Origin: Salisapilia sapeloensis CBS 127946
Lineage: Eukaryota; Protista; Oomycota
Direction of reading: 5' to 3'
DNA: 33,739 bases
Assembly: GCA_023334545.1 (NCBI GenBank)
Contig: JAADVB010000208.1
Span: forward strand, 1-33,739
Positions 1 through 33,739 of the stretch are shown here, piece after piece. The number at the start of each line of letters is the position of its first letter. Position 1 is the stretch's first letter. Under the pieces are notes generated by a model. That model ran no database searches. It was not told the DNA's origin and saw only the letters and a program-made list of their open reading frames with translations. The position numbers were made by a program, and so were the translations under genes.

Positions 1-681
1 CATTCTTCTCTTGTTTCGAGTCCAAGCTTGGAAGGGTCTCATCCAGCACAGGTCCACCAGGAACACCAGACCAAGACAGGAAGCTTGGTAGAAGATACTT
101 ATTTCGGCCCTGACAAGTTCAGTCGCCATCACCCACAGTAGTTTTCACCTTATCATAAAAACGCGAAAACCTTCGATAATTAGTTGAGATACCCCTTAAT
201 GCTCCCTTCTTTTCAGAAAAATCCGTGGACGGCACAATTATGGATTGTTTACAGAACTAAAGGCGAATATCATAAACGGAAACCTGACCCTCTTTATATC
301 GTATTAAACTTGTGTCATCATGATACTCATGCCAACTCACATCTCTGCGCTGCTACATGATCACACGTTCATCACGGTGCTTGTCCCACTGCTTCTAGTT
401 AATAGAACCCTATACATGTATCCAATGAGCATACACTCTACAAGCTGATCCGGCCTATCAAACGGGTTCCTAGCCTGAGAAGTTGCATGGAGAACCTCTA
501 CCACACAATAATCAACCCATGCGAACAGTACTGTAAAATTAAGACAAAATTTAAAAGCCCTACCCTGTATATATTATCATCCAATCATCAATGCGGATGA
601 AAATACCGACAAAATTCCACAATTGGTGTCATTCTCGTATTGTCAGTGCCGCAGACAAGAGCAAGCACAGAGGAGAAAGCC

Positions 682-1239
682 ATGCTCACTCTCAACTCAA
701 ACACCGTCGCGTACTCGCGCATCGGCGGTCGTGCCGCCCAATTCGTCTTCTGTCTTATCGGACTTTCGACCACATCTGCAGCGCTTAAATTTGGAAGTAG
801 TGCTGCCGTCTTTACGATTCTAATGACGTACACCGGCATGCTCCTTGGACTGTGGTATCTCGGAGCAATCGAGGTGTACCATTATTGCCCACGCCCGCAA
901 CTGATGATGGAACGCGGATTGGACGGGTTGATGGCGTTCATGCTCCTGATTGCTGCCATTGTCCTCGGTACTTCGTGGCCCGCGTCGGATTGTAATGCGT
1001 ATCATTTCCAGTGCGGCAATCTCCATGCAGGCGTTGCCTTTTCCGTGCTCGGAATGGTCGCCTTCTTGCTCACGCTAGGACTGACGTTCGTGCAAACGGA
1101 GACGTTTGCACCGTCCGAGATGTCTGTGTCACACGGAAATGATGCCTCGGCCGACTACCGGGAAGAACGCACGCCGACGAACAACACCAACTTGTCACCT
1201 CTCGGAGCCGACAAGCAAGATCCAGTTGCACATGTATAA
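682..1239 (+). CDS. MARVEL/CASP-like 4-TM membrane protein (array copy 1)
   Basis: Four hydrophobic segments. R-x-x-Q start of TM1 (GRAAQFVF), D-x-x-M in TM3 (LDGLMAFMLLIAA) and oomycete-type CNAYHFQCGNLHAGVAF before TM4. The ORF-track start at 640 is TTG; first ATG is 682, with INR TCATTCT at 629. Confidence 0.8.
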   Translation: MLTLNSNTVAYSRIGGRAAQFVFCLIGLSTTSAALKFGSSAAVFTILMTYTGMLLGLWYLGAIEVYHYCPRPQLMMERGLDGLMAFMLLIAAIVLGTSWPASDCNAYHFQCGNLHAGVAFSVLGMVAFLLTLGLTFVQTETFAPSEMSVSHGNDASADYREERTPTNNTNLSPLGADKQDPVAHV

Positions 1240-1625
1240 GCTTTTGAATTTTAATTTTTCTTGTTTCAAATGAACGTCGCAAGCCCTTTTCATATCCAGT
1301 TCTTGAGTCTTTCCACGGATACATGTTGGTGCCTGCATGATGACAACCTGCGTCTAGTAGATGTGACTGTTCACTCAAGATGAAAGCCGGAGGTGGTAAG
1401 TAATTGACTGTCGGCAGTTTTTTCTTAATGACGTCGCCATCAACATCCACTGATGGATATGTCTATCTCGAGACTATTGTATTGTTCTAAACGTTCGAAG
1501 ATGGCAGTGTCCAGAGAGCGTCGTCATCATACGCGCGGACGAAGACGTTCGCTTCCGGCTAGCTCGAATTTGCTTGGGAGAGCTCAGTATTCAAGTTGCC
1601 TCCAACTCCTCAAGCCTCTAACACT

Positions 1626-2189
1626 ATGGCATCCGGCCCCGAAGCTAGCTTACCGTTTGAAGAGCTACAACTCCGTTGGGTTCAGTTCGTCATCACAGTC
1701 GTGACTCTGGTCATGCCTGCCATCTGCATACAATGTGTAGCGGATGCATCACCAGAGACCATCATTGCCATCTCCTCTCTATTCCTGATGAACTTCATCA
1801 TGCCGTTTTACTTGCTTTTGTCCAAATGTGTGAACTGCATCAGCACACCGTCAAAGCGTGCGAGGAAAATGATGGATATCATCCTTTGTACGCTCCTAGC
1901 TCTCCAGATTTCCATTTGCATGCTATGGTTGATCCAGGCAATAAAGGAATATGACGAAGAATGGGAATTGATCTGGGTTCTTGCTACCATCCTACTTTGC
2001 TGTGTCGCGACCTTGGGTGTGCTGATGAAGATACTGCTTACGACGACAAAGGAAGAAATGAGTGAAGCATCGGACTCGGGGATCGTGGTCGAAGAAGGCA
2101 AAGTTATCAATGACTCAAGCATCTACTATGAGATGGGGGACTCAAAGATCATCACTTCTAACCGTCGCTCGGAATCCATAGCGGGATAA
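1626..2189 (+). CDS. MARVEL-like 4-TM membrane protein (array copy 2, divergent)
   Basis: LRWVQFVI motif, four TM-like segments, MMDIILCTLL in TM3, acidic C-terminal tail. First ATG is 1626 (the track start at 1596 is TTG). INR-like TCAGTATTCAAGTTGCC at 1584. Confidence 0.7.
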   Translation: MASGPEASLPFEELQLRWVQFVITVVTLVMPAICIQCVADASPETIIAISSLFLMNFIMPFYLLLSKCVNCISTPSKRARKMMDIILCTLLALQISICMLWLIQAIKEYDEEWELIWVLATILLCCVATLGVLMKILLTTTKEEMSEASDSGIVVEEGKVINDSSIYYEMGDSKIITSNRRSESIAG

Positions 2190-2477
2190 GGAACTAGCTA
2201 CATACGTGAATTTTCAATCGCACTCGAAGCCACTACGGATGATTTCCAGTGATTTCAGGTTAGCTTTATCTACATTTGTTTTGCCTAGTTACTTTAGCAC
2301 CATAATTGTTAGCCAGAATGCGTTCCACATTGACCACCTACGAGCTCATAGTTGTGGTTTCTTTCTACGTTTCGATAGAAGTAGAGTCAGTTTAATACCC
2401 AACATCTTCAAGTATCCTTTACATGCTTTCTCTGTAAAAGTATGTTTTATATTATACTATTAAATAGTATATTATGT

Positions 2478-2558
2478 GACAGCTTGGCCGAGTGGTTAAG
2501 GCGATAGACTAGAAATCTATTGGGGCAACCCGCGTGAGTTCAAATCTCACAGCTGTCG
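2478..2558 (+). tRNA. tRNA-Ser(AGA): tRNA-Ser (anticodon AGA), intronless, long variable arm
   Basis: Acceptor stem GACAGCT/AGCTGTC plus discriminator G. D arm GCCGAGTGGTTAAGGC. Anticodon stem ATAGA/TCTAT with loop CTAGAAA. Variable arm GGG-GCAA-CCC. T arm GTGAG-TTCAAAT-CTCAC. Confidence 0.97.
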
Positions 2559-2564
2559 ATTATC

Positions 2565-2574
2565 TTTTGTTTTT
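2565..2574 (+). terminator. Pol III oligo-T terminator of tRNA-Ser
   Basis: TTTT-G-TTTTT starting 7 nt after the tRNA 3' end. Confidence 0.7.
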
Positions 2575-3496
2575 GCCTATAGGTTTTTCATGTAGATGCT
2601 TGGATTTTGGATACGAGCAAGTGTTTTGTCTATTTCTAGGAATCAGAGATGCTACGGGATGCCGAGCTTGTTAATGTAAACATTGGAAGGGAGAAATGAG
2701 ACGTGTAGATGACTCTACGAAGCGTATACTCGGATGAAGAATCAAGATGAAAGTAAATACCATGGACTAAAGCTGAATACGCATAAGAGCAGCAACAGCC
2801 ACGGATGCTAATAAATGTTTATTGTGACGGAGATTTTATGGTGCTAATAAATGTATCGTCATAGCAAAGGAAAGGAGTGGTAGTTTGCGTTCTTTAACAC
2901 AGAGTGCGAAAGTCAAGGGCTAGATGGATAGGGAGCCATTCAAGCTTTCATATTGCTGATAGCGAAAAGCAGAGCTACTTGCGTGTCCTTATACTCGCCG
3001 ATCAGCTCCTTCCTATTATCTCCAAAGCATTATAGAACTGTGAAATCTGGCAGAGACCACGAGTAACATAAAGCTCTCCCACAAGATATTCTTGATTACC
3101 ATCACACCGGAGAGGAGAATGGTAAAGCAGCACACCACTTCAACAATTCTTTGGCCTTTAGTTTTAAAACAGTGGTTACACATATCGTACATCATCTCCA
3201 TCTACATGCAGATAGCTCTAGATTTCGTGCTTTTACTTCTTCTTGCTAAAGTAATCTACTTTAATTTTCACTTACTGGATTCTCATGCGCACAGATTAGG
3301 TCATGCTTGTAAGAGCGGTCGATCCCATGTCACATGCTGAAACTATCTCTTGCCTACTTACTAGGGTCAACTACTCTGGCTTTCCATATCGAAAAGCCTT
3401 TCTGGGTGGAACGGTCGACCGTTTCGCCTCTGACGCCTACATTCCACGTTGAAAATTTCTTTCCTTCATTCTCTATCTTGCCAGCTTGCAAGCACA

Positions 3497-4012
3497 ATGA
3501 AGTTTGTGCATGCCATGACCCCTGCTGCGAGGAATCGTACTTCGGCTATAGTCCGAGGTATCCAGGCGCTGTGTGCCTTGATTGCCTTTAGCGCCACTGC
3601 GGCTGGTAATCACCACAAAATTACCAGTGCCTCGGTCTTTACGATCGTTGTGACTTTCTTCTCGACACTACTGTCTTTGGGTTACCTTATCGGTGTCCAC
3701 AAGACGAACATGCTTGCTATGCCACCCGTTCGTATCCAGCGAGCTGTGGATGGAGTCTATGCCCTCTTCTTACTGATTGCAGCGATCGTACTTTCGCAAA
3801 GCAAGCACGTGGATCACAGTAGCAATCTACAAGCTGGTGTTGCTTTCACTGTGTTTACTTTCATCGCGATGGTTGCATCCGTCGGTCTCACGTACGTTCC
3901 GACTGAAGCAGTGAAAGACACGGACAAGACCGAGTTTTTGGAGCAAGGTGGAGTCTACAAGCAGCAGTTCACGCCCAGGACCGAACCGACCGCAGCGTGT
4001 GCTTCTGTCTAA
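3497..4012 (+). CDS. MARVEL/CASP-like 4-TM membrane protein (array copy 3)
   Basis: VRGIQALC, SASVFTIVVTF, VDGVYALFLLIAA and NLQAGVAFTVF are clearly homologous to copy 1. First ATG is 3497; INR TCATTCT at 3466. Confidence 0.8.
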   Translation: MKFVHAMTPAARNRTSAIVRGIQALCALIAFSATAAGNHHKITSASVFTIVVTFFSTLLSLGYLIGVHKTNMLAMPPVRIQRAVDGVYALFLLIAAIVLSQSKHVDHSSNLQAGVAFTVFTFIAMVASVGLTYVPTEAVKDTDKTEFLEQGGVYKQQFTPRTEPTAACASV

Positions 4013-4762
4013 GCAATTAATAGCACCAACCTCCATTTTTACCATTTCCACCCTATCTTAAATTCTTTCTATAGATAAATAACTTTTATTAAAGGACACT
4101 TTACCACTTCAAAGGACTGAATATCCACTCTGTCGCTTGCGATAACAGTGAAACATGCAGGAAGGATAAAGAGGCGGCTAGCGTATGCAACAAACGTGCT
4201 CGACAATGGTGCGACCGTTCCTATTAGAAAGTTGCAAGGCAAGGATACTCTGATGATGATCTAGTTATCATTTAGTTGACACTCAGGCGATAGTTTCTCT
4301 TGTTTTCCGAAGGTTTCTGGACCGAATCGACAAGAGTATCCATCTCACTTGCGTACTATGAGGAGAGTACGCATTAAAAATCCATCTTGCAGTCATCTTG
4401 CCGCCATCTTTCTATTTTTCTGATGACGGGTGAAACGACTGGTGTGTGTCCAGATAACCGAAGGGGTGATAGCAAGAAGATTTTATGGTTTCGTGCTTTC
4501 CTGTATATGATGGCGATCCACTCTATCTCAACAGACGCATGTAACCGCATAAATCTTGGGTTTCCGACTGTCGATAGTTTGCATAGGAACAAGGTCATAC
4601 GTTCAATGCAAGATAACCGATTGTTCATCAAAACAATGTACAAATCGAATACTGGAAGTGGTGCATGATGATACCAGCTATCCACTTCCAGAGCTTCACT
4701 TGCTCCTCGATCTCATTTTCCAACTTGCTTTCGACTGCTAACACCAAAAGCCTCCGTACAAT

Positions 4763-5275
4763 ATGTTTGAGCGTGCCTCCCCTGAAAACCTCTCCAAGAC
4801 TAGAAACTGGGCTCGTTGGGTCCAACTCGTGACCAGCTTACTCACAATCATATGCCTATCTACCGGCTTCATGTTTGATTACAATGGCGGTATCACCTTT
4901 GGCGTCCTAGTTCACGTCGCGACCCTTTCGCTGTCGGTGTACTACCTCCTTGTTGTCCGATGGGTGGATTGGTGTGAGCTGCCTACCAAATCGAGAATGC
5001 GCATTATTGACTGCATCCTAATGTTTCTATTGATCTGTGCGGTGGGCGCACCGTCATTCGGGGCCGTCGCCCTCGCGACTGGGGTCATCTTTGCCTACAT
5101 CTTCATGATCGTACACTTCATCGCCCTGGGCGTGCTCATCGCACTCTCTTGTGCGCCGGAGAAACATGGTGTGGAGATGACACCAGCTCCAGCCGCTGAA
5201 ACCCAGCCGAACGCCACCTACCAAGCTCAGACTACTCCTCTCTCGCGACCAAATCCGAATGAACTTCTCGTCTAG
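4763..5275 (+). CDS. MARVEL-like 4-TM membrane protein (array copy 4)
   Basis: ARWVQLVT, GGITFGVLV, YYLLVVR, RIIDCILMFLL. Close paralog of copy 5. INR+FPR-like TCATTTTCCAACTTGCT at 4713. Confidence 0.75.
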   Translation: MFERASPENLSKTRNWARWVQLVTSLLTIICLSTGFMFDYNGGITFGVLVHVATLSLSVYYLLVVRWVDWCELPTKSRMRIIDCILMFLLICAVGAPSFGAVALATGVIFAYIFMIVHFIALGVLIALSCAPEKHGVEMTPAPAAETQPNATYQAQTTPLSRPNPNELLV

Positions 5276-5940
5276 ACATGATGGATATAGTGTCTACTAC
5301 CAAAGCAACTTTCGCTTTACTCTCGTAAATTTCAATGAAACTTTTTTCTTTCCACCTTCATGATTGTACTGAACTTGTATCATATACTGCCCACATATTT
5401 ACTTATTGTACGATCCATCCAGCTCCCTAGTATAAGTATGTACGGGTTTCTATCAAATAGTAACTTACGAGGGATACACTAGTGACGATCTAGTTATTGT
5501 CTGGTTACCATCCTGAAGATGCTTTCTCTTCCTGTCTAAAACTTTCTTGACTGAATTGATAAAAGTATCCATGTCACTTGTGTATTACGATGCACTTGGT
5601 AATCAAGTCTCTATCTAGCGATTGTAATGCCCCATCTCTTCATATTTTTGATCATAAATGCCACGAATGCAAAGAGGCCTGGGTCGCCGCAATTATTATA
5701 CCGATAGGATTTATGATATTTTGCTTTCCAGGCTAGAAGGGTACTTTCTTAGAGTCGAATCGACAAAAGTATTGGTGTATCTCTTGGCTTTCCGACTGTC
5801 GATACTATAGTCACGACCACGATCATCTGTTTGAATCGATGCCTGATTGCATTTCATTTTGCAATCATAGACTTGGATACTAGCTACGCTGCATGATACT
5901 ACTAGCCATCTACTCCTAGCTCTCATCTTGTTGCTCAACT

Positions 5941-5957
5941 TCATTTATCAATTTGCA
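5941..5957 (+). promoter_or_regulatory. Oomycete core promoter INR+FPR
   Basis: TCATTTATCAATTTGCA lies 50 nt upstream of ATG 5991 and matches the Phytophthora-type YCATTYY-N-CAWTTT consensus. Confidence 0.65.
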
Positions 5958-5990
5958 TCCGACTACCAACACCAACAGACCAAGTGCAAC

Positions 5991-6503
5991 ATGTTTAAGC
6001 GTGTCTCTCCTAGCAATCTCTCTAAATCACGGACCTTGGCTCGTTGGGTCCAGCTATTGTGCAGCGTCTGCACGATTATAAGCCTCTGTACTGGGTTTAT
6101 CGATGAATTTAGTGGTGGTATCACTTTTGGTGTTGTCATCAACATCGTGGCCTTTTTGATGGCTGTATACTACCTCGTCGTTGTCAGACGAAACAAGTCG
6201 AACAAAGCGCCTTCCAAGGCGAAAATGCGCATACTCGACATCGTTGAACTCGTTTTGCTCGTTGGTGCATTGAGCTCACAGTCAACTTGGAACTCCGATC
6301 ACTCGATTGAGTTCTACGTGAGCTATACCTTCATGGTCATACACTTCTTCGCGCTGGTGTTCCTCATTCTATTATCCTGTGCGCCGGATTCGAGTGCTAC
6401 TGAACCGATACAGGCTCCAATTGTTGAAGCTCAACCGAATGTCGTCTACGAAGTTCGTACGGCCCCACTTGCGAAACCAAACCAACAAGAAAACCAAGTC
6501 TAG
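5991..6503 (+). CDS. MARVEL-like 4-TM membrane protein (array copy 5)
   Basis: MFKRVSPSNLSKSRTLARWVQL versus copy 4 MFERASPENLSKTRNWARWVQL; same length (170 aa). First ATG is 5991; INR+FPR TCATTTATCAATTTGCA at 5941. Confidence 0.75.
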   Translation: MFKRVSPSNLSKSRTLARWVQLLCSVCTIISLCTGFIDEFSGGITFGVVINIVAFLMAVYYLVVVRRNKSNKAPSKAKMRILDIVELVLLVGALSSQSTWNSDHSIEFYVSYTFMVIHFFALVFLILLSCAPDSSATEPIQAPIVEAQPNVVYEVRTAPLAKPNQQENQV

Positions 6504-6978
6504 ACATCATCGACCAAGTGTCCACTATCCAAGTTTCTACATTACTTTTGTAACTTTCAATAAAACTTCTTCTCCTGACCAAGATAACTGTACTGAACCT
6601 ATATTACATACTGTCCTCACCCTTCTATGGGTACGGACTGTCCAGCCTCACATTTAAAAGTATCTGTGGGTCTCTTTCCACTCTTGTTCCAAGTTCCCGA
6701 AGATGGCCACTTTGACCATTACTGTATGCGCCTTTCTCTGTTGCATACCTTCGATGGCCTCACTTGCGACTGATGTTCCTTGCTGTTGCCGGCATTCTTC
6801 CATACACTCCAGGCGACCCCTGGACGTCTGCTTCCCACAGAGCGGCATGCGACGACTCCACGCGTTTTTCTGGATTCTATACTCCCGCATGTAACTTCAT
6901 ATCAATCATGGAAATTTACTCTCGTCATCAACTCCACCTCACTTTTACAAGCGCAAAAGAGAGCGACAAGGAAGACCA

Positions 6979-7458
6979 ATGGATGAGCGAACAGTCAGGT
7001 GTCTACGTATCACAGGACGAGCACTTCAAATGGCAGCATCCACCACAGCTTTAGTTGCTGCAACAGACTACTCGACCACAGGTCCAGTGTTCATCTATGT
7101 CTTATTGGCAACGTATACAACGACTGTCTTTGCCTTTTGGCATCTCGTGTGCATCGAAATGTTCCGATGCGCCACCAGACCAGAGCCCCGACTCAGTCTC
7201 GTATCAGATCTGGTCATGTTCGTTCTCGTCGCCACTAGTGGTACGCTACTGGCACTCCCATCTAGCTGCACGTCTTCCGACTGCTTTGTACCACAGATAG
7301 TCATGAGTAGTGCCTTTATCGCGTCCGGCGCATTCGCCTGGACGATTGCCGTGGCATTTATGAAAAAAGAAAAGAAACCAAAAGAGTACTGGCTCGAGCA
7401 GTCCTGGCTAGCAACATCCCAGGCCCCATCGGCATGTATGAGTGAAGCCATCATCTAA
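6979..7458 (+). CDS. MARVEL-like 4-TM membrane protein (array copy 6)
   Basis: GRALQMAA, PVFIYVLLATY, FAFWHLVCIE, SDLVMFVLV and Cys pair SSCTSSDC before TM4. INR-like TCACTTT at 6939. Confidence 0.7.
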   Translation: MDERTVRCLRITGRALQMAASTTALVAATDYSTTGPVFIYVLLATYTTTVFAFWHLVCIEMFRCATRPEPRLSLVSDLVMFVLVATSGTLLALPSSCTSSDCFVPQIVMSSAFIASGAFAWTIAVAFMKKEKKPKEYWLEQSWLATSQAPSACMSEAII

Positions 7459-7515
7459 TACAAGTATTTTTCAACGCCTGCATCGGAACGCATCTCGTTC
7501 TTGTATTTGAATTGA

Positions 7516-8511
7516 TTAGACTTTTTCGGTCATGTCCGGCACGGCTTCGAAGAGGTCGGCAACGAGACCATAGTCGGCCACTTGGAAGATGGGCGCTTCT
7601 TCATCCTTGTTAATCGCCACGATCGTCTTCGAGTCTTTCATACCAGCAAGATGTTGGATCGCACCGGAGATACCGACGGCAACGTACAGCTCGGGCGCCA
7701 CCACTTTTCCGGTCTGACCGACTTGCAGCTCATTCGGGACATAGCCAGCGTCCACGGCTGCGCGGGAGGCACCGACGGCACCACCCAACTTGTCCGCGAG
7801 TTTGTACAACATTTCAAAGTTCTCTCCGTTCTTCAGTCCACGACCACCAGAGATGACGATGCCGGCAGCAGACAAGTCCGGGCGTTCCGACTGCGACACT
7901 TCTTCCGAGACGAACGACGTCTTGCCAAAAGTAGGCGACTCGGGCGCGTCCGAGACGGAGGCACTTCCACCTTCAGCTGCGGATTTTTCAAAGCTCGTGG
8001 CACGAACGGTCATGAGTTTCACGGCATCCGAAGTCTTGACCTCCGCCAAGGCGTTGCCGGCGTACGTCGGTCGCACAAAGGTTTCCTTGTCCTTGACGTC
8101 AATAATGTCGGACAGCGGTGCAGCATCCAATTTGGCACCAAGTCGAGGCATGTAGGACTTGGAGGCGTTTGAGGACGGCGCAAGGATGTAGTTGAACGGC
8201 GAGTTCGCGTGTGCCGTTGCGAGCAATTCCGTGACTTCCTCGGCGACGATCTTGTCGAATTTCGCATCCTTGGCGTGGACGACGGAGGCAACGCCAGGGA
8301 GCTTGGCTGCGTTCTGAGCCAGTTCGTCGGCCGTGCTGCCAAGCACAAGGACGGTGACATCTTCACCAATCTTGCTTGCGGCCGTGAGGGTGCTGAGCGT
8401 GCCTGGCGTCACGTCCTTGTTGTTGCCGCTCTCGGCAACCACGAGCGTGGACATGGGCGCCCTGGACGCGATGGACGAAGCTACCTTGCGGGACAGTTGA
8501 CGAGCTAGCAT
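7516..8511 (-). CDS. ETFA: Electron transfer flavoprotein subunit alpha, mitochondrial
   Basis: [71 protein letters not shown]. Arg/Ser-rich presequence MLARQLSRK. The track start at 8520 is GTG; ATG is 8511. Confidence 0.97.
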
Positions 8512-8915
8512 GATGGGCACGTGCCTAGGATCGATTTGATGACAAAATTAATGCGGTCTTAGCCTCAAATCACACGGTTTCACATGAATACCTCCGTTTA
8601 TACTAGTCTTTGTATGCGCGAAAGGCACACGGGCGGGACAACTCACGTTAGATTCGGAGAACCTGCGATCGAGCATATTTGAAGATCAGCACGTCTTTGG
8701 ATAATAACATCACAAATGACAATCGTATGAAGATACTCAGGTTTTGGCCGGTTTAATTGTCTATATTTTAGATACAAAATTAAAGAGAGATAGGGCGTAA
8801 TAATAGAAGATGATGCTTGGCACGTGGCTTGATCATAAAGGAGAGCTTGATAGGATCGACTTTCGGGCTACCCTGAAGAGCTTGTTATCCGTCTGAAAGC
8901 AAGTGTTGGATCAAT

Positions 8916-9313
8916 ATGGCCAAGTCAGAAAGTGTGGGAACTATTATCCAGGACTTTCGTGCCCAGTACGTCAAGAGCACGCCTACGAAGCTCAAGCTTT
9001 TGGATGGCTTCCTCGCCTACGTTTTAGCTACCGGTATTCTACAGTTCGTCTACTGTCTTCTCGTTGGCAATTTCCCGTTCAACTCTTTCCTCGCTGGTTT
9101 CGTATGCACCGTCGGCGTTTTCGTTCTTGCTGGTAAGTTTGTATTGCCAATGAACTATCAATCATCTATTCACATTCGTTGGATATAGTTTCCCTCCGAA
9201 TGCAGATCAACCCGGAAAACAAGATGACGGATCGAACGGAGCAGCGCGCGTTTGCAGATTATCTTTTCTGCAATATCATTCTATTCCTCGTCGTCTTCAA
9301 TTTCATGGGCTAA
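8916..9313 (+). CDS. DAD1: Oligosaccharyltransferase subunit DAD1/OST2 (2 exons: 8916-9132, 9189-9313)
   Basis: [12 protein letters not shown]...[15 protein letters not shown] 56-nt GTAAGT..ATAG intron restores [41 protein letters not shown]. Confidence 0.95.
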
Positions 9314-9340
9314 GAAAATATATTCGTTTCTTTTCCTCGA

Positions 9341-10930
9341 TTATTCGACCTCATCGACTTCAAACCAACTTTCCGAGCAAAAGCTCAGGATCATACAACA
9401 AACGCCCCAGTTCAAATGGGTTTGAGATCCAGTCGAGATTGTTTCCAAGACATCTGCAGCCAGTCGGAAACTAGACGGAAAATCGTATCGACAACTTAGC
9501 GTCCACGTACGTGTGGCACTTATAATCGTGAATGCAAATGTACCACACTCACTCGGATTCGTCTTATGGATGTTGCGGTTGCATACATTGGAGGTGGAGT
9601 TTTCTTCAATGTTGCTCCACCGACCGGAAACAATTGCACCCTTTTCATCGACGGAGCCTTGGAAACGGTACGTGCCCACCTGCTTACCGACGACGAAGTC
9701 TTCGTCATACCACAGATGACTCCTCATCCATCGACCGTAAACAGTTCTCACTTGTGTGAACACTTCTTCTTGACAAGTGCCTTCGAGCGTACCGTTCGGA
9801 AGGAGTTTTATCTGCAACCGACTGCCGTACTCGTACCCATCTGCATCCATTGCTCGACCTTTCAGCTCATACCGTCCGGCTGTCAGAACATGGATGGCGT
9901 CATCGTCGTCATCGACATTTAGTATATTAGGCTCCTGTACAGGGTCTTTCTTCCATTTCTTGTCGGACGGCAGCCGTTGTTTGCGTTTTAATGAAAGGGT
10001 AAAGTTGCCACGACCTGCCTGATATTCGCTCAACTCTTCAACATCATCCACGTTGCGCCAACTGCCGCTGACGTCCGTTGGAGAGGTAACTGTCCCATAA
10101 TACTGGAACATACCGACGGCATCACGAACATGATACTCAAGTATGTACTCCAACCGGTTTGGAGCTTCCCACGACCCTTTTATAGGGCATGTTTGTGGAT
10201 AGCCGGTTTCTTGAGAAGTACCAGAGATGATGCCATCAGGGTGTAACCGCAAGGTGACGCAGCATTCTTCTCGTATTATACGACGCTTTCGCCCAGAACG
10301 CGTATTTTCATAAGCCGTCATCGTAGCACAGCCGTTGAAATAGTAGATGCCAGAAGAGAGTGGAGATAATTGAGAAGACTTTGGCTGTGGGTCAGCATGC
10401 CCCTTTGACAAGCGGAAGGTGCCATCGGAACGTGACGCCATGGAAACACGCGGAGAGGAAGTAGCATTGATAAGAGCATAAGAACCAGACATGACTTGTA
10501 GATCTTTAGAAACGTGGACTCGACAGTCATAGTACTCGTTATGAGATAAGTCTGGAGTACGCGAGAGTAGAAATTGGCAGCAGTATTTTGCTCGGAAGGA
10601 CCTGGATGGAGGTTGCTCACAGCACATTGAGCTTGTCGATTGCCTTCTCATTTTACCATTGTCTGTGGATTGTGTGCTTTTGCCTATCACAGTGTAGCTG
10701 CCCTGGATGTGACCCCACCTTACTACGCGATTGGAGATGTCGACTGATACACGATCTCGAGGTCCACGGTTCACACAGCCCGTAAGAACTCCAGAAGGCT
10801 TTAAGGTAAATTTGAAGTGGCTCAATGTAGGAATAAACTCTCCAAAAGTTCCTTCAAAAGATAACTTTACTTTCTCTGGTTCCTCTCGCTGGAAAAGCTT
10901 GGTACTAGGAGCCATGACCGACGATACCAT
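9341..10930 (-). CDS. Hypothetical 529-aa protein with three internal beta-rich repeats and a C-terminal FP-x-x-FR...ILSF...WF motif
   Basis: Long uninterrupted ORF between DAD1 and the EGF gene. Visible internal repeats (LKPSGVLTG / LHPDGIISG / LLPNGTLEG). Confidence 0.75.
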   Translation of the reverse strand: MVSSVMAPSTKLFQREEPEKVKLSFEGTFGEFIPTLSHFKFTLKPSGVLTGCVNRGPRDRVSVDISNRVVRWGHIQGSYTVIGKSTQSTDNGKMRRQSTSSMCCEQPPSRSFRAKYCCQFLLSRTPDLSHNEYYDCRVHVSKDLQVMSGSYALINATSSPRVSMASRSDGTFRLSKGHADPQPKSSQLSPLSSGIYYFNGCATMTAYENTRSGRKRRIIREECCVTLRLHPDGIISGTSQETGYPQTCPIKGSWEAPNRLEYILEYHVRDAVGMFQYYGTVTSPTDVSGSWRNVDDVEELSEYQAGRGNFTLSLKRKQRLPSDKKWKKDPVQEPNILNVDDDDDAIHVLTAGRYELKGRAMDADGYEYGSRLQIKLLPNGTLEGTCQEEVFTQVRTVYGRWMRSHLWYDEDFVVGKQVGTYRFQGSVDEKGAIVSGRWSNIEENSTSNVCNRNIHKTNPSECGTFAFTIISATRTWTLSCRYDFPSSFRLAADVLETISTGSQTHLNWGVCCMILSFCSESWFEVDEVE

Positions 10931-11310
10931 TAGCTCGTTCTTTCGTGTTTTATTTCGTTGTCAAGATCCATTTGATTGGTGAAAATGTATATACAATCAT
11001 ATGATTTGTTGAAAAGATGATCATTCTCATGCATGCAATTTTGTAGGTCAGTACGAATGGAGTTTAATTTATTGAGCATATTTGAAGTGGAGATCTTAAA
11101 GAGGCAAAGGAGGGGGTTTCATGTCGTATGGAAGCGATTGCCCAGCTCGAAACTACCGAGCACTCGTTTTGGGATTGATCAAGGCTGTTGCTTGAAATGG
11201 GAAGCGACGCCTATTTCGAAGTGGCCCTTCAGCTCATTTGACCCTGCACAAGAGCTCACATTCCCAGTTCCATCAAGTTACCACGTCTGGTCTACCTCGT
11301 CCAACTCGCC

Positions 11311-11976
11311 ATGGTTCTAGTCAAACACGTGAGCTTCCTCCTACTAGTTGCAGCTTATTATCTAGCTCCATCGGACGCCTACTGTCCCAATGGCTGTAAT
11401 GCACAAGGCACGTGCGGTGTAAATGACAAGTGCACATGCTTCTTGCGTCAGGACGAAGCAACAGCTGGGTACCCAGCTTACACTGGTGCAGACTGTTCAG
11501 AGCGTACATGCCCGTACGGAGATGCTTGGGTGACTTACCCTGTTGGTGATGACCTGGGCCATCCGCTACGAGAGTGCTCGAACCAGGGCAAGTGTGATCG
11601 TGTCTCGGGTCTATGCCAGTGCTTTCCTGGGTACGAAGGTAAAGCGTGTGAACGAACGGTGTGTCCGAACGACTGCAACGGTCGCGGTATTTGCTTGACT
11701 TTGAAAGCGATGATCGCTGGCGACAAGACGCCACCGGCTGCGTACACAGCGTGGGACGCGGAGAAGCAAATGGGCTGCTTCTGTGACAAAGGATACAGCG
11801 GTCCGGACTGTTCGATTAAAGAGTGTCCGAGTGGCAAAGACGTTTTAAATGCATATGGTGCGGAGGAAGGTCGTGCGTGTGGTGGTCGTGGCAAGTGCAA
11901 CCACGACACGGGCAATTGTGAGTGCTTCCCTGGTTACTATGGCACGTCTTGCCGTTACCAGACGACAGTGAACTAA
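11311..11976 (+). CDS. Secreted EGF/tenascin-repeat protein, stramenopile mastigoneme-type (Sig2/Sig3, Ocm2/3, Mas2/3-like)
   Basis: Signal peptide, then CPNGCNAQGTC...DCSERTCP...AW...AH-like (GHP)...ECSNQGKCDRVSGLCQCFPGYEGKACER..CPNDC...WDA.K..GC.CD.GY.GPDCS..ECPSG...CGGRGKC...G.C.CFPGYYG. 221 aa. The EGF call is firm; the mastigoneme call rests on recalled family pattern. Confidence 0.8.
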   Translation: MVLVKHVSFLLLVAAYYLAPSDAYCPNGCNAQGTCGVNDKCTCFLRQDEATAGYPAYTGADCSERTCPYGDAWVTYPVGDDLGHPLRECSNQGKCDRVSGLCQCFPGYEGKACERTVCPNDCNGRGICLTLKAMIAGDKTPPAAYTAWDAEKQMGCFCDKGYSGPDCSIKECPSGKDVLNAYGAEEGRACGGRGKCNHDTGNCECFPGYYGTSCRYQTTVN

Positions 11977-12185
11977 ATTCGTACTTGATTATCGCAACGA
12001 CAGGTGAGATATATGACTTTAGAAGCACTATAACAAGGTTTATTCGACAACTTTTCGCTTGATTTGTTTCTTTTCTCACTCTTGAAACGTACATAAACGC
12101 TTAAAAGGCAACATTAGAGATACTGAAAGGGTGGAACATGTCTAAAACGATGTACTTGTTTCATCAGGTGCAGATCTGTATCTGA

Positions 12186-12649
12186 TTATTCAATGATGAG
12201 CTCGTCAATGGACCAGTCTTCAAAAGAGTTGTCCGGTAAATAGCGTCGGATGATGATCGGAATCTTCCGTTCACGTAGCTCCTTCATGGCAATCTTGAGT
12301 GGGTCCGTCTCGCCCTCAATGTCGACCATCACCGGAGCATTCATGCTATGAAATGCCATTCGAGTCAGCTGTCTACTTATGTATTGAATTTTTGTGCTGA
12401 AAGAGCATACCTGATTTGAAGAGCTCGCGTGCCGAGTACACGCGCACGTTCGTATTTGGTCATGTAATGCGTGGTGATGCGAGTGGCATTGGGCTGTTTG
12501 TGCGAAGCATCGAGGATCGCGACGTTCTGTTCGTCGTCATTGTCCTCTGGCTGATCATACATGTCCTCCTCGACTTCCTCCTCTACCTCTACCGGCTCTT
12601 CATCCTCAACGTCATTCCCAGCTCCGTCGTGATCATACTCTTCGTCCAT
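12186..12649 (-). CDS. RPB6: RNA polymerase I/II/III common subunit RPB6 (2 exons: 12649-12411, 12345-12186)
   Basis: Acidic N-terminus and [24 protein letters not shown] 65-nt GTATGC..CATAG intron restores [53 protein letters not shown]. Confidence 0.96.
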
Positions 12650-12863
12650 TTTCGCACGACTTTCGGTATCGTTTTGAATGGCTAATGCGATCGTACTTGA
12701 TCGAAACGATAAAATCCACAAGGGTCGTATACCCTTCAACCTAACTTCAAGGACACACCAGATTCGAAAGAGGGAAGAGAATGCATTGTCACTTGTACGT
12801 TTATTCCACTGTTCACGAAGAAGATCTATCGAATATATGGTCTACGGTATTCTTTTTATAAAA

Positions 12864-13448
12864 TCAGACAGACGTTGGCGTGGCTTGGATGCGAAGTCCA
12901 GCTAGATAGAGTTGATCAATTTCTTCATGAAACTCTTCTAGTTTGTCTTGGTCATGATGACGGTATTTAATCTTGGTACTTAGTGACTTTCTCCCACACT
13001 CGTGTACGAACATAGTTATGTTGTTTAGTAAGATGTCAAAGTCATCCATCCAGTTTACTGGCATGGGACACTTCTTGATCTTTTGCGCCAGATCAACAAT
13101 CCGGCGAACGAGGTGCCGAAGTTGCTGTCGCTTGCGTTTGAATACCAACTGTGTGACAGAATCAAATGCCATCTTCCCAAAAGCCACTGCGCCACATGCG
13201 GCGGAGACGCTTGGCTCACCAAGTACTGGGATATCCAATTGTGGGATTCGAGCTTTGAACGAGGCGTCACAGAGCTCGGCTGCTTTCACGAGTGCCACAA
13301 CTCGATCCCAGTACGTCTCATGCGACTCGATACTCCCAGAAGCCGTGGAATTTGTCACAGTATTCGTGTTACTGACGAAAAACGTAGTAGATGTTGATGG
13401 AGTGCTTCCGACGGAGGCTCCGGAGCTAGTGCGATGTGAAGCTTCCAT
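12864..13448 (-). CDS. Small protein: S/T/N-rich N-terminus + putative MLKL-NTD/RPW8/HeLo-like four-helix bundle (4HB-A)
   Basis: 194-aa ORF from a true ATG. IPVLG...KRQQLRHLVRRIVDLA...LLNNITMFV...KSLSTKIKYRHHDQDKLEEFHEEIDQL follows the helical pattern of MLKL_NTD-type domains. Paralogous to 14334-14927. Confidence 0.7.
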   Translation of the reverse strand: MEASHRTSSGASVGSTPSTSTTFFVSNTNTVTNSTASGSIESHETYWDRVVALVKAAELCDASFKARIPQLDIPVLGEPSVSAACGAVAFGKMAFDSVTQLVFKRKRQQLRHLVRRIVDLAQKIKKCPMPVNWMDDFDILLNNITMFVHECGRKSLSTKIKYRHHDQDKLEEFHEEIDQLYLAGLRIQATPTSV

Positions 13449-14284
13449 CCTTACCGTCCAAAGGGCTTAGTGTAGACAACGCGAAAGACAAAGTGAGTCG
13501 ACGGGAGTTGTGATGAAGCTATGGGCATAATCGACGGTTGTGCCGTGCATCTTAGAAGTGCAATTGGGAAAAGCTAAAAGTTTATAGGTCTATCGAAGAC
13601 CTGATGAACAAGTCATACGAGGGAGGTGCATTATGCGCTTAGATGGTCGCATGGGCATCCAAGTACAATAGCATACAGCCCAACGTTTGGGAGATCCAGA
13701 CATGTATTATAGAATTAGACTGTTCTTGCACTAGGTATCGAATGCAACAATTGACAAGTGCCAAGACCACTTCAAGTGCAAAAAGGATCCGTTAGGTCTA
13801 CCTATAGGTGTCAGAGAGCCTACTCTAGTAGTGTATCTATGTGATTGTATACTCTTTTGTACCACAAAACGCTTGTTCAGGGTAAAGATACGAGATGGAT
13901 AAGATACGCAAATGGTGCACGCCTGGTGTAATCCATCGAATGTCCCTAGAATATCACCATGGAAGTTTAACAGTGTTTTCTGTACCTTTCATGGCAGCTG
14001 ATTGATTGCAGGTAGCTGTGGGCCAACAAATGAAAGTAGGTGTGATTGCCAAGACGGTGATGGGATGCAAGCAGGTGCCATTAGCCTTTGTTCGCTACCT
14101 ACATGACCCCTTTCAAAGTAGGAAGATAATGCACGAAACTTCTAGGAAAGCGTTTGGAACTCGATGCATACAGATTTATGAGCAACTGCAGTAGATTTTC
14201 TCGTATATAGTTCCAACCACGTCACTGGCAGCCTGACCTGGTCGCTCTCATCTGAGTTGATTGAAAAGATCTCGCTACGTTTGA

Positions 14285-14300
14285 TCATTCTCCAATTTCT
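14285..14300 (+). promoter_or_regulatory. Oomycete core promoter INR+FPR
   Basis: TCATTCTCCAATTTCT lies 49 nt upstream of ATG 14334; near-canonical match. Confidence 0.7.
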
Positions 14301-14333
14301 AGCGCACAGCACACTGCATCAGGAAATTTCGAT

Positions 14334-14927
14334 ATGAATAACTTTGTGAGCGAAGCGAGTGACTTTGGTGTAATCATCTTGCTTCTATTTGCAGTTGTCA
14401 ATGCCCTCCAAGGCCGAAATCCTACGGTACCTCACGCCATCCACGGCCGGGCTTCAGAACCACCTCAGCTCACGGTTCAGTTAAACAACTACAATAGCAG
14501 CAATACAGAACAAGCGTCAAGTGCGCCACGAAAACTGGACATACCCAAGCTCGAACATCACTCGCATCTATTCGAGACTGCTGGAAGTAGGTCTGGAACA
14601 CCTTCAACGCACCCTCTAAAGGTTGTCGTCGACAATATCATTGCTAATGTTGGCGCCCACAAGTGCGACAAACTTCAATTTCTCGCTCGTCGTGTTCATG
14701 CCATCGCAAAGGCCATGTACGAGCATGACCAGTCCAGTCAGGTTACTCGCTGGTTTCACGCTACCTTTGATCTGTTAAAGAAGATTGAAAAGTTTACTCG
14801 TGACAGTAATCAAATGAAAGGCTTGAAGAAATGGTCTGGCAGATGTCACGATCGGAAACAATTGCGGCAACTGCATCTCGACATCGATCAACTACTGGCA
14901 GATCAATTCGAATCATCGTTTACCTAA
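14334..14927 (+). CDS. Small protein: hydrophobic/low-complexity N-terminus + putative MLKL-NTD-like four-helix bundle (4HB-B)
   Basis: 197-aa ORF with a canonical promoter. KCDKLQFLARRVHAIA...LLKKIEKFT...KGLKKWSGRCHDRKQLRQLHLDIDQLL aligns by eye with 4HB-A. N-terminal structure (signal peptide versus intron) is uncertain. Confidence 0.7.
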   Translation: MNNFVSEASDFGVIILLLFAVVNALQGRNPTVPHAIHGRASEPPQLTVQLNNYNSSNTEQASSAPRKLDIPKLEHHSHLFETAGSRSGTPSTHPLKVVVDNIIANVGAHKCDKLQFLARRVHAIAKAMYEHDQSSQVTRWFHATFDLLKKIEKFTRDSNQMKGLKKWSGRCHDRKQLRQLHLDIDQLLADQFESSFT

Positions 14928-14940
14928 GCACTTAGTCTAT

Positions 14941-15699
14941 TCAAAATAGATGTTTCTTCTTCTTTTGTTTCTTCCGCGCGACTTGGATGTTGCGTTCTTG
15001 CCAGTTGCTTTTGGACAGCTTCACGGGGCGATTGCCAATGTACCGTCCGTTCATTTCTCGCAACGCCTTGGCACAGTCAAAGGCATCACTGAAACTAACA
15101 AAGCCAAAGCCTTTCGACTTGTGCGTATGTTTATCTCGCACGACACGAGCTTTCTGGAAACTGTCGTATCGAACAAAAGACTGGGCGAGAAGCTCATCCG
15201 AGACTTCGTTGCCCAAGTCACCACAAAAGAGTCGAAAGTCATTTTCGGGCCATTCATCCAACGTCGGGTCTTCCCAGATTTGTCCCCCTGCCATTCGAAC
15301 GTGCTTTTTACCCTTTTTGTATGGCTGTAAAATGTTATTAGGCGGTGGAACGTCTGTTGGAAGACGTGGCTGAAAGGTGGCTGAAGCTGGGAGTGGTGCT
15401 GGCTGGTTATTAGCAGGCTGCGAGGGTGCAGATATGGCTGATCTGTGTGCATGAACAGCGTCGATCGTGTTCGGGACGGTGTGAGACGCTGGAGCTTGGG
15501 ATTGACTCGCTTGCGTATTAACTTTCTTGACTGGAGCAGGACGAGGTGGTGCCATGTATACCTTTGGAGCAGCCACCTTTTCCTTTTTAGCTAGTGGTGC
15601 CTTTATTTGCTCTTCTTCATCGTCTCGAGGCCTTTTCTTCGACTCGGTCTGCTCGAGCGATTTTAATTCAGCTTCAAATCGCGCCAATTCGTCATCCAT
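14941..15699 (-). CDS. RBM42: RRM protein, RBM42-like
   Basis: RMAGGQIWEDPTLDEWPENDFRLFCGDLGNEVSDELL...KSKGFGFVSF...REMNGRYIGNRPVKL, diagnostic of the RBM42 RRM. Confidence 0.9.
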   Translation of the reverse strand: MDDELARFEAELKSLEQTESKKRPRDDEEEQIKAPLAKKEKVAAPKVYMAPPRPAPVKKVNTQASQSQAPASHTVPNTIDAVHAHRSAISAPSQPANNQPAPLPASATFQPRLPTDVPPPNNILQPYKKGKKHVRMAGGQIWEDPTLDEWPENDFRLFCGDLGNEVSDELLAQSFVRYDSFQKARVVRDKHTHKSKGFGFVSFSDAFDCAKALREMNGRYIGNRPVKLSKSNWQERNIQVARKKQKKKKHLF

Positions 15700-16093
15700 T
15701 GCAGTAAGCGTTTGTATAAATCGTAAAAGGTAGATAGATGGAGTATACTCGAGGGTATAAATGTGGTATGGAGAAGATAGAGAGGTTGATAGAGGAGCTA
15801 CAAGGGCGAATATACCTCCTAAATCGCTTTTGTTCGATTCGTTGTCAAAAACGTGTTGTCCTAGAATGTTCGAATTTTATTACATTCTAAATTCAAATCA
15901 ATATCGATTTGCTGCTACCTCTTAATTTGTATGAAATAAATGTATTTCTATGAACAGTCGCAATCAACACGCACACGAAGAGCTCCAAGTCGATTGATCC
16001 GACGCTCATCTTGTAGCACTCTTTACTCGCTTCTTGTACTCATCTGCAGCTTCTACCTTCCATTGATATCAACATCAGTCACAACTTACCCTA

Positions 16094-17947
16094 ATGACAC
16101 TTCAAACGGCATCGTCTGAGCAACCAGCAGCTTCCAAGAAGGGTGTAAATGCTACCAACCAACAAATGTCGGAAGAAGACTTTACATCATTATTCGAAGC
16201 TGCCATGCAGCGAAGTCAGGAAAACTCCAATGCAACCAACCCTTCTAACGAGAAGAACATTCAGATCACTCCAGATGAGCAGCAAAAGTTCGTAAAAGCC
16301 ATGGGTGATCCAGCATTTCGATCGTTATTGCAGGATTATATGCAAGAAATCAGTGATCCAGCGCATCGAGAGGAAACAGAGCAGTATTTATCTCAATTAG
16401 AAAAGGAAGACAAGCTCCCGGAAGGTCGAGAGCTACTAACACCGATCCCAGGCTTTGTCCTTAAAGCGAATTTCGATAGTAGAAAGCAGGGTGGTCGTAA
16501 AGAGACGAGTAAATTATTCATTAACGTTTGCTCTCACGCAAAGATCCAGCCTCCATCTAGTACAACAGTATCTGGAAGCCAGTCGAATCCTCATGGTACG
16601 TCTTGGCACCTTCCATACTCTTTCGGTCCGGAACGAGCGGAGAAAGATCATGCTGGGCAGGACGTACCGACTTTTGATGTCTGTTTCCACCCTCGGACAG
16701 TCGACAGTGCTCTGGGTCGAATTGACTTTAAGGACATGGTCGCCAAGATCTGTCTCGAGGCTGCACAGACGAGTCTGAGGCAAGCGAGGAAGCAGACGTC
16801 GCTGACTATTGTCATGGACAGCTATCGAGTTCTGAAAGGAGTCAAGTACAAGACTGGAAGACCAGTATCCATGTGCATTCGGACGTCCCAATCAAAGGAG
16901 ACAACTTCTAGAGAGGCAAAGGCAAAAGAGATAGATCGTTCATTGATGCGTCATGAAGAAGTAGAGGAAAAAGCCGAGGTGAAAGTGGACAAGCCTATTC
17001 GTAAGGTCCAGATTGAGGAAGTGGACGATACACCGATTGTCCACAAGGACACTTCGAAGAAAACGTTTATGTATCGTGTGGTGCATCGTGGGAATTTCAA
17101 TCTTTTGAATCATACGAATAGTCGGAATGTCGATGCAGATCGGCCGAAGGAACTTGTCGTGGACATTGAATGTCCAGATCGAATGTCTGCTGCTGGATTG
17201 CAACTGGATGTGAGTGACAAGTGTATCAAACTAAACGATACAAAAGGAGTGTATGAGTCACTAGAAGTACAACTACCTTATGTGGTCGTGGAAGCGAAAG
17301 GAAGTGCTCGATTTGATAAGCAAAAGCAACAGCTCAAGGTCACGCTACCAGTGCAGCCACCTGTCCAAGAAGAGCGACGGATGGAGATGCCGATTGAAGA
17401 AGTGGAGTCGGAAGAAGAGGATACTTCAGTGACTTCTGAGAGCAAGTTGGAAGAAGAGGACAGTTTAGAAGCTTCGGAGGACAAGTGGGAAGTGGTGGAT
17501 AAAGTATCACCGCCTAAGAAGATGGAGGAGAAAGAGGATGAGTTCAAGTACTTGAAAGAGACGATGGGAATGGTGCAAGAAGACACTTTGTATCATACGA
17601 AAGCCAAGGAAAAGAAGCAAGTTACTTGGACGACACCAACGTATATCCTCCAAGAGACGGATTCGTGTCTATCTTACATCATCGACGTCGCGTCTATTCA
17701 AAAGGATACTGTTCACATAACGTCCACTTCAAATGGTTTTGATCTGGAGTTTAAAGCTGGAGAGTCGAATGCTCCGTATCACTTGACTGTCGATAATATG
17801 TCTACATCGGTCGCATCTGATCCGAAAGTGGACGTCGCGACGGAAAACATGGTGGTCATCTACACGAAACGCAGTCATCCATCGTCGACACCAAACGTCC
17901 CCGACCCACTCTCGTTTCAAAATGAACTCGTGTATGAATTGGATTAA
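16094..17947 (+). CDS. DNAAF2: Protein kintoun / dynein axonemal assembly factor 2 (PIH1 + CS-like domains)
   Basis: FRSLLQDYMQEISDP...EQYLSQLE, PIPGFVLK, KLFINVC, WHLPYS, FDVCFHP, RPKELVVDIECP, LPYVV...SARFDK...LKVTLPV, and C-terminal FQNELVYELD. Confidence 0.9.
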   Translation: MTLQTASSEQPAASKKGVNATNQQMSEEDFTSLFEAAMQRSQENSNATNPSNEKNIQITPDEQQKFVKAMGDPAFRSLLQDYMQEISDPAHREETEQYLSQLEKEDKLPEGRELLTPIPGFVLKANFDSRKQGGRKETSKLFINVCSHAKIQPPSSTTVSGSQSNPHGTSWHLPYSFGPERAEKDHAGQDVPTFDVCFHPRTVDSALGRIDFKDMVAKICLEAAQTSLRQARKQTSLTIVMDSYRVLKGVKYKTGRPVSMCIRTSQSKETTSREAKAKEIDRSLMRHEEVEEKAEVKVDKPIRKVQIEEVDDTPIVHKDTSKKTFMYRVVHRGNFNLLNHTNSRNVDADRPKELVVDIECPDRMSAAGLQLDVSDKCIKLNDTKGVYESLEVQLPYVVVEAKGSARFDKQKQQLKVTLPVQPPVQEERRMEMPIEEVESEEEDTSVTSESKLEEEDSLEASEDKWEVVDKVSPPKKMEEKEDEFKYLKETMGMVQEDTLYHTKAKEKKQVTWTTPTYILQETDSCLSYIIDVASIQKDTVHITSTSNGFDLEFKAGESNAPYHLTVDNMSTSVASDPKVDVATENMVVIYTKRSHPSSTPNVPDPLSFQNELVYELD

Positions 17948-17971
17948 TAAAGCAACATACACTTATGTCCT

Positions 17972-20512
17972 CTATTCCTTTGTCTGTCGTTGCTTTCGAA
18001 TGGTATCTACTAGTGTCGTATACGTCTGTTCTTGGAGATTCATGTCCGCTAGTTCCTTCTGTGCGACTTGTTTCATCCGTTTCGTACTATCCTTTTCTTT
18101 ATCATGCTTTCGTTTCTTACTTGCCTTCGGTTGCTCTGAGGTGACGACACTGGATGGTTTCGGCATTATCTCGTCCATGAAGCTCTGATACAATGTCGAC
18201 ATGGACGGAAGGACATGAGACGGAGCTTGAAGCAGTTCCTGCGCCTTGTTCGATGCGACGTGGGTCTTGGTAGGCGACGTCGATGGTTTCCTACTATCAG
18301 GTCGGAAGAGCTGCGATAGATGGTTCGATGAGCCACTCTTCTCGTCCTCTTGCGTCTGTCGGACGGACGTACCGAACTTCCACGCGTTGGACGTCGAGTC
18401 TAGGATGACGTAATCGTCGCATTGCTGTGGATGGAACGCCAAGGTTGAGACGGCATGTCCTGATGGGAGTGTAAAGGACGTTTTTTTTGTCGGCGTGGGC
18501 ACTTCTGGACGGAACTGACACACGACTGTATCGTCGTTAGACGTTTGTGTCCACAATAGGAATTCAGGTGCTTTCGGATGCGCTTGGATGCCAAACGCAG
18601 GTGATTTATCCCATGACGATGGTGCCGTCAACGACCAGTGGAGTGTCCACGTGAGCAAATCCCAGACTTGGACCGACTCGGCGCTTTGGAGGACCATGTA
18701 AGGGCATGTTTGTCCAGGGAAGAGGATGCTCGAGACACTGGTGCCATCTGCAGACGTGATGACGTGCTTGAGTGTGAGCTGCTGGACGTCCCACAACGTC
18801 ACGAGCTGTTTATAAGCCACGGCAAGGATCGACCCGTCTGGGGAGACACCACAGGACGTAATCGGGAGCTCGCGGTAGTGTACGGCGCTTTGACACGTCC
18901 ACTTTCTCGACTTATCCTTTGTCATTTCTTGCCCCCAGATCTTGAAGACACCCTTGGCATCGGTCGTGACCATCCAACAGTCATCTTGCTGATGCGAGAG
19001 GACAGGTCCGACGGCAATGCTGGTCACCTTGCTGTCATGAGGAGCATCGATGGACGTCGTGGGGACAAATGTTCCGTCACTGTCACGTTGCCAGAAGACG
19101 AGGCACTGCTCCATCGGTTTGGAGGATCCAAGACCGTCCATGTCTTCGACGTCAGTGTCCACATGGACACTCGTCGTCTCAGTCCAGTGCGAATGGAGCG
19201 TGGCAAGTGTTGTGCCTTTCGGACTAAATGCGACGAGCTCTGCGACGGTTTGCGGCATTTTGTCCGCAAGCTCCGTCTTGGACACTTGGTTACGAGAGGT
19301 AAGGGGTAGTGTCTGGAGGACATGATCCGTCATCGGGTCATAGAACTGGAGACGACCTTGGGACGATCCGGCATTGAGCGGAACGGACGATGTGACAGGG
19401 TCGAACACAAGTGTCCCCCATGGACACGTCTGGTGGACGTTTCCACCAGCACGAGCCAAGGCTTCGGCTGTCCACTGCACTTCCTTCGTCACGGGATCGT
19501 ACTGGAAGATCGTGTGATCCGACATGGAGACTGCGTAGTGTCCACCTGGAGATACGATCGTGTCCACATCGTTGGAGGACACGAGTCGAGGACGTACGGT
19601 CGACAAGGATGTGATTGGCGCCGTACGACGTGGGAGGTACGCGCGACGTCCAGAAGACAGGTGCCATCGGACGACGACACATTCGTGTCCGCCTGAGACG
19701 AGCCATTGTCCATCACTTGAATACACGACTGCTTGCACCGGATGCGCATGCCAATGGAGTGTGGAAGTGGACACGCTGATGTTGTCGCCGGATGTGGACA
19801 GATGGTATCGGCAAAGTTGTCCTTGTTGATCTCCGACAGTAAATTCCAACGCATTCGGGTGGACACTCGCCGTGGTAATGTTTCTCGTGTGTTGGAGTTT
19901 CGTGATGCGGTATCCATTCGGTTTCTCAGCGTCCATGAGGACACCAAAGACACGGTCATTGGCCGTGATGACAAGTACATCTCCTTCAAACGCTTCGTCG
20001 TCTTGCTGAATCCGAACACTTTGAACGTCAGCTGTCGTAAACGTCGTTTTCGAGTGTTCGACAATACTTCTCGAGTTTTTCTTCTTTCTTAAATTGTACT
20101 CCAACACATTCCATCTCGTCTTCTCATTCTGTTCTTTCGCAATCGCAATGTACACTATCGATGGACGATGCTGACTCACACCCATCCAAAGCAATTCCTT
20201 GCACTGGACAGAGTACGTTGCAAGAATTGTCTCTTCCGTGTAGTCCCATAGACAGATCTCGCCATTGGCATAGGCACAGAGAAGCTGGAGTGGGTTGAGA
20301 GCGTGCTGGCCAACGCTAACGACAGAACTGCGGTGGCTCGGACGGCATTCATGGAGAATACGGCCACTGGAAGACTGACGGACATACACGGTAGGGCCAA
20401 TGCGTTCGAATAGGAGCGTGCCGTCGCCAGAATAGACGAGTTTGGCATTCGCAGTCTGATTGTCCGTGTTCGGAGCCGTCAAAAGCTCCAAAGACGCATC
20501 ATTGGAAGACAT
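17972..20512 (-). CDS. WDR75: WD40 protein, WDR75/UTP17(NAN1)-like t-UTP subunit
   Basis: LHWHAHPVQAVVYSSDGQWLVSGGHECVVVRW...YLPR, GRLQFYD, IDAPHDSKVTSI, FSPDG-like SPDGSILAVAY...VTLWD. First ATG is 20512 (the track start at 20518 is TTG). Confidence 0.85.
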   Translation of the reverse strand: MSSNDASLELLTAPNTDNQTANAKLVYSGDGTLLFERIGPTVYVRQSSSGRILHECRPSHRSSVVSVGQHALNPLQLLCAYANGEICLWDYTEETILATYSVQCKELLWMGVSQHRPSIVYIAIAKEQNEKTRWNVLEYNLRKKKNSRSIVEHSKTTFTTADVQSVRIQQDDEAFEGDVLVITANDRVFGVLMDAEKPNGYRITKLQHTRNITTASVHPNALEFTVGDQQGQLCRYHLSTSGDNISVSTSTLHWHAHPVQAVVYSSDGQWLVSGGHECVVVRWHLSSGRRAYLPRRTAPITSLSTVRPRLVSSNDVDTIVSPGGHYAVSMSDHTIFQYDPVTKEVQWTAEALARAGGNVHQTCPWGTLVFDPVTSSVPLNAGSSQGRLQFYDPMTDHVLQTLPLTSRNQVSKTELADKMPQTVAELVAFSPKGTTLATLHSHWTETTSVHVDTDVEDMDGLGSSKPMEQCLVFWQRDSDGTFVPTTSIDAPHDSKVTSIAVGPVLSHQQDDCWMVTTDAKGVFKIWGQEMTKDKSRKWTCQSAVHYRELPITSCGVSPDGSILAVAYKQLVTLWDVQQLTLKHVITSADGTSVSSILFPGQTCPYMVLQSAESVQVWDLLTWTLHWSLTAPSSWDKSPAFGIQAHPKAPEFLLWTQTSNDDTVVCQFRPEVPTPTKKTSFTLPSGHAVSTLAFHPQQCDDYVILDSTSNAWKFGTSVRQTQEDEKSGSSNHLSQLFRPDSRKPSTSPTKTHVASNKAQELLQAPSHVLPSMSTLYQSFMDEIMPKPSSVVTSEQPKASKKRKHDKEKDSTKRMKQVAQKELADMNLQEQTYTTLVDTIRKQRQTKE

Positions 20513-20962
20513 GTTCAATTCAGTCGATCAGCAGCGAGCTCGAGTACAGGATGCAATAGAAAGAGACTTGGAAGTGGTACTACCGGCCGAGTTATAGCGT
20601 TCGTAGACCGGATCGAGGACCTTGATCGACCAATGTGGTTGGTTTTTGTTGGTTGTGGCGAGGGGGTATACAAAAAGCAAGATGTAAAGAGGGATAGTTC
20701 GTAACGGAATATATTTCCGTTATTTGTTCGAAAGAAATTGTATGAAAGCGAAAGAATGAGCTTTTCTAGTGCTTCCTGGTGACGATGATCATGCTCAAGC
20801 ACGTTTCTTGAAGCTCCTGTTCAAATCTCCTGTAGAACAGGATCCATTGTATTCATAAGAATGCGGTTGTCAATAAAAATAGTAGCGTGAAAGTTTATTT
20901 ATATCCTTTTCATTAACCGTTCTACCTTTTCTAAGCAGCATTTCCACTGCAGTGATCCAGCT

Positions 20963-21759
20963 ATGAATGAAGAACTAGAGTTCGAGTCAATATCATCGAC
21001 GCCTAATAATGCCATGCATGAAAATTCGTATCAAGAAAATGACTGGTATTTTAAATGTATTCGCACAACGTCTTTTAGTTCTCATTTGAGATAGTTGTGG
21101 TGATTTGGGTGACGATGAACTGAACGAACTGGAAGAGGACGATGAAGACTATCTCTGCAGGTCTGAATCTGCCGAAATCCTGTCGAAAAAGTATCTCGAA
21201 CGAGATCTTCTCAAGCAAAATTTGGTCGAAGAAGCCAAAGCGCGTCGTATGAACAAGTTCCGCAAACGCCAGCAACAGGTATAGAACTACATTTGCCTCA
21301 TCATCCCTAGTATGAACCATCGAGTAGATTCGCCAGTGGGAACAAAAGACTGCTGCATCTCCATTTCGAGTGAATCTGGTCGCTGAAACTGAGCGACTGG
21401 ATGAAGAGCATCGGATCCAGCAGGCGGAAGCCGCTCGTCAAGCTCGACTATTGGAAAAGCAGGCAAGGGATGCGAAGACGGAAGTCATTCTCAAGGTCTT
21501 GACGGAAGGTGAAGGTGATTTGGATCAATTGCGACGTGAAAAACGAGCGATATTAGAAGAGGAGAAGCGATTGAAAGCGCTTTTGGACTTGGAGAAGACG
21601 AATGCGCATCGTAAAGCAGATTTATTGGCCGCGAAGCATGCGGAGAAACAACGAAAACAGATGAGAGAGGAAGAGAGGAGGAAGGTGAAACGTCAGGAAG
21701 TGCATGAACGGGATGAAAAATATCGTCAATTGCTAAAAGAGAAGTTGGCAATCGAGTAA
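20963..21759 (+). CDS. Conserved-looking coiled-coil protein (3 exons: 20963-21045, 21095-21278, 21328-21759)
   Basis: Two 49-nt GT-AG introns give one continuous frame: MNEELEF...DEDYLCR...RKRQQQ|IRQWEQKTAASPFRVNLVAETERLDEE...LRREKRAILEEEKRLKALLDLEKTNAHRK. The ORF track shows only exon 3. Confidence 0.7.
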
Positions 21760-21793
21760 GACAATGTGGTTCAATCGAAAATACACGTTGGTT

Positions 21794-22212
21794 TTATTCT
21801 TGAGCAGTAGAGCGCTTTACGACGTAAATGCGGTTTCCATCGAGTGTCACGGCAAAGTCATAGCTTGGGAATTCGACTAGAAACAAAATAGATCAATCGA
21901 CTGCAGCTTTTTAAGAAACCGAGTGGATGGGGATATACCAATCATTCGATTAAGAGCTTCCGGCTTTGTGTCTTTATCGTCAGCTGTACCGGTGAAGATG
22001 CTCGATGCGTCCTGGAGCATATCAAATACAATTTTGGCTGCTTTTTCACCTGCGCTGTCGCTGAGTTCGCCCGTGGAAGACATCACTTCACCACCGTGGT
22101 TCATCACGAGGGTGCCTAGTTGGCCATTGATCATCCGGAGTGCTTCGGCATCCTAAAATTTCGTAGATATAAGTGTAGGTAGAGGAGAGAGAAGAGCGAT
22201 TGCTCGTACCAT
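21794..22212 (-). CDS. LAMTOR4: Ragulator subunit LAMTOR4-like (3 exons: 22212-22210, 22152-21939, 21876-21794)
   Basis: M|DAEALRMINGQLGTLVMNHGGEVMSSTGEL...ALNRMI|VEFPSYDFAVTLDGNRIYVVKRS resembles LAMTOR4 (QLGYLVL..G.V..SSGDL...VTVSGQRVFVVKR). Introns of 57 and 62 nt, GT-AG. Confidence 0.75.
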
Positions 22213-23378
22213 GTTTAGCACGCGGTAGGTAGTGCTTTATACTGTTCATATTTATCGGGACACGGTTTGCATTGAAAAGTCTCGTGAGACGAAAGATTTT
22301 GCCATTCTCTTTTTCTTTGCGATCGATATGGATTGGTATCTGATCCTGTGTACTAGCGATCACATGCGCGTGACGTTATCGGTGCCCTTTGAGACATCTT
22401 GGAGAAGGTAACTCTGGAGGTATGGCCGCGAGCGAATCGACCTCACAACCGGCTAGAAGCACATCTATTGCACCTGATCCTGTCTGGATCGAGGGAGCAA
22501 GCGAACAATAGAAGCTATACAGTCCGGAGTATTGAGCTTTCGTAGAACACGGCTTCTATCCATGAGGTCAAACGAAGCAATCCTACATCGCGAATCGTGG
22601 ATCGTGGAACCTGGTCTCGTGTCTATCCAAGATTCGCGACTTTCGGATTAGAAGCACGGGTGATGTGCATATCCATGAGGTGATCAGCTTGACTCAAAGG
22701 CAGATCGACGGATGGTAGTTTGATTGCTTACTTTTTCACCGTATCCTTCCGCCCAGTTTGCCAGCATCCTTTTGGATTCAACTAGGTAAAATCCGGTCTC
22801 GAAGTGCAGCCATCTCTCGTGCGTGCGGATCGTATTTAAACTTTTTAGGATGTCTCCATCTTGTATAGGTCTCCCCACCTTTGCACACCCAATGCACAGA
22901 TTGGTGGTCACACAGGCTGGAACCAGTCAGTTGCGTACATGACCAGAAACAGGGGGTCAGTAATCCCGCCGATCCTAGTTGATCTCATCTACATAAGCTG
23001 TAAAGGCCAAGAGAAAGCCTTTTCAAGTACTTGCATGTCTACCTAGCGCCTGCTACGACGTTCCGTATCCGACGTTTCCAAGAACGAGCTCAAGCGATGT
23101 ACGGCAGCCAGCGTACGGGGCGCTCATTCGCGCTGGCAGACGAGCCGATCCCAATGCACTGCCCACATTGTAGCATTAGCAACGTGCATAAACTGGTTGG
23201 TAAGCGCGCCGGTCATCCGGTGCTGACAGAATAAACTGCCTTTGCTGTTGCTTGACTTCTAAACTTCGATACAAGTTCACAGACGCTTGCTATCGTTTGA
23301 AAAGAAAGCGTGCTGCCGTTCGTGATCACCTCACTTTCTCTCTTTTCACCTACAACGTCGTAAGCAATCGATAAAACG

Positions 23379-24500
23379 ATGGGAAACGGCATGTCGGACC
23401 AGCGGAGTTTAACGCAAGTCACGCATCGCAGAGCACAGTATCACCACCCACATCTGAACCACGCGACGGATCAAGAGCCCGTTCTAAAAGACACGAGCCG
23501 GTCCCGCGTCAAGCGATTGCTCCAACCGTCACACCTCAAGCACAAACTAATTCTCTCGGTCCGACGCCATAGCGAAGCAGGGACCGTGAATTCCAGCAGT
23601 GCCGACAGTACACCAGAGTACACGACGACACTCGAGCAAGCTCGAAGCATTCATACGGTCGAAGAAGGTGAGATTAGCTCTTCTTCCCTCACGCCTGACG
23701 CACTACCGAGCATGAAGGAGACTTTCGACGTAGCGGAAGACGATAAAGCAGTCGAACGACAGCGACGTGCACAGGTAGCCGAACGTATTTTGGAAGAAAT
23801 TGCACATGAATTCGCGGCAAAACGTGCTGCTGGACTCGTACCGAGTATCCCAAAGCCAGCAGCGACTTTATTATGGGAAGAACGAGCGCAAAAGGAACGC
23901 ATGAAAGTTGGTGCTCGAGGCCACTGCGTCTTTGGACGCGACACAGACAGTGTCTGCGGATGCACAGACTATGAGAAGATTAAGGGCAAGTGGAACACTG
24001 GTGGCGTGTGTGAAGGATGCAACCACGGAGCAGTCTGGCACAAGCTCTCTGGCGGTGCGAACCTCCAGTCGACTACATCGAGCCGTAGCTCCGACATGAT
24101 GAAACGACACTACAGTTTACATGTGGAAGAAGAGGAGAAGGAACCGGAGGAAGAGGAAGATGAATTAATGAGTGACTTGGAGGATGAATTAAGTATGAAC
24201 GAGTCGAGCGATGAGGATGAAGACATTGCGAATGAGATAGCTCGACCGTTTAGTCAAGTCGCGGAGACTCGTGTCGGCTCGGATTTGTCCGAGATGAGCC
24301 CCCAAAGCATCGATCGTAGCTCTTTATTTTCGAACGATACGGGATTCGAAGGTAAAAATGGTACGAAGACGAATGTTCGATCGGATGTAAATCGAGACGT
24401 GAATCTACTCTTGGCAACGATCCAACAGTACCGAGATGCCGGGTACTCGGAACGACAGATCGAAGAGCGTATACGACACGAGTTCCATCGAAAGTTTTGA
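23379..24500 (+). CDS. Hypothetical 373-aa, largely disordered protein with a central Cys/His cluster; 5' end may extend to 23097 via introns
   Basis: Long ORF. Motif C-x9-C-x-C-x15-C-x2-C-x-H-x4-H at 23925-24041, an acidic tract and a short C-terminal helical segment. Confidence 0.7.
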   Translation: MGNGMSDQRSLTQVTHRRAQYHHPHLNHATDQEPVLKDTSRSRVKRLLQPSHLKHKLILSVRRHSEAGTVNSSSADSTPEYTTTLEQARSIHTVEEGEISSSSLTPDALPSMKETFDVAEDDKAVERQRRAQVAERILEEIAHEFAAKRAAGLVPSIPKPAATLLWEERAQKERMKVGARGHCVFGRDTDSVCGCTDYEKIKGKWNTGGVCEGCNHGAVWHKLSGGANLQSTTSSRSSDMMKRHYSLHVEEEEKEPEEEEDELMSDLEDELSMNESSDEDEDIANEIARPFSQVAETRVGSDLSEMSPQSIDRSSLFSNDTGFEGKNGTKTNVRSDVNRDVNLLLATIQQYRDAGYSERQIEERIRHEFHRKF

Positions 24501-25522
24501 AGAAAGCGGGACAACAGGTCGTACAATTTTGAAGCTGTAGTAATAAGTACACTAAGCAAGCTGTATTTCCATCTTTTAAAGCAAGTTTGTCTTTCGATAT
24601 TTTTCCGACCTTATTTCGTGCGTTTGGAACGATTGTGTCAAGTAGAAAGAAGTGGATCGAGTAAGTAGATTGGCGATAGAGGTGGACAGGAGAGTTCATG
24701 CTAGAGATACTTGGAAGATTGGACGGTATATGTTTGGATACATGAAAAGATATGCTTTTGATGTGGTACAGCGGAGGTAGATAAATTAGTGTGTTGACAG
24801 AGCTTGGTCATGAGATGATATGGAGTTAAAGTTCGATTTGCCTGAGCTTTGACTTTCTCCATGACAAGATGGATACTTTTCTATACGGCTGGAACAGTTT
24901 TTCTTGAAGTGTATTCGTGGTGTCGTCTTTGGTAGATTTTTCCGTTCAGTACTCGTTTCCGGAGCAGGAAGTGTGTACTTGTCGGAAGGAGAGACACTAC
25001 GGCAGGACATTTTGTCCCAGGATGATATAGATAGAGCGGAAAGTATCAAGTTGATCAATTGTAGTAGAAAGTCGGAAGATGACACGCTGTACAGGAGGGA
25101 CTGAACGACAAAGTCTACTACGAATCCACACTAGACAGCTTTATTCTAACAATCAATCGTACCAGAAAGTATCAACTCCTACAGTTGCGCCAGACTCTTA
25201 GTAGACCTGTAGCATGTATCTCTCTCCGCAGCGTTCATTCGTTTAATTGACTGAAATTTGAGTGTGGTATGTATCGTCCGACGACGTCGATGAGCTCCAC
25301 GTAGGATGCTTTAAACTAAATACACTAAATCGTAAATGTTGCTTTCTACTTGCCACATATTCATTACATCCTATTACCATAACAGGAACATGCAGGTGAT
25401 TAAAGTAGCATCAAGAGCCGATCGAGGTCGAGCTTGATGTGCGTTGGAATGTATCTTCAACAAAAGAGATTTCTCTTTTCTTTTTCTTAGCAAATTGCCA
25501 ACCAGTAACCTGAACAACCAAA

Positions 25523-26743
25523 ATGTCAACACGAGTGGTGCTGGACAAGAGTCTCTTTGATACATCTCTACGTGTACTCGGTTTGCGCGTGGAAGCCAAG
25601 AAGATTGGTGCAATCGTCCAAAAGCTCCATGGTCATCTATTAAACAAACCCAAGCTTCGGAACGTCGTGCCAGACCCTGCGAATCCCGATCCATACAAAA
25701 ACACCTCGAGCAAACTCGTTTTACTGAATGAAAGTATACAAGACAAACATACATTATCTCCCTTAAGCTCCGATCTCGTGGACTTTGTCAAGGAGCAGAA
25801 TGTCGATATTGTCGAACACGACGTCAAGCTCACGTACGACTACTTTTCCGTCGACCACGTCCTGCACAAACTCCTACCGGCCGACACAGAGGAGATCCCA
25901 TCATCCTTTGAAGGTGTGGGCCACATCGCCCATCTCAACCTCCGTGATCACTTGCTTCCATACAAAAACGTCATCGGACAAGTAATCGTCGATAAGAACC
26001 GTCCGCAGATCCGTACTTGTGTGAACAAGACGAGTAACATCGAGACTGAGTTCCGGACGTTCCCGATGGAAGTACTAGCAGGAGAAGACAATTTGAATGT
26101 GACTGTACGTGAAAGTGGGGCGACCTTCAAGTTTAATTATGCCGAAGTGTATTGGAATTCAAGGTTGCAGCAAGAGCATTTACGCTTGATTCGGAAGATC
26201 ACGGCATCGAAGAGACTTCATATTCTAGACATGATGTGTGGCGTAGGTCCGTTTGCTATCCCATTAGCTCTACAAGGATGCTACGTCTATGCGAATGACT
26301 TAAACCCCAAGAGTTTTGAATACTTGGAGAAGAATATTCGATTGAACAAGGTCTCGAAGACAGTCGAGGCGTTTAATCTAGACGGACGGAAGGCTGTGCA
26401 GCAAGTTATTGAGGCCGGAAAGAAGTTTGATCACGTCATTATGAACTTACCAGCAAGTGCACTCGAGTTCCTCGATGTCTTCAACGGTGCGTTTGATGGA
26501 TGGGAAGCGACTCAGCTGCCGACGATCCATTGTTACTGCTTTTCCACGGCGGATGACGTGGAAGCGGATGTCTTGGAGCGAGCGAGTCACTACCTCGGTG
26601 GTCAGCTATCTCGAGACGATGTCGAGTTCCACCAAGTTCGAGACGTTGCGCCGAAGAAAGTTATGATGTGTATCTCCATCCAGCTTCCGTCGCACATTGC
26701 GTTTCCATCGTCTAAACGACGCAAAGTAGAATCCAAAGATTGA
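25523..26743 (+). CDS. TRM5: tRNA (guanine-37-N1)-methyltransferase Trm5
   Basis: IPSSFEGVGHIAHLNLR, IGQVIVDKN, FRTFPMEVLAG, VYWNSRLQQEH, DMMCGVGPFAIP, ANDLNP, HVIMNLP, VRDVAPKKVMMCIS. Basic C-terminal KRRK. Confidence 0.95.
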   Translation: MSTRVVLDKSLFDTSLRVLGLRVEAKKIGAIVQKLHGHLLNKPKLRNVVPDPANPDPYKNTSSKLVLLNESIQDKHTLSPLSSDLVDFVKEQNVDIVEHDVKLTYDYFSVDHVLHKLLPADTEEIPSSFEGVGHIAHLNLRDHLLPYKNVIGQVIVDKNRPQIRTCVNKTSNIETEFRTFPMEVLAGEDNLNVTVRESGATFKFNYAEVYWNSRLQQEHLRLIRKITASKRLHILDMMCGVGPFAIPLALQGCYVYANDLNPKSFEYLEKNIRLNKVSKTVEAFNLDGRKAVQQVIEAGKKFDHVIMNLPASALEFLDVFNGAFDGWEATQLPTIHCYCFSTADDVEADVLERASHYLGGQLSRDDVEFHQVRDVAPKKVMMCISIQLPSHIAFPSSKRRKVESKD

Positions 26744-26772
26744 TCTCACAAAAGCTTTTTATCCAAATGTCT

Positions 26773-27786
26773 CTACATCTTTAATTTATCGTCATGCTCC
26801 TCTGCAAGTGCGCTGTTCTCGAACATGGACGTCACACGCATGACCACCGTCCACGTAATCGCTTGACCAGGCGCCATACGCGTCAATCGAGGCCACATGC
26901 CCTTCCACAACGCAGACAGACCTTCTTCCTTGGCAATCACCTTCATCGCGTGCAAAAAGCCGCGGTACTTTAGTTCCTGACCTTTTACCGTCTCTTGTGC
27001 CATCAGTCGCGTCTTGAGGACGTCCACGGGTGTGTTGAACATAGGTCCGAGACTTCCGGCGATGAGACCGTTGATGAACGGAACGTAATGCGGGAGCGTC
27101 TTGCCATCTCCATCCTGCTTGTGCCAGACGTGGTGGTTGAGCCACGCGAACGCCATGAAGTTAAAGGCCTGGTTGCTTCCTTGTCGCACCATCGTCGGCA
27201 CGTTGCCCTTCCACAGCACCGACAAGCCTTCGTTCTTGACGAGTTGTCGTGCGCAGTCCACTGGTCCTTTGAACTTGCCAACACCAACTTCCTTCTGCAT
27301 ACGTGTCTTGATCACTTCGAAAGGTGTGACAATCAGGATCGATTCAAAGCATCCCGCGAGCAACCCAGCGGAAAAGTTGATACCGTGCGTGATCGGTTTA
27401 TCCTTTCCACCCGCCAGTTTCTCCTTAAACCACGTGAAGGATCCGAATCGGAGCGCATACTTGAGCACCATGTTCGTCAAGAACGGCGACAGACCCTTGT
27501 ACAAGGCCATCGCGCCTTCCTGCTTGTAGATCGACGTACCACAGTGGATCATGCCTTTATACCGACCGTGATTATCAAGTTGCAGCCGTGTCTTCGTTAC
27601 ATCCAATGGTTGCAGTGTGCACGCCTCGGCAACACCACCAGCCATGCCTGCAAGCATCTTGACGTAGACCGGCACGGGTCGCGTCTTCAAGTTGCTCGAG
27701 AGCTGGTCTTTAATAGCGCTTGTAGCAACGATGTCATCTGACCTGCCTCGAGTAGCGTGGCGAACGAGTGGCGTGGAAGAGGTCAT
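26773..27786 (-). CDS. SFC1: Mitochondrial carrier, succinate/fumarate transporter SFC1-like
   Basis: Three PX[D/E]XXKXR motifs (PLDVTKTR, PFEVIKTR, PVDVLKTR). LKYALRFG, RQGSNQA and PRLTRMAPGQAI match SFC1-type substrate contact points. Confidence 0.85.
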   Translation of the reverse strand: MTSSTPLVRHATRGRSDDIVATSAIKDQLSSNLKTRPVPVYVKMLAGMAGGVAEACTLQPLDVTKTRLQLDNHGRYKGMIHCGTSIYKQEGAMALYKGLSPFLTNMVLKYALRFGSFTWFKEKLAGGKDKPITHGINFSAGLLAGCFESILIVTPFEVIKTRMQKEVGVGKFKGPVDCARQLVKNEGLSVLWKGNVPTMVRQGSNQAFNFMAFAWLNHHVWHKQDGDGKTLPHYVPFINGLIAGSLGPMFNTPVDVLKTRLMAQETVKGQELKYRGFLHAMKVIAKEEGLSALWKGMWPRLTRMAPGQAITWTVVMRVTSMFENSALAEEHDDKLKM

Positions 27787-28086
27787 CTTGTCGTTTGCTG
27801 CTTGTGCGCGTGGCGTCCGATCCGAAAGTGAAGTCAGCGGCGTGAAAAGGTGCGAGTGGCAGATTATAATTTATCGATGACGCTCTGGCGTGGTACTTGG
27901 TAATCCACTTTCGTATTTATGGAAATGCAAGGAATTGGACAAAAAAATCCGGCGGGTAGACGATTCTAGGTGACTGGTCGGTGGATGGGGGATGCTAAAT
28001 GAAGTATAGATTACTAGAGTGAGTGTGGAGGTAGAGAGGATGGACACGCAAGTCGCTGTTACTTTTTTTCACGTCTATTTTGTAGC

Positions 28087-29733
28087 CTAATTCCACTGTG
28101 ATGCTAAGGCACATGGTTTAATCGCGAGGACGGTGGCAATGGGGACGTGATTGGATGCTGCGTGCTTGTTTGGACGTATGCACGACGACGACGCTGTCGC
28201 GTACCGTGAAGATGTTGGAAGTTCAAGCACCTGAAAGGCTTCGACTGCGCGAACTGAGTGGAATACATAATCTGTTGTTGCTACCTCGCCGCTCGGATTA
28301 CTGTAGGTAAAGGTCGGCTCGTCATTGCCGATATTGAAGTTGGCGTACGCGTCGTCGAGTTGCAATGTATGCGAAACTTCTGGATTGCGTGTTGCTTGTT
28401 GAGCACCTTGCGCTAGACTCGATTGTGATGCAATGTGCTCGTGCACGGAGCCGTCTTCAAATCTTGGCGTAGTGCCGGAGCCGAACGAGAGCGGCAATGG
28501 ATTGACTAGAGGAGGGGGTTCCTGGTCGATTGCCAATGTGGATATATCCTGCTTCGTTGGTGCTATGCCGTGTTCGCGAAAGGATAGTAACGTGGTAATG
28601 GGGTCAGATGGAGCACTGAAGTGACCGTATCCTTGCACATTGCGAGCAGCTACGCGAAACTGATAGGTAACCCCAGCACTCAGCGTATTGACAATTATCC
28701 ACCTTTCAACGCTTTCAACGCTTTCTACCTCCACTTCATGCATGTACCCCAAAGCGGAGCTTTTGCAATTTTTAATCGCTATCTTATACCCCAGGATCTC
28801 ATCCTCTAACTCTCCTGTTTCCTCGAGCTCCCACTCCATGTATACAGAGCTAGGCGTAGGATCACTCACAATAGGCTTACAAGGCGCCTTTGGAGGCATC
28901 GGACGTGGCTTTCGACATCCATTCTGAACCAGATGATAGACATCACTCGATGGACTCGAATTAATCGACCCAGCTAATACGACGGGGAGATGTGTGTCAC
29001 TATTGAACTGTGCTATTGATCGGCATATATATAACGTCTGCAACTCTCGTACTTGCTCCATATCGGCGGTAGTACCGGATGCAAATTGGACGTTGGCAAG
29101 TACAAGCGCTGTGGGTAGTTTCGAAGTTTCCCACGGCTGCAGTTTAACAAAAATGGCAATGTTATCTTGTTGGACTTTGCTACGTATGTTGACGTCATTG
29201 ACATCTCGACGGATGTCATTGAGTTGGATAAAGCGAGAATCGAATAACTGAAAGATCGATTTCCGAAAAGCTATAACTAGTCCATCATCCATGTAAGCAG
29301 ATGGACGCTGGAAGTAGATGCTGTCATACCCATTGGAAGTGAGTTTTGCCGCCCAAAAGTCATCGTAGTCATCTACTTCCTATGAAGTTTAAGTGATACA
29401 ATACGAGGAAGAAGATAAAGGACGAAAGACACCTGCAAGCACATAATGTCTGCGTCGATATCCCACATTTCTCTACAAACGTAATTATGAATACATCCAA
29501 TTTTCAATCCATTAAGCTTAAAATTACTTTAGCAGCAGCTCTCGTCGTCGTGTGATGCTCAAGTATGCAGTGTCGAACCGATAAGCGACATCCGGACGTT
29601 GCAATCGTCGAGCTCCCAACTGCGAGAGCACATTGTAACTTAGCACAGAAACTTTCTCACAGTCGACAAGATGGCTCAATTGAATAATGTCTTTCTTTGC
29701 AGGCACAAATATTTTCTCTTCTTCCAATTCCAT
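28087..29733 (-). CDS. EEP-superfamily (CCR4/Angel/nocturnin-like) protein with inserted fibronectin type III domain (3 exons: 29733-29528, 29472-29433, 29379-28087)
   Basis: SYNVL and DADIMCLQ|EVD (restored by 55- and 53-nt introns), GLVIAFRK, LAGSINS, TTDYVFHS, ASNHVPI. FN3 (PKAP...VYMEWE...GYKI...TLSAGVTYQFRVAARNVQGYGHFSAPS) at ~28591-28893. Confidence 0.85.
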
Positions 29734-29895
29734 GCTACTGAGCACAATGCACAGGGTGTAGCTAAATATGGATGCACTCTACTTCGTTTCAAGATCTACT
29801 GATATCGACGATGTCAACACATACAAATTGCAAGTTTAAATTCAAAAAGATTCTCATCCAGTCCACCACAAATTCCTACTCTCCAAACCTAGAAA

Positions 29896-31407
29896 ATGGC
29901 GGAGGAAAAGATTGACGCCATTGTCCCGAAGGCAACGGAAACGAAGATCAATGCGCTCTTCAAGCGCAACCGTATTCGTGTGAAGGAACTCTTCCACCAC
30001 GGTCTCTCCCTTGAAGGGGAAACCGTGACAGTAAAGGGATGGGCGAAGACGTTGCGTCAGGCCGGCGCAGGTGCCTTTGCCTTCATCGAATTGAACGACG
30101 GATCTTGCTTCCAAGGTGTTCAGTGCGTCATCACGCGGGAGGACACCGAGAACTATGATGAGGCGTTGCAATCAGGTGGTTGTGGTGCCTCTTTTTCGGT
30201 GACTGGAAACGTCGTCAAGTCCCCCGCCAAGGGACAGGAGATTGAGCTAAAGGCAACTAAAATTGTGGTCCTTGGCGCCATCCCGGATAGTGCGACGTAT
30301 CCCATGTCCAAGAAGCGTCATACGTTGGAACACTTGCGTAACAATGCACACCTCCGACCTCGATCGAACATCCACGGTGCCGCCATGCGTGTGCGTCACG
30401 CCATGGCGTTAGCGACGCACCAGTTCTTTGACCAACGTGGTTTCTTGTACGTCCACACCCCGATTATCACTGAAAGTGACTGTGAAGGTGCAGGGGAAAT
30501 GTTTGGCGTTACGACGTTGCTGTCGCAACACCCGGACGGCAAGTTGCCGACAACGGAAAAAGATGGATCCACGCAGGTTGATTATTCCAAGGACTTCTTT
30601 GACCGTCCGAGTTTCCTCAGTGTTTCTGGTCAGTTGAACGTGGAAACCCACTGCTGTGCTCTTTCGGACGTGTACACGTTTGGACCTACTTTCCGTGCCG
30701 AGAACAGTAACACGTCGCGTCACTTGGCCGAATTCTGGATGGTTGAACCTGAGATTGCCTTTGCCGATTTGACGGAAGACATTGATCTTGCTGAAGACTA
30801 CTTGAAGTTCTGTGTCCAGTATGCGTTGGATCACTGTCAAGAAGATTTGCAGTTCTTTAACAAACAGGTGGAGAAGGGATTAATCGAGCGTCTTGACACG
30901 ACCGTCAACAATGCCTTTGAACGTATCTCGTACACGGACGCCGTTGCTCTTTTGCAGGAAGAGAAACACGCAAAGAAAGGAAAGTTTACAGTGAAGCCGG
31001 TGTGGGGTACGGACCTCGGATCGGAACACGAGCGATACCTTACGGAAGTTGTGTTCCAGAAACCAGTCGTCATCTTTGATTACCCGAAGGAATTCAAGAG
31101 TTTCTACATGCGTCTGAATGACGACGAAAAGACGGTTGCTGCTGCTGATGTGTTGGTGCCACATGTTGGTGAAATCATCGGTGGTTCTGCTCGTGAAGAA
31201 CGTCTGGATGTGTTGGAACGCCGTCTCGTGGAATCGGGCGCCAACCCGGAAGAGTACAAATGGTACTGTGACCTGCGCAAGTACGGTACTGTCCCGCACG
31301 CTGGCTTTGGTCTAGGCTTTGAACGACTCGTTCGTTTCGTTACGGGCATTGAAAACATTCGTGACGTCATTCCATTCCCTCGTTGGCCAGGTAACGCTGC
31401 GTTTTAA
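29896..31407 (+). CDS. asnS: Asparaginyl-tRNA synthetase (bacterial AsnS/plant-like type)
   Basis: OB-fold (VKGWAKTLR...FIELNDGSC), HLRPRSN, VSGQLNVE, YTFGPTFRAENSNTSRHLAEFWMVEPE, GEIIGGSAREER, PHAGFGLGFERL, IRDVIPFPR. Confidence 0.96.
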   Translation: MAEEKIDAIVPKATETKINALFKRNRIRVKELFHHGLSLEGETVTVKGWAKTLRQAGAGAFAFIELNDGSCFQGVQCVITREDTENYDEALQSGGCGASFSVTGNVVKSPAKGQEIELKATKIVVLGAIPDSATYPMSKKRHTLEHLRNNAHLRPRSNIHGAAMRVRHAMALATHQFFDQRGFLYVHTPIITESDCEGAGEMFGVTTLLSQHPDGKLPTTEKDGSTQVDYSKDFFDRPSFLSVSGQLNVETHCCALSDVYTFGPTFRAENSNTSRHLAEFWMVEPEIAFADLTEDIDLAEDYLKFCVQYALDHCQEDLQFFNKQVEKGLIERLDTTVNNAFERISYTDAVALLQEEKHAKKGKFTVKPVWGTDLGSEHERYLTEVVFQKPVVIFDYPKEFKSFYMRLNDDEKTVAAADVLVPHVGEIIGGSAREERLDVLERRLVESGANPEEYKWYCDLRKYGTVPHAGFGLGFERLVRFVTGIENIRDVIPFPRWPGNAAF

Positions 31408-31492
31408 ACAAGAAACAGTTTGCCATGAGTTTTGTCTTTTTATTGGAGTTAATGTATGAATTGTAACTGCAGTTGATTTGGTGTCTCTTGTG

Positions 31493-31882
31493 TTAGGGAT
31501 GACGGAAGAGTGTGATGCATTTCTTGCCGACGTTAAAACGGACAAAGTTCTTGGCTTCATACGTGAACGCTGTTTTGTATTCAGCTCCGACGATACAGTG
31601 CCACGTTGGACCATACTTTTCTTCCATCCAGGTTTTAATATGCTTTGCAATCTCCTTCTCTTCAGTGAACTGCTCCATGGCCACACCAGCTTGGGCAAGC
31701 GCATCATTCTATTTAAGATCTCTATTAGTTTATAATCTTGAGAAACAAGAATCATGTGGTTACTTTCATGTCGCCATGCTCATCCACTGCATATCACACA
31801 ATTAGCCTATACATATTTGCAATGCTTTAAACGTAGAAGGCATCTTACTGTCGGTCTCCATGTGCCTGCTTTGGTTGGTCAT
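31493..31882 (-). CDS. Divergent LC8-family dynein light chain (3 exons: 31882-31849, 31786-31764, 31708-31493)
   Basis: TDM|DEHGDMK|NDALAQAGVAMEQFTEEKEIAKHIKTWMEEKYGPTWHCIVG...LFR. Introns of 62 and 55 nt, GT-AG. Confidence 0.88.
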
Positions 31883-32083
31883 CTTGAGCTTTAGACGTCG
31901 TACAACTGGAAAAGTCGTGCAGATATCCGTCGCTTCGAGATATCTTTTTCCCGATTTAATATAAACTAATAAGTATATGGAGTACAAGTATATTGTATCA
32001 GATTAATAAAATCAAATTTTCTTTTCTTTTGTTTAGCATGAAAAGAGCGCGAATTGACAGAGCACTGATTTGTATTGGCCGAT

Positions 32084-32534
32084 ATGAATGCTTGGGGCGA
32101 GAACGCACGTGTGCAGCCTGACTTGTCATCCCGAATCGAGTACTCAGAAAAATATATTGACGATACACACGAGTACAGGTACTTGCTCTTTATATCCTCC
32201 TCTGTCAATTACATGCACGGACGAATGATGGACATGCGAATTAGACATGTCATTTTGCCAAAGGAGATGCAGCGCAACCTTCCGGAACGATTGCTTCGTG
32301 AAAACGAATGGCGTCAATTAGGTGTACAGCAAAGTCGTGGTTGGGAGCACTATGCAATTCACAAGTAAGAACGATGCCATTTATATCGATGTCATCATGC
32401 TAACGCTTATCAATAGACCGGAGCCTCATATTCTACTTTTCCGACGACCACTTGGAACGGACCCAACGACGGGTCACGTGAATTCGGAGCTAGAACGAGA
32501 AGCCAAGGAACGCTACGCGCGTGAATTCAATTAA
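32084..32534 (+). CDS. CKS1: Cyclin-dependent kinase regulatory subunit CKS1 (3 exons: 32084-32178, 32245-32364, 32417-32534)
   Basis: IEYSEKYIDDTHEYR|HVILPK...LLRENEWRQLGVQQSRGWEHYAIH|KPEPHILLFRRPL. Introns of 66 and 52 nt. Confidence 0.96.
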
Positions 32535-32669
32535 AAGCTTGCATTTCGACTCTTTTGTTTGAAAATGCAATATACTTTTTTTCTTAGCTCTTGTTTGTAT
32601 CACTGTTAATCAATTAATTATAAAGATATTTCTTACTTTTAATGGTGCCTTATATTGATGTATCGGGAA

Positions 32670-33170
32670 TTATACTTCATCATGATGAGCCCATTCGGAT
32701 TTGTTACTGGATAGACGGTCGCATGGCGTCGTAGACAGAGAAATATGTGGAGTGGAGGTTGCTCGGACGGCAGTATATCCATATCGTGGAGGCATGTCAA
32801 GATCCAGTTTGCACGCTCGGACTGCATCTGTAGCTTCCAGCTCTCTCGTCGGGTCGCATCGAAAAGTCGACTCTGGTGGCCATGGAGCTACGTCTGCGAA
32901 CATCCAGATACCATTATGGCGAAATAATTGAAATTCAGTCTCGTCATCAACGTCTTCATTTTCGAGTCTGGCGTAGACGGGAGTGTCCAAGTCCGATTGG
33001 GTGACTTCGAGAGATTGACGGATATACCGTCCATCCATGTTGGGAACACCAGATTCGCAGACGAAGAACTCACTTGCAAAAGAGTCGTATGGTGTCAGCA
33101 GGGTAGCTTTCGACGTAGAGCTTAAAAGCAAAAGAAGGGATTGAAAATAATTAAAGCTGCAGGTACGCAT
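32670..33170 (-). CDS. Hypothetical secretory-pathway protein ending in HDEV (ER-retention-like)
   Basis: 166 aa with a signal-peptide-like N-terminus (SLLLLLSS), four Cys in the mature region, FRHNGIWMFADVAPWPP core and C-terminal HDEV. Confidence 0.65.
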   Translation of the reverse strand: MRTCSFNYFQSLLLLLSSTSKATLLTPYDSFASEFFVCESGVPNMDGRYIRQSLEVTQSDLDTPVYARLENEDVDDETEFQLFRHNGIWMFADVAPWPPESTFRCDPTRELEATDAVRACKLDLDMPPRYGYTAVRATSTPHISLSTTPCDRLSSNKSEWAHHDEV

Positions 33171-33739
33171 GCTGAGTGCTTGGTGGTAGATGTTAAGACT
33201 GAAGGCTAAGTAAATATACGACTTGTGCGAATAGTCACATGGGATAAGGCTTTGTTATAATTCTACTGCATATTCCAAGTTCCTGTGGCTGACAACTACT
33301 ATCAGAAAGGCTAAAGACGCTTGAGACTATTAAGTGCCTCCACTGCTCTTGTAAAATTGATCTGTATGCTATGTTACTTGCGACTCCTTATGTACCTGAG
33401 CAACTTTTGCTGCACAGACCATGCTACTTCGCGTACATGCTGACAATACAAATAGTTTGGTTGAGTCATATAGGAGACAAACAATGCCTGCTTGAAGGAA
33501 AGGCTAAGGCATCCATAACTTCTTTTATATAGCTAAAGGCCATGCTGCTTGTAAAAAGTCGGTGAAAGTTAGATCATGTTTCAGTACCAATGCCCGACAA
33601 CATTCACTGAGCTGCATGCTTATGATCAACAGGCCCCCCAACTCACAAACCACACACATTCAGTAGACTGCATTCGAGAGAAGCGAACAAAGAGAGATCG
33701 GATTGGAAACTTCAATTGGTTGCTGTTTGATTTATTATC

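Follow-up and report, generated by a model that had tools for sequence, protein, structure and literature searches.

The 33,739-nt window of Salisapilia sapeloensis CBS 127946 analyzed here (contig JAADVB010000208.1) contains two genes, A and B, which by sequence comparison are true, distant paralogs, and whose protein products are both predicted to end in a compact up-down helical bundle of ~105–115 residues. Far diverged as it is, this bundle most probably belongs to the MLKL_N/RPW8/HeLo-like class, a reading we adopt because three individually weak, independent methods agree on it: neighbors in a language-model atlas, a sub-threshold Pfam match to PF17111, and fold matches. The fuller explanation that we prefer—A and B as old inverted duplicates whose C-terminal bundle belongs to this class and acts on membranes—we regard as evenly balanced between right and wrong; superfamily membership, membrane activity, an activation step, and functional coupling between A and B are the parts of it that we infer.

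The two genes are divergent, head to head, and separated by an 885-nt spacer, most of which is silent at the RNA level:

12864–13448, minus strand: coding sequence of A, 194 aa in a single exon (ORF listing, top codon score, paralogy with B)
13564–14276, no strand: RNA-silent spacer between A and B, with no RNA contigs in any of four RNA runs
14334–14927, plus strand: coding sequence of B, 197 aa in a single exon (ORF listing, unspliced RNA, top codon score, ORF in a related species)

The pair is flanked by housekeeping genes. On one side lies RPB6 (a PF01192 match with a 65-nt intron borne out by RNA), whose ORF is ~125 nt from the stop codon of A; on the other lies RBM42 (an RRM_1 match whose nearest relatives, in Phytophthora and other oomycetes, are labelled RNA-binding protein 42), whose stop codon is 14 nt from that of B. 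An earlier, sequence-only reading of this DNA had given these coordinates, protein sizes, flanking genes, and the 885-nt gap exactly. Its proposal that the two genes share one promoter is not supported by the RNA: a gap of ~700 nt, silent at the RNA level, lies between the transcribed regions, and depth is roughly tenfold higher over B than over A. The spacer returned no Rfam matches, and repeat scans of it found nothing meaningful beyond a DNA echo of the IDQL codons common to both genes.

Paralogy, which had been proposed by eye, is borne out by a significant alignment (BLASTP E 5e-6, 26% identity over 121 aa; A 70–180, B 67–187) that takes in the named LDIPxL, L..L.RR, W...LL..I..F, and R.HD...L...H..IDQL blocks. 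A and B are each other's sole tblastn match inside the window (E 6e-4), and neither tblastn nor a six-frame HMM scan recovered a third paralog elsewhere in it. Both ORFs are intact, equal in length, and co-linear to the C-terminus despite their 26% identity; given this level of identity, the duplication is, judged from sequence, an old one.

A promoter, RNA, an ORF kept in a related species, and purifying selection on the bundle mark B as a working gene. The features of B are as follows:

14285–14298, plus strand: core promoter of B, made up of an oomycete initiator and the flanking promoter region (INR+FPR; consensus match, RNA contig starts)
14364–14408, plus strand: residues 11–25 of B, hydrophobic helix, putative signal peptide or membrane anchor (KD, AlphaFold)
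14415–14609, plus strand: residues 28–92 of B, predicted disordered polar linker, fast-evolving (pLDDT <30, substitutions)
14535–14552, plus strand: LDIPKL motif of B, inside the linker (A-B alignment)
14610–14924, plus strand: residues 93–197 of B, predicted basic four-helix bundle (AlphaFold, pI, dN/dS, atlas, NRG1.1)

The core promoter, TCATTCTCCAATTT, is the window's only perfect match to TCATTYYNCAWTTT, which we take to be the INR+FPR consensus of the Phytophthora core-promoter literature; allowing one mismatch, 0.56 chance matches would be expected. RNA contigs over B start at 14277, 14297, and 14309. The ORF lies under continuous unspliced contigs at a depth of 28–37, with ends that fit the ORF, and its frame has the top codon score of six. 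An RNA contig of 614 nt from a related species covers 14309–14921 at 95% identity to B and retains the ORF (overall dN/dS 0.33); dN/dS is 0.14 in the bundle, while residues 60–92 carry eight non-synonymous changes and one synonymous change (ratio 2.75), and LDIP is replaced by PDMP. The hydrophobic stretch FGVIILLLFAVVNAL (KD 2.81; maximum 19-aa window 2.12), within a helix that AlphaFold places at residues 10–26, is kept in the related species save for V22I, and the RNA contigs show no splice at this helix.

The evidence for A is of a different composition, and its locus includes an antisense transcript:

13314–13448, minus strand: residues 1–45 of A, Ser/Thr/Asn-rich acidic N-terminal extension, probably disordered (composition)
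13248–13313, minus strand: residues 46–67 of A, predicted extra amphipathic helix before the bundle (AlphaFold)
13221–13238, minus strand: LDIPVL motif of A, directly upstream of the bundle (columns invariant between A and B)
12867–13211, minus strand: residues 80–194 of A, predicted basic C-terminal helical bundle (AlphaFold, pI, sub-threshold PF17111)
12963–13028, plus strand: GT..AG intron, 66 nt, in an antisense transcript over the 3' part of A (RNA contig joint)

Residues 1–45 are 56% S+T+N+Q with a pI of 5.3, and no hydrophobic segment was found in A (maximum 19-aa KD over the whole protein, 1.26). The pre-bundle helix, 2–23 of the modelled part, is predicted at pLDDT ~80 and has no confident counterpart in the B model; the LDIPVL motif that follows is encoded by TTGGATATCCCAGTACTT. 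The frame of A has the top codon-usage score of six (+0.13, against ≤0.01 for an overlapping plus-strand ORF), and upstream of its ATG come an in-frame stop at 7 codons and an INR-like TCACTTT at 48 nt; no match to the INR+FPR consensus was found for A. The overlapping plus-strand ORF of 165 aa was rejected as a true gene: in addition to its worse codon score, it meets stops right before the splice junction and lacks paralogy. RNA contigs over A reach a depth of only ~3, and their strand cannot be read except in one antisense piece. This piece, a contig joining 12833–12961 to 13028–13080 in one RNA run, skips 66 nt that read GTATTT...TTTAG on the plus strand, whereas reading them on the minus strand would give non-canonical ends; the sole strand-readable RNA over A is thus a spliced antisense transcript. 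RNA of a related species is also present over 13204–13412, within A. Transcription is established for B; that of A on its sense strand is putative, which counts against the explanation that we prefer.

AlphaFold models of both proteins, built on the two-sequence alignment, predict the four-helix-bundle fold that had been proposed from sequence, and models and alignment agree in placing this helical domain at the C-terminus behind a long extension in both A and B. The bundle begins at about residue 80 in A and residue 93 in B and reaches the C-terminus in both. In A it consists of helices 39–82, 87–109, 112–117, and 119–145 of the modelled part (mean pLDDT 70, pTM 0.62 for the model); in B it consists of helices 94–107, 112–131, 135–162, and 170–196, at pLDDT 53–72 within a whole-protein model of mean pLDDT 46. 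Both bundles are basic (pI 9.3 in A, 9.6 in B).

Assignment of this bundle to a family draws on leads that are individually weak. A Pfam scan of whole A and B and of domain-only pieces, to E 10, returned no significant match; the sole match was that of PF17111 to the A domain (E 0.064–0.11, 12–13 bits, under a cut-off of 27.2), and PF22215, PF05659, and PF14479 were absent even at E 10. Word-based homolog searches with A and B against 5.8 billion clustered proteins produced zero matches, as did an exhaustive HMMER search with an A+B profile against 1.84 billion representatives, in a library that lacks this genome's proteins. Sequence searches of the PDB returned chance matches only (RNF213, CSF1, ATR1, designed proteins), and a metagenome scan with back-translated motifs identified no relative. 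In the language-model atlas, the top neighbors are oomycete MLKL_N clusters (0.92 for A, 0.89 for B, 0.93 for the B bundle), with 180, 164, and 189 of 256 features in common, respectively; according to the tool, 189 of 256 falls in the range of nine in ten true family members and of one to two in ten chance matches. Neighbors of A, B, and the B bundle include MLKL_N, MCAfunc, RPW8, and SesA clusters; TNFAIP8-like clusters also occur among the neighbors of A and B (0.83–0.87).

Structural comparisons lean in the same direction. A Foldseek search of 550,129 Swiss-Prot entries placed RPW8-like 3, RPW8-like 1, and RPW8.2 at ranks 2, 3, and 6; among AlphaFold DB clusters, 'Fungal N-terminal domain' led the matches, which also included 'Mixed lineage kinase domain' [7–161], a kinase N-terminal region (3–123), and Rx_N. 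Foldseek against the PDB and the atlas shape search recovered generic helical matches only, and E-values across the Foldseek searches were 0.2–1. Whole-domain alignment with VIA-align gave Z-scores of 9.5/9.2 for NRG1.1 CC-R, 8.8/8.3 for MLKL, 8.5 for AtMLKL3, and 8.5 for Rx, all of which lie below the level of Z ~13 up to which the tool reports noise for helical bundles; unrelated bundles (Cbl TKB, designed proteins, IE1, SPECT) scored as high or higher, at Z 10–11. The MLKL/RPW8/HeLo identity advanced in the sequence-only reading is thus partly upheld: atlas, PF17111, and fold matches all point to it, but no profile match is significant and Z-scores of 8–9.5 are within helical noise. The further claim of a stand-alone bundle stands insofar as no kinase, NLR, or amyloid domain is fused to it; its supposed rarity is weakened by atlas clusters of 135-aa oomycete MLKL_N proteins. 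The executioner/inhibitor or allorecognition pair suggested in that reading is conjectural, with evidence pointing neither way and a single DNA data set for the organism.

In the explanation that we prefer, a lineage-specific oomycete gene would have undergone inverted duplication long ago, giving rise to A and B, and the pair would be an insertion in a housekeeping block that is otherwise conserved. Each protein would consist of a disordered, fast-evolving N-terminal extension followed by the basic C-terminal four-helix bundle, of a class that oomycetes appear to employ widely, chiefly at the N-terminus of kinases. The bundle would be the working part and may use its basic helix-1/helix-2 face to act on membranes; the hydrophobic N-terminal helix of B would put that protein at or across a membrane. 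Characterized executioners carry helix 1 at the extreme N-terminus, and the position of the bundle at the C-terminus counts against this explanation. The extension in both proteins would block the free N-terminus that characterized bundles of the class require, and because this N-terminus is capped, displacement or removal of the extension may be needed to activate the proteins, which until then would be inactive or serve membranes in another way. The hydrophobic N-terminus of B could also mean secretion, a poor fit with a cytosolic executioner. A more elaborate version, which we consider very improbable, makes A and B a matched pair in which B is membrane-anchored and soluble A is restrained by antisense RNA, with interaction, or removal of the extension near LDIPxL, freeing a pore-forming bundle. 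If true, this would amount to a type of switch, for regulated cell death or self/non-self recognition, that is not known from oomycetes, with its executioner domain at the C-terminus.

Several other readings bear on this explanation. The proteins may be orphan helical bundles outside the MLKL/RPW8/HeLo class that have converged on a common fold and serve, for example, as an adaptor, a scaffold, or in lipid binding. Every sequence and profile search came back empty, many unrelated bundles match the models as well or better, and the TNFAIP8-like atlas neighbors also fit this reading; we nonetheless find it rather unlikely, as three methods without common inputs converge on one superfamily and not on a random mix of bundles, and the atlas score of the B bundle is in the range of true family members. 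A further reading concerns A only: if B alone is functional, and A is a silent or decaying gene whose locus now mainly produces antisense non-coding RNA, there is no two-component module. The plus-strand intron at 12963–13028 in the only strand-readable RNA, the contrast in depth (~3 against 28–37), and the missing INR+FPR match all suit such decay, which we still judge unlikely: an ORF of 194 codons has stayed intact at 26% identity, its frame scores best of six, TCACTTT precedes its ATG, and a related species also has RNA within A.

That B is instead secreted and effector-like—a small helical export with a cleaved signal peptide and a rapidly evolving linker, and with A as a paralog that lacks the signal peptide and is intracellular or decaying—seems to us quite unlikely. 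In its favor, the 15-residue hydrophobic stretch is of a length better suited to a signal peptide than to a transmembrane segment, small residues (VNA/LQG) come right after it, the linker has a dN/dS of 2.75, and both genes are lineage-specific, among housekeeping genes. Yet the putative signal peptide has an acidic N-region, A lacks such a peptide altogether, RxLR-dEER, LxLFLAK, and CHxC motifs are absent from the sequences, RXLR and WY Pfam matches are absent even at E 10, and Trp/Tyr positions vary among A, B, and the B ortholog. The B bundle also has a weak phmmer match to the Hyaloperonospora effector ATR1 (E 1), which is at chance level. Most improbable by far are the remaining two possibilities, that A and B are a diverged ortholog of a conserved oomycete coiled-coil gene between RBM42 and RPB6 or that they are fragments of decayed TKL kinase genes. 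B does share its position and orientation with that 191–222-aa gene in Lagenidium, Pythium oligandrum, and a Logan contig, but hhalign of A+B against the family gave a probability of 0.15%, and Lagenidium, Pythium, and Phytophthora proteins yielded no BLAST or HMM matches in either direction; the coiled-coil gene was not found elsewhere in the window either. As for kinase fragments or exons, which the earlier reading had itself raised, neighbors 14 nt and ~125 nt away leave no room or remnant, the B transcript is unspliced, and neither Pfam nor the six-frame HMM scan detected a kinase signal.

Very few studies have dealt with regulated cell death in oomycetes, and our literature search turned up nothing on MLKL-like or HeLo-like proteins from this group, though domain databases suggest that oomycetes carry many MLKL-like heads on kinases. 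A pair consisting of the bundle only would offer a simple handle on whether the oomycete version of the fold attacks membranes at all, and would also make it possible to study how control is exerted over a capped bundle of a type that ordinarily requires a free N-terminus. Should the fold assignment prove wrong, A and B would amount to an orphan gene pair, lineage-specific and of modest interest.

Comparison with known systems brings out four groups of small helical proteins or domains near A and B. RxLR/WY effectors such as ATR1 resemble them in being small, helical, and lineage-specific, to which B adds a signal-like segment and a region that evolves fast; A and B differ in having no RxLR-dEER or WY profile match, in the absence of a signal peptide from A, and in the purifying selection on the B bundle. 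Among the fungal HeLo, HeLo-like, and SesA domains (PF14479, PF17111, PF17107), the sub-threshold match to PF17111, a fungal N-terminal domain that occurs in Monascus PigL, begins at the Gly/Ala-rich first helix of A, which resembles the small-residue N-terminal helix of fungal HeLo-like domains, and SesA is among the atlas neighbors of B. In fungi, such domains occupy the N-terminus and as a rule are linked to an amyloid motif or NLR, partners not found in A or B. The RPW8/CC-R group (PF05659; RPW8.2, HR1–4, NRG1.1) includes, in RPW8, small stand-alone proteins of similar size, and among natural structures the NRG1.1 CC-R gives both models their best whole-domain match (rmsd 2.7–3.2). In RPW8.2 a hydrophobic N-terminus serves membrane targeting; the hydrophobic segment of RPW8 is helix 1 of the bundle itself, whereas in B ~65 disordered residues lie between the two, and RPW8 is a plant family with no sequence-level link to A or B. 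MLKL_N (PF22215) shares with A and B an up-down four-helix bundle of ~105–120 residues with a basic helix-1/helix-2 region; it supplies their nearest language-model neighbors, and the bundles in the solved structures of MLKL and AtMLKL3 align across the entire domain (Z 8.3–8.8, within the tool's helical noise). From MLKL_N, A and B differ in having neither a brace nor a kinase domain nor a significant profile match, and in carrying the bundle at the C-terminus behind an extension of 80–92 residues, to which B adds a hydrophobic N-terminal helix.

The sequence-only reading had described two head-to-head ORFs separated by an 885-nt spacer, and their coordinates and lengths are exactly as it gave them. 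The features of the pair and of the RNA around it are:

12346-12410: RPB6 intron, 65 nt, spliced out in RNA contigs
12833-13080, plus strand: antisense spliced RNA opposite the 3' part of A, with a canonical GT..AG intron at 12963-13028
12864-13448, minus strand: gene A, ORF of 194 aa
14334-14927, plus strand: gene B, ORF of 197 aa

The neighbouring genes are likewise those proposed, RPB6 by a match to PF01192 and RBM42 by a match to RRM_1, the closest relatives of the latter being oomycete proteins named RNA-binding protein 42. Paralogy of A and B holds as well: BLASTP aligns them at E 5e-6 with 26% identity across 121 residues, and they share the very blocks originally picked out by eye. No further copy of either gene was found within the window. 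A 14-nt inverted repeat (12910-12923 / 14880-14893, 86% complementary) is a DNA echo of the IDQL codons common to both genes, and is the sole nucleotide-level trace of their duplication. An origin of the two ORFs as kinase fragments can be ruled out, as neighbouring genes abut both and their surroundings carry no kinase signal.

B is clearly a genuine gene. Its ATG lies 36 nt downstream of 14285-14298, the one place in the window where the oomycete initiator/flanking-promoter consensus, known from work on Phytophthora core promoters, is matched perfectly; RNA contigs start at 14277-14309 and cross the ORF unspliced. These runs truly represent RNA, since their contigs lack the RPB6 intron and none of them falls in 13564-14276. 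A separate 614-nt contig from a related species covers 14309-14921 at ~95% identity, and the B frame remains open in that species with 29 of the 32 substitutions (those listed) applied. Between the two species, dN/dS (Nei-Gojobori) is 0.33 overall and 0.14 in the C-terminal helical domain, or bundle (residues 93-197), the conserved, selected part of the protein. For the linker (residues 60-92, window 14511-14609) the ratio is 2.75, from 8 non-synonymous changes versus 1 synonymous, counts that, though small, indicate relaxed or positive selection. The linker changes affect two of the four LDIP residues common to both paralogs; LDIP is shared by A and B, yet PDMP takes its place in the close relative of B, so the motif is not strongly constrained. 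B and RBM42 are convergent, with stop codons 14 nt apart (14927-14941), and assembled RNA contigs span both; their 3' UTRs must therefore overlap.

The status of A as a gene is less secure than that of B. Its frame has the top codon-usage score among the six (+0.13, comparable to +0.12 for B), a plus-strand ORF overlapping it scores ~0.01, and its 194 codons have been kept open despite divergence to such low identity. RNA depth over A is only ~3, and a strand can be inferred for just one contig in the region, whose 66-nt intron (12963-13028) has its GT..AG ends on the plus strand, making the contig antisense to A. This RNA contains no convincing ORF, with stops just upstream of the splice junction, and might regulate A as a natural antisense transcript. 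The transcribed regions of A and B lie ~700 nt apart and differ ~tenfold in RNA depth, contig depth being a poor gauge of expression. Reading the pair as executioner and inhibitor, or as an allorecognition module, is a speculation of low probability.

The genes around the pair form a conserved housekeeping block (ETF-alpha, EGF, RPB6, RBM42, PIH1, WDR75). The order EGF-RPB6-gene X-RBM42-WDR75 is kept in Lagenidium giganteum, Pythium oligandrum, and one Logan contig; Phytophthora ramorum has the same genes with X relocated within the block. Gene X encodes a conserved coiled-coil protein of 191-222 aa that lacks a Pfam family, and has exactly the position and orientation of B. Its copies in the fetched oomycete loci are:

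L002:9053-9628
L003:8936-9604
L006:8849-9493
L001:11800-12408

Homology of gene X to A or B was rejected (hhalign probability 0.15%). Gene X is absent from the window, where A and B occupy its place, and A and B are absent from all six fetched syntenic loci; the pair is thus a lineage-specific arrival in the block. The PIH1 (+) / WDR75 (-) pair at 16094-20518, whose ORFs are only 25 nt apart, is inverted relative to the order beside RBM42 in P. oligandrum and Lagenidium.

No sequence relatives of A or B were recovered by Pfam, by two word-indexed searches, by an HMMER profile run exhaustively against 1.84 billion representatives, or in the PDB and JGI metagenomes. The source genome is absent from the protein collections searched, where the window proteins looked up have no record, and RBM42 (14941-15699) reaches at most ~51% identity to that of any other oomycete in a 5.8-billion-protein collection; orphan status thus partly reflects thin sampling. 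Salisapilia sapeloensis appears to represent a thinly sampled branch of the oomycetes, about as distant from Phytophthora as from Pythium and Lagenidium.

The predicted architecture of the two proteins is:

A, residues 1-45: acidic Ser/Thr/Asn-rich start
A, residues 46-67: extra amphipathic helix, pLDDT ~80 (AlphaFold), with the LDIPVL motif between it and the bundle
A, residues 80-194: basic bundle, pI 9.3
B, residues 11-25: hydrophobic helix, KD 2.81, acidic N-flank and basic C-flank
B, linker: disordered, polar, containing LDIPKL
B, residues 93-197: basic bundle of four helices, pI 9.6

A four-helix bundle is very probable; membership of the MLKL/RPW8/HeLo superfamily, as first proposed, we regard as somewhat favoured. 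Three methods with different inputs agree on this class, but none of the tests is significant, unrelated four-helix bundles have fold scores equal to or above those of class members, and the models were built from a two-sequence alignment. By language-model features, the named neighbours of A, B, and the B bundle alone are MLKL_N, MCAfunc, RPW8, and SesA clusters; oomycete 135-aa MLKL_N clusters rank first, and their score climbs to 0.93 (189/256 features shared) when the B bundle is taken alone, in a range holding 9 in 10 true family members versus 1-2 in 10 chance matches and uncalibrated for protein parts. The best Pfam match of the A domain is PF17111, the fungal N-terminal domain found in Monascus PigL (E 0.064; 13 bits, short of the 27-bit cut-off), beginning at the Gly/Ala-rich first helix. 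Among 550,129 Swiss-Prot models, RPW8-like 3, RPW8-like 1, and RPW8.2 rank 2, 3, and 6 by fold (E ~1, probability 0.5-0.8), and AlphaFold DB cluster matches include 'Fungal N-terminal domain', 'Mixed lineage kinase domain' [7-161], kinase residues 3-123, and Rx_N (E 0.2-0.5). VIA-align gives Z of 9.5/9.2 for NRG1.1 CC-R, 8.8/8.3 for MLKL, and 8.5 for both AtMLKL3 and Rx, where values below ~13 are uninformative for helical bundles.

Membrane association is established for the MLKL, NRG1, and HeLo families, and by analogy the most likely activity of A and B would be membrane association through a basic helix-1/helix-2 face. Characterized members of the class require helix 1 free at the N-terminus; since 80-92 residues precede it here, the extension would serve as a cap or targeting device. 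B would be anchored by its own hydrophobic helix, whose charge flanks favour a cytosolic C-terminal domain; its 15 residues would equally suit a cleaved signal peptide.

No literature on oomycete MLKL-like or HeLo-like proteins was found, and stand-alone oomycete MLKL_N proteins are already present in sequence databases. If the assignment is true, the pair would add a new architecture to a known class rather than constitute a new kind of system, differing from that class in its C-terminal bundle and N-terminal extension, in the anchor of one copy, and in its inverted duplication.
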